The notes under the pieces: model-generated | Seen by the model: only the letters and a program-made list of their open reading frames with translations | What the model was told of the DNA's origin: nothing | The model's database searches: none | Program-made: the position numbers and the translations under genes | Origin: Promethearchaeota archaeon | GTDB taxonomy: Archaea; Asgardarchaeota; Lokiarchaeia; Sigyniarchaeales; SOKP01 | Assembly: GCA_029838195.1 (NCBI GenBank) | Contig: JALGVJ010000005.1 | Span: 1-64,000, forward strand | DNA length: 64,000 nucleotides | Reading direction: 5' to 3' | Shown: piece after piece, positions 1 to 64,000 of the stretch | Layout: each line of letters opens with the position of its first letter | Numbering within the stretch: the first letter of the stretch is position 1

Positions 1-126
1 GTGATTTTCCGAGGGGGCGACGAAACCAGATGTGTTATAATTGAGGGTTTTGTCGGAATGAGATTTAAAAAACTTAAAAAACAAGCTATATTATAAACTT
101 AAAAATACCCTCAGTAGTTAAGGAAT

Positions 127-1239
127 TTAAAATAAATAAGCGATAAGGAATAAAACCGTAGAACTAATAAAGGGATAAAGCAAGTTATCATCTATGTCTA
201 AATCCAAATAATCAATGAAGCCAATGATTAAAGCACCTAAAAGAGGATAAAGAATCATGTTAAGGAGGGTTAAATTGAAGTAAAATTCAATAATTTTAAG
301 AAAAATAAATCCCGATATAAAGCCAACGAGGATTTCAGCAATTAAACCGGCATAAGTTTTATTGGAGCTTTTTCTCAAGTGGAATTTACCTACTTTCTTT
401 CCTATTAAATTCGCTGCCATGTCACCAAAAATCGAAATTGTCATGGATAAGCAGATGATCAGCGGGCCAATGGGTTGAATGAGGCCATATAATAAAATAA
501 TGGAGAAGCATCCTATAGCCATGGAGATTTGGGGGCCTATTCGCATATGAAGTTCCTTTTCTCTTAAGATCTTGTTGACCGGCTTCAAGGGATAATTTTT
601 AGGACGTAATATTCTTACAAAATCCGCACTCATTAAGCCGATGGTTGATACCCCAACGAGAAACACGACGAGAAATTGAGTAAAAATCATAATATTATCT
701 TCCACGTCAAAGAGCAAGTAAAATAAGGTAGAAACTTGCACGGGTAAAAAAGAAAAAATTAAGATGAAAAAATTCTTGATTAAAAATCCCAATGTGAAAT
801 AAAAGAAAATAATACCCAAGACTACTAAATGAGTTAATTTTCTATAGATTTCATATTTATAAGGTAATTCATTTCGAATGAGAGGATCAGCATTGAGAAG
901 ATTATTGCTACTCATCTTTTCATTATCTTGAAGCGCGTTTAGTTTTTCCATTTTTCTTCCTTCTTTCCACATGAAAACGTGAAAAATGGGTAAAAAAATA
1001 AGGATGAATAGGACCATTAAAATGTCGAATGGAAATACTAATAAGCTTCGATGGAATGGATTTAAAGATTTAAAATTTAATAAATTAATAGAAAGTGCGA
1101 GAGTTAAAACGATGAAGTTAGCTAAATTATTAATAAAAGCTTTTCTTTCTCCCCTTTTTTTCGCAAGGAAGGCTATATAGAACAGCACGGCATTGTAAAA
1201 ATAAAAATAACATGTTACAATAAGAGATAAAACATTCAA
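127..1239 (-). CDS. Polytopic membrane protein, CTP-dependent polyprenol/diacylglycerol kinase family (dolichol/phytol kinase-like)
   Basis: Many hydrophobic segments; family motifs RKLTHL, GDMAANLIGKKVGK...NKTYAG and C-terminal DDNL. Confidence 0.75.
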   Translation of the reverse strand: MNVLSLIVTCYFYFYNAVLFYIAFLAKKRGERKAFINNLANFIVLTLALSINLLNFKSLNPFHRSLLVFPFDILMVLFILIFLPIFHVFMWKEGRKMEKLNALQDNEKMSSNNLLNADPLIRNELPYKYEIYRKLTHLVVLGIIFFYFTLGFLIKNFFILIFSFLPVQVSTLFYLLFDVEDNIMIFTQFLVVFLVGVSTIGLMSADFVRILRPKNYPLKPVNKILREKELHMRIGPQISMAIGCFSIILLYGLIQPIGPLIICLSMTISIFGDMAANLIGKKVGKFHLRKSSNKTYAGLIAEILVGFISGFIFLKIIEFYFNLTLLNMILYPLLGALIIGFIDYLDLDIDDNLLYPFISSTVLFLIAYLF

Positions 1240-1379
1240 TATGTTCCCTATTCACTCTTTTTATATAAAAGAGAGTTTTTCTTCAATTTTAAGATTTATT
1301 ATACAAAAAAAAAAAAAAGAAGAAAAAATCAATTTTTTTTTAATATTTGGGTTCTGTAAGCACTATAAAGGAAAATCTG

Positions 1380-2792
1380 TTAAGAAGGAGGGAAAAGAGC
1401 CGATTCATCCACCGTGGGCATTTCAGGATCATTTAATGCTTTTTCAATTTCCTCACTAGGCAATTCATAATCTTTTAAATCGCCGGTCATGTATTCCTTG
1501 TATGCGGAAAGATCAAAAAAGCCATGTCCACTAAAATTAAATACTATCGTCTTCTTTTCACCATTTTCTTTAGCCTTTAAGGCTTGAACCATGGCTTCTT
1601 TAACCGCATGAGCAGTTTCTGGTGCTGGTAATATACCTTCTGCTTTTGCAAAGAGAAGCCCCACTTCAATAATTTCAGTTTGATGATGCATGACCGCATC
1701 GATGATTTTATTATTGTATAGATTAGATATTATAGGTGCGATTCCGTGATATCTCAAACCACCTGCATGAATTGGACTAGGAATGAAATTATGTCCTAAC
1801 GTATGCATTTTTAAAATGGGAGCTTGTTTGGCAGTATCTCCATAATCCCATCTGTATTGCCCCTTACAAACGCTAGGACATGCTTTTGGTTCCACCCCAA
1901 TTATCTCCAGATCTGATAAGGTCCCATTCAGTTTATCTCGTACGAAGGGAATGATAAATCCTCCAAAATTAGAGCCCCCGCCCATGCATCCAATGAGCAC
2001 GTCAGGTTTAGCTCCTACTTTTTCTAATTGAATTTTAGTTTCTTGTCCTACGATAGTCTGGTGTAACAAAACAAAATTTACAACACTTCCTAAAGAATAT
2101 CGGGCCTTATCACTTCTAAGACTATGTTCCACGGCTTCTGAAATGGCAATTCCGAGACTTCCGGGATGTTCGGGATCTTTTTCATAGAATTTTTTTCCCG
2201 ATTCCGTGAATCGCGAAGGAGAGGCATGTACTTCAGCATTAAAAGCTCTCATTAAAATTTTTCGACCAGGTTTTTGGTGAAAACTAGCTCGTACCATGTA
2301 GACAACGCATTTCACACCAAAGAGATTGCACCCAAAAGATAATCCCGAGCCCCATTGACCTGCGCCTGTTTCCGTTACCAATTCCTCTACTCCTTCCTTT
2401 TTCGCATAATAAGCTTGTGCGATTGCTGTATTCGGTTTATGGGATCCTGTTGGAGAGACCGATTCGTTTTTATAAAATATTTTAATATCATCTCCTTCGA
2501 TCCCCAATTCTTTTTCAAGACCTAGCGCACGATGCAGTGGCGTGGGACGGTAAGTTCGCGCAAAAATTTCTCTTAAATCCTTTGGGATGGGTATAATGGG
2601 GTCCGTTGAGACTTCTTGGAGCACGCATTCCTTTGGAAAGATAGCACAAGCCATTTCAAAAGGTACGGGTTTTCCATCCATTGGACTAACCAATGGCGTC
2701 ATGGGGGTGGGTAAATCTGGCAAAATGTTCACCCATTCTTTTGGGAGTTCTCCCGGTTCTAATAATATTCTTGCTTCAAAATTATTTCCCAT
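1380..2792 (-). CDS. trpB2: Tryptophan synthase beta chain 2 (TrpB2 type)
   Basis: PLP-lysine motif SPTGSHKPN, ETGAGQWG, GGGSNFGG, HAGGLRYHG, FNFSGHG; long TrpB2-type N-terminus; no trpA nearby. Confidence 0.95.
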   Translation of the reverse strand: MGNNFEARILLEPGELPKEWVNILPDLPTPMTPLVSPMDGKPVPFEMACAIFPKECVLQEVSTDPIIPIPKDLREIFARTYRPTPLHRALGLEKELGIEGDDIKIFYKNESVSPTGSHKPNTAIAQAYYAKKEGVEELVTETGAGQWGSGLSFGCNLFGVKCVVYMVRASFHQKPGRKILMRAFNAEVHASPSRFTESGKKFYEKDPEHPGSLGIAISEAVEHSLRSDKARYSLGSVVNFVLLHQTIVGQETKIQLEKVGAKPDVLIGCMGGGSNFGGFIIPFVRDKLNGTLSDLEIIGVEPKACPSVCKGQYRWDYGDTAKQAPILKMHTLGHNFIPSPIHAGGLRYHGIAPIISNLYNNKIIDAVMHHQTEIIEVGLLFAKAEGILPAPETAHAVKEAMVQALKAKENGEKKTIVFNFSGHGFFDLSAYKEYMTGDLKDYELPSEEIEKALNDPEMPTVDESALFPPS

Positions 2793-2825
2793 TTTTCTTA
2801 CCTTTATACAGTAAAATTGTTTTTA

Positions 2826-3033
2826 TTCGTGTCTCAGAATAAATATTGGAGTTCAATATTTATCGTGCACGAAAAAGAGATAAAAATTTCTAAAGCTTCA
2901 AGAGTGTCAAAACACTTGACAAGAGAAGCAGAGGTGATTTGGTTTATTCCAATGAACAGGCGTTCTCTAACGCCATTGCCACTGCCAACGCCAAGAATTT
3001 ATAAGAAGTGTTGACATATATTTAAACCAAATC
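2826..3033 (-). promoter_or_regulatory. Structured 5' leader of trpB2 (candidate attenuator)
   Basis: Inverted repeats 2936-2946/3023-3033 (11 bp perfect), 2959-2964/2969-2974, 2905-2910/2916-2921, 2839-2848/2854-2863 and 2826-2831/2868-2873; U-rich tract on the mRNA at about 2872-2889. Confidence 0.65.
2967..3017 (-). CDS. Trp-rich leader peptide (uORF) MSTLLINSWRWQWQWR upstream of trpB2
   Basis: Minus strand ATG TCA ACA CTT CTT ATA AAT TCT TGG CGT TGG CAG TGG CAA TGG CGT TAG; 4 TGG in the last 8 codons; ends about 175 nt upstream of trpB2 on the same strand; TATA-like TTTTTATATA at about 3063-3072. Confidence 0.85.
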   Translation of the reverse strand: MSTLLINSWRWQWQWR

Positions 3034-3113
3034 TTAAAATATTGAAAATAAAAAATCATGATTATATAAAAACTTAATCAATTTTGGAAAGCCCCTTGGG
3101 GAGAATGATCTCT

Positions 3114-3518
3114 TTATCTTCCTTCAAAAATTTTTTTAAGATTATTTGCAGCTACTCTCATTACTTTTACGGTTTTCATCATGGTATCAATAATCGTGCC
3201 CGCACACATAATCACGAATTTTCCCGCATTGCTGATGACGATGTATCCATTTTCTGCTCGTACGATGATCTCATCTAAGTCTTCTTGAAATAGAGTTTGT
3301 ATGGTAGAACGGCCTGTTAGGAGAATCGCTGATATTTGCCCGCAGAATTGGTCAGCATCCACGTTGTAATGGGGCAAACTAGAAAATGCTATTTGATATC
3401 CTTCAAAACTCACTAGTGCAATTGCTTCAATATCTGCATTCGTAGTGATAAAGGTGATTTGAGGGCTAATTTTTTCTATATCATCTTGAGTAATTCCCAA
3501 ATCTGCGCCAAATTCCAT
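3114..3518 (-). CDS. Roadblock/LC7 (LAMTOR/MglB-like) domain protein
   Basis: 134 aa with the pattern IEAIALVSFEGYQIA...LDEIIVRAENGYIVISNAG typical of the roadblock fold. Confidence 0.85.
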   Translation of the reverse strand: MEFGADLGITQDDIEKISPQITFITTNADIEAIALVSFEGYQIAFSSLPHYNVDADQFCGQISAILLTGRSTIQTLFQEDLDEIIVRAENGYIVISNAGKFVIMCAGTIIDTMMKTVKVMRVAANNLKKIFEGR

Positions 3519-3761
3519 TCGTTGCGAACCTTAAGTAAAGTATTAAGATTTTAAATATATAGAAATAATGAGGCAATTTTTATTTATATTTTTTCATGAT
3601 GGGAAATAGTCAATTTAAAAAAAAAGGGGAAGCAAATGAACAAGAGATATGAAAGAAAAAAATAATTGTCAAATTTTTCTTGTTTAAGATATATTTATTT
3701 TAGAGTTTGTTTATAATTATTAAAGAAGGCATATTAAAATATAAAAAAGAAGGACTGTATC

Positions 3762-6062
3762 ATGATTACGACGAGAGAGGCAATCAATTATCAGTTTTCT
3801 ATAATTTATGGATACTCGTCTCAAAAGGATGATTTTTCGGTAGGAGATGTTTTTGGACCGGGGAATTTGACGAGAGAAAAGGTAAAACAACTTTCTCATG
3901 AAGTCATCCGGTTTTTAAGGATGTATAATGCCGTTTTACGAGATTTTTGCGGTTCGGAAGTATTTTCTATCGAATTTGAACTTCATAATTTGGTTGAGTT
4001 AAACATACCTTATCCAAAATCCATGATACTCATTCCCGGTCGATTTAAGGATCGTGAAAGCTTATTACTTGCGTTAAAGCCGGATACGGGCTACATTAAC
4101 ATGCATAAATCAAGAGCATCCGTGGATACAATAAGCAAGCTCTTTTTCGAGGTTGAAGAATTTAGCGAGCATCCCGAGTTAAATTCTCAAGAAAAGGAGA
4201 GATTCTTGAATAAATTTGCCTCTCGTTTTGCATTAAGATTATTCGGAGAGCTTCTTGAAAATAAATGGGCAAAAAAACTAATTGGACTTAGTGAAGCTCT
4301 TCCTACGGAAAAAGACATGCTCACTAAATATATTGATATTTCTTCTAAATATGAAATATCATGGTTAACCAGGCCTCCTAAAATAAAAATAAAAGAGCCT
4401 AAATTTCAAAAGATTAAAAATCCGCCTGAGGAAAAATCCATTTTAGATCATTTAAAATACAAAATTTCAGAGCCGAGTGCTTATTTCATCGTAGAAAAAA
4501 CCGTACAATTAGGGTCAGATTTGTTTAATTTAGCAAATACAGGTACCATAGATGAGACAAAAGAACAGCTCGTGCTTTTCATTGTACGGAAATTACAAGA
4601 AGAATTTAAGAAAATTTCTTCTCCTTATTTTGTTAATAAATTCATGCCTAAAATGAGAGCAATATTAAAAGATATAGAAGTTTATTTTCAAGAATTCATA
4701 GAGCATTCCAATACATTTTTAAAGATGGGAGAAGTGGGAACGCTTTTGGATTTATTGGAGAAATTTAAATATTATGTGTGTGAGAAGGGGCACTCATGTA
4801 ATAATGATTATGAAGAGATCAGTACAATTGCGATTAATTATTTTAAGCAATACATTATCGAGCAAGAAAAGTTAAGAGCTATAGATTTGAGTTCAGGTGT
4901 AAATTATTTTTCAGAACTCATAAAAAGCAGTTTCAAGTTGATACAAGAGGCTCTACCCAGTTATCTATCTCGAAAAAAGCTAATAGAATTGGAGCAATCC
5001 TTCCATAAATTATTAAAGGAGAAATTGGAGCAAGAACAAGAACCGGCACGGATATTAGGACATAAAATTATTGAAAAATATCATGAAAATCTTAGAGAGC
5101 TCATTGAAAGACACCCGCTCGTGTCCAAGAAAACACATTTCTATGATGATAAACTCTTGAAAGAAGCATTTGACTCCATTTTACATGAGAGTTTAGATTC
5201 TTTTTTTGATTCTTTTCAATTAGGGATTGCCGATATCATCTCATTTGCTGAAGAGGGACTCGGAAGCAGTGTTAATAGCGTGAAAGATCACATGGAAAAA
5301 TTTAAAACTTTTGAAAAAGAGCTTCATTTCCTTATGAATTATATCTTACGAGATTCTACAATCAATCGATTCTTAAAACAATATTCTATTGAAGAATTAA
5401 ATGATCCCCTTGACTTTTTGACCCGTTTTTCTCGTTTTTTGGAGAGAAGGATGGGAGGATTTAATTTGCATTGGGATAAATATATATTGGAATGGATTCA
5501 GGATTTTATTAATAAACTTGAGGAGACCTCGCTCCAAAAAGATTTACCTTTTATAGAAGTACATGAACAATTCATTACCTATTTGGAAGAAAGAGAGAAT
5601 TATGAAACTCAAATTGAAGCTTTCATGGATTTTTTAGATGGATACATAGCAAATGTAGAAGATCTTGAACAAAAGGAGGTGCTCTTAGAATTTTTTAAAC
5701 AATATGAATTTTGTTTGGATATTAAAAAAGAATTTCCTCAATACTTGAAAAGGAAAGTTAAAAAAGTAATTGAAGCATTTAAACCGACTAACGAGCCCCG
5801 AATACCCATTTCTTATTTATCTATCGAGAATAGACAAGATTTTTTTGATTATCTAAGAGAAACGGAGCTAAAATATTTTTCTAAATTAATTCCTCGTCCT
5901 AAAACAATCATCTTGCGACATTTATTAACGAATGATGAGAAAGAGGTATTTTATGGCGATTTATATCATGTCTTCGAGTTTAAATTCTTAAAATCTTACT
6001 TGGAATTAAGTGTGAATGATAATTTTAATAGAATATTTAGAGAATGGTCCAGAAGGCTTTAA
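3762..6062 (+). CDS. Hypothetical protein, 766 aa, largely alpha-helical
   Basis: Long ORF with genome-typical composition; no recognisable motif. Confidence 0.8.
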   Translation: MITTREAINYQFSIIYGYSSQKDDFSVGDVFGPGNLTREKVKQLSHEVIRFLRMYNAVLRDFCGSEVFSIEFELHNLVELNIPYPKSMILIPGRFKDRESLLLALKPDTGYINMHKSRASVDTISKLFFEVEEFSEHPELNSQEKERFLNKFASRFALRLFGELLENKWAKKLIGLSEALPTEKDMLTKYIDISSKYEISWLTRPPKIKIKEPKFQKIKNPPEEKSILDHLKYKISEPSAYFIVEKTVQLGSDLFNLANTGTIDETKEQLVLFIVRKLQEEFKKISSPYFVNKFMPKMRAILKDIEVYFQEFIEHSNTFLKMGEVGTLLDLLEKFKYYVCEKGHSCNNDYEEISTIAINYFKQYIIEQEKLRAIDLSSGVNYFSELIKSSFKLIQEALPSYLSRKKLIELEQSFHKLLKEKLEQEQEPARILGHKIIEKYHENLRELIERHPLVSKKTHFYDDKLLKEAFDSILHESLDSFFDSFQLGIADIISFAEEGLGSSVNSVKDHMEKFKTFEKELHFLMNYILRDSTINRFLKQYSIEELNDPLDFLTRFSRFLERRMGGFNLHWDKYILEWIQDFINKLEETSLQKDLPFIEVHEQFITYLEERENYETQIEAFMDFLDGYIANVEDLEQKEVLLEFFKQYEFCLDIKKEFPQYLKRKVKKVIEAFKPTNEPRIPISYLSIENRQDFFDYLRETELKYFSKLIPRPKTIILRHLLTNDEKEVFYGDLYHVFEFKFLKSYLELSVNDNFNRIFREWSRRL

Positions 6063-6124
6063 CAATAGCCATGAAAAGTTTATTTCGAATATTTATTAAA
6101 AAAGTTAATACTTGAAAGAAAAAA

Positions 6125-8530
6125 TTGGTAAAAAAGATGATAATTGGAATTAAGCGGAAAAAGACTGCCATAGAGAGCACATATCGGTTTTTTCAAACCA
6201 TGGATTTATTAATTTCTCATTTCAAAAGAGAAGCAGATAAAAACAAGATATTTGAATTAACTACTAATGAAACCACGCTTGAAAACTATTTATTAGCAAC
6301 CGCTGCGGTTCATCTTTATCATAATTTGGGCATTCGGGTGAAAGATATTTTAAATCCAGAGATTTCTACGGTGGAATCCACGAGAAATTTGGAAATAAAA
6401 GAGAAAGAGATACTTCTTGACGAATTAAAGATATTATTAGGGGATTCTTTTCACCTTGAAATAGAAATCCTTTTTAAGCTCATTGAATTTGAAAATAAAT
6501 TTTTATCTTTTTTAATAAAAGAGCGAGATCCTACCCTCTCGAACAAGAAGAGAGAAGATTTACTTAAAGTGATAGATCTTGAATTAGAAGAGGAACTCCT
6601 CCAATATATCCGAACACGCCCGCAATTTTGTTTTTATGATTTAATGAGTGATTTAATGGGGTTGACTAATGAGATAAAAATGAACATCTTGGAAGAAAGT
6701 GCTTCGATGAAAGAATTATCCGTAGAAATTGAAAAAAAATTGAAATTAAAAGAAAAAGAAGATAAATACATTGAATTATCCACGTTAACCCGTGTAATAC
6801 AAAAATTGCAAGAGGATTTTGAGTTTCAATCTTATAAAGAATTACAACTTCAAGCCATGCCTATTAGAATGATAAAAAAAAAGGTTTTTCAATATCATTT
6901 GGAGAAATACCCCATTTCCGTCAATGGCCTTAAGGCATTTATCGAAGGTAATGTTTTCAAGAAGGAATTAATTAGCCACATGCAAGATGCATTTTTCAAA
7001 ACGATTAATTATGATGATTTTGAAAGTGAGATGCTTACTCACTTGAAAACCATGATAATTGAGAAACTGAAAGCCAATCCTAATGATTTAATATATTTTT
7101 TGCAAGCGCTTTTCGAACGAGACTTCACGGATATCATATTTACGTTTAACAAATTTGGAATTTATAACATTTCTCAATTAATGAACATGAATGATAACTT
7201 GTCCAAACTAGTTCGTCAGAACATGATTCGCTACAATATTAGCAAATTTGATATCATGAATTTAAATGATAAAAATAAAGATTTGATATATTTAACTAAA
7301 AAAGCAATATGCGAATTAGACTTGCCTACTTTAAAGAAAAAGCTTAATATTACGGGGAATATTACCAATTTAGACTTTAAAAACATGTTAATTGAAGATA
7401 AGCGTGAACATCAAGAATTATGGCAGGAGATTCAAAAAAAAATTAATCATGAGAAAAATGAGATAAGAGAAACGCTGAGGAAAAAAGAACTCGTGGAAAA
7501 ATTTTTTTTTGAAAAATTGCAATTAAAAAACTACGATCAAATCCTTCTTTTACTTGAATTTGATCATTTCCTTGAAAATTTGTCTAAGGAAATTTTCTTT
7601 CAATTAATTTCTAAAATTCTACGACAATTAAGCAGAATTATTGAATCATACCTGAAAATCACGAGTGATAAAGCCTTATACTTGTTAGGGTTGAAAAAAA
7701 TCTCGGGATTAACGGAATCAGAAGATTGGGTGAGAATTAAACTGGAAGAACTCTTGATTAATCGCATCATGGACCGTCAAAAAGAATTGACGGTTGTATT
7801 GAATGCTGTTGATAAACCTTTCTTGGTTAACGGATTCATGCTATCACGCCTTATAGATATTCCCCTAGAGGCGAGTATAAAAGAATTGCAAGAAAGCCCA
7901 AGTCCTCTATATGAGGATATTAAACCCGTGAAATTGCATTCAGAATTCATATATCCTAGCTCTTACTGCTTGGCTTTTGACTTGTTAAAACGATTTGAAA
8001 AATTTGAAGAAAAAAGAAAAAAAGAAGTAAAAAAAGTTGTCGAAGAAAAAGTCGAGAAAAAAGAACAGAAAAAAAAAGAACTCCGCAAAAAACAACAAGA
8101 AAGCGCTTTTAATTGGATTGAACGCAGAATCATTTCTGCCCTCATGAGAATCAATAGCCCCGGCATTAACCCTACCCTCCTATACTGGCAAGAAAATGAT
8201 ACAAAAATTACATCAGATAATATCAAGCTCTATAGTGAAAAAGAAGGGAACACGATAGATCTATTCATCGAATTTTTCACCTTTGCCATTGACAAAATAC
8301 GAGAACATGCTCCATCTCTCATTTTACCCGATAAGCAAAAAATTTCAGCATTCGTAAAAACGACGGTAAATAAAATACTCATGGAAAGGATTAAACGAGA
8401 ACCTAGCCCAGAGGACATAAATACCATACTCGAAGGAGAGCGGTTTGAAATTTCAAAAACCATTGCCAATAAAATAGGTGAATTCTTAAATAAAGCCCTT
8501 TATGCTAAATTCAAAAATAAGAGAAGATAA
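6125..8530 (+). CDS. Hypothetical protein, about 800 aa, helical with a K/E-rich coiled coil
   Basis: Long ORF; charged segment EEKRKKEVKKVVEEKVEKKEQKKKELRKKQQE; start may be the downstream ATG. Confidence 0.8.
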   Translation: MVKKMIIGIKRKKTAIESTYRFFQTMDLLISHFKREADKNKIFELTTNETTLENYLLATAAVHLYHNLGIRVKDILNPEISTVESTRNLEIKEKEILLDELKILLGDSFHLEIEILFKLIEFENKFLSFLIKERDPTLSNKKREDLLKVIDLELEEELLQYIRTRPQFCFYDLMSDLMGLTNEIKMNILEESASMKELSVEIEKKLKLKEKEDKYIELSTLTRVIQKLQEDFEFQSYKELQLQAMPIRMIKKKVFQYHLEKYPISVNGLKAFIEGNVFKKELISHMQDAFFKTINYDDFESEMLTHLKTMIIEKLKANPNDLIYFLQALFERDFTDIIFTFNKFGIYNISQLMNMNDNLSKLVRQNMIRYNISKFDIMNLNDKNKDLIYLTKKAICELDLPTLKKKLNITGNITNLDFKNMLIEDKREHQELWQEIQKKINHEKNEIRETLRKKELVEKFFFEKLQLKNYDQILLLLEFDHFLENLSKEIFFQLISKILRQLSRIIESYLKITSDKALYLLGLKKISGLTESEDWVRIKLEELLINRIMDRQKELTVVLNAVDKPFLVNGFMLSRLIDIPLEASIKELQESPSPLYEDIKPVKLHSEFIYPSSYCLAFDLLKRFEKFEEKRKKEVKKVVEEKVEKKEQKKKELRKKQQESAFNWIERRIISALMRINSPGINPTLLYWQENDTKITSDNIKLYSEKEGNTIDLFIEFFTFAIDKIREHAPSLILPDKQKISAFVKTTVNKILMERIKREPSPEDINTILEGERFEISKTIANKIGEFLNKALYAKFKNKRR

Positions 8531-8608
8531 CATGCCCTCATCTCGTCTTTTAAAAAGGTTTTAAAATTTTAAAACATTTAGAACATAAACTATTTTCATA
8601 AAATTATC

Positions 8609-8875
8609 ATGTCCATCATCCTTTCTTGGATTAGAAAAGGGTTTAAAAAATTCAAAGACTCTTTTGACCTCATCGTTAAAGGCTTATTCATCTGTGTCTC
8701 AGCCTTTTCTGGTCTTTCTGTCGCCATCATGCTTAGGATTTTGGAATATAGAGGAATTTACATCACATTAGCTGGCGCCTTCATGCAACTCTTCTCGATG
8801 ATTCTACTTTATCTTATTTTCAAAAAGAATTTAATCTCAGAAGAAGAAAAAAAGGAAGAAACCACGTATAAATAA
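8609..8875 (+). CDS. Small two-TM membrane protein
   Basis: Two hydrophobic segments and a charged C-terminal tail; co-oriented with the two large ORFs. Confidence 0.7.
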   Translation: MSIILSWIRKGFKKFKDSFDLIVKGLFICVSAFSGLSVAIMLRILEYRGIYITLAGAFMQLFSMILLYLIFKKNLISEEEKKEETTYK

Positions 8876-8885
8876 CTCACTTTTC

Positions 8886-9611
8886 CTAAATGGAGATGTA
8901 TTTCTCCCAAGGACGGCTTATTCCATAATATTTTAAATAATTACTCAATTCCATCAAAGAACTCAGGGGCTCAAATTCCCATGCCTTTTCTCGGTTAAAT
9001 GAAACACACTTTATCTCTTTCAAATTAAAATTAGATTTCACTAATAATCCATATATAGCAACTTGTGGTAAAGAAAGAAGGAAATTTCCTTCTGGTTTAT
9101 AATCTATCACCTTAACTACTCCATCTTCAAATTGAATTAAATCCACGTGCCCAGTCAAATAGGAATCCCTCATTTTCCTCCAAATTGGAACCTCTATTGC
9201 TATTGAATGCTCATCCTTTATCAAAATGTTCTTTAAAATAGGTTCATGACCAGGTTTCTTGTAGATTTTATTTATCCTGTAGTTATTAAATACCTGTCGA
9301 ACATGTACAGGAAATCTGGAATCTTGACCATGATACTCTATTTTACCCGATCGTATTAGTTTCTTGCTCAAACTGTTCACGAACGTTTTTTTCAAGCCCA
9401 TAACCTTGAAGCGCGAGATTCGAGGCACCCCTCTCGTGTTAAAAATATTTTCCGGAATCCTTCCATCATAAACCCGTTTCAAGTAATTCCCTAAGGTTTC
9501 ATAATCCCTGATTTCTCCCCTGGCTTGTTTCATCATCTGCTCATAATTCCTCAAATTCCAATGGAATGAATAATTTATACGTTGATGATAAAAATCCTTG
9601 CGTTTTAACAT
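8886..9611 (-). CDS. PD-(D/E)XK nuclease family protein (RecB/Cas4-like catalytic motifs)
   Basis: EVPI...GHVDLI...IDYKP...PQVAIY motif set. Confidence 0.8.
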   Translation of the reverse strand: MLKRKDFYHQRINYSFHWNLRNYEQMMKQARGEIRDYETLGNYLKRVYDGRIPENIFNTRGVPRISRFKVMGLKKTFVNSLSKKLIRSGKIEYHGQDSRFPVHVRQVFNNYRINKIYKKPGHEPILKNILIKDEHSIAIEVPIWRKMRDSYLTGHVDLIQFEDGVVKVIDYKPEGNFLLSLPQVAIYGLLVKSNFNLKEIKCVSFNREKAWEFEPLSSLMELSNYLKYYGISRPWEKYISI

Positions 9612-9842
9612 CTGTCGCTTGTATTAAATTTAATAAACTTACAAAAGCTTTAGTATGTTTATTAAATATTCATCCAAATTAATAAAATTGAAATATTAAT
9701 CCCCTATTAACCTTAGAATCCTTCAAACTTTCATCTTTTATTGCAAATACGGGTCGTTTCCATGAAAACAACCAAATCAATGAATATCTCTTAGTTCTTA
9801 TAAAAAATTTCAAGAAAAAATGAGAAAAGAGGAGTAAAAATA

Positions 9843-9962
9843 CGGACTCGGCAGGATTCGAACCTGCGACTTTCGGATGACTCCAATTTTTTATGGAAAA
9901 AAATTTTAGAAGTCCGACACCCTTTCTGGCTCATTTGAGCATCCAGGCTAGGTTACGAGTCC
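9843..9962 (-). tRNA. tRNA-Arg(UCU) with two BHB introns (17 nt in the D-loop, 9924-9940; 28 nt at 37/38, 9879-9906)
   Basis: Spliced sequence GGACTCGTAACCTAGCCTGGATAGGGTGTCGGACTTCTAATCCGAAAGTCGCAGGTTCGAATCCTGCCGAGTCCG (75 nt) forms a cloverleaf; BHB central helices CTGG/CCAG and CTTC/GGAG. Confidence 0.93.
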
Positions 9963-10207
9963 CTTTTTTCGAAGATCCTACAAATCCGCGAGATGTTTAA
10001 ATTTATGAAATGGCGGTACATTAATGAGTGGTAATTACATGAATTAAAGAATTATTTAGAAAAAAAATTTTTGGTTCCACCATTAATATCGTATTGGAAA
10101 GGTATAGAAATCTTTTTTACTATTTCCCTTCACACTTAAGCAATAAATAAAGAAAACAAGTGAAGATTACCCTTGAAGCTCATAATACGAATTAAACACC
10201 TTGCAGA

Positions 10208-11365
10208 TTATCCATCTTGAATGGTGGATTTTATGCTGGCATCTATTGCGATTAAATCTGCTTTAGGAGAATAATGCTTTACGATTCTACTATTGAGAAT
10301 TTTTTTTAAAGAACAACCATTCCGGACCAATGCTATTTTAAGATTCTCAATTGCTTCTTGAACGGAGTGAGGTCTTTCACATATTTGATAATCATGAATG
10401 ATTCCCTCCTTCTTAATTAAAAAGCACGCCACATCCATGAATTCCAAGGATTTTTCGGGTAGATTCATGAGAATGCGATCTATTTTATGATATAATGCGG
10501 TTCCGAGAGACGATTTCCTTAGAATCAATTCTTTAACGTTTAAATGATGGGGGATGACGGTTCCTTTTAAGGAATTTAATTGGATGTTTTGCTTGAGGTA
10601 ATCATGAGCAACAGGATTAATATCAAAAGCATGGATGGTTACCTCATGGTTTTTGGCTATTTGGATAGAAAACGGTCCCACGCCGGCAAAAAGATCTACA
10701 ATGAGCTCATTTCGCTTGTAAGGTAAGGAAGCAATTCGTTTACGTTCATGATTTAATCGTGGATTAAAATAGGTTTTTTTTACATCGAGTTTAAAAAAGC
10801 ACCCGTTTTCCTTATATAACGTTTCTGAGGCATCTTTTCCCAAAAGAAGATTTAAATTCCGTAATCTATAGGTTCCCTCGACCTTCCCTGCTTTTTCATA
10901 TACGGTTTCAACTTTTCCATGTTTTTGAATCAAAAATTTGGTTACTTCTTGCTTGAACCATTCTCTATCTCGAGGAGCTATGTTCTCAATGCGATCAAAT
11001 TCAATAATGATGATGCTTCCGATGATATCATACGATCTAGGAAGGGATTCCATGTACGGCACAGGAAAAACTTGTTCCATGGCTTCTTTTAACGTTCTAA
11101 ACTGGGGACGGTCAGCAAACACATTTTCTCGCTTGACCACCTGACACAGCATGGCTTTTTCCAGCTTCTGAAGAAACAGGGGTAAGACAGGCGAGTCGTT
11201 CTTAAGGGGAAATAGCAGGTGATTTTCTTCCCTCAACACCTTTCGAGTCGGATCCAAGATTGATTTTCCACGAGCATGTTGTCTCATTAACTTGAGGAAT
11301 TTTTCTCCATCCGCTTTTAAGATTTTTAAGTATGAAGATGTTTCTCTTTCTCGATTATTATTCAT
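10208..11365 (-). CDS. trm5: tRNA G37 methyltransferase, Trm5/Taw2 family
   Basis: SYDIIG, YRLR, ENGCFFKLDV, YFNPRL..ER, DLFAGVGPF, DINP, MNLP. Confidence 0.9.
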   Translation of the reverse strand: MNNNRERETSSYLKILKADGEKFLKLMRQHARGKSILDPTRKVLREENHLLFPLKNDSPVLPLFLQKLEKAMLCQVVKRENVFADRPQFRTLKEAMEQVFPVPYMESLPRSYDIIGSIIIIEFDRIENIAPRDREWFKQEVTKFLIQKHGKVETVYEKAGKVEGTYRLRNLNLLLGKDASETLYKENGCFFKLDVKKTYFNPRLNHERKRIASLPYKRNELIVDLFAGVGPFSIQIAKNHEVTIHAFDINPVAHDYLKQNIQLNSLKGTVIPHHLNVKELILRKSSLGTALYHKIDRILMNLPEKSLEFMDVACFLIKKEGIIHDYQICERPHSVQEAIENLKIALVRNGCSLKKILNSRIVKHYSPKADLIAIDASIKSTIQDG

Positions 11366-11783
11366 TAAAATCCGCTAATTCAAAAATTAAATAAAATGGT
11401 TTATTAGAGGTGGTAATTTTTTTTAATAAATCGCGATTTAGCTCCATGGAAGCTTTATCACATCGTATTAACACCGTTCTATCACAAATGTAATCACTTT
11501 TTCGAAATACCATGTCTCGCTCATTTGTCAGGGGAAGATGAGGGCTCCCATATCCATGAAAAGAATCGCTTAAATCTTCAAATTGTATGATGATTTTAAA
11601 CTTTTTACCCTTCCAAATTTCCCTTTTTAATCGCTCATTCAAGTCAGAACATGCTTTTGAAGCCTTGATACCTAAAATACAAGTTCCCTTTCGTGTCACG
11701 TAATTCGCTTTCGTGATTTCAATCGTCGTGGGATGCGTACAAAGAATATTTTTATGGCCTTGAACGCTAATTTTCTCTAACAT
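11358..11783 (-). CDS. DUF371 family protein
   Basis: GHKNILCTHPTTIEIT...GTCILGI...VFRKSDY...RT...DKAS pattern. Confidence 0.85.
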   Translation of the reverse strand: MLEKISVQGHKNILCTHPTTIEITKANYVTRKGTCILGIKASKACSDLNERLKREIWKGKKFKIIIQFEDLSDSFHGYGSPHLPLTNERDMVFRKSDYICDRTVLIRCDKASMELNRDLLKKITTSNKPFYLIFELADFNE

Positions 11784-13453
11784 GCACCTTCTGAAGAACT
11801 GCTTTTAAAAAATTCTAATATCTCTTTCAAGGTCTTAAAACTACCAAACCGAGATTTAAAATAAGATTTCATCAATAATGAAAATTTCGCTATCAAGGCG
11901 TTCTCCCCGAGTTCAATCCGCTCATTATATGCCCCATAGTACCATGATGGAATCCATAATGCTGCCTTTTCATAGCAAGCGTGAAATTGATTTAAATAAT
12001 TATTACAACTCTGAAAAAATTCAGGCTCAATTGGTACGTCTGGACTCGTCACGCTGATGAAAGATTCATGCTGCCCCAATGGAAAAGTTTCAATCAATTC
12101 CAGGGGAAGTAATCCGAAAAAATAGCTTAAAAATGCCACATGAAGTTCTTCAATCGGCACGATGGTATTATTTTTTATATCCTCAATCCCGCGTGCCAAA
12201 GCGGGTGTATTTAAAACATTCATATCCAATTCCGGCAAAATGATCAAGTATTTCACGCCGCTTGGAGGACAATAACGATGGCGCATGCGCTGCTCGTGTC
12301 GATAAAAAAGGGGACGCACTCGACTCTCCCGTGAAGTAAATAACCGTCCGTGAGGCTTGTAAATCTTTTCATGGGTCTCAAATTCTTTCGAATATTTTTT
12401 AACAACCTTGAAAGCTTTAACCAACTCGGGATGGGATCGAATGCGCGACTCCACCAGTTCCCACAAGGTTCCTTCCCGTATCGCTTGCCTTACCTTCCGC
12501 AATTCCGAAAAGGAAAGATATAAATTATGTTTCATCAGCAATTCCATCTTCTCGCCTTCCTCTGCTTGCTGAAATTCGCGCGGCACATGACTTTCGCAAA
12601 CGGGACAATGACAAGGAAATTCCACCAATTCATTTAGATCATGCGTGCCCGTATCCAGCGTGAAATACCGATTCTCCCGCGCAAATAAAAAATACGCCGC
12701 TGAATCCATCAAATCACACCCGCACGCCACCGCCAGCGAAAAAAATTGCGGTAACCCCAAACCAAACATGTGAATCGGGCGATGCGGACGCACTATCCCC
12801 TTCACCGTCAGCAATATCTCCATAACAAGATCAAATCGATAATCTAAAAATGCTTTAACCAAACCACCAATCGCATTCACGGCAAAATCCAACCTATCCA
12901 TGCGGCACGCACTCCATTTTAATAAATCTAAATAACGAGCACCATGAATCGGGCCAAACCAATGACAATTCTTGTTCTGCCTCCTCCTAATGTTCTCTTT
13001 TGCTCGTGTTATTGTTTGTTTAATTTTATTCCTTGCCACCTCTCGATCATCCTCTAACTGCACTGGCACATCTAAGATCACCCCAAAATCTACCCCAATC
13101 TGCTCCTGGAATCCCTCGATTTCCGTAGCATCAATTTTTACCTCCCTCTCATTATACATGTACTGTTGAAATGCCCCACTATCCGTGGCAATCACTCCTT
13201 TAAAATTAAAGAGTTCGTGAATGCCCCGCTTCAAGACCTCCTCCCGCCGTCCTTCCTTTTGATATAAGATATACGCATTTGTAAATAGGCACCGCGCTCC
13301 AATACGTTCTAATTCCGAAATTGGTAACGCATTTCGATAAGGATGCACCACCGGAAATAAGATCGGCGTCTCCAATACCTTGCCGTTCACCTCGAGCCTC
13401 CCCAACCTCCCCAATCCCTCCACGTCTATAACCTCAAACCTCATATCGCCCAT
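11777..13453 (-). CDS. tgtA: Archaeosine tRNA-guanine(15) transglycosylase
   Basis: GRLG, TP.LFPV, TDSGAFQ, HMFGLG, DLMDSAAY, Zn site CHCPVC...HN. Confidence 0.93.
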   Translation of the reverse strand: MGDMRFEVIDVEGLGRLGRLEVNGKVLETPILFPVVHPYRNALPISELERIGARCLFTNAYILYQKEGRREEVLKRGIHELFNFKGVIATDSGAFQQYMYNEREVKIDATEIEGFQEQIGVDFGVILDVPVQLEDDREVARNKIKQTITRAKENIRRRQNKNCHWFGPIHGARYLDLLKWSACRMDRLDFAVNAIGGLVKAFLDYRFDLVMEILLTVKGIVRPHRPIHMFGLGLPQFFSLAVACGCDLMDSAAYFLFARENRYFTLDTGTHDLNELVEFPCHCPVCESHVPREFQQAEEGEKMELLMKHNLYLSFSELRKVRQAIREGTLWELVESRIRSHPELVKAFKVVKKYSKEFETHEKIYKPHGRLFTSRESRVRPLFYRHEQRMRHRYCPPSGVKYLIILPELDMNVLNTPALARGIEDIKNNTIVPIEELHVAFLSYFFGLLPLELIETFPLGQHESFISVTSPDVPIEPEFFQSCNNYLNQFHACYEKAALWIPSWYYGAYNERIELGENALIAKFSLLMKSYFKSRFGSFKTLKEILEFFKSSSSEGAC

Positions 13454-13578
13454 TTATTTTTTCCTCCTTTTTCCCTCCCACTTTATTCCTTCTTTCCTCT
13501 TTCTTTCTGCCTTTTTTTCTTTTTATTTCAACTTTCATTCTTACCTTTACACGCTTCTGCGCCCCTTTTACTCATTCT

Positions 13579-14181
13579 TCATTGAAAAAATTCCGAAAGA
13601 CGTCCTTCCTCGTCGATCAACCCCAACCAATCGATCTTCCCCAATTCATGCTCCCGATAGTCCCGTTTTCCTTCTAAAATCTCCAATATAAGCTCAATGA
13701 GCGCCTCAACCTCCATATTACTCGTATCTATCTCCAATATCGGCACGTCCAACGCTTTTTCCAGCATGTATTGAATGCATTCTCCTAATATTTCCGCTTC
13801 CACGTTCTCCCGCACCTTTTCCTTGCCATATCCCCTTGCCTCTAACCTTCTCTTTAACTCGTCCGGATGACACCGCAAGAGGAATACCACATCAATATAT
13901 TCCTCAGGGATTATATCCGCAAAATGTCCTTCAATAATTATCCGCTTCATGCCCGCTTTTTCCGTATCCTTGATGAGCTCGACCACTCGCGGCACTAAAT
14001 GATCAAAATCGGCTATGTACGTGTCCCTATCCTCATCATACCCCTCCACCAAACCTTTTTCCATTACCAGTTCATTCAAACTAATTACTTCCGCCCCCAA
14101 ACGATCGCCTAATCTTCGCGCTACTGTCGTCTTGCCCGTACCTGGCGTTCCTGAGATTATAATGTACCGAAAATCCCCCAT
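13579..14181 (-). CDS. Adenylate kinase, AK6/Fap7 family
   Basis: ISGTPGTGKTT P-loop, EGH, RL..RGY..EKV.ENVEAE; start placed at the ATG at 14181. Confidence 0.9.
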   Translation of the reverse strand: MGDFRYIIISGTPGTGKTTVARRLGDRLGAEVISLNELVMEKGLVEGYDEDRDTYIADFDHLVPRVVELIKDTEKAGMKRIIIEGHFADIIPEEYIDVVFLLRCHPDELKRRLEARGYGKEKVRENVEAEILGECIQYMLEKALDVPILEIDTSNMEVEALIELILEILEGKRDYREHELGKIDWLGLIDEEGRLSEFFQ

Positions 14182-14518
14182 CAAATCCCTTGCCCTCCCT
14201 TCATTTAATATTTTTAAAATAATCAAAAAATAAAAATCTATTCAAAAAATTGATTTAAATGTCGATTCAAAAAATCGCTCAGCTTAAGTGTCGCAACCAG
14301 ATGTGAGAATTGTGCATTAAAAAATCACTCCTCTAAATCTACTTAATAGCCTACTTTCTTTACTTCTGCTACTTTTTTAAATTTTTCATAATCTTCACGC
14401 TCATTATTCCAGCACAATGAAAAATATAGAATCGCATAGAATATAGATAGAAAAGAGTCTCCCATTCTAATCGATAAATCAATTTCTTAGTATCATTAAA
14501 GATAAGATAAGTGAAAAA

Positions 14519-14800
14519 ATGAACGGAGAATTGTTCTCGTTAATAAGGAAGGAATTAAATTGCTCGTTAGAGGATTACATGCCCGAAAATTTTATTTAAG
14601 AATTATCTGAATCTTGGAAAGTTTCGGGATGGGTTCTAATAAAATTTCCTTGATATTATTTTAACTCCCCATAACACGCAAGAAATCTCAAAAATCTTGA
14701 AAGTGGCGAATGATATTCAAAACTATAGATGTTCTGGAATTAAGAATTAATATTTTTAAAGGTGATTTTATTTTATTTGATTTTGATTTGGTTGGAAACA
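14519..14800 (+). pseudogene. Possible degraded remnant of an FAD-binding oxidoreductase N-terminus
   Basis: From 14652 reads DIILTPHNTQEISKILKVAND, resembling the PxxVVxPxSxEEVxxILKxAN motif; flanked by stops and frameshifts. Confidence 0.35.
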
Positions 14801-15414
14801 AGATTTTCGTGAAATTTCTAAAATACGTGCCGAAAGGCAATTTTAATCAATTAAAAGCAAGATTCAAGGAAAACGGGGGAAGGATCATGAAAGGCATGGA
14901 TTCATGGCAGTGGATACTTCTTTTAGCATGTGAAAAAAAGACAAGGAATAGTAAAGAAGATCGTTCCATATTGCCTCATTTTTTTAATTTTTTTTATTAG
15001 CTAATTTCTTTCACGGTCAACGGCTCTTTAAATAGTATATTGTACTAACCTTTTTTTTCTTATATATTCCCCACTTAAAAAAAGACTCAAGACATGAAAA
15101 TATTCCAGGCTGCTTTTTTTAATATTAAGCTCCTCCAGTTCCTTTAGATCGCCGAGGAATTGCAAGTGTTCTTTATTTTAAGTTTTTCCTCATTTCCGTA
15201 ATAATTTTCTAACAATTTTTTATTTTTAAACAAAAGTTTTAATATCATTTTAGAGAGATTGAAATTTGGATTTTATGGATGAAATTACTAAATTCCCTCT
15301 CCCAAATGATTCATATTGAGGAATTTTTTCATTTAATTCATCCAATTGAAAAAAATTTGGAGGATATTTTCATGAAAGAAAAAGTAATGGTTTTGGAGTT
15401 TGATAACATGCTAG

Positions 15415-15488
15415 TGCGAAAGGGGGGCTTCGATCCCCCGACCTCCCGCTTATCAGGCGGGCGCAATACCAAGCTATGCCACTCTCGC
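15415..15488 (-). tRNA. tRNA-Ile(GAU), intronless
   Basis: GCGAGAG TG GCAT AGCTTGGTA TTGC G CCCGC CTGATAA GCGGG AGGTC GGGGG ATCGAAG CCCCC CTTTCGC A; full cloverleaf. Confidence 0.93.
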
Positions 15489-15689
15489 ACGATTTGTTTG
15501 TTTGGCACATTTATGGGAACTTTTTCCTATTGCCATCAATTTTTTATGAAAGTGAAAAAAACAATTAGTAATCATGTAAGTAAGTTAAAACTGGTTAAAA
15601 AATTTTTTGAATGAGGGAGGGTGCGGGTGAAGGAAGAAATTGACAGAGGCAACTCATGATTTAAATAGAAGTAAAATGATCTAGAATTC

Positions 15690-16115
15690 ATGCCGAAATT
15701 GGACTATTCCATCGTGGGATTGCAAGAATATTCGATTAGTTTTCAGAGGTATTGTCGTTCATGTGAGATTCAGAAATACTGCGTGTACGGGAAGGACAAG
15801 CCTTTTACGCTGGAGATTAGTTGTACGGATTTAGCACAGGCGAAGGAGCGGACGAAATTTGAGCAGTTAAAGAAGTTGCAGAGGAAGGTGAGCGTGGAAA
15901 CGAGTTATGAGGAGTTAGTGAAGAAGGTGCGGTTAAGCATGCGCGAAATTTTTTCTCAGATTTGGCGGGAGAAGGTGAAAATCAATCAGGACATCCGGTG
16001 CTTGGATTCGAGCAAGGTGGATAATATATTCGTATCGCAGCAAGGGCAGGCATGGTGGGCGGATTTCGTAGCGACAATGAAGGAAATCAATGCGGAATGC
16101 GAGAAGGTAATGTAA
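15690..16115 (+). CDS. Hypothetical Cys-containing protein (possible metal binding, CxxC...C)
   Basis: 141-aa ORF with YCRSCEIQKYC. Confidence 0.7.
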   Translation: MPKLDYSIVGLQEYSISFQRYCRSCEIQKYCVYGKDKPFTLEISCTDLAQAKERTKFEQLKKLQRKVSVETSYEELVKKVRLSMREIFSQIWREKVKINQDIRCLDSSKVDNIFVSQQGQAWWADFVATMKEINAECEKVM

Positions 16116-16572
16116 TTGCAAGGTTGTAATGATGAGGAAGCCCTAGGAATGCGAAAATGAAGGAGAAAGAATAAAGAATGCTTGGGATCCCTAGGAAATT
16201 AAAAGGATTTTTAGAGTTTTCGGGCGAAATGGATTAATTCTTAATTGGTATTTTTATTCTTGTTGTAAGGTAAATCTAGGAAAGAGGGGGGTCGTCTTAA
16301 TTTATTCAATATTTCGTGGATAGAGGATTTAATCATGAGATATTAAAGGAGAGAGGGTTTGAGGGAGGGCGGGAATGAAAGCTCACTCTAAAAATGATTT
16401 GCGAAATGCAACATCCCATTTAAATGCAAGAATTATGAAATGTAATTCAAGAGGAGAAGCGATCTTCTCTTAATTTATGGGGGGCATGTGATGTTTGAAA
16501 GGCACGCTCCCTTTAAGCTAGATCCATGATCTTTACACTAACTGGGAGATGGGAGATGGTGATGGGCGCCAT

Positions 16573-17298
16573 TTAAAAATCGGCAAAGGGTATTTTTCCT
16601 CCGAAGTGGAGCCAAGTACCATCGAAGCAGATGCGGAAGCAATGGATGGGAATTCCTTTTTTTCTTGCGGTTTTAAGGGCAGTGGCGAAAGCGTGGTCCA
16701 TTTTTTCATTGGGAGCGAAGGCTTTTGCCTTTTTGAATATGAGAAAAAGGATTATTCCCTCATGTTGGATGATTTCTCTCACATAGCAGGTTCCGCGTTG
16801 CGTGGGGGCGTCAGGAAACAAGGCGATTCCATTTTTCACGAGAGTCGCGCCTTTTACTTCGAGGGGAATGCCATCGAGGGTGAAATCGATGCGAGATCTT
16901 CCAATCGGCACTTCATATTGGATATTCTTGACGTGGGAGAATTCATGCAAGAGGAGAAAGAGATGGTGGGCGATTTTGGAGTGTTGAGCGGAGTCGATGA
17001 GGACCAATTCATTCTGGTGATGGACGGTTCTGATATAGTAGGCTAATTTCCCGGCGGAAGGCGTGAAAAGGATGCTTGCGCCGGGCGTAAGTAGTTCTTT
17101 GAGGCGGCCAGGGTCATGGACGTGAGCGGTTTCAATGCGTCCTTGATAGCGGATTTCTGCGGCAAACCTATTTAATCGCTTGAGAAAGATGCCTTTTTTT
17201 AGGGGTGGGAGGAAATAGAGAGGAACATGTTGAGCATCAGTCATAGATACAAGAAAGGAAGAGTTTCTTGCGAAATAAACTTGTTCTTCATGAATCAT
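16573..17298 (-). CDS. sfsA: SfsA family DNA/RNA nuclease
   Basis: RLNRF, AHVHDPGRLKELL.PG, SRIDF, EVKG, FPDAPT.RG. Confidence 0.9.
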   Translation of the reverse strand: MIHEEQVYFARNSSFLVSMTDAQHVPLYFLPPLKKGIFLKRLNRFAAEIRYQGRIETAHVHDPGRLKELLTPGASILFTPSAGKLAYYIRTVHHQNELVLIDSAQHSKIAHHLFLLLHEFSHVKNIQYEVPIGRSRIDFTLDGIPLEVKGATLVKNGIALFPDAPTQRGTCYVREIIQHEGIILFLIFKKAKAFAPNEKMDHAFATALKTARKKGIPIHCFRICFDGTWLHFGGKIPFADF

Positions 17299-17509
17299 GA
17301 ATTGTGAATTTTAAAGCAATCAAGGGAAGACATTACATGCTTTCATAAATTTTTAGCTGGGAACTTCGAGAAAAGAAAAAATGCAAGCGGGCATGACGTA
17401 GGGCGGTTCTTGGAATTTAAGATGTGGTTAAGGAATACAAGACAAGCTCATGGTAATTTAGATGAGGTTATGGAATATAAGATGAAAAGATAAAAAACAA
17501 GCGATCCTT

Positions 17510-17758
17510 ATGATCATGATGAGTGTTAAAGGAAACAAGGATGCTATTGAGAGTTATGGGTTTCATCACATCGATACGAGCAAGTGCAAGGCATGTACCA
17601 CGTTTGATTGTGAAAAGGCGTGTTTTCGGGGTATTTATGAAGTGATTAACAAGAAAGCCGAGCCGAAATGCGTGGTGGTGGAAGAGCGGGAAGAAATGTG
17701 CGTGAAATGCCACTTGTGCACCTCATCATGCAAGCATGAGGCGATCACGATTGATTAA
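17510..17758 (+). CDS. Small 4Fe-4S dicluster ferredoxin-like protein
   Basis: CKACTTFDCEKAC and CVKCHLCTSSCKHEAI. Confidence 0.85.
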   Translation: MIMMSVKGNKDAIESYGFHHIDTSKCKACTTFDCEKACFRGIYEVINKKAEPKCVVVEEREEMCVKCHLCTSSCKHEAITID

Positions 17759-17928
17759 CAAGTTTTTCCCGTCCGATCCCTTATTCTTTCTTTTTCTTTC
17801 TTTTTTCAAGGTTCCATGGATAATTAAAAAGTGAAGACTTATAAATCATAAATCTTTATTTATATATTATAAGTATAAATGATCATTTATTAAATGAATC
17901 CTCGCAATAGTGAGGAGGAGGGACCCTC

Positions 17929-18468
17929 TTGATATCTGAAAAGCTCAAATTGGATGATATTGATAAAAAAATAATTACATTAGTCCAACAAGACCCTTCC
18001 TTGACACACACGGAAATTGCGGAAAAAATACAGAGGTCTCAGCCCACTGTGGGCATGAGAATCAAGAAATTAGAGAAAAATGGCATACTTTACTTCCAAC
18101 CGGGGATTAATTTTAAAAAGGTGGATCTACACCTTGCTACAGTTGAAATTTCGACAAAAAATCCTCAAGAAATCATGGACATGGCGAAATTCTGTCCTTT
18201 CATGCTAAATGGGTTTCGATTAAGCGGGAAGCATAATATCTGCATTCTAGTTGCGAGCTCACGCTTGGATAAATTGGATAAAATCATAAATTATCATTTT
18301 CGCAAGAATCCTGATGTCTCAATGGTATCTATGGAAATCGTGACGGACATAGCGAAAGATTTCGTCATGCCCATTGATTTTGACAGCGAAGAGCATGAAC
18401 CAAATGAGGAAGAAGGCTGTGGGGAGAAATGTAAATATAAGCTAGCGAAAGCCAGAGGAGAGATTTGA
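17929..18468 (+). CDS. Lrp/AsnC family transcription regulator
   Basis: LDDIDKKII...EIAEKI..SQPTV..RIKKLEKNG HTH plus a RAM-like domain; SD GAGGAGG. Confidence 0.92.
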   Translation: MISEKLKLDDIDKKIITLVQQDPSLTHTEIAEKIQRSQPTVGMRIKKLEKNGILYFQPGINFKKVDLHLATVEISTKNPQEIMDMAKFCPFMLNGFRLSGKHNICILVASSRLDKLDKIINYHFRKNPDVSMVSMEIVTDIAKDFVMPIDFDSEEHEPNEEEGCGEKCKYKLAKARGEI

Positions 18469-18695
18469 ATCGAGTAATTATAATTTGAACCGTTAAAAAT
18501 TAATTGAACTCATCTAAATCATTCTATTTTTTAATTATTTTAATTAAATAAAAAGCCAAAATTTCTTATTTCTTTAATACCTCGAAAAAGAAAAGATTTA
18601 TAAAGGAACGGTCGATCAAGGTCAAAAACAAGAAGCTTTAGGCTAAGCAGGAATAATTTAGTAGTTAATAATGAGGAGGAGCGCTTTTTTTTTCA

Positions 18696-19292
18696 TTATT
18701 TCTTGTTTTCATTGGCTTCATTTTCTTCTTCGGCTTTACTAAATTTAAATTTAGAAACATTGGTTCCAAGAGTACAATTTGGACCGCAATTAGTGCTGTA
18801 TATATCGAAATTTTCGATTTGGAAATCGATGGGGAGGACAAAGTCATGAATGGATTCAATAATGATGTTAGTTTTTACGTTTATCACGTTGGGATCTTTT
18901 CTAAAGCAGAGATCAACTAACCGTTCGATTATTTGGAGGTCCGTAGCGGCGATGAAGCAGAGCAGGTTGAATTCGCCACTAATTTTAAATGCATGGTTGA
19001 TAAATGGGCAATCTTTAATTTTTTCGACGATACTATCCACATCTTTAGTAGAGATGAATACGATACTGACTTTAATATCTACTTTTTTGATGTTAAAACC
19101 TACTTGTTTAGCGAGGAGGTTTTTCCGTTCAAGCTTGATGATCCGTGCTCCGACAGCAGGTTGGGATTTTTCAATTTCTTTTGCAATATCGGAATGGGTG
19201 ATATCCGGGTTTTTCTCGATCATTTCGATGATTTTTTTATCATCATCGTCGATATTTAATAATTTATTGAAGGTTTTGTTCTTCATTTCCAT
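18696..19292 (-). CDS. Lrp/AsnC family transcription regulator (paralog, convergent)
   Basis: IDDDDKKII...DIAKEI.KSQPAVGARIIKLE; similar to 17929-18468. Confidence 0.92.
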   Translation of the reverse strand: MEMKNKTFNKLLNIDDDDKKIIEMIEKNPDITHSDIAKEIEKSQPAVGARIIKLERKNLLAKQVGFNIKKVDIKVSIVFISTKDVDSIVEKIKDCPFINHAFKISGEFNLLCFIAATDLQIIERLVDLCFRKDPNVINVKTNIIIESIHDFVLPIDFQIENFDIYSTNCGPNCTLGTNVSKFKFSKAEEENEANENKK

Positions 19293-19811
19293 TATGATAA
19301 CAACTTTAGAGTCATATAAATATTCGCATGATAAAATAATTATTAATTTTTATCATGGGACAATAATGAATAATATGTTTTAATATAATCTTTTTAATTT
19401 ATAAATTTATTTTTCTTGAAGAGGGGGAGATAAAAGGGGAATGTTTTAATGGGATAAATAGTTTTGGAGAATGGGGGAGCGGAGAGCATGGAGTGCCTTT
19501 TTTTTTAAAAAGTGAATAGAAGAGGATGTTGAGAAGGGGATAATATAGAAGAAAGGAATATTGAGGAGGGATTATACTGGTGAAGGGTAAAGTTGGGGGG
19601 CATATAGAAGAACTATGAAAATTTTGAGGACCTTTCCCTTGCGTGCAAATCTGAAAAATTTTAGGAGGAAGAAAGGAGGGTATCATGAAATTTTATTTAT
19701 TTCATGCCATATTAAAGGAATATATATATGAGAATGTCATGAATAGTAAAAACGAGATGAGTTGATTTTATTATTTCGAAGGTAGAAGGGGAATTTTTTA
19801 AGGAATTAAAC

Positions 19812-20738
19812 ATTGTCTCGCTTTCAGAAGAAAATATTAAGGAGGTGCATGCATTTTGCGAGGCGAACGTGGAGTATCTCACGTATTCGGAGAAAATATT
19901 CAGGTCGGCGACTATTGAAAGTAAAAATTTTCTTCCGGAGTATTCACTTGTGGTTGAGGATGAGAAGGGAGAGATTGTAGCTTTTTTCATGGTAGTTTTT
20001 CGGCCACCTTTTTTATTTAAGAACCGGCGGGCTGTTGCAGTTTTAAAATTTTTCATTGTAAGGAGAGATTGGCGCCAGCGTGGAATGGGTAGCAGGTTAT
20101 TGAACTTGCTGGTAGAGAGGATAAAAACTTCTGATAAAAAATGTTTTAGGATGAAATTTGAGGTATTATGTGCCATGCCGGATTATTGGCTTCCTGGGTT
20201 AGATCCCAGACACACGGAGGCATTTTTTTTCCTGCGAAAACACGGATTTAAACGAAAGGGAGAACGGATAAACTTGACCGTGGATTTAGAAGAATTTCCG
20301 GCGGACGAGCCTCCATCAAGAATAGGGGCAATAGAAATAAGTAGGGCAAGGAAAGAGGATGAGGCAGAACTCGTTCCTCTTTCTTTCATGCCACGGATGT
20401 ATCAAGTGACGTCGTGGCCTGCAGAAGTTAAGATGTCGTTTCAAAACGATCCGATTACCTCGTTTATAGCCCGAGATACCCGGACGAATAAAATAATAGG
20501 ATGGGCAACGCATTCCGTAAGTTTTCCAGGAACTTTTGGACCCACGGGAGTGAGCAAGAAATATCGGGGGCGAGGGTTAGGGAGCGCGTTATTGAAGTGG
20601 TGTTTATGGGATTTAAAGCAGAAAGGCTTGAAGAAAGTGATTATTCGGTGGGTCAATTTAAATACAACATATTTTTATTTAAAAAGCGTGAATGCGCACA
20701 TAAGCGAGCTTTATTGGCCCATGCGAAGGAGGATTTGA
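19812..20738 (+). CDS. Tandem GNAT acetyltransferase
   Basis: Two acetyl-CoA motifs (WRQRGMGSRLL, YRGRGLGSALL); frame is open upstream of the GTG at 19845, so the start is uncertain (ATT at 19812 proposed). Confidence 0.85.
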   Translation: MVSLSEENIKEVHAFCEANVEYLTYSEKIFRSATIESKNFLPEYSLVVEDEKGEIVAFFMVVFRPPFLFKNRRAVAVLKFFIVRRDWRQRGMGSRLLNLLVERIKTSDKKCFRMKFEVLCAMPDYWLPGLDPRHTEAFFFLRKHGFKRKGERINLTVDLEEFPADEPPSRIGAIEISRARKEDEAELVPLSFMPRMYQVTSWPAEVKMSFQNDPITSFIARDTRTNKIIGWATHSVSFPGTFGPTGVSKKYRGRGLGSALLKWCLWDLKQKGLKKVIIRWVNLNTTYFYLKSVNAHISELYWPMRRRI

Positions 20739-20756
20739 AGGAGGAAGGAGAATAAG

Positions 20757-21674
20757 ATGCAGTTTTTGATCATCACGTCAACGGAAGATAAAGCATCCAT
20801 GAATATTCGGGAGAATCTGCTTCACTCTTCGACATTTAAGTTTGAAAAGACGGAGATGGAATGGCATGGTAATTCTTTATTTAAATTAAATTACCATCAA
20901 GGAGCACACGAAGATTCTTCCATTTTTAAGGAAAATGAGATTTATTTGGGATTAACAAAAGAACCCTTGATTTTTTTAAAGGATCTCAAGTTAAGTGAAC
21001 CAAAATTTAATCCAGACTTGCTCATTTTTGCGAGCAGACATGCATCAGAGTCGAATAGACCAGCATTTTTAATTCATTCTACGGGGAATTGGAGTGAAGA
21101 TTCTTCTTTTGGAGGCAATCCACGGGAATTGTCGAGGGCAAGTGCGTTAATGATAAAAGCTGCCTTCCTCTCCTTGGAAAAAATGTGCTTGGACCGGAAA
21201 GTAGCTAATATTAACACGTGCGACTTGGAAGTCACGCACCATGGTCCTACGAGTTTGGAAAAGCCATTAGTTTTCACGGAATTAGGAAGCACGCCCTTGG
21301 AGTGGAACGATCCTAATGCGGGTAAGCTGATTGCTGAGGCAATATTCGATTCTATCCTTAGATACATTCATTATATTCGAGATGAGCAACAAGAGGTTGG
21401 TCTTGGTTTTGGAGGCAGGCATTATGCCACCCAATTTAAGAGATTAATTGAAAATAACGACATTGCGCTTTCCTTTATATGTCCGAAATATTATATTCAG
21501 AAATTAGATGAAAACCTCCTCGATCAAATGATCAATAATACATTAGAAGTAGTAGATTATTTCATCATTGATTGGAAAGGTACCAATTCAGAAGATAAAA
21601 AGCATTTACTTCCCATTTTAGAGACGTACGACATTCCCATTAAAAAAACCAAAGATTTTACCAGCCGTTCATGA
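20757..21674 (+). CDS. dtdA: D-aminoacyl-tRNA deacylase (archaeal DTD2 type)
   Basis: D.AS.NI, IFASRH, HSTGN, LEVTHHGP, ELGS, GFGG.HY. Confidence 0.92.
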   Translation: MQFLIITSTEDKASMNIRENLLHSSTFKFEKTEMEWHGNSLFKLNYHQGAHEDSSIFKENEIYLGLTKEPLIFLKDLKLSEPKFNPDLLIFASRHASESNRPAFLIHSTGNWSEDSSFGGNPRELSRASALMIKAAFLSLEKMCLDRKVANINTCDLEVTHHGPTSLEKPLVFTELGSTPLEWNDPNAGKLIAEAIFDSILRYIHYIRDEQQEVGLGFGGRHYATQFKRLIENNDIALSFICPKYYIQKLDENLLDQMINNTLEVVDYFIIDWKGTNSEDKKHLLPILETYDIPIKKTKDFTSRS

Positions 21675-21736
21675 ATAAAAATAACACACCATGAGAGATA
21701 TTAAAGGTTAGGATAGAATGGACCTTTATTGTTTTT

Positions 21737-22618
21737 TCAAGGATGTTGACATTCTTTTCTTTTTTCATAATAAAGAGTTAAATTTTTAAAAACGTAATGA
21801 GCGGCAGCAAAACCTTGTGTTGCCGCTTTTGGTAAAACAGCGATTAAAAAATCTCGAAATTTCATGTCGTGAGAAGGGGTTACGTTTAGTTCTCTGATAT
21901 TGTAAAAACTCCTATAAAATTGCGTGGGGAATTCAACCAATGCTCTTAACTTAAGATTATATACTTTCTCTCCCTCTTCGCTGAGTTGAATGGGCTGTTT
22001 TAACGTATATAAATACGTATCTTCCTTCTTTTCGATGTTGATGAGTCCATCCGCTTGAATTTCTTCCATGACATTAATAACTTCTTCTTTAGATACATTT
22101 CTATTTAATTTATTCATACTTTCGACGATTTCTTCTAGTTTAATTCCTTGCATTTTTAAAATAAGATAATTTCTAGCAATAATATTATATTTTAAAGGAA
22201 CCGTATGAGGATCCATCTTATTATATTGGATGAGATTCCCCAATATTTCTTTAGCAACGAGATATTGTACCATTACCCGGTCATTTTTCGAAAAATCATG
22301 GAGGAAAAGAAAAGAATTATTAAAGTAATGCTGATAAAGAACTTGGAGCAAATTTTTAATGGTGTAATATCCATCGATGAGAGCATTTGTCACGCTTGTA
22401 AGAATTTCAATTCGATATTCAAGGGAATTAAAAAAGCGCTCCTGATCGAGGGGTTGGGGGATGAAACGGATTAAATAGGGTTTTTTTTGAATGGCTGATA
22501 AATAGCCATTCCATTTTTGCTTAAAACGAGCAGATTGAGAATTCGCGATGGAGGCTAATTTTTTAATTACCTCAAATAATTTCTCGAGAAATTCTTTTTC
22601 AGAAGAAAGCTGGGTCAT
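21737..22618 (-). CDS. Hypothetical protein with a probable winged-helix segment
   Basis: 293-aa ORF; LEEIVESM...EVINVMEEIQADGLINIE..YTL resembles a wHTH. Confidence 0.7.
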   Translation of the reverse strand: MTQLSSEKEFLEKLFEVIKKLASIANSQSARFKQKWNGYLSAIQKKPYLIRFIPQPLDQERFFNSLEYRIEILTSVTNALIDGYYTIKNLLQVLYQHYFNNSFLFLHDFSKNDRVMVQYLVAKEILGNLIQYNKMDPHTVPLKYNIIARNYLILKMQGIKLEEIVESMNKLNRNVSKEEVINVMEEIQADGLINIEKKEDTYLYTLKQPIQLSEEGEKVYNLKLRALVEFPTQFYRSFYNIRELNVTPSHDMKFRDFLIAVLPKAATQGFAAAHYVFKNLTLYYEKRKECQHP

Positions 22619-22732
22619 TCTATTTTTAAATAATGTTTGTTTAATAATTTACTTATTAAGAAAATGAAGTGAAGCTTTTTAAAGTTTAATTTAAAAATTT
22701 TCAGGAAAGATTAACTCTTTTTCCATTAAGAC

Positions 22733-23929
22733 TCATGTGGAAATTTGAAGCATGACGTTGATTATTTTTTTTACTTGTTCATCAGTAAGGACGAGAGGAG
22801 GAAGGAGCCTGATTACCGTTAATCCCGCATTTAATAATAAAACGCCTAATTTTTCTGCTCTTTGAATTAACTCTTTCACTTTCATGCGGTATTCGACTCC
22901 AATCATGAGTCCTTTACCTCTCACTTCTCTAATTACATGATTTTTTTCTTCTGAAAACGCTTTTAACTCCAAGAGCATCTTCTTTCCTTGTTTAGCAGCA
23001 TTTTCCACGAGCTTTTCTTCCATGATGATATCAATTGCGGCATTAGCCGCTGCACAGGCAAAAGGATTTCCTCCATACGTCGTGCCATGTTCCCCCGGTT
23101 TCATGCGGCTAAAAATATCATCCGTGCTTAATGTTGCCCCCATAGGAAATCCTCCTGCTATGGCTTTGGCCAAGCATAAAATATCTGGTTCGATGCCATA
23201 ATGTTCGAAAGCAAACATTTTTCCTGTTCGCCCAAAACCCGTTTGTACCTCGTCAATTACTAAAATTAAATCTTTTTCATCGCATAATTCCCGTAGCTCT
23301 TTTGGAAATTCTTCTGGAGCGCAATAAATTCCTCCTTCTCCTTGAATTAATTCAATAACGATGCCCACCGTGTGGTCCGTAATTAAATTTTTAACCGAGT
23401 CAATATCTCCAAAAGAAGCGAATTTAACATTAGGCGTTAACCAAGGGAGATAAGGTTTTCTATATCTCATGTTATGTGTCAAGGCTAAGGAGCCTAATGT
23501 CCTTCCATGAAATGCTCGTTTAAATGCTATGATTTCTGGTCTTTTAATTTCTCTTTTTGCCGATAAGATTAATTTTATCGCGGCTTCAATAGATTCTGTT
23601 CCGCTATTACTAAGAAATACGCAAGACAATTTCTTCGGGGTGATATGCGTCAATTTATCTAATAAAGAAGCCCTCTCTTCCGTAGGAAAGTCAGGAGGAA
23701 CAAATACAATTTTCTCAAGTTGCTTTTTCATTAATTGAATGAATTTTGGATGACAATGTCCAATGTTCATGACCGCATGGCCTGCAACGCAATCAATATA
23801 TTCATTTCCCGCCTCATCATAAAGAAGAGCTCCTTTTCCCCTAATAGCAACGAATTCTTTTTTAGAAAACAAGGGATAATAAATTTTTTCCTGCTCAATT
23901 ATTTTAGAAAACTTATCTGAAATGTGCAC
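22733..23929 (-). CDS. Class III PLP aminotransferase, ArgD/LysJ-like
   Basis: NSGTES, AFHGRTLG, ELIQGEGG, DEVQTGFGRTG, LAKAIAGG, TTYGGNP. Confidence 0.9.
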   Translation of the reverse strand: MHISDKFSKIIEQEKIYYPLFSKKEFVAIRGKGALLYDEAGNEYIDCVAGHAVMNIGHCHPKFIQLMKKQLEKIVFVPPDFPTEERASLLDKLTHITPKKLSCVFLSNSGTESIEAAIKLILSAKREIKRPEIIAFKRAFHGRTLGSLALTHNMRYRKPYLPWLTPNVKFASFGDIDSVKNLITDHTVGIVIELIQGEGGIYCAPEEFPKELRELCDEKDLILVIDEVQTGFGRTGKMFAFEHYGIEPDILCLAKAIAGGFPMGATLSTDDIFSRMKPGEHGTTYGGNPFACAAANAAIDIIMEEKLVENAAKQGKKMLLELKAFSEEKNHVIREVRGKGLMIGVEYRMKVKELIQRAEKLGVLLLNAGLTVIRLLPPLVLTDEQVKKIINVMLQIST

Positions 23930-24148
23930 TCACTCGCTACATAAATGTTTAATTCTTTTATAGATGTTTAAAATTAAAAAATTTTTTTAAAATTTGTTCG
24001 CACTTTGTATTTTTATGATTAAAGTTGCTTTTCATTTATCATTTTACTTGAAATTGATCAAGTCTCGAAAAAATGCTTATTTTTTTAATTAAAAAAAAAT
24101 TTATATTTTTAAGTTTCAAGCATGAAAAGGAAAGGAAAGGAGATTTAA

Positions 24149-24529
24149 ATGAAACTTGAACATGTTGCAGTTTCCAATCCTTCTGAAGAAGAGAGCGATA
24201 AATTCTTCATGGGGCTCTTAAATTTAAAAAAAACCCGAACTTTTAAAATTCATCCAAAATTAACCCAAAAGTTTTTTGGTATAAACAAAGAACCATTTAT
24301 TATAAGATACTATGGAAATGGATTAGACGTAGAAGTATTCATCACCGAAGATAATACTAATGAAAGAGATAAATTTGCCCATATTTGTCTTTCCATTGAG
24401 AATAGGGAAGAATTCCTTGAACGGGCGAAAAATTTAGGTTTTCCTACGATTAAAGCAGTAAAAAATGATGGAGAATCTTATTATCTCTTCATAAAAGATT
24501 CGTATGGGAATTTATATGAAATAAAATGA
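24149..24529 (+). CDS. VOC/glyoxalase family protein
   Basis: LEHVAV, HICL, FIKDSYGNLYE. Confidence 0.88.
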   Translation: MKLEHVAVSNPSEEESDKFFMGLLNLKKTRTFKIHPKLTQKFFGINKEPFIIRYYGNGLDVEVFITEDNTNERDKFAHICLSIENREEFLERAKNLGFPTIKAVKNDGESYYLFIKDSYGNLYEIK

Positions 24530-24587
24530 GAATAAACCATGAAAAGTTTTAATTAATGAAAGATTATGATAACGGAAGGGTGAGAAC

Positions 24588-25358
24588 ATTCCGGCAAAAT
24601 ATGTTTTAAAAATCCTGCTGGGAGGGGGTAAGGGTGCGGGGAAAACCTCTTTTCTAAAAGGTTCTTTCATACCACAAGAATTCTCAGGAACCGGTATTGG
24701 AGTATCTATTGATAAGATTGAATGCATGATTAATAATGAAGACAGTTTAAAATTAATGGTATGGGATCTCAAAGGAGATCGCTCCTATCGCATCTTGCAT
24801 GAAAGTTTCAGCATGGGAACCGCAGGGGCTCTAATTTTCTTTGACATTTCGAATAGAGAATCTTTTGAGGAAGTTGATTATTGGATTAATCTTTTCCACG
24901 GGAAATCCATACCAATTTATTTAATTGGAACGAAATGTGATTTATATTATGAGATTGATGAAAAGGAAATCATCGATGTTGTGAAAAAACATAATTTAAA
25001 AGGATATTTCCTAATTTCCATTAAAAATGAAGATATCAGAAAACCCATTTTGAAAGAATTAATTAAATCCCTTCGAATAGTACCGCGGAATAGCAAGCTA
25101 TCCATAATTACTCCTAAACAAGATGTTGCTTTTCAAAAATTCATTAATCTCTTTTCCTTTTGCCCAATTTGCGGAAAAGAAAATCATTTTGATTATTTAA
25201 AAAACTTCTATTTTAATGAAGATCAAGAAAACGTGAAAATTAAAAATTCTTTATTAAAAGCTGTAAAAAATAAGGAAAAAATGAAATATTACCATGATTT
25301 TACAATAGGGATACCTTGTTGTAATTGCTTTAACAAGATTTTTAAGAAGACTCTTTAA
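24588..25358 (+). CDS. Ras/Rab-like small GTPase with a C-terminal Cys-rich (Zn) domain; probable ATT start
   Basis: In frame upstream of the track ATG (24726): YVLKILLGGGKGAGKTS P-loop; then WDLKG, GTKCD, SIK; C-terminal CPIC...CCNC. Confidence 0.85.
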   Translation: MPAKYVLKILLGGGKGAGKTSFLKGSFIPQEFSGTGIGVSIDKIECMINNEDSLKLMVWDLKGDRSYRILHESFSMGTAGALIFFDISNRESFEEVDYWINLFHGKSIPIYLIGTKCDLYYEIDEKEIIDVVKKHNLKGYFLISIKNEDIRKPILKELIKSLRIVPRNSKLSIITPKQDVAFQKFINLFSFCPICGKENHFDYLKNFYFNEDQENVKIKNSLLKAVKNKEKMKYYHDFTIGIPCCNCFNKIFKKTL

Positions 25359-25503
25359 ATTTGACGTTTTTAAATTTCAAGGATAAAAGTTGTTAAAAAG
25401 AGATTTTACGCATATTTTACGCATGATTAAAATTTATTTATGATTCTTACAAAAATTTAATCCCGTGAAAACGTGACTATTTTTTATTTTCCTCATCTTA
25501 TTT

Positions 25504-25932
25504 TCATGTTTCCTTGATGAGCCCCGACGCTTTAATGATTTCCCAATGATCAAAAGCAAGCTTTGATTTTAAGGGGGGAACTTTAGCTATAGGAATTATT
25601 TCTAAATCAGCGGCATCATCTCTCGCTCGGGGTGTTTCTTTATCCGATACTGGTTCGCATAAAAAAGCAATAGTAACAGTATGTCCTCGAGGATCTCGTT
25701 TCGGGTCAGAAAAGACTCCAATCAGCTTTTTTATTCTCACTTTTACATTAGTTTCTTCTTCTGCTTCCCTCACACATGCCTGTTCGACCGTCTCTCCAAT
25801 ATCGACAAATCCACCCGGCAATGCTAAATGTCCTTGAAAGGGAGGATTTTTTCTTCGAATTAAGATGATATTATTCTTGTTAAAAACGATAACCGCATCT
25901 ACAGTCAATAAAGGTGTTTGGGGTTTTGGCAT
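25504..25932 (-). CDS. NUDIX hydrolase
   Basis: Nudix box PGGFVDIGETVEQACVREAEEET; RDPRGH. Confidence 0.93.
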   Translation of the reverse strand: MPKPQTPLLTVDAVIVFNKNNIILIRRKNPPFQGHLALPGGFVDIGETVEQACVREAEEETNVKVRIKKLIGVFSDPKRDPRGHTVTIAFLCEPVSDKETPRARDDAADLEIIPIAKVPPLKSKLAFDHWEIIKASGLIKET

Positions 25933-26085
25933 CGTGGCACCTATCTTAAAATAATACTTAGTGATTCATAAATAAATTCTAATTTACATTTGATTATTAA
26001 ATAAATCATGCGAATTATTTTAAAATTTAGGTTTCTAAAAAACGAAAAAATAAAATGATTTATTTTTGTGGTTATTCCAACGTTA

Positions 26086-26889
26086 TTAATCCCATATCGG
26101 AACCTTTTCTAAGATATGCTCAATTCTCGTGGCACGACGACGAATATAAGTGGTTTTTCCGTTAATTCTCGTGAATAGCACCTTTTTTTCTAAGGTATCT
26201 GAAGAGACTACGTTTATTTCTAAGTTTTTTTTTTCTAGGATTATGTGATTAAAGCTTGGTGATTCGTCACTTCTTGTCTTATCAGCAGAACTAGTACCGC
26301 AATAGAGGAAAATCGTGGAGCCAATTTCCCAAACACATGGAACGTGTCGATGACCTTGTAACACCAAATCGATTTCATACAATTGAGTGAACTCTAATAA
26401 TTCTCCAGCATCTCTTACCGTACTCCATTTACGTCCTGCAAAGGGGATGGGAATGAGATGATGATGAAGTGCTATTATGCGATTTTCTCTACGAGGTTTT
26501 CGAAATTGTTGGGCCAACCATAGAAGCTGCTCATCTCCTATCTCTCCATCTTTCAGATCATCCCTTGATGAGCATAACCCTATAATAATGGTGTCTTTTT
26601 CATCAATGATCATTTTTCTTCTTCGTGGGCCAAGGCACTTCTCAAAAAAAATGAGGCCATTATTTTTCACATCATGATTTCCGGGTACCACCAATAATTT
26701 GGGTTTAATTTTTCGTAAATATTCGCAGATTCCATTATATTCGCTAACTCTTCCTTTATGTGCAATATCTCCTGTACACACGACAGCGTCAGGCTTTTTT
26801 TTATTGATATAATTTATGATATTTTCCATGCAATCTTCTCTAAAATCATTTTTATAATGGAGATCGCTTATTTGAATTATTTCTACCAT
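26086..26889 (-). CDS. Calcineurin-like metallophosphoesterase
   Basis: SDLH, TGD, PGNHD, HHH, GHRH; start placed at the ATG at 26889 after GGGTGG. Confidence 0.92.
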   Translation of the reverse strand: MVEIIQISDLHYKNDFREDCMENIINYINKKKPDAVVCTGDIAHKGRVSEYNGICEYLRKIKPKLLVVPGNHDVKNNGLIFFEKCLGPRRRKMIIDEKDTIIIGLCSSRDDLKDGEIGDEQLLWLAQQFRKPRRENRIIALHHHLIPIPFAGRKWSTVRDAGELLEFTQLYEIDLVLQGHRHVPCVWEIGSTIFLYCGTSSADKTRSDESPSFNHIILEKKNLEINVVSSDTLEKKVLFTRINGKTTYIRRRATRIEHILEKVPIWD

Positions 26890-27042
26890 TTTCGAAACCA
26901 CCCGATTAAATTTTAAATAATCCAATGAAAGAATGAATTATAAAATGATTTTTACAAAAGAAATCTTTTTAATGGAGAAATGGTACTAAAAAAGAAGATC
27001 TCATTAAAATAATTATTATTGAGAAATAAGTCAGGGAAAGGA

Positions 27043-30009
27043 TCAAGATTTATTTAATTCTTCAAAGAGTTTAGTTTTAAGGTACGCCATAAAGTCAGAG
27101 AGAGGGGTTTTCAGATTTTCAATAAATGCTTGGCCATAGATTTTTGAACCTCCGCCTTTTCCGCCATGAGTTTCCGTACAATTTTTAATAAATTTTCCAA
27201 TATTTATATTTGATTTTTCCGCAATTTTTTTTCCTACCATTCCCATGAGGAGCACTCCTTTTTTGGTACTATTTACGAGGAGCGTTATCAAATCATCGGT
27301 TTTCTTGTGGAGCGCTTGACTTAGATTTTTAATATCTTCGGTATCAAGATTGTTAAAATGATTAATTACAATTCTAAAATCGTTATATTTTACAGCATTA
27401 TTCAAAATCTTATTTAGTTGTTCGGGAGCAAATAATGATGCAATTATTTCCACTTTTATTTTCATTTCGTTCCATTCCTCATATATTTTTTTTACTTTTA
27501 AGGGGATTTCCGTTTCTTTGATGTTTAAGAGATTGGATAATTCTGATAATGAATCTCCCTCAAAGAGTTCGTGAGAGGTCAATTCAAGGTTTTTTTTATC
27601 AATCTTTCCTTTTTTCACATTCTTTTTAAGTTCTTTCCATTTAGTCAATAATTCTTTTACTCTTCCCACGAGTTTATTTTCTTCAACATTTAATAAGATT
27701 TCTAATTCTTGTATGATTTTTTTCCTGCGACGCTCAAATAGTTCGGTTGCTTTTCCCGCCGTAAAGGTTAATCTCACGACGCCATCTTGTATTTTTTGGG
27801 ATTTAATGATTTTTATAGGCCCTGTTTCGGAAGTATTATTTAGATGTGTCCCTCCACAAGCTTCCACGTCAATGCCGGGAATTTCAACAATTCTTATATA
27901 TTTTCCGGGAACCGCTCCTCCTTGATAAATTCGCATGCCGTATTTTTTTTCTGCTTCTGACCGTGGCAAGAAGTCCAGATGAAGATCAATGGCTTGATTT
28001 ACGATCTCATTCGCTCGCTTCTCAATTTTTTCTAGTTGCTCCTTAGAAATCCTATCATAATGGGTTATGTCTAAATGAGAATTTTTTTCCGTTTTTTTAG
28101 CACCCGCTTGGTTAATATGATTACCAAGGATCTCTCGGGCGGCGGCATTTACTATATGGGTGGCGGTATGATGTTGCGCGAGCTGTTTTCTCCACTTTTT
28201 ATCCACTTTAATTTCAACAACATCACCCTCTTTAAATTTAGGAGGTTCTGCTAACACGTGAATCACGTGATTTCCCTTTTTAAAAACCTCATTAAATGAT
28301 TGCCCATTTATAGTGCCTATATCATGTAATTGTCCTCCTGAAGTGGGATAAGCTACAGATTCATCTACGATTACCATGTTATCTATAATTTTTAAGACTT
28401 TTGCTTTATTCGACAATTGCGTATAATCAAAATAATAGAGTGATTTCGTTTCGGGAATCCCATCCAAATCTATATTTATTTCTATTTCTTTTTTCATGGG
28501 TTTTTCTTGCTGCTCATGGCGTTCTACCACCAAGCTATAGAAATTTTCCGGAATATTCACGGGTTTTCCAAGTTTTAAAGCCATTTCTTTTACCATGTCC
28601 GGGTTAATTCCTTTCGAATCATATAGGTTTATCAAGATTTCATTCGTTATATGGCCTTTTTTAAAAATTTTTTTTAAAATTCGAACTGCGTTCTTTTTTG
28701 TATTGTAATATTTTACTTTTTCAGCATTTAAAATTTCTCTTATATCGTCAAGATTATCTGAAACTTCTGGAAAGAGCTCCTTTAGCTCTTCGGCATGCCA
28801 TTCGCAAACATCAGCCAAATCAATATTCCACTTGAATTTATCAATAAAGCTCATGGCTCGACGGAAGATAACTCTTAAATTATATCCTCCTCCCACATTG
28901 GAGGGAAGCATTCCATCATTAATAGCGAATAACAAGCTCCTGGAATGTTCGGCAATTGAGTATAATGCTGTTAAAGGTGAAATTTTTTCCCTTAATTCAG
29001 ACACGTCTACGTTTAATTCTTTTGCAACTCGTTCCCAAGCTTTTTCAATATCATCAATTTCATCTAAATTTAAATAAGCGGAATATTTTGAAAACTTGTT
29101 ATATAATTCCAAGTCTAATTCCATTTGGATAATTTTCCTTAATTTTTCTAACACCTTAGGAAAGGTAGCTTCATAGAGATTGGGAGTACTTTGAGAGAAC
29201 CAGGCAACACGTTCTTGACCAAGCCCCATATCCAACACTTTCAATTTCAATTCTTTTGGTCCTTGAGGAGTTTGTTCGAACATGGTATATACTTGATTAA
29301 ACAATTCTACGCCCTTACTAAAAAATTCCAAGCTACATCCAAAAGAACCGCCGCCTGCCCAACTATCTTCATGAATGGTAATTTCTTTTTTAGGCAAGCC
29401 GATTCCTTCATGAATGAAATCGTGCATGTCTAAAAATAATTGTCCTTGATCCCATTCTTCAGGCGAAACAAACACGTGTTGACCAATCATGACAAACCCG
29501 CAGAGGTGTCCGGATGTCACTCCCACATTTTCAATATCATTAAATCTCAAGCAGAACTGAGGAATTAATAGTTTTTTAGCAGGAGGCTCCATTTCTCCGT
29601 TGACTACGTAAGGCTGAAATGCTGAGATGGAAGCAATAGTAAATTCAGAAGTGGGATTCCATCTCGCCACGCATGGATATCTTTTTATGGGAACATATCC
29701 CCTTGGTTCTAAGATTTCCACGATTTTTTTCCACACTTGAATGTAAGACAATTTCTGTTTCAAGGGCTTACTGTTTACTACTTGGTAACCTCCCGAACAA
29801 GCGGGATCTCCGCAAACATCTTGATCTTTATTAGTTGTCCAGAAATACGTGCCGCATGTACACTGTTTTCTCATGTATCCCAGAGCTTTAAGTTCTTTGG
29901 TGGGAAAATATTCATCAGGATTTTTAGAAGCTATCTCTTTAAAAACAGTTTTGATTTCTTTATCATTCTTACATTTTGACAAGAGGTTTATTTGTTCAAG
30001 TGTTAGCAT
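27043..30009 (-). CDS. alaS: Alanine--tRNA ligase (archaeal type)
   Basis: C.CG..FW.....CGD..C, ARW, ASI..FQP, DMGLG.ER, editing HTATH...CGGTH, GGKGGG. Confidence 0.97.
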   Translation of the reverse strand: MLTLEQINLLSKCKNDKEIKTVFKEIASKNPDEYFPTKELKALGYMRKQCTCGTYFWTTNKDQDVCGDPACSGGYQVVNSKPLKQKLSYIQVWKKIVEILEPRGYVPIKRYPCVARWNPTSEFTIASISAFQPYVVNGEMEPPAKKLLIPQFCLRFNDIENVGVTSGHLCGFVMIGQHVFVSPEEWDQGQLFLDMHDFIHEGIGLPKKEITIHEDSWAGGGSFGCSLEFFSKGVELFNQVYTMFEQTPQGPKELKLKVLDMGLGQERVAWFSQSTPNLYEATFPKVLEKLRKIIQMELDLELYNKFSKYSAYLNLDEIDDIEKAWERVAKELNVDVSELREKISPLTALYSIAEHSRSLLFAINDGMLPSNVGGGYNLRVIFRRAMSFIDKFKWNIDLADVCEWHAEELKELFPEVSDNLDDIREILNAEKVKYYNTKKNAVRILKKIFKKGHITNEILINLYDSKGINPDMVKEMALKLGKPVNIPENFYSLVVERHEQQEKPMKKEIEINIDLDGIPETKSLYYFDYTQLSNKAKVLKIIDNMVIVDESVAYPTSGGQLHDIGTINGQSFNEVFKKGNHVIHVLAEPPKFKEGDVVEIKVDKKWRKQLAQHHTATHIVNAAAREILGNHINQAGAKKTEKNSHLDITHYDRISKEQLEKIEKRANEIVNQAIDLHLDFLPRSEAEKKYGMRIYQGGAVPGKYIRIVEIPGIDVEACGGTHLNNTSETGPIKIIKSQKIQDGVVRLTFTAGKATELFERRRKKIIQELEILLNVEENKLVGRVKELLTKWKELKKNVKKGKIDKKNLELTSHELFEGDSLSELSNLLNIKETEIPLKVKKIYEEWNEMKIKVEIIASLFAPEQLNKILNNAVKYNDFRIVINHFNNLDTEDIKNLSQALHKKTDDLITLLVNSTKKGVLLMGMVGKKIAEKSNINIGKFIKNCTETHGGKGGGSKIYGQAFIENLKTPLSDFMAYLKTKLFEELNKS

Positions 30010-30291
30010 GGCTACAACAGATACTCATAGTTTAGCATGTATTAACAAGAATAATTTAAGAAAACATAAAATTTTTATTAAAAAACTCCCTTCTCCAAGA
30101 AAAATCCGTGATTATTGTTTTCGCTCTCTTTCATGAAAGAATCATGTTAAACTATAATCTTCTTATCAAGATACCGGTTGTTTTTACTCCATGGATTCTT
30201 TAGAATGGGAGAAAAATAAAAATACTTGGATTTATATTATTTTCTAAAGTTAGCTTTTTTTGAATGACAACTGGCATGGATTAATGCGGTC

Positions 30292-30687
30292 ATGAGAATC
30301 AAGGGAGAAAAAACACTTCAAGGGAAAGAAATTATCACATCAAGTGAGTTTTTGGATGATTTAATAAAAAGAATCGATAGCATCATTCATTTCTTGGAAT
30401 ATGAAAAGGATAATGATTTGAAATTTGCGTATCTAATTGGAGCGATTGAAGGATTAACTTTAAGATTAAATCGAGTTTGCCATGAAGAACTGATTTTTAT
30501 CGGACAAGAAAGAAAATTTAAAGAAGATCTTATAGAATTGGCGTGCGTGGAATTAAATAAAATGCAAGAAATGATAGGAAAGACTCAAGATTTAGAGATG
30601 TTAAAAACTTCCTTATTGAACAATCTTTTTTCTCTAAAGAATCAGTTGAAAATCCATGTTTCTTTAAAATGTTTAGAGGATTTATGA
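30292..30687 (+). CDS. Hypothetical protein
   Basis: 131-aa helical ORF. Confidence 0.6.
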   Translation: MRIKGEKTLQGKEIITSSEFLDDLIKRIDSIIHFLEYEKDNDLKFAYLIGAIEGLTLRLNRVCHEELIFIGQERKFKEDLIELACVELNKMQEMIGKTQDLEMLKTSLLNNLFSLKNQLKIHVSLKCLEDL

Positions 30688-30712
30688 AGGATCTTTGTTA
30701 TAAAAGCTTTAT

Positions 30713-31171
30713 TCACAACGTTAAAGCTTGCAATCGAGCATATCCTTTTTTAATGAAATCATAATCCAAAAGTTCAATTTTTTCCGGAATGATTTTCAAG
30801 ATTAATTTACATTTTCTTTTAATACATTTTTTAGCATCCTTAAAGCCGGGATCCCCTTCTTCCAAGAAAATCAATCTTTCTTTTCCGGAGGCCGTGATTT
30901 GCATTCCTTGAATCTTTCCAGAATCCATGGGCGTGTAAATTCCTATACTTACGATGGGATTTTTTTTTATGTTTTCTACTTTTCTTCCGGGTGTTGGGCA
31001 TATATAAAGGGTGAAATCACTGCTATTTTTCTCCATATAGAAGTCCATGGGAGTGGCTCTTGGAATATTATCTGAACAGGTACATAAAACAAGTACTTTC
31101 CTTGCATTCAAGAAATTTCGGATTTCTTGGATTAATTCCTCCTTGGGCATTTTTTTATTCATTATTTTCAA
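30713..31171 (-). CDS. Pyridoxamine 5'-phosphate oxidase-like flavin-binding protein
   Basis: VLCTC..NIPRATPM...KVENIKKNP.VS. Confidence 0.8.
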   Translation of the reverse strand: MKIMNKKMPKEELIQEIRNFLNARKVLVLCTCSDNIPRATPMDFYMEKNSSDFTLYICPTPGRKVENIKKNPIVSIGIYTPMDSGKIQGMQITASGKERLIFLEEGDPGFKDAKKCIKRKCKLILKIIPEKIELLDYDFIKKGYARLQALTL

Positions 31172-31328
31172 TCTAAATAGAATTTTTTTTATTTAACACT
31201 TCAAGTAAAACTTGAGTGCAAGTATTTTTAAAAATATATTAATATTTCCATGCTCATGAATTAGAAAGAAAACTGAACAGGAAAATAAAGCTTTAAAAGG
31301 AAAATAAAAGTAAAATCTCAATGAATAT

Positions 31329-32420
31329 TTAATGTGCGGGAAGTTCCGATTCTGCGTTCATAGCGTGATATACATAAGGAGAAATGGGACCTTTTCCTAA
31401 AACTAAAATTCGAATTCTCCGACCGAAATTTGGATCAATGGTATTTCCAAATTTCAACTGGGCTTTTTCAGGGATTTCTTCGGAGATGCTAGAAATTATT
31501 TTATTTACCTTTGATAATGACAAGCGATGATTACCGGTAATGGAAACTATACAATTTTCTATTTTTTTAATATCAGGTTGTAATAAAGGATTATTCAATG
31601 CTAGTTTTGCCTTGGTAACCAAATCTTTTTCACGTCCGAGTGACTCTGTAATTCCTATTAAACCGGAAGGATATTTTCCATTTCGCATGAATACTTTTTT
31701 GATGTCTGCATAATCAATATTTACGAGACCACAATTATTTATCAAATTAACTACTTCCCGGATGCTCTTTACCAAGATTTCATCCATGATTTTAAAACAC
31801 GTTAATAAAGGCGCTCGGGGCAAAAAATGAAGCAAGTTATCGTTAGGAAAAGGAATTAAAGAATCCGCGAATTTAGCCAAATTTCTCAGTCCCCATTTAG
31901 CTCTCATCCTTCTTTGTGCTCCTTCAGACCTGAAAGGAATGGAGCAGAAACCAACGACAATCGCATGAAGTCGTTTTGCTTCTCTTGCAATAATAGGCGC
32001 TGCGCCCGTTCCCGTGCCTCCTCCCAATCCACAAGTAATGAACACGATATCGGGAGCATTCGATTCGAAAATTTCTCTTATTCTATGGGAATCTTCTTCT
32101 GCAGCTTCTTTTCCTAAAATGGGATCATTACCTGAGCCTAATCCATTACATCGTTCTTTTCCAATTAATAATTTGTAATTGCTATTTGAATGAAATAAAT
32201 CATGAGCATCCGTGTTAATATTTAAGGTTTCTGCATTTTCTATTCCAATTTCTTGCAATCTAGAGACGGTATTGTTTCCAGCGCCTCCCACGCCTACGAT
32301 TAAGCTTTTTACTTTCAGATTTTTTAATAATTCCATTAAATATTCATCACTATCAAAGGTATCTCTAGCCCTTGCTATTTGATTAAAATAAGATTGTTCA
32401 GGTTCCATATTCCACTCCAT
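31329..32420 (-). CDS. ftsZ: FtsZ family GTPase (divergent)
   Basis: GVGGAGNN, INTD, GLGSG.DP..G, GLGGGTGTGAAP, PF.SEG, T7 loop GLVNIDYAD. Confidence 0.92.
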   Translation of the reverse strand: MEWNMEPEQSYFNQIARARDTFDSDEYLMELLKNLKVKSLIVGVGGAGNNTVSRLQEIGIENAETLNINTDAHDLFHSNSNYKLLIGKERCNGLGSGNDPILGKEAAEEDSHRIREIFESNAPDIVFITCGLGGGTGTGAAPIIAREAKRLHAIVVGFCSIPFRSEGAQRRMRAKWGLRNLAKFADSLIPFPNDNLLHFLPRAPLLTCFKIMDEILVKSIREVVNLINNCGLVNIDYADIKKVFMRNGKYPSGLIGITESLGREKDLVTKAKLALNNPLLQPDIKKIENCIVSITGNHRLSLSKVNKIISSISEEIPEKAQLKFGNTIDPNFGRRIRILVLGKGPISPYVYHAMNAESELPAH

Positions 32421-32611
32421 ATTTTATCTCTTTTTCCACTATATTACTAAAAGAATATTAGAATAATATAAATCAGTGATATCGAGATATTATTTCATGG
32501 GGGAAGGGAAGAAAACTAAATATTTTTTTTCGTGATATTAATGAGAAAAAAAAGAAAATGAATTGATTTTTAAGGAAAAATTTTCATGAGTATAATAACC
32601 GGAGGGATTAA

Positions 32612-32851
32612 ATGGAAGTTAATTTTAACAAGGAAAAAAGCTCAAACGCATTGGATCGTGAAAAACTCGATGCAGATATCATTAAAGTTAAAGCCCACCT
32701 CACGTGTCCTTATTGTGGCTATAAAAAATCTTTTAAAAACAAATTTATTCGCTCTAATATGGAACAAATGGTAGTCTCCTTAAAAATATTTGATTGGATG
32801 ACATGTACCTGTGGAGAGCTTCTTATTTTAAATTTAGAATTTGAAATTTGA
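32612..32851 (+). CDS. Small Zn-finger protein
   Basis: CPYCG...CTCG; SD GGAGG. Confidence 0.75.
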   Translation: MEVNFNKEKSSNALDREKLDADIIKVKAHLTCPYCGYKKSFKNKFIRSNMEQMVVSLKIFDWMTCTCGELLILNLEFEI

Positions 32852-32917
32852 GATTCAATTATTAAATATTAATGAAGATAAAATTATTTTATTTTCTTGG
32901 TTCTTTTTTATCGTCCG

Positions 32918-34225
32918 TTAAATATTAATTTTGATTTCTCCATAAGTTCCCCCTCCTCCTGGTAAATATTCTATTTCATCCTTTCTAAAAGCATTAATAA
33001 TTAAAGCTATTTTTTCGTTATATTTTTGAATTTCTTGAATATCTAAATCAATAAGAACATGAAATTCAGGGCCAAGTTTCTTAATAATCTCATCATACAT
33101 CTTTTTAATGGTTTTAGTAGAAGTACTTTTTATTCCTTTCACGGCACGAATGATATCAATTAAAGGAATCGCATTAATATAAGGTGGGCGATGAGGAGGA
33201 TGTTGAGGGGTTTTAGTGGAGGATAATATTTCTATTCGTTCACTCACGCCTAATCGAATTTTATAAGATTTTCCCACTTGTTCCTTACAAGCTGGACAAA
33301 TAACTTTATTTCGAGAAACTTGATTGATATATTCTGCTCTAGATTTTTCAGGATTCTCAGAGAAATAAGTTATAAAATCGTGCGTGATTTGATAATTAGA
33401 GAACGGTAAGATAGTGGAAGTTATGTTTTTCTTGAATAAAACTCTTCGACGACATTTCGAGCAGAACATGTTATAATATTTACCTAATTTAGGATGAAGG
33501 CCAACATTTAATATTATTCTCCTTTCATTCTTTCTCCTCAAAGCCAATTCAATTTCTTCAAAAGAAGGATGTTCTATTTCGAACTGATTGAACTCTCGTC
33601 CAAGGGAGCGGGGATGTTCTGAATGGGCATCACTATTACTAAGAAAAGAGACGTCTTTTAAACATCCTAATCTATCTGCTAAATCTGTATTTGCAGACAA
33701 TCCTAATTCAAGAAAAAATACTTTTTTTATAGAATCTTGGTAGCATTTTTCTAAGGTTTCATATCTATCTTGTCTAAAAATAGCTTTAAAAGGAGTGAAC
33801 GCATGAGCCGGTCCAATAATAGCACCATGCTCATCTAACATATCAACTAATTCGGGAGGAGTTAGGTTTACCCGAGGTCGTCCACCCCATTCATTTAGGA
33901 TGTTTTTTGAATGAGGCTTTAATTCATCTTGAATTTCTTTCACGCTGTTAAAATCGGGAAAAAAGACAATATGATGGATTGATTCCGAATCCTCAATTTC
34001 AGTTTGCAGGATAAAATAGATATTTTTATACACGAGACCATAATTTTCCCTTTTAAGATTATTTTCCATGTATTTTTGCCAATTCGGTTGTAATATGTCT
34101 CCCGTTCCCACGATATTTAATCCTTTATGCCGACACGTAGCTACGATGGTATCTAAATTCATGGTTTTTGATACGGCTATGGAATGAGGACCATGAATAT
34201 GAAGATCCGCTTTATATATTTTCAT
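32918..34225 (-). CDS. Endonuclease Q-like PHP domain protein
   Basis: DLHIH, GTGD, PAHAFTP, ELGLS, SNSDAHS, LGRE, GKY + CxxC...CxxC, GV.ERI, PGGGG.YG. Confidence 0.9.
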   Translation of the reverse strand: MKIYKADLHIHGPHSIAVSKTMNLDTIVATCRHKGLNIVGTGDILQPNWQKYMENNLKRENYGLVYKNIYFILQTEIEDSESIHHIVFFPDFNSVKEIQDELKPHSKNILNEWGGRPRVNLTPPELVDMLDEHGAIIGPAHAFTPFKAIFRQDRYETLEKCYQDSIKKVFFLELGLSANTDLADRLGCLKDVSFLSNSDAHSEHPRSLGREFNQFEIEHPSFEEIELALRRKNERRIILNVGLHPKLGKYYNMFCSKCRRRVLFKKNITSTILPFSNYQITHDFITYFSENPEKSRAEYINQVSRNKVICPACKEQVGKSYKIRLGVSERIEILSSTKTPQHPPHRPPYINAIPLIDIIRAVKGIKSTSTKTIKKMYDEIIKKLGPEFHVLIDLDIQEIQKYNEKIALIINAFRKDEIEYLPGGGGTYGEIKINI

Positions 34226-34318
34226 GAATTGATTGAAAACTACGTGAATGTATAATTTATTTTAAAATATCTTGAACAAATAAAAAGAAGGCCTTTATTT
34301 AAAATCATGGAAAAAAAT

Positions 34319-35161
34319 CTAACTCAAAATGATTTTCTTTAACTTTAAATATAGTCGAGTTAATTTTTTTCTTGCTAAATCATTATTCGGATTAATTTCT
34401 AATACTTTTTCAAAGTATTCAATTGCTTTTTCAAATTTTTTTATTCTTTTGTAAAGTAAGCCAAGAAAATACAATATTTCTTCATTATTCGGTTCTAAAA
34501 TTAATGCTTTTTCGAAATAATAGATGGCTTTTTCATGATCTCGTAGGTCTTTATATAATAAGGCCACATCCAACCAATTCAGCACGTCATCGGGATTCAT
34601 TTCTAATACTTTCTCATGATACTGAATGGCTTTATTAATTTCGCCCATCTCATGATAAATAATAGCCAAATTCTTTTGTAGATAATCCGCATCCGGATCT
34701 ATTTTTATGGCTAACTTCATGAAGCGAATAGCTTGTTCATATTCTCTTTTATCTTTATATAATAACGCTAAATTGTTTAAAGCATCAAAATTTGAAGGAT
34801 CTAATTCAAAAGCTCGCTTATAATAATCAATAGCCCCATCAAATTGTTTGTTATCTTCCAAAGAGTATCCTAGATTATAAAGTATGGTAGCGTCATCAGG
34901 ATTTAATTCGAGGGCTTTACGATAACATTCTATCGCCTTATCATGATTGGATAAATAAGAATACGTGAGACCCAACGAATTCCACACGTCTTCGAAAAAC
35001 GGATAAATTTCCAAAGCTTTTTTATAACATTCGATGGCTTTATTATATTCTTTATTATCAAAAAAAGCATCTCCGAGGTTGATCCATAGATTTACATCCT
35101 TCGGATCACTTTCAAGCGATTTTTGGTATTTTTTAATCATCGTAGTGTCTATTATTAACAT
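34319..35161 (-). CDS. Tetratricopeptide repeat protein
   Basis: About 7 consecutive 34-aa TPR repeats (W.NLG...A...Y.KALE..P). Confidence 0.93.
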   Translation of the reverse strand: MLIIDTTMIKKYQKSLESDPKDVNLWINLGDAFFDNKEYNKAIECYKKALEIYPFFEDVWNSLGLTYSYLSNHDKAIECYRKALELNPDDATILYNLGYSLEDNKQFDGAIDYYKRAFELDPSNFDALNNLALLYKDKREYEQAIRFMKLAIKIDPDADYLQKNLAIIYHEMGEINKAIQYHEKVLEMNPDDVLNWLDVALLYKDLRDHEKAIYYFEKALILEPNNEEILYFLGLLYKRIKKFEKAIEYFEKVLEINPNNDLARKKLTRLYLKLKKIILS

Positions 35162-35507
35162 ATGAATCTACCAAGATTAATTTATCCAAGAATCTAAAGA
35201 TCTAAGAAATTATTAAAATTCACGTTCATTGAATTAAAAATAGCAAGGGAGAATTAAAAAAATTAGAATAGAAACAAGAAAAAATCGAATAAAAATTATA
35301 ATTATCATTTTTTCAAGAAGCCAATTTTTTCTGTCAAATTGGATCCTTCGAAAAATCTATAAGTTAGATAAAACCGACAAACGTAAGGAGAGACTTTTAT
35401 AAAGAATAAAAATTTAAAAAGATATTAAACCATTACTTAAATAAGATTAAAATTAAAGAAATTATATACATGAGAACATTCTTAAATTAAACGTCCATTC
35501 ATGAAAA

Positions 35508-35873
35508 ATGACCCCTCCCATAGATTTCGAGGCTATCATTAATGATTTATTGGAAAAATGCAATCCCCTCATCTATTTCATCATAGTCTCTAGTCTTAAT
35601 GGAGTGGTATTGAATTCTAGAATCAATGAAGAGGAATTCAATAAAGCCTCCATTAGTTTAGACGTATCTCAATTATACGACATTAGCAAGGATGTCGTGG
35701 ATAAAATTGGCTTACAGCAACCGGAATTTACTATAATCCATTCAGATAATTATTATCTTTTATCCATCCGAATTTTAAATTATTTGTTAACCATTCTCTC
35801 CCTTGATGTGATTGATGTCAACACGGTTTTTCAAATCATCAATGACCATGTAGCGCCCTCTCAAGAATCTTAA
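35508..35873 (+). CDS. Roadblock/LAMTOR-like small protein (divergent)
   Basis: 121 aa with helix, then FIIVSSLNGVVLNS, helix, EFTIIHSDNYYLL topology. Confidence 0.6.
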   Translation: MTPPIDFEAIINDLLEKCNPLIYFIIVSSLNGVVLNSRINEEEFNKASISLDVSQLYDISKDVVDKIGLQQPEFTIIHSDNYYLLSIRILNYLLTILSLDVIDVNTVFQIINDHVAPSQES

Positions 35874-36006
35874 TTTTAACCTCATGAAGAGAAACGTTTT
35901 ACTATTCTTTTTAAAGTTGTTAAGTTTTCTTCTCCTCACGATTATTGGTCTATAGAAGTCTTTTATTGTTTTCTTAATAGTTTTATAATAATAAATAATG
36001 AGGTGA

Positions 36007-36531
36007 ATGGATTTTATGAAATATGAAAAAAATCAATATTCCGAAGGCATATCAATATGTGGTTTGATCTTGGCGGGAGCTTTCATTTTTTGGGGTGTAA
36101 ACACGTTAACTAGGCCAAGAGCTTCGTGGTTGGGGTTATGGTGGTTAGGCTTCTTATGGCTAGGCATCGGATTAAGCATCTTGGCAGGAGAAATTCGTTC
36201 TATGTTAAATCGAGGAAAACTACGCAACGTAGTGAAAACGGAATTCATTCAAAATCCAAATGCTACGGTGGAAGAAATTGTTAAAAATACGGGTATATCT
36301 GAAAAAGACGTGAAAGCAATCATTTTAGACTTAAAAGCTTCAGGAGAATTAGTGGGAATCTTTTCTCCCGAAACGGGGAAATTAGAAAAAGCACGCGTTC
36401 TACCTGCACGACAAGAAGTCATTATTGAGAAAAATCCAGGAAATGAGATCGGAAAATTTTGTTCAAATTGTGGGACGCCTGTCATGAAGGAGGGAACGAT
36501 ATATTGTTCTTATTGCGGTTCAAAATTATAA
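36007..36531 (+). CDS. Two-TM membrane protein with wHTH-like domain and C-terminal zinc ribbon
   Basis: Two TM segments; ATVEEIVKNTGISEKDVKAIILDLKASGEL; CSNCG...CSYCG. Confidence 0.82.
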   Translation: MDFMKYEKNQYSEGISICGLILAGAFIFWGVNTLTRPRASWLGLWWLGFLWLGIGLSILAGEIRSMLNRGKLRNVVKTEFIQNPNATVEEIVKNTGISEKDVKAIILDLKASGELVGIFSPETGKLEKARVLPARQEVIIEKNPGNEIGKFCSNCGTPVMKEGTIYCSYCGSKL

Positions 36532-36744
36532 TTTTTATTTTAATACATCTTAAAGCGAGAGCATATCCGAAATTTCCCGCCTTTTTTCTCTTTCCCCTTT
36601 TTTATTCACGTTTTCACGTGATAGAATTTTTAAGGTTCATTTTTATCTTTTTTATAGGTTATAGATTTTTAAAAAATATTTTACTCATGAATTTATAAAA
36701 AAATAAATACATGATAAGATATTATTAAAATTGGTGAATCTTGT

Positions 36745-37293
36745 ATGGTAAGATATAAAGAAAATATGTACACGCAAGGAGTATCTATTTGCTGCTTGAT
36801 AATCGCAGGAGGCTTGATCTTATTTGGTTTTTTAGGCCCATTTCCCATTAGTTTGATAACGTCAATCATTGGCATTATCATTATTCTCAGTCAAATTTAT
36901 AGAATTTCTGCAAGAAGTAAATTAAGACAAGTAGTAAAGAATGAATTCTTGATGAATCCGAAAACCACGGTGAGGGATATTTGTAATTCCACGGGCATAA
37001 CGGAGAAAGATGTTCGCGCAATCATTTTAGATTTAAAAGCATCGGGAGAATTAATGGGAAAATTTTCAAGCTCAACGGGTATGTTGGAGGAAGCTTTCAT
37101 CACAAATAAGCAAAAACGCCTAGCTCAAAAACCAGCTGCTATACATTCAGTATCATCCACTCAAGCACCAGCACAAATAGCCACTCCAGAAATACCCCTT
37201 GCTGAAGTCCAACAACGTTATTGTCCTGGATGTGGAACATTAGTTGCCCAAGATGCTAAATTTTGTGAATTTTGTGGAACTGAACTGAATTAA
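36745..37293 (+). CDS. Paralog of 36007-36531 (TM, wHTH-like, zinc ribbon)
   Basis: Shared Y..N.Y..G.SIC.LI.AG and EKDV.AIILDLKASGEL.G.FS..TG.LE; CPGCG...CEFCG. Confidence 0.82.
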   Translation: MVRYKENMYTQGVSICCLIIAGGLILFGFLGPFPISLITSIIGIIIILSQIYRISARSKLRQVVKNEFLMNPKTTVRDICNSTGITEKDVRAIILDLKASGELMGKFSSSTGMLEEAFITNKQKRLAQKPAAIHSVSSTQAPAQIATPEIPLAEVQQRYCPGCGTLVAQDAKFCEFCGTELN

Positions 37294-37380
37294 CTTTAAA
37301 AATTTATTTTCTTTTTATCGTGATTATAAAAAGAAGGAAAGTTAAAATACAATTAGAAAAAAAAAAATACGGCAATTTTT

Positions 37381-38349
37381 TTAGGGAGGGTATCTCAATT
37401 CATAGATACTCTTTCCTCCATTAAGAGGTCCCTTTAAATAAGGCTCGATTTCTTTTGGATCTCTTTGCGTGATGCCCTCGATAGGGGGTAATTTTCCGGG
37501 AGGAAACGTCTTTAAAATATCATTAACGAGTCTCTCGAGGTAATCTAAAAAGGCTTCCATTCCGGGTTTCCCTTTTTCAAATGATGCCTTACTTGGACAT
37601 CCCACGTGCCCTTCAGGATACGCAGAAACTTCGATTGGGCCAAATCCTACTTGTCCATACCATTTAATCGGATAATTATAAACATTGCCCGCTTTATCCA
37701 CGTGTCCCTCAGGCATCCAGCCTTGAACTTCATTGTCTTCACTAGAATCAATTTTTTTAATCATTTCAGGAAATAAAGTCATGGAAAAGGACGTTTCTGC
37801 CTCATCCGCATGAATGAAAGGCGTTTCAAAAGGTCCACCGTGTGCCTTATCCTTACAATACTCGGGAATCGCATGGTACCAATTTACGTTGCAAATCAAC
37901 ATTGGGAGTTGATATTTTTTAGCGAATTCATGAATAGCAGAAGGAATGACGTATTCTTGTCCATGGCCATTAAGTAAGATCATTTTTCGAAATCCCATAT
38001 TCCAACAACCTGCCATGACCGCCCGCACGAGTCCTTTAAAGATTTCTTCTGGAACTACAATTGTTCCTGGCATGCCTAAGTGGTGATATGGGTGAGAGCC
38101 ATACCATGTTGGCTGTGTAACAGTACAACCGGTTTTCTGTGCCACTAATTCGGCCATTCGGGTGACTAAAAAAGTGTCCTCACCAATGCAAGCAGCAGGA
38201 CCATGATTTTCTGTGGAGCCAAGGGGAATGATGATGACATCATTTTTCTTTACTCGTTCTCTTATTTCAGCGATACTCATATTTTGGAGATAAATTCCAT
38301 CCGGGAGGTCCATGTGTCCGCCTTTAGGAGGCAAGTTCCAATCCGTCAT
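37381..38349 (-). CDS. iolN: Creatininase family; 3-dehydro-scyllo-inosose hydrolase-like
   Basis: PLGSTENHG, GED, YGSHPYHHLGMPGT, NGHGQE, FIHADEAETS; context with iolM/iolO/iolG; start at the ATG at 38349 after GGTGA. Confidence 0.85.
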   Translation of the reverse strand: MTDWNLPPKGGHMDLPDGIYLQNMSIAEIRERVKKNDVIIIPLGSTENHGPAACIGEDTFLVTRMAELVAQKTGCTVTQPTWYGSHPYHHLGMPGTIVVPEEIFKGLVRAVMAGCWNMGFRKMILLNGHGQEYVIPSAIHEFAKKYQLPMLICNVNWYHAIPEYCKDKAHGGPFETPFIHADEAETSFSMTLFPEMIKKIDSSEDNEVQGWMPEGHVDKAGNVYNYPIKWYGQVGFGPIEVSAYPEGHVGCPSKASFEKGKPGMEAFLDYLERLVNDILKTFPPGKLPPIEGITQRDPKEIEPYLKGPLNGGKSIYELRYPP

Positions 38350-38470
38350 ATATTTTAATTTCACCTTTTTTTTTAATTAGGCTTATGAAACAAAATTTTT
38401 CATTACGATTAAACTTTTTAAATAATTTCATGTTAATTTTTTCTAAATAGTAAAATCTATAAAAATTATC

Positions 38471-39295
38471 ATGAAATTAAGTATAGTTGCCTCATTAAAT
38501 GAGAATAGGCTTATTCAAGATGAAATATATAAAAAATTTACTTCTATAGTGGATTTTTTAAAATCACTATTATATGATGGAATAGAATTAAGTTTATTAG
38601 AACCTGAAAAAATTGATACGAATAAGATAGTGGAAATTTTAGAATCCCGGGACATGGAGATCTCCGCTTTGGGTACGGGGAGCACGTTCATCCGATTTGG
38701 ATATTCTTTAGGACATCATGAAGAGTCCATCCGGAAGAAAGCGATTGAACGGGTGGGAGAATTCATCAAATTCGCAAAAGAAACTAATTCAAAAGTCATC
38801 ATTGGTTTGATTCGTGGGAGGTATGCTCATGAAAGCAATCCGAAGAAAGAACGAGTAAATATCGAATCTTCTTTAAAGGAATGTTGTAGAATGGCCGAAA
38901 TATATGATGTTGAGCTTCTTTTTGAACCCATCAACAGTTTTGAAATTGATTCGTACAATACCATTTCAGAATCAGTCAATCTGATTGAAAAAATAGGTTC
39001 TGATAATTTACGATTGTTAATCGACTCATTTCACACGTATTTGGAAGAAGATCCGGGGTTTATTTGGGATTATCTTAAGAAGGTTGCTCCTTTAGTTTCC
39101 CACGTCCATTTAGCGGATAGCACGAGAAGAGCACCTGGTTCGGGTCATTTTGATTTTAAAACCTTTTTAAGTACCTTCATTCACGCAGGATATAAAGGGT
39201 ATGCTTCAATTGAAACGATCATGAAACCCTCTTTCGAAGAGGTCGCTCGATCTTCCATGGATTTTCTAAGCCTCTTATTAAAATCCATTAAATAA
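38471..39295 (+). CDS. iolO: Sugar phosphate isomerase/epimerase; 5-keto-L-gluconate epimerase-like
   Basis: YDGIEL, ALGTG, VIIGLIRG, EPIN.FE, D.FH, HVHLADS.R.APGSGHFDF. Confidence 0.8.
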   Translation: MKLSIVASLNENRLIQDEIYKKFTSIVDFLKSLLYDGIELSLLEPEKIDTNKIVEILESRDMEISALGTGSTFIRFGYSLGHHEESIRKKAIERVGEFIKFAKETNSKVIIGLIRGRYAHESNPKKERVNIESSLKECCRMAEIYDVELLFEPINSFEIDSYNTISESVNLIEKIGSDNLRLLIDSFHTYLEEDPGFIWDYLKKVAPLVSHVHLADSTRRAPGSGHFDFKTFLSTFIHAGYKGYASIETIMKPSFEEVARSSMDFLSLLLKSIK

Positions 39296-39397
39296 TCATT
39301 TTTACTTTTTTACTCGTAAACATTTTGGATGATAAGAATAAAAAATTTATCCCATTATTGAAAGGCTTTTTAAGTATCGTTTTTTTAATCTTTTGGT

Positions 39398-40576
39398 TCA
39401 GTCTAATTTCGTGGAGATTTTACAATGTTCTCGAGCGGTTTGCAATAACTTAAGATTCTCTTTCACATCATTCAGAGTAATCTCTTTGGTTATCATGGGT
39501 GTCATATCCATACCGGTCGCCATGCAACTGATCACGTTAGGAAAGGTTCCGTGACCACTATGTCCTTGAGCCCCCACGATGCGCGCTCGTTTCACTTGGA
39601 AATATTCTCCACAAACGGGCATTCTCTGTTCGGCTCGAGCCACAATGACGACAGTGCTATTTACATTCTTACATTCCCAGATTGCGTTTTGAATGTCTTC
39701 AATTACCACTCGAGGTAAGCCCGTTGCTTCTAAGTATAAGGCGGCCCCTTCGTTATCCGTGTATTCCTTGACTTTCTCAACAAAATTTTCTTTCATGGGA
39801 TTAATTATGTAATCTGCACCCATTTTTTTTGCTAAGTGAGCTCGATGCTCGTTAGGCTCTGAGACGATGCAAACTGCAGCACCTCCTCGTTTCAATATTT
39901 TTGTAGCAGCTATTCCAATGGGACCAGCCCCTAAAATTACTACATTCTCTCCCGGGCGGATACCACCTCCTCGCTCAATAACTGCATTATATGCAACAGA
40001 AGTAGGTTCTACTAAACTCCCTATTTTAAAAATATCATCATATTTTCCCTCTAATTTTTTCAAACTCCAACATAGTTTCGCCGGCACAGCAATATATTCT
40101 GCAAAAGCGCCATCAATAGAAAACCCTATTTCTTGAAGCCGCTCGCAATGGTTCGGATAGCCATCGCAGCATGGCTTGCACTCTCCACACCACACCATTT
40201 CTTCCACGGTAACGGGTTCTCCGATTTCATAGGGCTTTCCTGTCCTTTTATTGAAGGCCTTTTCCCCTGCCTTAATAATTTCGCCTGAAAATTCATGACC
40301 CAACGTTACGGGAAAGGCCGTGAGTCCCGGATAATAAATGTAGCCATCATCATAAGTCTGTACCATGTGCACATCAGAACCGCAAATACCACAGCGTTTA
40401 ACTTTTATCAATACCTCGTTAGGCTTGATCTCGGGAATCTTCTTTTCCACGATTTCAACGGACGGATTTCTCCAAACTAATGAGCCCAAATACGTTAATT
40501 TTCCTTCAATATCTTTCGGTCCTAATTTATATTCTGGCTTAGGATCCCACTCCGCTCGCAACTCCACGGCTTTCAT
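39398..40576 (-). CDS. iolM: Zn-dependent dehydrogenase; scyllo-inosose 3-dehydrogenase-like
   Basis: CGICGSD, GHE, EEM.WCG.C.PC..G.PNHC, GAGPIG, GAQGHSGHGTFP; N-terminal A.W.P.P.Y extension. Confidence 0.85.
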   Translation of the reverse strand: MKAVELRAEWDPKPEYKLGPKDIEGKLTYLGSLVWRNPSVEIVEKKIPEIKPNEVLIKVKRCGICGSDVHMVQTYDDGYIYYPGLTAFPVTLGHEFSGEIIKAGEKAFNKRTGKPYEIGEPVTVEEMVWCGECKPCCDGYPNHCERLQEIGFSIDGAFAEYIAVPAKLCWSLKKLEGKYDDIFKIGSLVEPTSVAYNAVIERGGGIRPGENVVILGAGPIGIAATKILKRGGAAVCIVSEPNEHRAHLAKKMGADYIINPMKENFVEKVKEYTDNEGAALYLEATGLPRVVIEDIQNAIWECKNVNSTVVIVARAEQRMPVCGEYFQVKRARIVGAQGHSGHGTFPNVISCMATGMDMTPMITKEITLNDVKENLKLLQTAREHCKISTKLD

Positions 40577-41151
40577 GCTTTTATTTTCACTCTCTTTTTC
40601 TTTTTATTCTTTTTAGATATTTTATTTTTTTATAGGCATGCAAAATTCATATATTCTTATTGGTACAAAAAGTTTATTAAAAATCAATATACTCAAAAAG
40701 TTTTAAATTGGAAAGAAATAATTAATCATGTTCTAATTAATTATCTCTCAAATTAAATGCATTTTAGAAAAAAAATTTCTATTCTTTATCTTTTAAAAAT
40801 TTTACGATTTAAAATGAGAGTATTTTTAAGTTTTTACTTTTAACGAATCTTAAAAATCTTCAATAATGCTCCGATGTAAAGCGTAGCCATCACCTCTTGA
40901 GTTTTGTCGAAAAGCGAGTGATCTCATTGTACAATGGGTTAAAGCTTTCTTATATAGAAATGGCATAAAAATAATCATTTTTACAGAGTGTACCTTCTAT
41001 GATTGAATTCGACATGATTTAAGATGGGATAGAGCACATTTTTATCGATTATTGATAAATGATGTTTAAAGTTCCATCAATTATGGAGAATCAAAAATAA
41101 GCCTAAAAAATAAAGACAAAAAAAAATAATGAAAATAAAAAAATGAATAAA

Positions 41152-42564
41152 TTAAGGTTGTTCTAATTTTTTTTGCTTCTCCGCATGTAATTCTGTTAGC
41201 TTTCTCCTGTTCTCCATTAATCGTTCTCCGTGTATCGGATAGAAATACATGCCAATAGCAGATATTATTAAAACGATTGCCGGATAAATGCCCATTAAAA
41301 TGCGGAGCGCAAAAACAGTGTCTACACCGGGGTTAGGGACGTATGTTTGCCAGTCTGCTGAAGAAAATACTATTCCAATTATTACAAAATTGATCATGGA
41401 ACTTAACCGGATTAGAAAATTAATCACTGCATAATAGGCTCCCGATCTTCTGGTTCCATGAGTAATTTCATCCTCATCAATGATCTCCGCAATGCATTGG
41501 TCGTAAAAATAAAGCCCTCCGCCTAGACCAACTCCCTCGAAAAAAGATACAACGAATGCCATTACAGGATTCGTGGAAAACGCAAAAATCATTATAGGAA
41601 TTAACCAAAAAATGATCCCAACTAATCCGGACATTCGTGCGCCCCATTTAACTCGAATTTTCTCCCAGAGAGGAGTTGAAGCAGCAGCCATGAGAAACAT
41701 TATCAAGAGGATGATACCAATTAAATCTGCATCGTCAATTCCAATAGCGTAAGTCATATGAAGGGGAGCCAAAGTCGGAAGAATTCCGATAACCATCCAC
41801 GTCCCAAGGGCGGGAAAAAGGAACCATAAGAATGCTTTGTTCTGAAGGTTTTTTTTAAAGGTGGTAAAGAAGCCCATAGCAGTTTCTGCATCCTTTGAAA
41901 AGACTTTGGGTTCTTTACAGCCCCATTTCAAGATAATGAAATACGCCACGAAAATAATAATGGCTGCAATGAGGCCCACAATCTGGAATTGAGTCAAGGT
42001 TTCTGGTCTATTATATCGATTGGTAATGTCTTCGATAATGAAGGAAGGAAAAAGGTAAGCAAAGATGGTTCCTAACATGACAAAAGAGATGCGTATTTTT
42101 CCGGTAGAGCTTCGGTCCCTCATGTCCACGAACATTTCGGAAAATAAAGCGTTGTAATTCAAATTGAATGCCGTGTAGATCGTGTCAAAAAGAATGAGAA
42201 CGATGAGAAAATAAGCGAAGTTTAATACATCAGAATTTGCATCTATAGGTGGAGTAAATAGTAAAATCATTAAAATTCCCAGAGGTATGGTTGCGGCTGC
42301 CATCCACGGCACTCTTCGGCCCCATCGGGTTTTCGTTTTATCAGAGAGCCAACCGGTAATTGGATCATTAAATGCATTCCATAAGCTCCATAATATAAAG
42401 CCTGTACTAATCCAAAGTACCGGAAGTTTTACTACTGTAAAATAAAACGTGAAAATTAAAAAGTTAAAAATATTCAATGCTGTGTTATCTCCGACCTCTC
42501 CAATGGCGAACGCGATCCGGGTACCTGTAGAAACTTTTTGAATGGTGGTTGTTGTTTCACTCAT
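41152..42564 (-). CDS. MFS transporter, GPH (MelB-like) family
   Basis: About 12 TM; WNAFNDP..G..SD.T.TRWGRR.PW; DEDE..HG.RR.G.YY. Confidence 0.9.
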   Translation of the reverse strand: MSETTTTIQKVSTGTRIAFAIGEVGDNTALNIFNFLIFTFYFTVVKLPVLWISTGFILWSLWNAFNDPITGWLSDKTKTRWGRRVPWMAAATIPLGILMILLFTPPIDANSDVLNFAYFLIVLILFDTIYTAFNLNYNALFSEMFVDMRDRSSTGKIRISFVMLGTIFAYLFPSFIIEDITNRYNRPETLTQFQIVGLIAAIIIFVAYFIILKWGCKEPKVFSKDAETAMGFFTTFKKNLQNKAFLWFLFPALGTWMVIGILPTLAPLHMTYAIGIDDADLIGIILLIMFLMAAASTPLWEKIRVKWGARMSGLVGIIFWLIPIMIFAFSTNPVMAFVVSFFEGVGLGGGLYFYDQCIAEIIDEDEITHGTRRSGAYYAVINFLIRLSSMINFVIIGIVFSSADWQTYVPNPGVDTVFALRILMGIYPAIVLIISAIGMYFYPIHGERLMENRRKLTELHAEKQKKLEQP

Positions 42565-42743
42565 TTTTATCCCTTTTAATTTAATTTTAACATATTAAAC
42601 TTAATAAAACACTTTTTTATGAAATAATTTATGTTGTTTAAAATTATTGTTTTTGACATATAAATAGATTTTCATCATATTAATTGAGTCTTATACTTTA
42701 AAGAAAAAGTCTTGAATTGAAGAAAAATAAAAGGTATTAAAGC

Positions 42744-43805
42744 ATGATTCAAAAAATAAATGTAGGCTTAATAGGATTGGGACGGATCGGTAAAGTACAT
42801 GCCCAAAATCTCACTCGGGAATTTCCAGACGTTCTCTTGAAAGCCATTGCAGAGATTAAAATTGATGAGACCATTAAAGAGTTCATTGGCACTTTAGGAA
42901 TGGTTCGGCAAGATCTCACGCAAGATCCGCAAGAAATATTCGACGACCCTAAAATTAATGCCGTCATCATCACATCATCCACGGACACGCATTCTCGGTT
43001 CATTCAAGAAGCTGTAAAAAATAACAAACATGTATTTTGTGAAAAACCCCTTGATGTAGATATTCCTCGAATTGTAGATACGTTAAAAGTAGTGAAGCAA
43101 TCGGGCATGAAACTAATGATTGGATTTAACCGAAGGTTCGATCCTAATTTTAGAAAGCTCCATGAGCTCGTGGGAAAGGGCCAGATTGGAACTCCGCACT
43201 TGATAAAAATTACTTCTCGCGATCCAACACCTCCGCCCATTGAATATATCAAGGTATCGGGAGGATTATTCATGGACATGACCATCCATGATTGGGACAT
43301 GGCTCGATTTCAAGCTAACTCGGAGATTGAAGAAGTATACGCTAAAGGCGGCGTTTTAATAGATCCTGAAATCGGAAAGGCAGGAGATATTGATACGGCG
43401 GTGGCCGTTTTAAAATTTGTAAATGGCGCCATGGGAATTATTGATAATTCTCGCCAAGCCATCTATGGATATGACCAACGTTTAGAGGTGTTTGGTTCTA
43501 ATGGGTGCTTGATGGCAGAAAATGAAGCTAACACCACCCTTCGCACCTTTACAAAAGAAGGAATTCGCAGCGATGCGATACCTTATTTTTTTCTCGAACG
43601 CTACACGAGATCATATGTAAATGAATTACGATATTTCTTTAATTGCATTAAAAAAAATGAGGATCCCAAGCCTAATGGCATGGATGGGTTGGTAGCAATC
43701 CTCATTGCTCGAGCAGCTCAACGATCTTATGAAGAAAATCGTCCCGTGAAAATCTCCGAAATTGCCTCAGAATATTATATTGATAATTTTTCGAATTTTT
43801 CTTGA
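42744..43805 (+). CDS. iolG: Inositol 2-dehydrogenase (Gfo/Idh/MocA)
   Basis: GLGRIG..H, CEKP, GFNRRFD, SRDP, SGG.F.DM.IHD.D, YGYDQR.E.FG. Confidence 0.9.
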   Translation: MIQKINVGLIGLGRIGKVHAQNLTREFPDVLLKAIAEIKIDETIKEFIGTLGMVRQDLTQDPQEIFDDPKINAVIITSSTDTHSRFIQEAVKNNKHVFCEKPLDVDIPRIVDTLKVVKQSGMKLMIGFNRRFDPNFRKLHELVGKGQIGTPHLIKITSRDPTPPPIEYIKVSGGLFMDMTIHDWDMARFQANSEIEEVYAKGGVLIDPEIGKAGDIDTAVAVLKFVNGAMGIIDNSRQAIYGYDQRLEVFGSNGCLMAENEANTTLRTFTKEGIRSDAIPYFFLERYTRSYVNELRYFFNCIKKNEDPKPNGMDGLVAILIARAAQRSYEENRPVKISEIASEYYIDNFSNFS

Positions 43806-44013
43806 ATTCTTTTAATTTTTAAATTCTTTCTTTTCTTCATCTTTTAATTTTTTTCGTGAACTTTTTTTAGAGTTGTTTCGTGAATAAATGAAAACTAAGG
43901 ATATTAACGGAAAAAATTGTCGTGAATTCCTTTTAAATAAGTAAAAAGATAAATGAGGAGGGAAAAAATAGTTAGGTGTTAATAAGAAATATTTATTGGA
44001 GTAGGGAAAAGAA

Positions 44014-44171
44014 TGCCAAGGGGGGGAATTTCAAAAAACCCCGCAGGAGAGATTTTTTTTTGAACCCCCGATACCCAGATCACTGAAAGCATCATTTAAT
44101 AGAGTTTCTTCAGTCTGGTGCGTTCCCGGGTTGCGCAAATGTCTGGTAGACATTTCCTACGCCACCTTGGC
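44014..44171 (-). tRNA. tRNA-Phe(GAA) with three BHB introns (15/16: 44131-44156; 37/38: 44081-44107; 59/60: 44028-44058)
   Basis: Removing 26+27+31 nt gives the 74-nt GCCAAGGTGGCGTAGCCCGGGAACGCACCAGACTGAAGATCTGGGTATCGGGGGTTCAAATCCCCCCCTTGGCA; central helices GCGT/GCGC, CTGA/TCAG and TTCA/TGAA, each with 3-nt bulges. Confidence 0.92.
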
Positions 44172-44406
44172 ATGTTTTTCTTACGGGTGCTCCTCCAATT
44201 ACACTTTAACATTTTTTAATAAATACAAGTTAAAGAATTAGTAATCTCATATAAATTTTTTTCTTAGAGTTGTAAAAAAAGAGGAATGGATGGAGAATAA
44301 AGTCAACATTAATATACTCGTGTTATTCCATAAAGGATAGGTTAGATAGAGGTTAGTATAATTTTAGATCAAGAGAGTCTTTTAAGGGAGTTAGGGTATA
44401 ATTTTA

Positions 44407-44793
44407 TTGGCTCACGGCACATTTCTACTCATTGTTTTTTTAGGCTTTTTGATCAGAACCTTATTAAAATATCGATTAATTGGGTTTGGAAGGTGTGAAC
44501 TGTTATTGAAGCTGACTTACATTTTTTTCTTATTGGCACCCATACTGTTCCTGCATCATGTTAATTTAGCGAGTTTTTCGGAGATTATTGATTTAAGATG
44601 GATTATACATTTGATGATGATGCCATTGATTCCGATCGCAAGCGTCTTTTTTTTATCTTCTATTGAAAATTCTCCCATATTTTTACTAATTTGCTTGCCG
44701 TGCGTATTTCCTGGTGCTTTTATTTTTCTTTTTCAATTTCGGTTATGGAAACCTTCATTATTATCTATCAGAAAAGCAATTTTACTTCCATGA
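44407..44793 (+). CDS. Putative small membrane protein (may be degenerate)
   Basis: Very hydrophobic 128-aa ORF with a TTG start; no family motif; an overlapping ORF at 44691-44963 may be a frameshifted continuation. Confidence 0.4.
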   Translation: MAHGTFLLIVFLGFLIRTLLKYRLIGFGRCELLLKLTYIFFLLAPILFLHHVNLASFSEIIDLRWIIHLMMMPLIPIASVFFLSSIENSPIFLLICLPCVFPGAFIFLFQFRLWKPSLLSIRKAILLP

Positions 44794-45135
44794 ATATCTT
44801 TTTAAATGAACTCTTGAACGTAATAGAAGAGGTATTTCTGTTATTAAAAAGCGCGGAAAAACAATTATTTTTTATCCTAAAAAAATTTAATGGGAGTGGC
44901 ATTTTGCAAGGAAAAATTGAATATGATAAAAATTATTTTAAAAGAGACTGTACACAAATTTGAACTGCTTTATGGCCCCATTCTTAAAGATTGGGATGGA
45001 GATCTCTCGATTTTTGAATCCGTAGGACAAATGATAAAAGAGGTAATTCAAAGGTAAAGAATCTTTTTTTTCTTTAACCTTATTTTGAATTATTTACGTT
45101 CATACGGGAATTTTTAGCTTAAATTTTTGAAATGT

Positions 45136-45720
45136 TCATTGAGACGGTTTAGGATGAACTTGCATAATAGTTATTAAATTTATTAATTTCGTAAAATTTG
45201 CCGTGTCAATTGAATCTTTTTTAGGATTCCAGCCAAAAAGCATTTTCGCTGCTTTTGGATGTTTAGTAACATACCATTTAATAATTTCAAGCTTTTGAGA
45301 CTCCTTAGTAATGAACTCAACCTGAGCTGGAAAATGATGAAAACCATGTCTCACCCATACTGCATCCGGGTTGGCGCGTATATTTTTTACCCAATCAGAT
45401 TCTTCCCCCCTGGCCGAAAAAATGGTAATAACCCCATTAATCCAATGATATTCCAAAGGTGTTTTTCTTGTTATTCCCGATTTTCTTCCTTTCGAATATA
45501 GAATGAGAAAAATTCTTCCTAAACCAAAAATAGGAAAAATGCCGAGTCGATATAAGGGTAAGGTCAGATATTTATTTAATCTTTTCCATCTTTTTAATTT
45601 TTTCATCCTAATTTCTTTATTATCATGAAAAAAATCATGAAGAACCGAACCAGGCCGGGGAAATTCTCTTTCTTCCCCTATTTTTTTTTCTTGGGCCATA
45701 TATAATCCGCTTCTAACCAA
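45136..45720 (-). CDS. Deazaflavin (F420)-dependent nitroreductase family protein
   Basis: L.L.S.GRKSG..RKTPL, G..SDWVKNIRANP. Confidence 0.88.
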   Translation of the reverse strand: MVRSGLYMAQEKKIGEEREFPRPGSVLHDFFHDNKEIRMKKLKRWKRLNKYLTLPLYRLGIFPIFGLGRIFLILYSKGRKSGITRKTPLEYHWINGVITIFSARGEESDWVKNIRANPDAVWVRHGFHHFPAQVEFITKESQKLEIIKWYVTKHPKAAKMLFGWNPKKDSIDTANFTKLINLITIMQVHPKPSQ

Positions 45721-45813
45721 GTAATTTAAATTTTTATTTGGATAATTAATAAAGGTATAATCCTTAAGAATATAAAAATTCTTTTAAAGAGAAGGTGAAT
45801 GTCGAAAATTATA

Positions 45814-46170
45814 TTATTGTACTAAAAAATATTTCATAAAATTATCATAAATAAGAGTCAGTGTTTCCGCAGTAAATTATTTCTTACATCGAGCCAAGAG
45901 AAAATTTCCTAATAGTTTCGCCTCATGAATATCTGATAAAACCAGAGCTTTAAAAATTTCAATCGCATCTTTATAAGAAGCATTCTGAATAGATTGAATT
46001 TCTCTCATAATTCTTTTAATTTTCGAGATTTTGTGACCATATTGCCTGAAATTGGGATTGGAAGAATTTAAAATTTTTTTCCATCGTAATGATTCTTCTT
46101 GGGATAACTCGGGAGAACTCGCTATTAAAGAAGTCCTTAATACGCTAATAATATTATCTACTCGGCTTAT
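45814..46170 (-). pseudogene. Truncated AlkD-like DNA alkylation repair protein remnant
   Basis: Frame from the ATA at 46170 (overlapping the upstream stop): SRVDNIIS...NFRQYGHKISKIKRIMREI...LVLSDIHEAKLLGNFLLARCKK, TAA at 45877-45879, then 20 more codons; absent from the ORF track. Confidence 0.5.
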
Positions 46171-47303
46171 AGAAATCTTTCCAAACCTTTTTTCGCTTTC
46201 AGTTCTTTACTCCGTTCCAAATAGGGTTCCACGAACTTAATGATATTATTATTAAAATTAGGTAATTTTGCTAATTCTCCCCTTTTATATACATCCAAGA
46301 TGGATTCTCCTAAATTATTCAAATGCAATCCTGCCCATTTCATAGCATTATCGGGCTTTCCCCTTAATGATTTCATGTACTCGTGATTTAATAATATTTC
46401 TGAAAGTTTATAATTCCACTTGCGAAAATCCCTTGGAATCCATCGTTTAATCCGGATCGGCACGTGATATTTCTCACAAATACCTAAAAGCTTCGAATGA
46501 ATCTTGTTCATATAACTCCTGGATGGATAATACTTTCCACGATATAATGAAAGTAATGGCTTAATAATTCCTTGATACTTACTATTTTCTAATTTTTTTA
46601 TAAAAAATTCAGCTTGCACATCCCGTAAGGTTAATCCCGGTGAAAATAAAACAAAATCTGCACCTGCTTTTTTAGATTCCTTGATAACCGCAGTTAAATT
46701 CTCATCATCATCCTCTAAATAAGGAATGATAGGCATAAAAAAAGTTCCAACAAGTACATTACTCGTTTTATTTTTAATCTCCCTAATTGCCTCTAACCGC
46801 TCATGAGGAGGACTCGAATGGGGCTCTAAAAAACTTGCTAAATCCTCATCCGTCGTCGTGATCGAAAAACCTACCGCACACCACGCATGTTTCCCTATCC
46901 TTTCTAATAGATCAGTATCTCTTACAATTAACCTTGATTTTGTCGCAATATTAAGGGGATAGCCGTACCGTTCTATTACCTTTAAAATTTTTCTCGTGTT
47001 TTCTACCTTCTCCTCTATTGGTTGGTAGGCGTCATTCACTCCACCCGCTCCTATAACGTCTGGTAATAATGTGCGCGCTCGTTTGAGACGTAATTCCAAT
47101 TTTTTATCAATATCAGCCTTAATAATCACTTCATTTTCAAAATCTTGCTCTAAATAATACCGCTGGCTTCTCGCATCGCAATAAATACACGCATGCTCGC
47201 AGCCAGAATATGGATTAATCGTATATCTTATCCAAAACCAAGAATCCGGATATTTCAGTTTATTTATCGCTGTCTTGAATTCCCGCGTGATAAATTTTAC
47301 CAC
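46167..47303 (-). CDS. Radical SAM protein, SplB-like DNA repair family
   Basis: INPYSGCEHACIYC, DAYQP.E, I.TKS.LI.RD, SITT...LEP. Confidence 0.88.
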   Translation of the reverse strand: MVKFITREFKTAINKLKYPDSWFWIRYTINPYSGCEHACIYCDARSQRYYLEQDFENEVIIKADIDKKLELRLKRARTLLPDVIGAGGVNDAYQPIEEKVENTRKILKVIERYGYPLNIATKSRLIVRDTDLLERIGKHAWCAVGFSITTTDEDLASFLEPHSSPPHERLEAIREIKNKTSNVLVGTFFMPIIPYLEDDDENLTAVIKESKKAGADFVLFSPGLTLRDVQAEFFIKKLENSKYQGIIKPLLSLYRGKYYPSRSYMNKIHSKLLGICEKYHVPIRIKRWIPRDFRKWNYKLSEILLNHEYMKSLRGKPDNAMKWAGLHLNNLGESILDVYKRGELAKLPNFNNNIIKFVEPYLERSKELKAKKGLERFL

Positions 47304-47437
47304 GAATTCTATAATGATTGCTAATTTAATAAATATACTATATTTTCAAAAAATAAGTCTACTCATTATATCCATTTCTCAATTTCCTAAAGAGAATACA
47401 ATAAAGAAATGAGGAAATTTATAATAATAAGAATAAA

Positions 47438-47528
47438 TGCGCCCACCGGGATTTGAACCCGGGTCGACGGCTTTCTTCGGAGATGAAATCCGTGGAAGGC
47501 CGCAATCCTACCACTAGACTATGAGCGC
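47438..47528 (-). tRNA. tRNA-Gly(UCC) with a canonical 20-nt intron (47473-47492)
   Basis: GCGCTCA...GCGGC CTTCCA^CGGATTTCATCTCCGAAGAA^A GCCGT...GGTTCAAATCC; BHB CTTC/GAAG. Confidence 0.95.
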
Positions 47529-47672
47529 AAGTGTTATTTCGGGTTTTTCTTGAAATGTGTGAAGGAATTTATTTGCAATTGACCGATACAAATCATTTTA
47601 AGAATGATCGAATAATCATTATTATGATCTATAACACGACATTTAATTTTAATTTTGGGAATTTGAGAAGTC

Positions 47673-48347
47673 TTAATAGATATTGTGGAAGATCTCATAG
47701 CTGGCGATAATCTTATTGACAACAGCCCAAGCATCTAATGAATAATTGGAAATGCTTATGAGATTGGGCGTGAGATTCAAGATTTCTGGGGAAAAAGTTC
47801 TTTTTTGAAAGGCTCCTATAATGATCACGTGATTGATTTGGGGGTTGGGAGTGAATAAGGTGGAGAGATCTTTAATTAAGGTACCATGTTTCGTGCAGGT
47901 CATGACGTGAGCGTTTTTGATGGAAGCGAGAAGAGATTTGAGGGAACCTTTTAATGGTGCTATTAAGGGGGAGTTATTAACTTGAATTTTTCCATCGATT
48001 AGGAGTTTTGCAATTAATCCTTTGAAGCGATTATAATTACGGGCGATTCGGATATGGGGATTAAACTCAAAAATTTTATTTTTAATGGTATGGACGATAA
48101 TTCTCAGATTTCCTGATTTATTGAGGGGGGAACTCAAGGCGTTGAGTAAGCAAACGTGGAGGATATCAGGTCTACCGCGTTTTTCTTTATTTTGAAGATT
48201 TTCCATGGCATGATGATGGAGGGCATTATCTAAGAGTTGAGATGCATAGTTTTTGGTTCGCACGAGGTGTTTAATTTTTGGGTTTGCCCGCAATTCCTTT
48301 GGGATGAGTTCTATTCCGCATTCTGCGAGGATTAGAGTTATGGGCAT
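47673..48347 (-). CDS. nep1: 16S rRNA pseudouridine methyltransferase Nep1/Emg1
   Basis: LLD...HH..M..L....KRGRPDILH..LL....SPLN, RI.RNY.RF.GL. Confidence 0.93.
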   Translation of the reverse strand: MPITLILAECGIELIPKELRANPKIKHLVRTKNYASQLLDNALHHHAMENLQNKEKRGRPDILHVCLLNALSSPLNKSGNLRIIVHTIKNKIFEFNPHIRIARNYNRFKGLIAKLLIDGKIQVNNSPLIAPLKGSLKSLLASIKNAHVMTCTKHGTLIKDLSTLFTPNPQINHVIIIGAFQKRTFSPEILNLTPNLISISNYSLDAWAVVNKIIASYEIFHNIY

Positions 48348-48371
48348 GAAATCATCACGTGGACGTGAATT

Positions 48372-48755
48372 TTAATTTCTTGAATTGTTATTATTAGTTT
48401 GATTAATAGAAGAGGATCTCATTTTTTTCTTGCTTCGTCTAGTTTTGATATAATATCGAGTGGTGTTATTGCATTCCAGACATGTGAGAGAGATATGAGA
48501 GCCTTTTCCATGTCGGGATTGAATCCGACATCGGCAATTAATGCCGGGGTAAAGGAACCGCTTACATGTATTACAGAGGCGATATTTCCATTGATTCGGA
48601 AGGGAGAGTTTAGCTCTCTGGGCATAAATTTTTGCTAATTGGGCATAGCGATTGGCTAATTCCTTATTTTCGGGAAAGATTATATGGGCTTGATTAAATA
48701 GATAATTCATGCGGATTATTGCTATTTTTTTTAATAGTGTTTTATTTTTTGCCAT
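48372..48755 (-). CDS. rnp4: RNase P protein Rpp21
   Basis: IA..RM..LF..A...LA.RY, CNTC...PG.N...CLEC. Confidence 0.92.
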   Translation of the reverse strand: MAKNKTLLKKIAIIRMNYLFNQAHIIFPENKELANRYAQLAKIYAQRAKLSLPNQWKYRLCNTCKRFLYPGINCRCRIQSRHGKGSHISLTCLECNNTTRYYIKTRRSKKKMRSSSINQTNNNNSRN

Positions 48756-48791
48756 AGGAATTAATAAATGGTAAAGGTTTCAAAACAGGGT

Positions 48792-49055
48792 TCAAGAAGC
48801 GTGTTTAGAAAGAATGAGGGAACGCCCTCTCATATCTATCAGGTGAGATTGGGTTCGTTGCGAGATTTCTTTTCCCAATTCTTTCAAGGGTGTTTCTTTG
48901 GTGATGCTTTTAAGGGCTTTCACTTTAATGATTTTATTTTTTTTGAATAACGTGTTTAGATGGGCGACGAATTCATCAGTAATGCCGTTTTTTCCGATAA
49001 TTAATTTGGGTTTGGATAACAGTACTTTCTTGAAATCTTCTTTTTTAAAAACCAT
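48792..49055 (-). CDS. YhbY/CRM RNA-binding protein
   Basis: KP.LIIGKNGIT...IKVK...RG.SLIL. Confidence 0.9.
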   Translation of the reverse strand: MVFKKEDFKKVLLSKPKLIIGKNGITDEFVAHLNTLFKKNKIIKVKALKSITKETPLKELGKEISQRTQSHLIDMRGRSLILSKHAS

Positions 49056-49130
49056 GTTTTCTATCCAAAAAATTATTATTAGATAATAAATATAATTATT
49101 TAAAAGTTTAATTAGTATTGAGTCAGATAC

Positions 49131-49562
49131 ATGTCAATCTACCGAGTAGAACCTAGCGAACTCATAAAAACGCTTGCGGAAAAATTGAAGGAATTTTCAG
49201 ACATTATACATCCACCGGAAGGCAGTGAATTTTGGAAGACAGCTGCATATAAGGAATTAGCGCCGGAGGACTCAGAAAACTTCTGGTATATTCGGTGTGC
49301 GTCACTCTTGCGGAAAGTCCGGAAATTTGGTCCTATAGGAATTAATAGATTGAGAAAACATTATTCGGGGCGATCCCGAAAGAAATCAGGAAAACGGCAT
49401 AGCGTGAAAGGATCGGGAAAAATCATACGGGTAGCACTACAACAGCTTGAAAAGGCCAACTTGATAACTACGGTGGAGAAAAAGGGTAGAGTAGTTTCTC
49501 CTGAAGGAATAAGTCTCATTGAGCGAACCGCTTATTCTATTATAAGAAATAAAAAATCTTAA
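49131..49562 (+). CDS. rps19e: 30S ribosomal protein S19e
   Basis: KT...KE..P....WYIRCASLLRK, GSGKIIR..LQQLE. Confidence 0.96.
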   Translation: MSIYRVEPSELIKTLAEKLKEFSDIIHPPEGSEFWKTAAYKELAPEDSENFWYIRCASLLRKVRKFGPIGINRLRKHYSGRSRKKSGKRHSVKGSGKIIRVALQQLEKANLITTVEKKGRVVSPEGISLIERTAYSIIRNKKS

Positions 49563-49594
49563 AAATTTTGAATTGCTTGTTAGAGTGAGGAAAA

Positions 49595-49942
49595 TTGAGC
49601 GAGCAAGATGATTTGGAGGAAATTAGGAGAAGAAAGCTCGAGCAAATGAAACAACAGGCCATGCAACAGCAAATCGCCGAACAGCAAAGAAAGGCGTATG
49701 AACAGCAGAAATATCAGATAATGCGGCTCATTCTCAGTCCTGAAGCACGTCAACGATTAGAGAACATCCGCATGGTAAGGGCGGATTTTGCAGAACAGAT
49801 TGAATTGCAATTAATTCAACTCTATAGTGCCGGCAGGTTACGAGGGAAGACACCGTTGCCGGACAGTGCTTTTAAAAAATTATTGGAGCAACTTGCCCAA
49901 CAATCTAACAAGAAAAAAGATTTTAAAATCAAGAAATTTTAG
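49595..49942 (+). CDS. PDCD5-like DNA-binding protein
   Basis: LEEIRRRKL, IL.PEAR.RL..IR.V...FA..IE.QLIQL; conserved position after rps19e. Confidence 0.92.
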   Translation: MSEQDDLEEIRRRKLEQMKQQAMQQQIAEQQRKAYEQQKYQIMRLILSPEARQRLENIRMVRADFAEQIELQLIQLYSAGRLRGKTPLPDSAFKKLLEQLAQQSNKKKDFKIKKF

Positions 49943-49974
49943 AATAGAAAAATTGAATACACATCTTAATTAAA

Positions 49975-50136
49975 ATGGCGAGAAACAAGGATTTAGCATC
50001 CAAGCTTCGGCGGGGTAAAAAATTAAAAGAAAGCCGTACAATTCCTCGATGGGTCATTTTGCGCACGAAAGGAAAAGTACGGGAAAGTCCCTATACGAGA
50101 AGGGGATGGAGAAATACCCGATTAAAGAAGGATTAA
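49975..50136 (+). CDS. rpl39e: 50S ribosomal protein L39e (below the ORF-track size cut-off)
   Basis: MARNKDLASKLRRGKKLKESRTIPRWVILRTKGKVRESPYTRRGWRNTRLKKD; conserved position before rpl31e. Confidence 0.93.
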   Translation: MARNKDLASKLRRGKKLKESRTIPRWVILRTKGKVRESPYTRRGWRNTRLKKD

Positions 50137-50165
50137 TTTTAAAATATTATAAGGGGTAATTTACC

Positions 50166-50642
50166 ATGGCAAAGAAAAAGAGAGAGATTAGTCTTGACGA
50201 TTTGGAAGAGGAATTAGCAGAGAAAGAGGAAAAAGAAGCAGATATCGAGGAGGAAGAAGAGGAGGAAGAAATTGAAGAAATAGAAGAATTCAGCCTCGAT
50301 GAGATAACAGAAGAAGAGCAGATTGAAGAGTTATTTGAAGAAGAGGTTGAAGGCCTTGAAGAAGTTGAGGAGAAAGTAGCTCCTGAAGAGGAGATTATAG
50401 ATGAGCGGATATACATGATCCCCTTAGCAAGAGCAAGAAAAGGGCCCAGAAATAAATGGGCAAAAAAGGCAATACGATATCTCCGAGAATATGTTCAAAG
50501 GCATTTCAAGCCCGAATCATTAATAATTTCCCAAGAAGTAAATGAAAAAATATGGGCGCGAGGAATTAAAAAGCCCCCCCGTAAGATCAAAGTGAGAGTT
50601 ACAAAAAATTCAGATAACCTTGTCGTAATTTATCTTGCGTAA
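50166..50642 (+). CDS. rpl31e: 50S ribosomal protein L31e with an acidic N-terminal extension
   Basis: ERIY.IPL...PR...A.KAI..LRE...RH...N..IW.RGIK.PPRKI.V. Confidence 0.93.
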   Translation: MAKKKREISLDDLEEELAEKEEKEADIEEEEEEEEIEEIEEFSLDEITEEEQIEELFEEEVEGLEEVEEKVAPEEEIIDERIYMIPLARARKGPRNKWAKKAIRYLREYVQRHFKPESLIISQEVNEKIWARGIKKPPRKIKVRVTKNSDNLVVIYLA

Positions 50643-50696
50643 TTCTTGTTTGCTTGGTAGTAATAATAGAGTACAATTGCACGGCACGATACCGGA

Positions 50697-51368
50697 ATGA
50701 CGATTTTAAAAACCCAAGTTTTTGGCCGGTCTTTAATCGGTATTTATTTAATTGCGAATAATTCTTTTATTTTATATCCTCCAAATCTCTTAAAATCTAA
50801 ATTAGAAGAATTTAAAAGCATTTTTAACATTCCATTTTATCCCCAATCAATAAATAACTCGAATTTGATTGGAGTATATGCGGTTTCGAATAAATATGGA
50901 ATCATTGTTCCGAGTATCATTCGAGAAGATGAATTAGAAAGCCTGAAATCAAATTTGGGGGAGGCATATCAAATCGGGGTCCTCCATTCTATTGATAATA
51001 CTTTTGGAAATTTGATTTTATGTAATGATAAAGGGGCGATTATTAGTTCTCTTTTAAAGGATTTTCGGAAGGAAATTTCTGATGTCTTAAATGTTGAAAC
51101 GGAAGTATACGAATTTGCGGGATTTTATTTACCCGGGTCAATTTCCATTTCTAATAACAAAGGATGCTTGGTCCACCCTCTTACTACAGAGGAAGAAATT
51201 GAACATATCACGTCGATATTAAAAGTGGAAGAAACAGATGTATCAACCATTAATCGGGGTATTCCATTTCTTCGTTCGGGTGCAATAATTAACGATTCTT
51301 GTGGTATTTTTGGTATTAATAGTACGGGGCCCGAACTCATGAGGCTAACCAGCGTATTACGAATTTAA
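50697..51368 (+). CDS. eif6: Translation initiation factor 6 (aIF6)
   Basis: IG.Y, S.LIG...N.YG, GN.ILCND.G, HP, TINRG.PF..SG, TG.EL. Confidence 0.93.
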   Translation: MTILKTQVFGRSLIGIYLIANNSFILYPPNLLKSKLEEFKSIFNIPFYPQSINNSNLIGVYAVSNKYGIIVPSIIREDELESLKSNLGEAYQIGVLHSIDNTFGNLILCNDKGAIISSLLKDFRKEISDVLNVETEVYEFAGFYLPGSISISNNKGCLVHPLTTEEEIEHITSILKVEETDVSTINRGIPFLRSGAIINDSCGIFGINSTGPELMRLTSVLRI

Positions 51369-51521
51369 AGAAGTTCTTGTTCAAATTTGAATTTTTTGTT
51401 TAAAATAGAAAAACTTATAATTTTTTTCATATTTACCATTTCAAGTGAGTAATTTTTCTATAATTATTATTTCATGGCAGTTTCGATGGTTGAATCAAAA
51501 TAGAAATAAAGGACATTAAAC

Positions 51522-51752
51522 ATGTCAGAGATAAAAATTTTTCGCGTGATGGGAACGTATGTAAAAAATCGTAAAAAATATTTATTTAGAAAAGAAGTTA
51601 GAGCATTGAAAGAGAAAGATGCCGTTGAAAAGGTTCTCTGTGAGATCACGAGCATCGGGTTGCTCAGGCGGCAAGTAAAAATAGAAGAAATCAAAGAAAT
51701 TGAGCCCCATAAAGCTGAAAATTATCTCATTCGGGAATTGTCTTCCCAATAA
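51522..51752 (+). CDS. 50S ribosomal protein eL20 (LX/L18a)
   Basis: KIFRV.G......F.KEVRA....A.EKV......S....R.Q.KI.EI; position between aIF6 and prefoldin. Confidence 0.9.
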   Translation: MSEIKIFRVMGTYVKNRKKYLFRKEVRALKEKDAVEKVLCEITSIGLLRRQVKIEEIKEIEPHKAENYLIRELSSQ

Positions 51753-51763
51753 AGTAAAAGAAG

Positions 51764-52204
51764 GTGTTATTCTTGGAAAATAATTTTAATTTGGACCAAA
51801 GACAGCAGCAACAACAATATCTTTCGCAATTTCAATACTTGAAGGAGCAGAGAGATGTATTTGAGAATCAATTAGAACTCGTTCAAACCTCTCTATCCAA
51901 TATCATTAATACGAAGAATACGATAGAAAATATGAAAACAATTGATTTGGATGAAGAAATTCTAGTTCCCTTAGGCGGAATGATTAATATCAAGGCACAA
52001 ATTAAAGATATCGAAAAAGTTTTGGTTTATATTAGTAGGGATGTGGTAATAGAAAAAACTTTAGATGATACCATTCAATTCCTCGAAAAATTAATTAGTC
52101 AACATGAAGAGCAAATAAAATTTTTATCAGAGCGCATTCAGCAAGTCGATATTTCGCTTCAAAATATATCGCAAAATCTTCAAAGAATTTTACAACAACA
52201 ATAA
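51764..52204 (+). CDS. pfdA: Prefoldin alpha subunit
   Basis: Coiled coils flanking EILVPLGG...KVLV.I...V.IEK. Confidence 0.92.
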   Translation: MLFLENNFNLDQRQQQQQYLSQFQYLKEQRDVFENQLELVQTSLSNIINTKNTIENMKTIDLDEEILVPLGGMINIKAQIKDIEKVLVYISRDVVIEKTLDDTIQFLEKLISQHEEQIKFLSERIQQVDISLQNISQNLQRILQQQ

Positions 52205-52243
52205 TCTGCGTGTTAAAAATATTTAATTCTTTTTCTAATAACT

Positions 52244-53140
52244 ATGTTTGGAAAATTAAATAAAGTTTTTTCTAAATTCGTAAATAGAACATTAACAGAA
52301 CAATCCCTCGATGATGCTATTAAAGATTTACGAATACTTCTCTATGCGAATGATGTGGCAGTTAATACTGCAGATGCCATCTGCAATAACATTATTAAGT
52401 CTTTAGAAGGGATAGAAATTGGTCGATTAAGTTCAATTAAAAAAAGGTTATTGGACGCCTTAAGGGAAGCCATTGCCGATATACTCACGCCTGAAAAAGA
52501 AATTGATTTAATTCAGGAGATTAAAAAAAGTAAAGAACAAAAAAAACCCTATGTAATTCTTTTCGTGGGCGTGAATGGCACGGGAAAATCAACCACCATG
52601 GCAAAAATAGCCCATATGTTAAAAAAACAAGGCTTTACTGTAGTGGCTGCTGCCTCGGACACATTTAGAGCAGGCGCCATCGAACAATTGAGTTATCACA
52701 TGGATAACGTGGGAGTTCGGGTAATCAAGCATCAATACAAATCGGATCCCGCCTCAGTAGCTTATGATGCCATTGAGCACGCAAGAGCTAAGAATATAGA
52801 TGTTGTACTAATCGATACAGCAGGTAGACAAGTTACGGATAAAAATTTAATGAGAGAAATCCAAAAAATCAGTGAAATTTCTTCACCAGATTTAAAGATA
52901 TTTGTAGGAGACAGTTTAACTGGTAATGATGCTTTGTATCAAACAAAAGAATTTAATAAATACGTGGGAATTGATGCGGCAATTTTAACAAAATTAGATG
53001 CAGATGCGAAGGGAGGAGCTGCTCTTTCCATTGCTCATGAAACCGGTAAACCCATCATTTATGTAGGAGTGGGACAAAAATATGATGATTTAGAGAAATT
53101 TGATCCTTCTCTTTTGATTTCCAAGATTTTAGAAGAATAG
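52244..53140 (+). CDS. ftsY: SRP receptor FtsY (NG domain only)
   Basis: GVNGTGKST, DTFRAGA.EQL, DTAGR, TKLD.DAKGG, GVGQ.YDDL. Confidence 0.96.
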   Translation: MFGKLNKVFSKFVNRTLTEQSLDDAIKDLRILLYANDVAVNTADAICNNIIKSLEGIEIGRLSSIKKRLLDALREAIADILTPEKEIDLIQEIKKSKEQKKPYVILFVGVNGTGKSTTMAKIAHMLKKQGFTVVAAASDTFRAGAIEQLSYHMDNVGVRVIKHQYKSDPASVAYDAIEHARAKNIDVVLIDTAGRQVTDKNLMREIQKISEISSPDLKIFVGDSLTGNDALYQTKEFNKYVGIDAAILTKLDADAKGGAALSIAHETGKPIIYVGVGQKYDDLEKFDPSLLISKILEE

Positions 53141-53177
53141 TTAAATTTTTTTAATCTCGAAATTTTAGGTTAGTGAC

Positions 53178-53417
53178 ATGTCATATCCGAAGTATGAGAA
53201 ACTACGGAAGAGTAAACAGAAAAAGGACGAGGGATATTATGATAGATTCATAAACTTCCTTAAAAGTTCAAGAAGAGTACTCAAGATAGCAAATAAACCA
53301 AATAGAAAAGAGTATTTTCTTGTATTTAAAATTTGTGCGATTGGAATCGTGATCTTAGGTGCTTTATCCTATATAATCCAACTAATCTTTTCAGTAGCTC
53401 TTCCAATCGGAAAATGA
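53178..53417 (+). CDS. secE: SecE/Sec61-gamma
   Basis: RVLK.A.KP.RKEY followed by a C-terminal TM. Confidence 0.92.
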   Translation: MSYPKYEKLRKSKQKKDEGYYDRFINFLKSSRRVLKIANKPNRKEYFLVFKICAIGIVILGALSYIIQLIFSVALPIGK

Positions 53418-53480
53418 ATTATTGTATTTCGAATGTCTTTTTTATGTGATTAGCAGTTAAATTCCCCTTTTTCCTTTACC

Positions 53481-53903
53481 ATGAAAGTGTTTATTGATTA
53501 TAAAGAAAATCTCCACTTTATCGCTTCCACGAGAACATTTAAAATGGAATTAGATGAGCCCAAATCATTCCATGGTACCAATTTAGGACCTAGCGCAATG
53601 GAATATTTGTTAATTTCAATAGGAGGATGTTTAGGCACGTCTTTTGTTTATTGTCTCCAAAAAAAGAAGGTGAAAATAGAAGATTTATCCTTAGAAATTG
53701 AGGGAATCATGAAACACTCGGGTGAAAACAAGCTTCTTCGATTGATTCAAGTTAATGTGGATATTCAATATAAAATTAACGAAAAATATTCTCAGAAATT
53801 AGAGGCTTGCTTGAAGGCTTTTCAAGAATATTGCGTGGTAACGAATTCAATAATTTATAATTTTCCAATTTTGGTAAATTATATAGATAGAAAAAATAAA
53901 TGA
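53481..53903 (+). CDS. OsmC family protein
   Basis: DEP...G...GP...EYLL...GGC...EYCVVTNS. Confidence 0.9.
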   Translation: MKVFIDYKENLHFIASTRTFKMELDEPKSFHGTNLGPSAMEYLLISIGGCLGTSFVYCLQKKKVKIEDLSLEIEGIMKHSGENKLLRLIQVNVDIQYKINEKYSQKLEACLKAFQEYCVVTNSIIYNFPILVNYIDRKNK

Positions 53904-53924
53904 ATCTTAATAGGAAAATTTGGA

Positions 53925-55143
53925 TTAAAAAAAGTAAATAGAAATGCTATTTGGAACAAATAAATCTTCCTCCTTATTCCTACAAGCAATAAAAGATATG
54001 CCCATTCGAATGAGAACAGTGAGTAGCCTGTTGCTTAAAATTCCATTGATTATTAACACTTTTAAATTCGAATGATCTTCTATTTTTTCATAGAGTTCAG
54101 ACACGGGTAATTCAAAGAGTTTCTCTCCACTACCATTAAAACCTACTGCTAATCCATCTTGAATATTTCGAATGGTGTTAATTATCTCTTCTTCATTTTT
54201 TAGTTTAACTTTCGACAATTTTTTATGCAAGATGTCGTCCTTGCTTTTGCCTTTTTTTAGCTCTCGATGTTCTAATTCTAGACTTTTCACGGGTTTTTTA
54301 TTCTGTAGTGCCTTGATCATCTGTTTACGGGTGAGTTCTTCGACTTCGTATCCTTCAGGAGCCCTTGCTACATAATCTAACTTGGCAACTTGTTGAAGCT
54401 CGTTCAGAATGATGGTACCTCCTCTATCACCGTCCACGAATGCGATAACATTTTTTTTCTTTCTTGTTAAATCTGCGACTGATTTGGGAATATTAGTTCC
54501 TTGAACCGCAATAGTATTTTTCAGGCCGATTCTTAAAAGATTTAATACATCAGCACGGCCTTCCACGATTATTAATTCATCGCTCTTATCTACGTCGGGA
54601 CCTGCGGGTAATTTATCAGGACCCCATTCCGTGATTTCACCTAAATTAATATCTTTTTCTATTTTTTCTTCAATCTCACTAGTTTCTAAGGATTTTTCAT
54701 CCCATTCTTTCAGTAATTCTGCCGCTCTCTTAATGATTTTCTTGCGCTTGCTCTCTCTAACATCTTTAATTTCTTTTAATTTTATCTCTGCTTCACAAGG
54801 TCCAACGCGAGTTACCGTCTCAACGGTGGCGGCGAGAAGGGCAGTTTCTTTTCTCGTGAGGCTACTCGGAATGCGTATTTCTCCTTCCGTCATGCCTTCT
54901 TTTGTACCAAGCTCGACTTCTATTCGTCCAATTCGACCGGATTTTTGAAGATCCCGTAAGTCTAGATCCAAAAGAAGGCCTTCCGTTTAGCCGATAAGCC
55001 GAAAAGGCTTCTTATAATTATCTCTGGCCGAATATAGCCCCAACGATATCGCTCTTCTCCACAACCCCTTTTATTGAAAAATTAACGATAATAATATATT
55101 TAGTAGTAAAATCAATTTGATTATTGTTAGTAATCTTGATCAC
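53925..55143 (-). CDS. dnaG: Archaeal DnaG (TOPRIM, exosome-associated), two exons: 55143(or 55134)-55024 and 54986-53925
   Basis: Exon 1 reads ...TTKYIIIVNFSIKGVVEKSDIVGAIFGQ; exon 2 reads TEGLLLDLDLRDLQKSGRIGRIEV...VEGRADV...DGDRGG; the ORF track shows only part of exon 2. Confidence 0.92.
54987..55023 (-). other. Candidate 37-nt BHB-type intron in the dnaG mRNA
   Basis: TTC GGCC AG^A GATAA...TTATC GGCT AA^A CGGAA: 4-bp central helix GGCC/GGCT, two 3-nt bulges, intron helix GATAA/TTATC; excision restores FGQ-TEG. Confidence 0.85.
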
Positions 55144-55647
55144 TTCCTTAAGAATAATTTTTTCATAAAATTGAAAAAATAATAAAAAATATTGACAAAA
55201 TCTTTTTATTTATAATCTTTATTTGAATCTAATCTATTTTTTTAGTAATTTGGATCATATAATAATTATGATTCAAATCAATATCTGAGAATTTATTAAA
55301 GGTTAAATCTTTTATCTTCATTATTTATAAGAAGAGCCGTTTAATTTCTTTTTAAAAAAATAAAGTGATGAATAATTGATGTAAAATTATTTTACCCTCT
55401 TATACTACCTTTCATGAATTTCCCGAGGGTGAGTCCTTTAAATTAAGTTCTACCTTTATGAGATCATGAGGAGTTTTTAAAAAATTTTCCAAATTGTTGG
55501 AAAATTGGAAATTGTTTTATTTAATTTCAAATTTTTTTAAAGTATTAAAGATGGGATGAATGTTAAATCCCACATTAAAAATTAGAAATTAATTAAAAAT
55601 ATTTTAGTTGGAATTAATAAAAACGACTTAAAAATAAGGAGAATCAA

Positions 55648-56679
55648 ATGCTTAAGAAAATTATTGTACTAGGAGGGAAAGGTGGGGTGGGAAAATCAAC
55701 GATAAGTGCAGCTACGGCTGTTGTAATCTCTGATATGCTTCCTAATGAGAAAATCTTGTTGATTTCATTTGATATGGCACATAATTTAACAGATCTATTC
55801 GAAATTCCAATTGGAAATAAATTAACGAGAGTCATGGATAATTTATGGGTCATTGAACCCGATCCTGATGTCTATGCGGAAGAATATACTCGAGATTTTG
55901 CCGAAAAAATGCGAAATTTATTGAAAAAAATGCCTATCGTGGGATTAATTCCCCAAATCAAGACTTTCATAGACACCACATTTACCGCAGATTCCATTCC
56001 TTTAGCACTCAAAAATGCCATGTTCTTTCAAAAAATTTTAGATGCGGAAGATATTAATAAGCAAGGTTTAGATTTTGATTATATTGTGGCAGACTTTCCT
56101 CCAACAGGAAACATGATCGCCCTCTTTGATATACCCGAGGATACGGTAAAAGTAGTTCTGAAATATTCTTTAAATTTTTATAATTCAATTCGAAGTACCG
56201 TGAAAAATGTATCAAGATTCTTTAAAAAGGTGACAAGGCCATTTGAAACTCAAGAACAAAAAGAAGAGTTAGGAGATGAGATCTTGAAGATGTTAAATGA
56301 ATTAGAAGAGAGAGGTGAAAAAATATCTAAGTTAATTCATGATATCGGTTCATTAAGACTCGTCACAATTGCTGAAAAAGCCAGTTTTGAGGAGATCAAG
56401 CGGGCTCGAGAATTAACAAGTAAATATATAACGTTAGATGCCGTTCACATTAATATGATAACTCCAAAATCCGAAACATGCGAATTTTGTCAAAAAGTAA
56501 GAACCATCCAAATGAAATACATATCAGAAATCCAACAGGAATTTCATGATACCATGATATGGCAATCTCATAAACTCCAAGAAGAACCCGTAGGAATAGA
56601 GGGGTTAAGAAAATTCGCACGAGAAGTTTACAAGGATTTACGAGTAGAGAAGATTTTAAATCCAAATCAAGAAAGATGA
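55648..56679 (+). CDS. ArsA/Get3 (TRC40) family ATPase, single domain
   Basis: GKGGVGKST, D.AHNL.D, DFPPTG, C-terminal CEFC and EP.G...L. Confidence 0.9.
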   Translation: MLKKIIVLGGKGGVGKSTISAATAVVISDMLPNEKILLISFDMAHNLTDLFEIPIGNKLTRVMDNLWVIEPDPDVYAEEYTRDFAEKMRNLLKKMPIVGLIPQIKTFIDTTFTADSIPLALKNAMFFQKILDAEDINKQGLDFDYIVADFPPTGNMIALFDIPEDTVKVVLKYSLNFYNSIRSTVKNVSRFFKKVTRPFETQEQKEELGDEILKMLNELEERGEKISKLIHDIGSLRLVTIAEKASFEEIKRARELTSKYITLDAVHINMITPKSETCEFCQKVRTIQMKYISEIQQEFHDTMIWQSHKLQEEPVGIEGLRKFAREVYKDLRVEKILNPNQER

Positions 56680-56720
56680 GGAGGAAAATAGAGAAAAAAA
56701 ATTAAATTTTAAGGGGAATT

Positions 56721-58004
56721 TTAAGTTCCCTCTTCATATCCATGGATATAATTATATTGCTCTTCGGTTAACTCATCAATTTCGATGCCCATGGATTTTA
56801 GTTTTAAAAAGCCGACTTCATTGTCAATGTGTTCCGGAATTTTCATAATTCCTGGCTTTAATTTATCTTTATTTTTCATAATGTATTCTGAAATTAAAGA
56901 TTGTAAAGCAAAAGACATGTCCATAATTTCCGATGGATGCCCTTCCGCAAGCACCAGATTGGCTAATCTACCTTGTGCTAATAAATAAACCTTTCTACCA
57001 TCGGGAAAAGTTAATTCTTCCACGTCTTTTCTTAAGGGTTTAACTTCAATCGCATGCTCATATAAATCTTTACTGGGAATTTCCACATCAAAATGTCCTA
57101 AATTTCCCAAGATGACACCATCTTTAAGTAAGGGAAAATGCTCTTTAGTAAAAACGTTTTTACAGCCTGTTGCTGTAAATATTATATCTGCGTGAGGGAG
57201 AGCTTTTGCTATGGGCATGACATTATATCCGGCAAATTTAGCTTGTAAAGCCTTAATGGGATCTACCTCTGTCACGGTGACATTGGATCCTAATCCTCTT
57301 GCTCTCAATGCCATTCCTGAACTACAATGACCGTATCCCGCAATTAACACGTTTTTTCCTGCAAATAAAATATGCATTCCGATAAATGCTGCTAGAATTC
57401 CTTGTCCCGTTCCTAATTCATTGTCAAACTGATTTTTACAGCGCGCATCGTTTACAGGAAATAAAGGCACTTTTAGGGCGCCATGCTCTTCCATAGCCCT
57501 AAAACGTTTTACACCAGTGGTTGTTTCTTCTTGACAGCCAAAAATTTTACCCAATTCGATTAATTCCGGAAATTCTTTATGAGCCGTAACTATAAGATCA
57601 GCACCGTCATCAATTAAGATGTTTGGTTCTGCTTCCAAACATTTTCTTATACACCAATAAAATTCCTCAGAAGTATTTCCATGCCAAGCAAATACATTTA
57701 TTCCTTCTTTTACCAATGCGGCGGCTACATCGTCTTGAGTGGATAGTGGGTTGCTACCACAGAGATATACTTCCGCACCTCCGGCTTGCAAAGTTCTTAC
57801 TAAAATTCCAGTTTCTTTGGTAACATGAAGACATCCGGCAATTTTAATCCCTTCTAGCGGTTTTTCTTTTGAAAATCTTTCTCGTATGACTTTAGCAGTC
57901 ACGGGCATCTTGCTTTCTGCAATATAAAGAGCTTCTTTTCCCTTCTCTACAAGGGACTCATCCGCTATTTTATACGAAACCACTTTCAATCTTCCTTGAA
58001 ACAA
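56721..58004 (-). CDS. ahcY: Adenosylhomocysteinase
   Basis: CLHVTKET, SNPLSTQD, DDGAD, EETTTG, VND...K..FDN, GHFDVEI, GRL.NL...GHP. Confidence 0.96.
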   Translation of the reverse strand: MFQGRLKVVSYKIADESLVEKGKEALYIAESKMPVTAKVIRERFSKEKPLEGIKIAGCLHVTKETGILVRTLQAGGAEVYLCGSNPLSTQDDVAAALVKEGINVFAWHGNTSEEFYWCIRKCLEAEPNILIDDGADLIVTAHKEFPELIELGKIFGCQEETTTGVKRFRAMEEHGALKVPLFPVNDARCKNQFDNELGTGQGILAAFIGMHILFAGKNVLIAGYGHCSSGMALRARGLGSNVTVTEVDPIKALQAKFAGYNVMPIAKALPHADIIFTATGCKNVFTKEHFPLLKDGVILGNLGHFDVEIPSKDLYEHAIEVKPLRKDVEELTFPDGRKVYLLAQGRLANLVLAEGHPSEIMDMSFALQSLISEYIMKNKDKLKPGIMKIPEHIDNEVGFLKLKSMGIEIDELTEEQYNYIHGYEEGT

Positions 58005-58113
58005 TTAATTATATCTTTTAATTTTAATTAATATTTAAATGTAATTTTAAAAATTTGTATAATAATTGGAGGAAATATTGCACTAATAATTAGTTTCTAA
58101 AAGGGGATTATAA

Positions 58114-59076
58114 ATGAACCACTTAAATGCCAAACTTAATGTTCAAGAAATTATAAAAAAATTGACTCAATCTTCAAAACCTAATTTTACAAAGATCTCT
58201 AAAGAATTGAATATTTCGAGGAAAACATTTTTTAATTATTTTGATCGCTTGAAAGAAGAGGAGATAATAAATAATTTTACTATAAATGTTAATCCTAACG
58301 TTCTAAATCCCAATCTCAAATATGTAATAATGGAAATTAAAACGAATCCAAAAGAGCCTAAATTAATCGAACGATTCTTAAGCATCCCTCAATTAATAAT
58401 GTTAGATGGAATATTAGGAGAGTTCTCTCTTTTTGCGTTATTCATATTTAGAGATTCTTTTGAATTTAATGAAATATTAAAAGAATTGGATAAAATAATG
58501 GCAGAATCCTATTTTAAGAAATATCAAATAATCGAAACGATTAAAGTATTTAAAACCAACGGAATAGATATTTCTTCCTTGAATAAAATGGAAAAAGAAG
58601 CAATTGATGAAATAGATGAGGAAATTCTTAAAATTTTACGCCGTGAACAAAAAGGGACTTTAATTTCAACGTATGAGATTTCAAAATTATTAGCGAAGAA
58701 GAAAAATTTACGAATCTCTCAATCCACGATTTATAATCGCATTAAACTATTGGAAAAAAAAGGGATTATCTTAAATCATGCGATTAATTTTAATCCAAAA
58801 AAATTGGGATTTAAGGGAAAATATATCGTTCGAATTAAGCCGAAGGATCCTTCAGAATATGATAAATTAGCACTTAATTTAGTGAAAAAAAGAGAAATTA
58901 CAGATCTATTTCGAATTGGAGAACAATACGGACTTTTTGCAATCGTTCGTGTTAAGGAAATTGAAGATTATGGAAAATTCATAAAAAATTTGTATGAATC
59001 AGAAGAGATCGAAAATACATTTACCAATTTCGTATTAGATGAGAGGATTTCATGGACTAATTTTGTGCTATATTAA
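58114..59076 (+). CDS. Tandem (double) Lrp/AsnC regulator
   Basis: Two HTH+RAM units (ISKELNISRKT...L.EE.II; IDEIDEEILK...SQSTIYNRIKLLEKKGII). Confidence 0.88.
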   Translation: MNHLNAKLNVQEIIKKLTQSSKPNFTKISKELNISRKTFFNYFDRLKEEEIINNFTINVNPNVLNPNLKYVIMEIKTNPKEPKLIERFLSIPQLIMLDGILGEFSLFALFIFRDSFEFNEILKELDKIMAESYFKKYQIIETIKVFKTNGIDISSLNKMEKEAIDEIDEEILKILRREQKGTLISTYEISKLLAKKKNLRISQSTIYNRIKLLEKKGIILNHAINFNPKKLGFKGKYIVRIKPKDPSEYDKLALNLVKKREITDLFRIGEQYGLFAIVRVKEIEDYGKFIKNLYESEEIENTFTNFVLDERISWTNFVLY

Positions 59077-59288
59077 AAAGAAAAAAATTTCCGTTAAAGA
59101 GACAATAAATCATTCGGCGGTGCGCTTTATAAAAAATTTTTTTCCGTTTAAAATTGATTCATATAAATCATGATTAATTGGAATTTATCAATTTTTGGAT
59201 CTTTCTTAATGGGGCAAGGTTAATTTTAATCTAATTAAATTATTTATTTTAAACAGAAAAAACTTGAATTGAATTACATTTTTATACC

Positions 59289-61367
59289 TTGATGAAATCA
59301 TTTTTTGAAGTCTTAGAGAAAAAAATTGGATTTTCTCGAATTGGACGCATGAATTATTCGCAAGCGGCGAAAAAATACATTAGGACTCCAACACTCATTC
59401 TTCCAATTAATAAATTCTTGAATGATGATATTAATTTTGGCATGGAATTCGAATATAATGAAATATTCAAGATTAATGAAGAGGAATTTCTTCGAAGTGA
59501 TTTTTTACACCTAAAATTCAAGAGCAAACAATTTATTTACGTTCATTCCGGACTATTAGAAAAATTCAAGGACATTTTAGAAAAAAATCAGAATTATTTC
59601 ATGCAGGAAAATTTGATCCCCATTATTCCTTTCCGTATTCCTACTACTACTATTAATAAAGAGTTTACGAGAAAAGAGATTGAAGCATGGTTGTTAAAAG
59701 TTTCTAAATTGTTAGAAGAGCACGATCATCTTTCGTTTGGAATTTCCATTAGATTATTTGACCATCATGAGCATATTTCTTCTTTTATATCATTAATTCA
59801 AAAATACGAAAATGTAAAAATTCTCAATTTTTTGGATCTTTTTGATAATTTGAGGAATTACAGGCGAATCATTAATACCATCATGAAATGTAAAAAATCG
59901 CTTGACAGAAACTTCATTTTCATGGCTTCCGGAAGAATTCTACCAAAATATTATCCCGTTATCGTGTATCTAGGATTTGACCTGATTGATTGTTCCTATT
60001 CCATGTATTTATCTTCTGAAAATTTTTATGATTCTTTAGACCAATTATTACCAATTTATAAAATGAAATATTTACCTTGTTCTTGTGCGGCGTGTCGAAA
60101 TGAATTGCGTGTTCATTTAAATGAGAAATATTCTTCGAAAAAAGTTCGGCTTCTCTCACTTCATAATCTCTGTGTGGCAAGAAATCAAATGAATAAAATT
60201 AAACAATACATTCAATTTGAGGATTTTAGGGGTTATGTGGAGAAAAGCTCGTTGAATGAGTTGAATTTTCTTTCTCTATTAAAAATTTTCGATAAAAAAT
60301 ATTTTCAAACAACTCGATGGGACACACCATTATATCAAAAAGGAATTAAAATTAATTCTCTTGGCCCTATTTCTTATTATAGGCCTGATTTTCAAGAGTT
60401 TAGAAAACGAGTGATTGATCGATTTACTCCCGAGTCCCAAACTTCCTTAATTATTCTACTCCCGTGTTCTTCTAAAAAACCTTATTCATCTTCAAAATCT
60501 CATAAAAAATTTCATGATGCCTTGCGAAAATTTCCTGATTTTCCCAATTTTCAAGAAATCATTTTGACTTCTCCTTTAGGCGCAATACCTCGCCAATTAG
60601 AGGAGTTATATCCGGTAAATTCTTATGATATTTCTGTTACGGGTGATTGGGATGCTGAAGAGATAAAAATTTCTTCTGAAATGCTAATAAAATTATTGAA
60701 AAAATATGATGAGAAAATTCCCATCATATGTCATCTTCCGGGAGATTATTCAAAAATTATTGAAGCCGCACGATCAGAAATACAACAAAAAATTCATTTT
60801 ACTCAAATTCATGACAATGCTACCAGCAAGCACTCCATTCAATCCCTTTATGACAAGATTGAGGAGTATCACGACGATTTTAAAATTTCTAATGAAAAGA
60901 AAGGCTCCCATGCGGGTTCTAAATCAATAACGAGGAAAATAATAAAAATGATTGATTATCAATTCGGGAAAGGAGTGGGAGAAAAACTCATGAATCGTCC
61001 CTTTCGCTTTAAATTTAACAAAAAAAGAAATGTAACAGAAGTTTTAAACGAGATAACCGGAGATAAATTACTTTATTTTAAAAGAGACGAAGGAATTATT
61101 AATTTAACTTTAAAAGGGGCTGAAATCGTTTTACAAGATATGACCGACAGGAATATCATCGTCTTTGACGGAGACGACATCCAAGGGAATACTCTATTTA
61201 GAGCGGGAATCGTAGATTTTAGCTTTTATGTAAAACCAAATGAACAAGTCTTTATTTTAAATAGGAATAAAGATGATATTATCGCAGTTGGGAAAACATT
61301 AGTAGGAGGGGCTTTTATTAAAAATTCTAAAATGGGAAGAATCGTGAAAATACATGAGAAAAAATGA
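59289..61367 (+). CDS. arcS: Archaeosine synthase subunit alpha (TGT-like, with PUA)
   Basis: SRIG, YLGFDLID, C.C.AC...HN, LLPCS.KKPYS.SKSH, TSPLG.IPR.LE..YP...YD..VTG.W, DYQFG; adjacent to raSEA. Confidence 0.9.
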   Translation: MMKSFFEVLEKKIGFSRIGRMNYSQAAKKYIRTPTLILPINKFLNDDINFGMEFEYNEIFKINEEEFLRSDFLHLKFKSKQFIYVHSGLLEKFKDILEKNQNYFMQENLIPIIPFRIPTTTINKEFTRKEIEAWLLKVSKLLEEHDHLSFGISIRLFDHHEHISSFISLIQKYENVKILNFLDLFDNLRNYRRIINTIMKCKKSLDRNFIFMASGRILPKYYPVIVYLGFDLIDCSYSMYLSSENFYDSLDQLLPIYKMKYLPCSCAACRNELRVHLNEKYSSKKVRLLSLHNLCVARNQMNKIKQYIQFEDFRGYVEKSSLNELNFLSLLKIFDKKYFQTTRWDTPLYQKGIKINSLGPISYYRPDFQEFRKRVIDRFTPESQTSLIILLPCSSKKPYSSSKSHKKFHDALRKFPDFPNFQEIILTSPLGAIPRQLEELYPVNSYDISVTGDWDAEEIKISSEMLIKLLKKYDEKIPIICHLPGDYSKIIEAARSEIQQKIHFTQIHDNATSKHSIQSLYDKIEEYHDDFKISNEKKGSHAGSKSITRKIIKMIDYQFGKGVGEKLMNRPFRFKFNKKRNVTEVLNEITGDKLLYFKRDEGIINLTLKGAEIVLQDMTDRNIIVFDGDDIQGNTLFRAGIVDFSFYVKPNEQVFILNRNKDDIIAVGKTLVGGAFIKNSKMGRIVKIHEKK

Positions 61368-62442
61368 ATGTTTATCTTCAATAGAAGATACAATCAAGCA
61401 ATTGAGATTAAAATCTATCAAGATGTCGAAAAAGAGAAATGAAAATCTTCATTCGAAACCCGTAGCATTTTGGATAAAAGAAGAACGGTTAATGCATGGA
61501 AGAGGAAAAGAATTTACAATTATTTTGCGTACAAAAGGGTGTAAATGGGCTTTGGGAAATAAAGGGGGTTGCACGATGTGTGGCTATATTCAAGATGCTT
61601 GTATTTCTCCTATAGAACCACGATATATCATAGATCAATTTGAAGGGGCATTCAATCAAAAATTACACGAAATACGGAAGGATAAAGATGATTACGTATT
61701 AAAATTATTTAATTCGGGAAGTTTTTTTGACGACGAGGAGATTTCTGAAAAAATAAGAAGATTTATATACGAACGCGTGGCACGGGAACAAAAAATTAAA
61801 GAAGTTGTGATAGAATCAAGACCAGAGTTCATTACCCAAGAAAAATTACGAGAGATAAAAACATTCTTAAAAGAAAAACAAATCGAGATCGGGATAGGCT
61901 TAGAAACTGTTAATGATGAGATTAGAAATAGATATATTAATAAAGGATTTACATTCAATGAATTTCTTGAAAAAGTAAAATTGTGTAATGAATTCCGAAT
62001 AGGAGTTAAAGTATATTTATTATTTAAACCGCCCTTTTTAAATGAGCAAGCTGCAATCGATGATTGCGAGAATTCTTTGAAAACATTAAAAAAATTACCC
62101 ATATCTACCATTTCCATTAATCCCATGAATGTTCAAAGGGGCACACTAGTAGAATATTTATGGCTTCATAAACGATATCGTCCCCCATGGTTTTATTCTC
62201 TTATAGAATGCTTGAAAAATTCCTTAACTTCTTCAGATTTAGCACGGGTGAGGATCCTCTCAGATCCTTCTGGAGCGGGCACGAGACGAGGGATTCATAA
62301 CTGTTTAAAAAAAAGCTGCAATGACTACATGTTAGAACACCTTAAAAAATTCGTCTTATCCCAAGAATTGAAGTATTTAGACATTCACGATTTTAAATGT
62401 GATTGCAAAATAAAATTTAGGATCCAGAAACACTATTGGTAA
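61354..62442 (+). CDS. raSEA: Archaeosine biosynthesis radical SAM protein
   Basis: ILRT.GC.W.....GGCTMCGY, FNSGSF.D, ESRPE, GLET, INKG, KPPFL.E, YRPPW, RG.HNC; overlaps the arcS end. Confidence 0.92.
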   Translation: MRKNECLSSIEDTIKQLRLKSIKMSKKRNENLHSKPVAFWIKEERLMHGRGKEFTIILRTKGCKWALGNKGGCTMCGYIQDACISPIEPRYIIDQFEGAFNQKLHEIRKDKDDYVLKLFNSGSFFDDEEISEKIRRFIYERVAREQKIKEVVIESRPEFITQEKLREIKTFLKEKQIEIGIGLETVNDEIRNRYINKGFTFNEFLEKVKLCNEFRIGVKVYLLFKPPFLNEQAAIDDCENSLKTLKKLPISTISINPMNVQRGTLVEYLWLHKRYRPPWFYSLIECLKNSLTSSDLARVRILSDPSGAGTRRGIHNCLKKSCNDYMLEHLKKFVLSQELKYLDIHDFKCDCKIKFRIQKHYW

Positions 62443-62609
62443 TTTAACAATGTTAATTTTTAAAACAATGTTCAACCTTAATGTTCTTTTTTAATAAGAA
62501 CTTAATAAAAAAAGGTTTACTTTTTAAGACGAAAAACCATTATATTTAAATAGAATTGAATATGTTCAAATCTATATTTTATTTTTAGAAGGGATACAAT
62601 GGGGTACTA

Positions 62610-62867
62610 ATGCAAACATGGTTTAAAATATACGAAATTCTCTCATATGTGGGAAAATCTAAGAAAAATGAAATTTTCCGTGCGCGAAAGTGGAAAAAGG
62701 ATTTCGAAACAATTATGAAAAAACCGGTTTTTAATGAAGATTATGAAAAGATTGGATTTATTAATGACATTTTTGGTCCCATTACCTCTCCCTTCATCTC
62801 AATTCGAGTTACATCCTCCAATCATGAAATTAATTCAAACGTAAAATTATACGTTAAAATAAAATAA
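62610..62867 (+). CDS. gar1: H/ACA RNP protein Gar1
   Basis: V.....EKIG.I.DIFGP...P...I; conserved gar1-tfb order. Confidence 0.85.
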   Translation: MQTWFKIYEILSYVGKSKKNEIFRARKWKKDFETIMKKPVFNEDYEKIGFINDIFGPITSPFISIRVTSSNHEINSNVKLYVKIK

Positions 62868-62910
62868 TTTCCATTTTATAGCATAAATTACCTCCCAATT
62901 TAAAAAGAAG

Positions 62911-63882
62911 GTGAAAAGTATTTCTAGTTGGAAAGAAGTAAAATCAGTTAAAAAAGAAGGATTCCAAATAGAAACAAATTCAACCTGTTCCGAATGTGGG
63001 GAAAATATTTTTTATGATGATAATCGTGGATTAATCGTATGCGAAAATTGTGGATTAGTTCATTCAGAAAAAAATATAGATAATGGACCCGAATGGCGAG
63101 CATTTGATGCTGATCAAAAAAAAAAAAGAACCCGTACGGGTGCACCCATGAGTTACATGATCCATGATAAAGGATTAAGTACAATAATCGATTGGAAAAA
63201 TAAGGATATTTTTGGGAAAGAGATACCCGCACGTGCCCGTGGTCAAATATATAGGCTTCGCAAGTGGCAAAGTCGCATTCGGGTTTCTGATGCTATTGAA
63301 AGAAATTTGACTTTTGCTTTATTTGAACTGGATAGAATGGGGTCAAGTTTAGAACTCCAAAAAAATTTGCGCGAATGTGCTGCAAAAATATATCGAGATG
63401 CCGTTGATAAACATCTCATCCGTGGAAGGAGTATTGAGGGGGTCGCAGCAGCCAGCCTTTATGCTGCATGCCGTTTATATAAAGTTCCAAGAACATTAAA
63501 TGAAATTGCAGAAGTCGCACGAGTCGACAAAAAAGAAATTGGTCGGGCTTTCCGATTTATCTCAAAAGAACTGAATTTAAATTTAAATCCTACAAAACCA
63601 ATAGATTTTCTCAATAGATTTGTTTCTGAGCTTGGACTTTCCTCGAAATGCCAAAAAACTGCGAAAAAAATCTTAAAATTGGCAGAAATGAGTTCTTTAA
63701 CCTCAGGAAGAGGCCCCACAGGAGTTTGTGCTGCTGCAATTTATTGTAGCACGATCCTTTGTAATGAAAGACGAACCCAAAGAAGGATTGCCCAGATTTC
63801 TCAATGTACAGAGGTAACTGTAAGAAATAGATTTGCGGAATTGGTTGAAAATCTTAATTTAGGGATTCCCCTTAAAAAATAA
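62911..63882 (+). CDS. tfb: Transcription initiation factor IIB
   Basis: Zn ribbon CSECG...CENCG, ID.GPEWRAF, two cyclin repeats (RGRSIEG, SGRGP). Confidence 0.97.
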
Positions 63883-64000
63883 CCCGCATTAGAGAATCAA
63901 TATTTAATTTACCTTATTTTTTTTTATTCTCATTCTTAAGATTTGCGCAAAATTAGAAAAACATGGATTTTTATCATGAATTTAGTCATAATATTTAACC

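Follow-up and report, generated by a model that had tools for sequence, protein, structure and literature searches.

The question at this locus is whether a short upstream open reading frame (uORF), rich in tryptophan (Trp) codons, lets an archaeal gene respond to Trp. Ribosome-mediated attenuation is a textbook bacterial mechanism. Our analysis concerns a 64,000-nucleotide stretch of DNA, called the window below, and the genome to which it belongs (4.5 Mb, 33% GC, 96.6% complete). The original prediction, made from the window alone, was that ribosomes stalling at the Trp codons control trpB2 read-through or translation. It placed these events in an 'Asgard-type' archaeon. This assignment holds, since the relatives found with the TrpB2 protein are Promethearchaeota/Promethearchaeia MAGs.

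A Trp codon-rich uORF precedes trpB2

The predicted uORF, of 16 codons plus a stop, is present at 3017..2967 and encodes MSTLLINSWRWQWQWR*. Note that this, and every other window feature described here, is on the minus strand. Read directly from the sequence, the codons are ATG TCA ACA CTT CTT ATA AAT TCT TGG CGT TGG CAG TGG CAA TGG CGT TAG, with the start codon at 3017-3015. The four TGG triplets are codons 9, 11, 13 and 15 (2973..2993). They alternate with CGT, CAG and CAA, to give a UGGCNN repeat. Downstream, and separated from the uORF by 175 nt, is the trpB2 ORF (1380..2792). Its ATG is at 2792, again as predicted, and an AGGU resembling a Shine-Dalgarno (SD) sequence is found at 2800..2803. 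The role of this AGGU is inferred, and its assignment rests on the usual archaeal anti-SD. The trpB2 leader is immediately preceded by a gene in the same orientation, which encodes a 134 aa Roadblock/LC7-domain protein (3518..3114). This neighbour is kept on the same strand in many family members (loci L015-L030).

The trpB2 product is a 470 aa stand-alone TrpB-like PLP enzyme that matches TIGR01415 (607 bits) and PRK12391 (643 bits). Its score against the canonical TrpB model is under the cut-off. In the whole genome, which is 96.6% complete, we detected no trpA, canonical trpB (trpB1), trpD or chorismate-binding trpE; all controls were positive. TrpB2 is the sole Trp-forming enzyme detected in this genome. 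For this reason, sensing of tRNA-Trp charging at trpB2 would be physiologically sensible. Stand-alone trpB2, with these other trp genes undetected, points to a Trp auxotroph that salvages indole, although this is an inference.

An ORF of this size could, in principle, occur by chance in an AT-rich spacer. Small size is the only argument for such an origin. The motif TGGCNNTGGCNNTGGC, a TGGC-N2 repeat with a strict 6-nt period, has a single occurrence in the window, where 0.04 are expected. Genome-wide, there are approximately 20,300 intergenic short ORFs (sORFs) that start with ATG and have 5-40 codons. Only two independent examples contain at least four Trp codons, and MSTLLINSWRWQWQWR ranks first for Trp among intergenic short ORFs of the 4.5-Mb genome. 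Note that TGG accounts for 1.06% of codons in the genome's long ORFs. The original prediction judged four Trp codons unlikely by chance, and these numbers bear that out. A chance origin is refuted by conservation of the uORF in ~100 genomes and also, besides Trp density, by the frame test and covariation described below. We consider it scarcely credible.

No analogous leaders for other amino acids were found in this genome. An HHHH-containing sORF (C35:153725-153796, plus strand), 17 nt upstream of a gene for an AMP-binding acyl-CoA synthetase, was rejected; the gene is not His-related and the match is probably due to chance. Separately, two near-identical intergenic sORFs of this genome, MAWAWWKLREVSCSTTSGPMPTACAR(N/S), on contigs C34 (93614-93697) and C35 (169571-169654), represent a repeated element.

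The leader is found at two different trp loci in relatives

The original prediction could be challenged by examining DNA upstream of orthologous trpB2 genes. TrpB2 orthologs were identified in 38 of 41 relatives. Many have an ORF of 15-18 codons, ending W-x-W-x-W, at about -225 to -150 from trpB2. Examples of the encoded peptides are MATVNNWAWRWQWPWRWR, MSNLFNFAWQWRWRWI and MAALRIISWQWPWHWQ. In a few lineages the start is not ATG; a same-genus relative has GTG and one genus has TTG. Hence, across the family, W-rich uORFs of kept length and position precede trpB2. Three sister families (f2, f3 and f4) have diverged W-x-W uORFs upstream of trpB2. These are longer or shorter, and end in WAW, WPW or WSW with 1-4 codons before the stop. 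Among the sister-family trpB2 upstream regions examined, a W-rich uORF was missing in two genomes of one genus. Upstream regions of Aquificaceae and Micrarchaeota TrpB2 genes had no W-x-W uORF. In a Bacteroidales record (L224), the sORF MHALNNMFWWWRCSRFQKS, with three tandem Trp codons, is located ~357 nt upstream of a gene for a distant PLP-enzyme homolog, and is possibly a bacterial trp-type leader peptide.

For a wider search we used a covariance model, R1, built from eight instances after trimming to the P1 helix described below. Within the Promethearchaeia (Asgard) family to which this organism belongs, R1 matches 99 of 135 genomes, mostly once each, with E-values down to 1e-22. There is one match only in the genome studied here. 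Of 100 matches, 80 are upstream of trpB2 (~130-150 nt) and 13 are upstream of trpD, which was identified by TIGR01245 with more than 400 bits. The remaining matches are one at a contig end and one weak false positive inside a long ORF. Five matches are versions of the leader with only two non-adjacent Trp codons. Outside the family, a class-level model search gave weak matches only. One, in genome G040, is true and is upstream of its trpB2; the matches in G159 and L171 were discarded as false positives. A search of 121 whole genomes with the pattern TGGNNNTGGNNNTGGNNNTGG was dominated by Gly-rich coding repeats in other frames and was uninformative.

Some genomes have the leader at both trpB2 and trpD, and others at trpD only. 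In genome G144, the only trpD locus examined for downstream genes, the leader heads a complete operon, trpDCFBAEG. The best evidence for a role in Trp-specific regulation is that one and the same element precedes two trp loci that are not homologous to each other. At loci L083 (1640-1912), L122, L124 and L141, a ~90-aa ORF with no family match lies between the leader, with its second hairpin H2 (see below), and trpD. This stretches the spacer to ~400 nt in those relatives. In several family members the uORF is lost or degraded while H2 and trpB2 are kept (H2 persists without a W-rich uORF in G006, G017 and G021). It follows that the uORF is dispensable in those organisms.

Selection maintains the leader reading frame

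If the leader is translated, its reading frame should bear marks of this. Our frame test used 89 unique leader sequences and a segment set only by the first TGG of the run, extending 24 nt upstream. Stops in frame with, and upstream of, this TGG were absent (0 in 712 codons), compared with 70 and 72 in the other two frames. In 83 of the 89 leaders, an in-frame ATG occurs before any stop, and in 56 it is exactly 24 nt upstream of the first TGG. Such an ATG is almost never present in the other frames. At the other end of the run, a stop follows the last TGG by 1-3 codons in 80 of 89 cases. Note that kinship among the genomes inflates these counts; the N-terminal nucleotides are nonetheless highly diverged.

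The homologous peptides contain 2-6 Trp residues (mode 4) and the mode of ORF length is 16. Overall, Trp makes up 23.3% of leader-peptide residues, against 1.06% for long ORFs genome-wide. The N-termini vary freely (MATV..., MSTL..., MTLAK..., MVTE...), and the Trp run is kept. From these comparisons of sequence, we conclude that selection keeps the leader frame open. The pattern indicates selection for an ORF that is read and for its regulatory codons, rather than for the peptide sequence. This is the classical leader-peptide signature. Three of the features that define leader-peptide attenuators are present: an ORF with kept start and stop, enrichment for the cognate codon, and a co-oriented position upstream of Trp-synthesis genes.

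These data also bear on whether the UGG repeats could serve as a binding site in an untranslated RNA. The ligand might be a TRAP-like, multimeric, Trp-activated protein or tRNA-Trp itself (T-box-like, with UGGN:NCCA pairing to the tRNA end). Such a site would fit the strict 6-nt period of the UGGC-N2 repeat, and the element is a structured RNA with an extra conserved UGG past the stop, in no fixed frame. Left unexplained are the frame-specific absence of stops, the ATG at a fixed distance and the stop right after the run. Furthermore, no TRAP family protein (PF02081) was found in the genome, in a search for which the B. subtilis control was positive. An Rfam scan of 2500-3900, with E up to 10, gave only chance-level matches (E of at least 0.7), and neither Trp_leader (RF00513) nor a T-box was among them. 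ARAGORN did not recover tRNA-Trp in this genome (16 tRNAs in all), so pairing with the acceptor end is unassessed. We regard a binding site in place of a translated ORF as quite improbable. Several of the 16 tRNA genes have introns that are long or unusual; it is evident that introns abound in the tRNA genes of this genome, and that most of these genes escape detection.

The uORF is enclosed in a putative RNA domain

The uORF is flanked by complementary sequences. The first, GAUUUGGUUUA, is 11 nt in length and just upstream of the uORF start (3023..3033). It is 100% complementary to the second, UAAACCAAAUC, at 2936..2946. In minimum free energy folds, the two arms form 11 perfect pairs, generating helix P1. 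For individual folds, P1 is a long-range helix of 8-13 bp, with the 3' partner 25-45 nt past the stop. In a 100-sequence alignment, all six modelled pairs have compensatory changes (e.g. AU 40, GC 34, GU 12). The covariation score is 0.373, versus 0.178 for shuffled data (0/500) and 0.02-0.10 for slid partners. Note that this alignment was obtained by fitting to the model, a procedure that biases it towards the structure.

Inside P1, a GC-rich hairpin, P3 (GGCGUU-AGAG-AACGCC; 2959..2974), was apparent from covariation and from a scan for terminator-like hairpins. The last Trp and Arg codons make up its 5' arm, with the stop codon at the edge of the stem-loop. In P3, 83% of alignment cells are paired and double changes occur in four of five pairs. 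The ratio of G·U to A·C is 30:8 in P1 and 38:7 in P3, as expected for an RNA made from the minus strand. Fold z-scores are all negative and modest (mean -1.9). RNAalifold, applied to a plain MAFFT alignment, predicted no structure, with the helices out of register. Covariation indicates that P1, as a long-range helix, encloses the leader ORF and that the P3 hairpin sits over its stop codon.

Beyond P3 is the conserved motif CAUUGG (2949..2954; consensus UUGCAUUGG), which is complementary to the start-codon region (AUG:CAU). In a same-genus relative with a GUG start, the post-P3 motif is CAC. The start-codon region is, in fact, complementary to both the Trp-codon run and post-P3 UUGCAUUGG. The two or three candidate pairings of this region are 70-77% paired (70% for AUG:CAU) with little covariation. 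The uORF has no conserved SD sequence, and pairing with the Trp-codon run can hide its start codon. A further conserved UGG is found past the stop, in no fixed frame.

A promoter-like box upstream and a T-rich tract downstream

The original prediction placed a TATA-like box upstream of the uORF. We found this box, AAGTTTTTATATAA, which is BRE/TATA-like, at 3075-3062 (listed as 3062..3075). A box of the RTTAAnTTTTTAWA type is upstream of P1 in most relatives. Matches to the regular expression WANTTTWTAW are present in 63 of 97 sequences, and 65 of 75 matches fall 31-50 nt upstream of the element. The median distance from the centre of the box to the uORF ATG is 56 nt. Taking archaeal TATA-TSS spacing at its usual value, we infer a TSS in the window at ~3040-3043, roughly 23-26 nt upstream of the uORF ATG; from the median distance in relatives, the inferred figure is about 25-30 nt.

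Immediately past P1, the spacer is pyrimidine/T-rich and G-poor, with T4-T5 runs (2881..2935). Across 97 leaders, the first ~35-40 nt past P1 are 52% T and 6% G. Runs of at least five T occur past P1 in 73 of 97 leaders; 62 of 96 upstream control segments also have such runs. P3 is the only terminator-like hairpin in 2700-3200 and its tail is moderately U-rich (45% T). The tract is a candidate for archaeal termination. It is consistent with archaeal termination signals, although this is inferred rather than demonstrated. A local hairpin, GCUUC-ucuu-GUCAA-guguu-UUGAC-acucuu-GAAGC (2884-2926), is found inside the T-rich spacer and is not obviously conserved.

The promoter-box expression occurs in 17 of 96 spacers between leader and gene, versus 63 of 96 segments upstream of the leader. 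The absence of a comparable conserved box between them points, if only indirectly, to a shared transcript for leader and gene. A box, an ORF and a T-rich tract after a stable fold could also be parts of an independent small gene, with its own promoter and terminator, that is merely syntenic with the trp genes. Such a gene might encode a cationic peptide, rich in Trp and Arg, that acts on membranes as RW-repeat peptides do; it might also, or instead, give rise to an sRNA that acts in trans. The leader peptides are indeed rich in W, R and Q. Moreover, attenuator RNAs and leader peptides of bacteria are capable of activity in trans (PMC7298713, PMC7968998). Against this, the element is linked to trpB2 and to trpD, which are not homologous, in genomes and contexts that differ, and synteny cannot by itself account for such linkage. 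Nor does a separate gene fit with the lack of conservation in the N-terminal half of the peptide, or with the absence of a second conserved promoter box before the downstream gene. We therefore give an independent small gene little credence.

A second conserved hairpin is tied to trp genes

Between the T-rich tract and trpB2 is a further module, H2 (2811..2880). This is an AU-rich hairpin of 13 bp, with the invariant apex UUG-AnnUC-CAA and perfect 10-bp arms at 2839-2848 and 2854-2863. H2 lies ~78 nt past P1, and its apex is at a median of ~60 nt upstream of the gene start. In a structure-naive alignment, H2 is 85% paired, 10 of 13 pairs have double changes, and none of 500 shuffles reaches its score. 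A covariance model of H2, called R2, gave exactly one match per genome in 22 of 24 family relatives, and in the genome studied here. Every one of these matches falls within a trp leader, ahead of either trpB2 or trpD, and this also holds for genomes that have lost the uORF. Sister families lacked H2 in the R2 search.

The GU:AC ratio for H2 is 27:10. On this evidence, we favour an RNA helix over a DNA palindrome. The GU:AC ratio and the lack of a conserved box in the spacer both speak against H2 as a DNA operator for a second promoter, without excluding it. The function of H2 is unknown and it could be a protein-binding site. Many relatives also have a small covarying hairpin (CACAU...AUGUG) after H2.

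A proposed kinetic model for regulation by the leader

How might these parts work together? In our judgement, the element is probably a cis-acting, Trp-sensing leader of the trpB2 mRNA that is read by the ribosome. A translated Trp-codon sensor is supported. Translation itself, stalling and the output step are inferred, there being no expression, TSS, 3'-end or ribosome-occupancy data.

In the model, transcription would start ~25 nt upstream of the 16-codon ORF, from the conserved archaeal promoter box. The ORF would then be translated, with its Trp codons near the 3' end and inside the RNA domain closed by P1. When charged tRNA-Trp is scarce, the ribosome would pause on the Trp codons and keep the P1/P2/P3 domain unfolded. 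If this paused state lasts while RNA polymerase crosses the T-rich tract, read-through would result. When Trp is plentiful, the ribosome would finish and leave, and the compact domain would form beside the T-rich, G-poor tract. The transcript would then be ended early or destabilised. Hence, pausing is predicted to give higher expression of trpB2 or, in relatives, trpDCFBAEG. Premature termination is the most likely output step. This too is inferred, and we would put it slightly below an even chance.

We prefer a kinetic model because no switch, complementarity or covarying alternative pairing was found. Folding of 89 leaders, constrained by a ribosome footprint, identified no consistent switch, and accessibility of the main gene's SD sequence was unchanged. 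The probability of P1 was 0.42 for free RNA, 0.43 with a ribosome on the Trp codons and 0.26 with a ribosome on the stop. When four segments of the leader were scanned for duplexes with downstream sequence (spacer, H2 and SD), no above-chance complementarity was detected (mean z ~0). One candidate, pairing of post-P3 AUUGGA with UCCAAU of the H2 apex, was rejected; variants of the motif do not covary with the apex. In short, folding, duplex and covariation checks did not find an antiterminator, or any other mutually exclusive pairing. Simple hairpin-termination logic is also problematic. With a ribosome stalled on the first Trp codons, P3 could still form, and this effect has the wrong sign. 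The original prediction is supported by the comparative test that it proposed for itself. The evidence for a translated, Trp-sensing leader is good; control of trpB2 read-through or translation is still an inference, with no antiterminator or alternative pairing found that might connect it with stalling.

The lack of a terminator/antiterminator pair leaves room for the same sensor with a different output. A stalled ribosome could shield the mRNA from 5'-to-3' exonucleolytic decay, or alter translation or processing via the H2/H3 module near the trpB2 ribosome-binding site. Protection of mRNA by stalled ribosomes is exemplified by ermC stabilisation in Bacillus. The location of P1, right at the start of the transcript as predicted, would suit such an output. 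So would conservation of H2 as a single-copy element in both trpB2 and trpD leaders, with its apex ~60 nt before the start codon. Conversely, SD accessibility does not change in the constrained folds, and H2 can act independently, as it persists at loci without the uORF. The T-rich, G-poor tract, right after P1, is in keeping with a termination signal. We consider these other outputs unlikely, without dismissing them. Control by premature termination, dependent on ribosome pausing at Trp codons, remains the model that we prefer.

Comparison with known systems

When we searched the literature for attenuation or leader peptides in archaea, Asgards included, bacterial cases alone came up, and no archaeal leader-peptide attenuator was found. 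Leader-peptide attenuation with its own architecture, very probably in the form of a ribosome-read Trp sensor, would be present in a domain of life where none is described in the literature searched. With somewhat more reserve, we favour the view that Archaea have, in this Trp sensor read by the ribosome, a first leader-peptide attenuator. It would be widespread in a Promethearchaeia order and control both the trp operon and stand-alone trpB2, and its architecture (the enclosing P1, an archaeal promoter, the T-tract and H2) would have evolved independently of bacterial trpL.

Several consequences follow. The ~100 Asgard genomes with a conserved, selected Trp-codon leader ORF supply a concrete instance, open to testing, of regulation through nascent-transcript translation. 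The leader is also a natural reporter for transcription-translation coupling, and for termination, in Asgard archaea. If the model is correct, the prokaryotes most closely related to eukaryotes regulate genes by means of such coupling. In organisms without the rest of the pathway, the leader marks trpB2 as responsive to Trp starvation, which supports a role in indole salvage. Finally, H2 is a second, unexplained, single-copy RNA hairpin tied to trp genes.

The closest comparison is with E. coli trpL (RF00513). Both are short ORFs (14-16 codons for trpL and 15-18 here) in the 5' leader of Trp genes, with Trp codons near the 3' end. Both have a stop codon beside an RNA hairpin, a U-rich tract downstream, and non-regulatory residues that are free to vary. 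Unlike trpL, the Asgard leader is in an archaeon, with a BRE/TATA-type promoter, and its Trp codons alternate (W-x-W-x-W) rather than being in tandem. In addition, the whole Asgard ORF is enclosed by P1 in a three-helix domain, and we found no alternative pairing of the 1:2 / 2:3 / 3:4 type. Leader and gene are 130-150 nt apart, and the spacer between them has an extra conserved hairpin, H2. There is no similarity of sequence or model, with no Rfam match.

The polycysteine sORFs of mycobacteria, proposed as attenuators of Cys genes, are also short ORFs rich in one residue that precede matching biosynthetic genes. As far as the accessible part of that report goes, they are proposed to sense charged tRNA by ribosome stalling, without a classical terminator/antiterminator (bioRxiv 10.1101/834739). 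They differ in being bacterial and leaderless, and in sensing Cys; no enclosing P1 domain is described in that part of the report.

Like the TRAP-binding (G/U)AG repeats of the Bacillus subtilis trp leader, the UGG triplets are periodic trinucleotide repeats in a trp leader RNA. Unlike those, the Asgard repeats belong to a selected ORF and keep to its frame, and no TRAP (PF02081) was found in the genome. TnaC, of the E. coli tna operon, is a case where the translation state of a leader peptide controls downstream factor-dependent termination. This is a possible analogy if an archaeal factor acts on the G-poor tract. However, TnaC senses free Trp via the nascent chain and induces a catabolic operon. 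The Asgard leader precedes genes that make Trp, and has many Trp codons, as expected for sensing of tRNA charging.

In archaea, trp control in response to Trp is known from TrpY, of Methanothermobacter, and Tar (TK0271), of Thermococcus. These transcription factors are the only archaeal trp regulators that the paper on them describes, and it notes that little else is known (PMC6737238). TrpY and Tar bind DNA at promoters, whereas the Asgard leader is an RNA/ORF element.

What the first reader, a model, noticed from the sequence alone, without database searches (positions are those of the whole stretch)
54987..55023. Candidate tRNA-type (BHB) intron inside the protein-coding gene dnaG
Seen: the conserved DnaG motif GAIFGQTEGLL is split exactly between Q and T by 37 nt (AGATAATTATAAGAAGCCTTTTCGGCTTATCGGCTAA). 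The insert carries an in-frame TAA and shifts the frame, while both flanks are otherwise intact. The junctions fold as GGCC-AG^A-GATAA...TTATC-GGCT-AA^A: a 4-bp central helix, two 3-nt bulges and a 5-bp intron helix, with a relaxed outer helix. The cut rule that works for all six tRNA introns here (after the second bulge base) gives ...GGC CAG|ACG GAA..., a perfect in-frame join. Established: archaeal mRNA BHB introns are known chiefly from crenarchaeal cbf5; archaeal DnaG is an exosome-associated RNA-binding protein; eukaryotes use tRNA ligase for HAC1/XBP1 splicing. Inference: EndA/RtcB-dependent mRNA splicing in an Asgard lineage, possibly linking exosome function to splicing capacity. I am not aware of a described dnaG intron but could not search.
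Basis: partly seen in the sequence, partly recalled or inferred. Interest (0 to 1): 0.95.

Follow-up and report, generated by a model that had tools for sequence, protein, structure and literature searches.

The report
tRNA-type mini-intron splitting Asgard dnaG
The only dnaG gene of this Asgard (Promethearchaeota) archaeon is broken by a 37-base insert shaped like an archaeal tRNA intron. Comparison with over 50 relatives shows the insert must be removed from the mRNA, a kind of splicing published so far for only one archaeal coding sequence (cbf5).

Summary
On the minus strand, dnaG is split at 54987-55023 by 37 nt that carry an in-frame TAA and shift the frame. Exon 1 matches positions 1-26 and exon 2 positions 27-278 of the archaeal DnaG model, so nothing is missing or added.

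It is the only dnaG in the genome, and two other assemblies carry the identical insert. In the nearest family sample, 22 of 37 genomes have a same-site insert. All 37 inserts inspected (29-43 nt, all three phases) keep a 4-bp helix between exon GGNC and the intron's 3' end. One pair of that helix shows five pair types.

The predicted cuts follow the rule seen in this genome's tRNA introns. Exon 1 is under purifying selection. EndA (three paralogues) and RtcB are present.

Best reading (about 0.87): a relaxed bulge-helix-bulge pre-mRNA intron removed by EndA and RtcB.

The outer helix is weak, and folding energy alone does not favour the motif.

In print I found only cbf5 and one Haloferax 5' UTR intron. 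Earlier unchecked notes of this scan report dnaG introns in other Asgard genomes and other coding-gene introns in this genome.

The parts
55024..55143 (-). dnaG exon 1. It is 40 codons if translation starts at GTG 55143, but the true start is uncertain. It ends ...KSDIVGAIFGQ.
   Evidence: The ORF is listed. Residues 15-40 match NF003108 (archaeal DnaG) profile positions 1-26. pN/pS is 0.19 among intron-bearing relatives.
54987..55023 (-). 37-nt intron AGAUAAUUAUAAGAAGCCUUUUCGGCUUAUCGGCUAA. It has an in-frame UAA at its codon 2 and shifts the frame by +1.
   Evidence: Homologous same-site inserts of 29-43 nt occur in 37 family genomes. There is no second copy of the intron sequence in the genome.
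53925..54986 (-). dnaG exon 2: 353 codons plus stop. It starts TEGLLLDLDLR and carries the Toprim domain.
   Evidence: Toprim families. NF003108 scores 380.6 bits against a cut-off of 300, on profile positions 27-278.
55026..55029 (-). 5' strand of the 4-bp central helix (exon GGCC: Gly codon GGC plus the C of CAG).
   Evidence: It pairs with 54989-54992. The helix is 100 % paired in 18 distinct sequences, and the pair at the Gly wobble base shows CG, AU, GC, GU and UG. RNAalifold predicts the same helix independently.
55023..55025 (-). 5' three-nucleotide bulge A G | A. The predicted cut lies between 55024 and 55023.
   Evidence: The same 'cut after the second bulge base' rule holds in tRNA-Gly of this window and in other tRNA introns of the genome.
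55018..55022 (-). Intron-internal helix, 5' arm GAUAA.
   Evidence: It pairs with 54993-54997. The first three pairs are kept in most relatives: GC in 18/18, AU or GU in 16/18, and UA in 14/14 ungapped sequences.
54998..55008 (-). Distal hairpin GCC-UUUUC-GGC inside the intron.
   Evidence: 100 % paired wherever it is present (11 sequences), with one-sided changes only (helix 4).
54993..54997 (-). Intron-internal helix, 3' arm UUAUC.
54989..54992 (-). 3' strand of the central helix (intron GGCU).
   Evidence: 4 of 4 pairs in all 37 family introns.
54986..54988 (-). 3' bulge A A | A. The predicted cut lies between 54987 and 54986. If the only available outer pairing (UUC with GAA) forms, the bulge is 5 nt.
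   Evidence: (helix 1). The strict outer helix fails because it would start with a C-C mismatch.

Best explanation
The 37 nt are a tRNA-type (relaxed bulge-helix-bulge) intron in the dnaG pre-mRNA. The last bases of exon 1 (GGCC) pair with GGCU near the intron's 3' end and form the 4-bp central helix. The intron's own hairpin (GAUAA/UUAUC plus a distal GCC/GGC stem) stacks on that helix. This presents the two splice sites in bulges AG|A and AA|A on opposite strands. The splicing endonuclease EndA cuts after the second base of each bulge. RtcB then joins ...GGC CAG to ACG GAA..., giving an mRNA for a full-length DnaG of about 393 residues with the intact motif GAIFGQTEGLL. Unspliced RNA can give only a peptide of about 41 residues, because of the stop at intron codon 2. 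Shown here: the anatomy, the exact exon abutment, conservation and covariation across relatives, selection on both exons, and the presence of the enzymes. Inferred: that EndA and RtcB do the cutting and joining, and that it happens in vivo.
For: (1) Exon 1 matches NF003108 profile positions 1-26 and exon 2 matches 27-278, with no residue lost or gained. (2) The genome holds a single dnaG. (3) The insert is identical in two other assemblies, GCA_029838155.1 and GCA_054387035.1. (4) 22 of the 37 nearest family genomes carry an insert at exactly GQ|TE, and 15 lack it precisely. Fifteen more, from a batch chosen as likely carriers, brought the inspected inserts to 37. Lengths are 29, 30, 31, 32, 34, 35, 37, 38, 39, 40 and 43 nt, covering all three phases, and the two lengths divisible by three carry stops. 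This excludes a translated insertion and a common frameshift mechanism. (5) The central helix has 4/4 pairs in all 37. The pair between the Gly wobble base and the intron shows CG 7, AU 5, GC 2, GU 2 and UG 2 in 18 distinct sequences. No shuffle out of 500 reaches the observed covariation score, and pairing drops from 91 % to 29-57 % when the 3' partners are slid. RNAalifold finds the helix by itself. (6) GGAC with GUCU and GGGC with GCCU are complements, not repeats, so this is a helix and not a target-site duplication. (7) Exon 1 has pN/pS 0.19 (pS 0.71) in intron bearers against 0.12 in intron-less relatives. (8) tRNA introns of the same genome (19-42 nt) have the same geometry and cut rule, often with an AA|A 3' bulge. 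(9) The genome encodes three EndA-family proteins, the best one closest to crenarchaeal catalytic subunits (PDB 3p1z_B, 3ajv_B), and one RtcB. (10) BHB inserts occupy the same site in two other Asgard families, f9 (GGCC/GGUU) and f13 (GGUC/GACC). In f17, the BHB rule singles out the one 28-nt excision, among about 45 tried per locus, that restores FGQTEGLLGEDL. (11) argG and rpl11 of this genome are interrupted in the same way.
Against: No RNA-level evidence exists. No spliced junction was found in JGI metagenome contigs, and no spliced-length protein was found in the 5.8-billion-protein collection. The motif is relaxed: there is no canonical outer helix, only UUY/GAR, which is forced by the Phe and Glu codons and needs a 5-nt 3' bulge. 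Thermodynamics alone does not favour the motif. The 81-nt fold has z = 0.01 and a different MFE structure. The central helix appears in the MFE structure of only 5 of 22 relatives, although the constrained BHB folds at -4 to -10 kcal/mol. The covariation rests on few independent events, perhaps 3-5 lineages, and the relatives are not independent. The substrate range of this organism's EndA is unknown.
Confidence: 0.87

Rival explanations
1. Split or truncated gene. Exon 2 is translated alone from an internal start, as public annotations assume (335-348 aa products). Exon 1 is either a separate small peptide or a remnant.
For: Gene callers report 348 aa (from TTG 54971) and 335 aa products for this species, and 316 aa for genus g9.
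Against: Exon 2 has no conserved start codon at or near the junction: relatives read CTT CTT TTA where the window has TTG. Exon 1 stays under purifying selection in a frame that makes sense only when joined. The break falls inside the most conserved motif, exactly at profile positions 26|27. A split gene would not need a covarying helix between exon 1 and the insert's 3' end.
Confidence: 0.05
2. Translational recoding. Ribosomes bypass the 37 nt (as in T4 gene 60) or shift frame, so the RNA is never cut.
For: A stop codon follows closely after the last sense codon and a hairpin lies nearby, as at the gene 60 take-off site (the gene 60 comparison is from my own knowledge).
Against: There is no matching landing codon. 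The codon before ACN is UAA, UAG or UUA, while the take-off codon would be CAR. Insert lengths cover all three phases, so no single frameshift can serve. The conserved feature is the BHB central helix with bulges in tRNA-intron geometry.
Confidence: 0.03
3. The insert is removed from the RNA, but by machinery other than EndA and RtcB: another nuclease that recognises the hairpin, or a different ligase.
For: The 3' site lacks a canonical outer helix, and no enzyme assay exists.
Against: The geometry and cut rule are the same as in the genome's tRNA introns. EndA and RtcB are present. According to the abstract of PMC5829648, (alpha-beta)2 and epsilon2 EndA types cleave non-canonical motifs.
Confidence: 0.03
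4. Decaying pseudogene or assembly artefact.
For: The frame is formally broken.
Against: The gene is single-copy. The sequence is identical in independent assemblies. The same site is interrupted in 37 genomes while both exons remain intact and under selection.
Confidence: 0.02

Closest known systems
cbf5 pre-mRNA intron of Crenarchaeota (Desulfurococcales, Sulfolobales; Watanabe 2002, cited in PMC7714728; Yokobori 2009, PMC2738675)
   Same: It is a short BHB-type intron inside a protein-coding sequence, removed by the tRNA-splicing machinery. Its distribution is patchy, with lineage-specific precise losses. The host gene encodes an RNA-metabolism protein.
   Different: The gene (dnaG rather than cbf5) and the phylum (Asgard/Promethearchaeota) differ, and the intron sequences are unrelated. 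Splicing of cbf5 was shown experimentally; here it is inferred. cbf5 of this genome shows no interruption in its TruB_N domain.
BHB intron in the 5' UTR of Haloferax volcanii HVO_1309 (PMC7714728)
   Same: It is an mRNA substrate of the archaeal splicing endonuclease outside tRNA and rRNA.
   Different: It lies in the untranslated leader and is 46 nt long, so it does not interrupt a reading frame. It was confirmed by circRNA-seq and in vitro cleavage.
Archaeal tRNA BHB introns, including this genome's own (for example tRNA-Gly UCC, window 47438-47528)
   Same: Both have a 4-bp central helix, 3-nt bulges, a cut after the second bulge base and an A-rich 3' bulge. The size ranges overlap (19-42 nt for the tRNA introns).
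   Different: The host RNA is an mRNA. The outer helix, supplied in tRNA by the anticodon stem, is almost absent here. The exon strand of the central helix is constrained by codons.
Eukaryotic HAC1/XBP1 unconventional mRNA splicing
   Same: It is spliceosome-independent cut-and-join of an mRNA, sealed by a tRNA ligase (RtcB in metazoa), and it changes the reading frame. This comparison is from my own knowledge and from abstracts listed.
   Different: The nuclease is Ire1, not the tRNA endonuclease. The sites are twin stem-loops, not a BHB. The splicing is regulated by stress, and no regulation is shown here.

Membership tests
Archaeal BHB (EndA-type) intron | A 4-bp central helix separating the two splice sites | tested here: met
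   GGCC pairs with GGCU in the window. All 37 family introns have 4/4 pairs, one pair shows five pair types, and RNAalifold predicts the helix independently.
Archaeal BHB (EndA-type) intron | Two 3-nt bulges on opposite strands, with cleavage at symmetric positions that gives the exact exon junction | tested here: met
   The bulges are AG|A and AA|A. Cutting after the second base of each joins profile positions 26|27 of NF003108 exactly. The rule is the same in tRNA-Gly and in other tRNA introns of the genome.
Archaeal BHB (EndA-type) intron | Flanking helices on both sides (strict hBHBh' form) | tested here: not met
   The inner helix is present in the window (5 bp) and has at least 3 bp in most relatives. 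The outer helix fails in the strict register because of a C-C mismatch, and only UUY/GAR with a 5-nt bulge is possible. The motif is therefore a relaxed one, not the strict form.
Archaeal BHB (EndA-type) intron | The host encodes the splicing endonuclease and the RtcB ligase | tested here: met
   PF01974 matches three times, at C1, C8 and C53, and PF01139 matches once, at C23. The C1 protein is closest to crenarchaeal catalytic subunits.
Archaeal BHB (EndA-type) intron | Excision seen in RNA (spliced exons, linear or circular intron) | not testable with these tools
No spliced junction was found in metagenome contigs.
Archaeal DnaG (NCBIfam NF003108) | Whole-protein score above the curated cut-off and a contiguous match to the profile | tested here: met
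   Exon 2 alone scores 380.6 bits against a cut-off of 300, on positions 27-278. Exon 1 covers positions 1-26. Toprim domains are present.
Programmed translational bypass (T4 gene 60 type) | Matching take-off and landing codons flanking the gap | tested here: not met
   The take-off codon would be CAR, and the codon before exon 2 is UAA, UAG or UUA.

The most novel reading that the evidence does not exclude
EndA/RtcB cut-and-join of mRNAs is a routine layer of gene expression in this Asgard lineage, since dnaG, argG and rpl11 are all interrupted in this one genome. On this reading the GQ|TE site of dnaG is one of two things. It may be an ancient intron position shared by several Asgard families (f1, f9, f13) and lost precisely many times. 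Or it may be a preferred landing site for a still unknown mechanism that spreads BHB introns. Splicing efficiency could then set the level of full-length DnaG, an exosome component.
Probability: 0.35. Interest if true: 0.85.

Novelty: new member of a known kind. Interest (0 to 1): 0.72.

Why it matters
In the papers I could search, a BHB intron inside an archaeal coding sequence is documented only for crenarchaeal cbf5, and one further mRNA case lies in a Haloferax 5' UTR (PMC2738675, PMC7714728). [quoted passage not shown]

- It extends protein-coding RNA splicing to a second gene and a second major archaeal lineage.
- It shows that gene callers systematically truncate such genes. Public records give DnaG as 316-348 aa instead of about 393.
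- It offers a tractable system: one short intron, present or precisely absent among congeners. This could be used to study how such introns are gained and lost and whether they regulate expression.

Tried and rejected
- **RNA evidence.** Exact searches for the spliced junction of this species and of the 32-nt g9 relatives in JGI metagenome contigs found nothing. Protein searches found only truncated gene calls and no spliced-length form for either species.
- **Ab initio genome screen.** I screened the genome for BHB geometry (4-bp central helix plus a 3-bp inner helix) that joins two long open frames. It recovered dnaG but gave about 1000 junction clusters. On the plus strand it found 481, no more than decoys with slid partners (477-525), and stricter filters brought no enrichment. 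The screen has no power, and it also missed argG and rpl11, whose motifs differ.
- **Free-energy support.** There is none: z = 0.01 for the window, and the BHB appears in the MFE structure of only 5 of 22 relatives.
- **Mobile-element copy.** The intron sequence is unique in the genome.
- **Target-site duplication.** TCGGCCAG and TCGGCUAA look like a repeat only because GGCC is a palindrome. Relatives with GGAC/GUCU and GGGC/GCCU show complementarity, not repetition.
- **Alternative exon-exon helix.** In several MFE structures, GGCC of exon 1 pairs with GGCC or GGUC of exon 2. This pairing is not kept when the wobble base is A or G.
- **Frameshift, translated insertion, pseudogene, artefact.** All rejected; see the rival explanations.
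- **Careful tree.** The careful maximum-likelihood tree did not finish, so only the quick tree was used.

Full report
**What is there.** On the minus strand the window reads ...GGG GCT ATA TTC GGC CAG, then 37 nt (AGATAATTATAAGAAGCCTTTTCGGCTTATCGGCTAA, 55023..54987), then ACG GAA GGC CTT CTT.... The upstream frame gives ...KGVVEKSDIVGAIFGQ and runs into AGA TAA. The downstream frame, shifted by one base, gives TEGLLLDLDLRDLQKSGRIGRIEV... and stays open for 353 codons with Toprim domains. The curated archaeal DnaG model NF003108 matches exon 1 on profile positions 1-26 and exon 2 on positions 27-278, at 380.6 bits against a cut-off of 300. The two pieces therefore abut without a missing or extra residue.

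**It is real DNA and the only copy.** A six-frame search of the 4.5-Mb assembly (96.6 % complete) finds a single dnaG. The same protein is encoded on contigs of two other assemblies, GCA_029838155.1 and GCA_054387035.1, whose sequence across exon 1, insert and exon 2 is identical. A cluster member at >=90 % identity is named 'Promethearchaeota archaeon', a phylum of the Asgard kingdom Promethearchaeati. Public gene calls give 335 or 348 residues, which means the annotation lacks exon 1.

**Comparative evidence.**
- Among the 36 nearest family genomes plus the window's own, 22 carry an insert exactly between the Gln codon and the Thr codon, and 15 have the uninterrupted GAIFGQTEGLL.
- Seventeen further loci were chosen because their open frame stopped near the site. 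Fifteen of them held inserts and two did not.
- The 37 inserts are 29, 30, 31, 32, 34, 35, 37, 38, 39, 40 or 43 nt long, so they fall in all three phases. The 30- and 39-nt ones carry in-frame stops. They cannot be translated insertions, and no single frameshift could serve them all.
- Exon 1 (26 aligned codons) has pS 0.71 and pN 0.13 (ratio 0.19) among intron bearers, against a ratio of 0.12 in intron-less genomes. It is maintained as coding sequence in a frame that is useful only after excision.

**Structure.**
- In every one of the 37 inserts, the four exon bases GGNC that end two bases before the 5' junction pair with the four intron bases that end two bases before the 3' junction.
- N is the wobble base of the Gly codon and is free to vary. 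Its partner follows it: C-G (GGCC/GGCU), A-U (GGAC/GUCU, GUUC, GUUU), U-G (GGUC/GGCU), G-U (GGGC/GUCU) and G-C (GGGC/GCCU).
- On 18 distinct sequences the central helix is 100 % paired. No shuffle out of 500 reaches the observed covariation score. Sliding the partners by 1-3 columns drops pairing from 91 % to 29-57 %.
- RNAalifold predicts this helix without guidance.
- These pairs are complements, not repeats, so the resemblance of TCGGCCAG to TCGGCUAA in the window is not a target-site duplication.
- After the 5' bulge (AG|A, AA|A, AA|U or AA|G), the intron forms its own helix against the central helix: GAU...AUC in most relatives and GAUAA/UUAUC in the window. A distal GCC/GGC hairpin follows.
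- The 3' bulge is AA|A in nearly all.
- The outer helix is the weak point. In the strict register it begins with a C-C or U-C mismatch. Only UUY (Phe) with GAR (Glu) can pair, and that leaves a 5-nt bulge. The motif is a relaxed BHB.

**Same rule as the genome's tRNA introns.** The tRNA-Gly(UCC) gene at 47438-47528 (minus strand) has a 20-nt intron with the layout stem GCGGC, CUUC, CA|C, GGA...UCC, GAAG, AA|A, GCCGU. This is a canonical BHB cut after the second bulge base. Genome-wide, ARAGORN tRNAs, 23 of them with introns. The clean ones (19-42 nt) show the same geometry, often with AA|A or AA|U at the 3' bulge.

**Enzymes.**
- PF01974 (the catalytic domain of the tRNA intron endonuclease) matches three ORFs of 202, 199 and 106 aa.
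- The two longer ORFs also carry the N-terminal domain.
- The 202-aa protein is closest to crenarchaeal EndA chains (3p1z_B, 3ajv_B, 2cv8_A). The 199-aa protein matches more weakly, including weak matches to beta-subunit models.
- Two different subunits would fit a heteromeric enzyme. [quoted passage not shown] Assigning this enzyme to a type is my inference.
- One RtcB gene is present.

**History.**
- On a quick maximum-likelihood tree of exon-2 proteins, the early-branching family genera (g8, g1, g3, g4) carry the intron.
- A derived clade of 19 sequences mostly lacks it, with carriers in genus g2 and in one g11 species.
- The label needs at least 2-4 changes. Outgroup families f2, f4 and f7 lack the intron.
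- The 35-43-nt introns of g1, g2, g5, g8 and g11 are visibly homologous, sharing ...GCC-NUUUC-GGC-UAAUC-GGCUAA. Their scattered absence among congeners is therefore best read as repeated precise loss, as proposed for cbf5 (PMC2738675).
- Beyond the family, BHB inserts sit at the very same site in f9 (32 nt, GGCC/GGUU) and f13 (31-34 nt; GGUC/GACC in one genome and 3 of 4 pairs in two others).
- In f17 the site differs. Of about 45 frame-restoring excisions tried per locus, the BHB rule picks out one, a 28-nt intron four codons downstream, and it restores the consensus FGQTEGLLGEDL.
- Representatives of f10, f19, f20, f22, f25 and f27 are uninterrupted.
- Whether the shared site is ancient or a recurrent target is open.

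**Context in this genome.** argG is missing profile positions 1-11 of PF00764. A 32-nt insert at C19:88220-88251 splits YSGGLD|TS, and the Pfam match starts at the next base. rpl11 is broken in the same way by about 28 nt at C47, roughly 5653-5680. The TruB_N domain of cbf5 lies in one open frame. dnaG is therefore not an isolated case here.

**Limits.**
- I obtained no RNA evidence.
- Free-energy folding does not favour the motif.
- My structure-plus-ORF genome screen had no power over decoys.
- The covariation rests on a handful of independent lineages.

**Literature and earlier notes.** Full-text searches found no report of a dnaG intron or of Asgard coding-gene BHB introns. PMC7714728 states that, besides its Haloferax 5' UTR case, only the cbf5 mRNA intron had been reported. 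Earlier unchecked notes of this scan describe dnaG introns in other Asgard genomes and other coding-gene introns in this genome. I checked argG directly and rpl11 in part. I found a 28-nt dnaG intron in family f17, but whether f17 is the lineage of the earlier 28-nt note is not established. I also found the 32-nt intron of genus g9, but I could not reproduce the RNA evidence claimed for a 32-nt relative.

**Verdict.** This is a real, conserved, relaxed BHB intron in an essential single-copy gene, and it is very probably spliced by EndA and RtcB (0.87). It is a new member of the kind defined by cbf5.

Noticed in passing
window 47438-47528 (-): tRNA-Gly(UCC) with a canonical 20-nt BHB intron at position 37/38 (CUUC CA|C GGA...UCC GAAG AA|A). 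ARAGORN mislabels it as tRNA-??? in the window run and as SeC(tca) in the genome run.
   Followed up: yes
G000 contig C19:88220-88251 (L056:1469-1500): A 32-nt insert splits the ATP-binding motif YSGGLD|TS of the only argG. The PF00764 match starts at the base right after the insert, at profile position 12. Its hairpin geometry differs from the dnaG intron and was missed by my strict BHB scan.
   Followed up: partly
G000 contig C47: about 5653-5680 (-) (L057): rpl11 is interrupted by about 28 nt between ...VKALVTGG and (N)ASGGPPIGP. The PF03946 match starts at profile position 8.
   Followed up: partly
window 55130-55155 (-): The start of dnaG is unclear. The GTG at 55143 lies inside a Shine-Dalgarno-like GGAAGTGATC, and no ATG, GTG or TTG follows before the conserved KYII. 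In one relative (L013) a stop codon directly precedes 'ITNQTDF', which hints at a non-canonical (ATT/ATA) start or a start further downstream.
   Followed up: no
L046 and L051 (family f17); L045 and L050 (f9); L044, L048 and L049 (f13): Other Asgard families also carry dnaG introns. f9 and f13 have them at the same GQ|(T/L)E site. f17 has a 28-nt intron four codons downstream. The N-terminal motif region of dnaG looks like a hot spot for such introns.
   Followed up: partly
all f1 introns (A1): Every family-f1 intron has an in-frame stop at its first or second codon (AGA UAA, UGA, AGC UGA, GGA UGA, UGG UGA, AGG UAA, AGA UAG). In nearly all of them the intron's last three bases (UAA, once UAG) are a stop in exon 2's frame. 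Unspliced RNA would therefore terminate at once. f9 and f13 introns lack this feature.
   Followed up: no
G324 contigs C40 and C91 (L077): One related bin holds two dnaG copies, one intron-less and one with a 38-nt intron. This is probably two strains in one bin (about 6 % contamination).
   Followed up: no
G000 C1:152152-152757 (-), C8:28088-28684 (+), C53 (L040:1495-1812, -): There are three EndA-family genes: two of about 200 aa with both domains, and one of 106 aa with only part of the catalytic domain. This suggests a heteromeric splicing endonuclease.
   Followed up: partly
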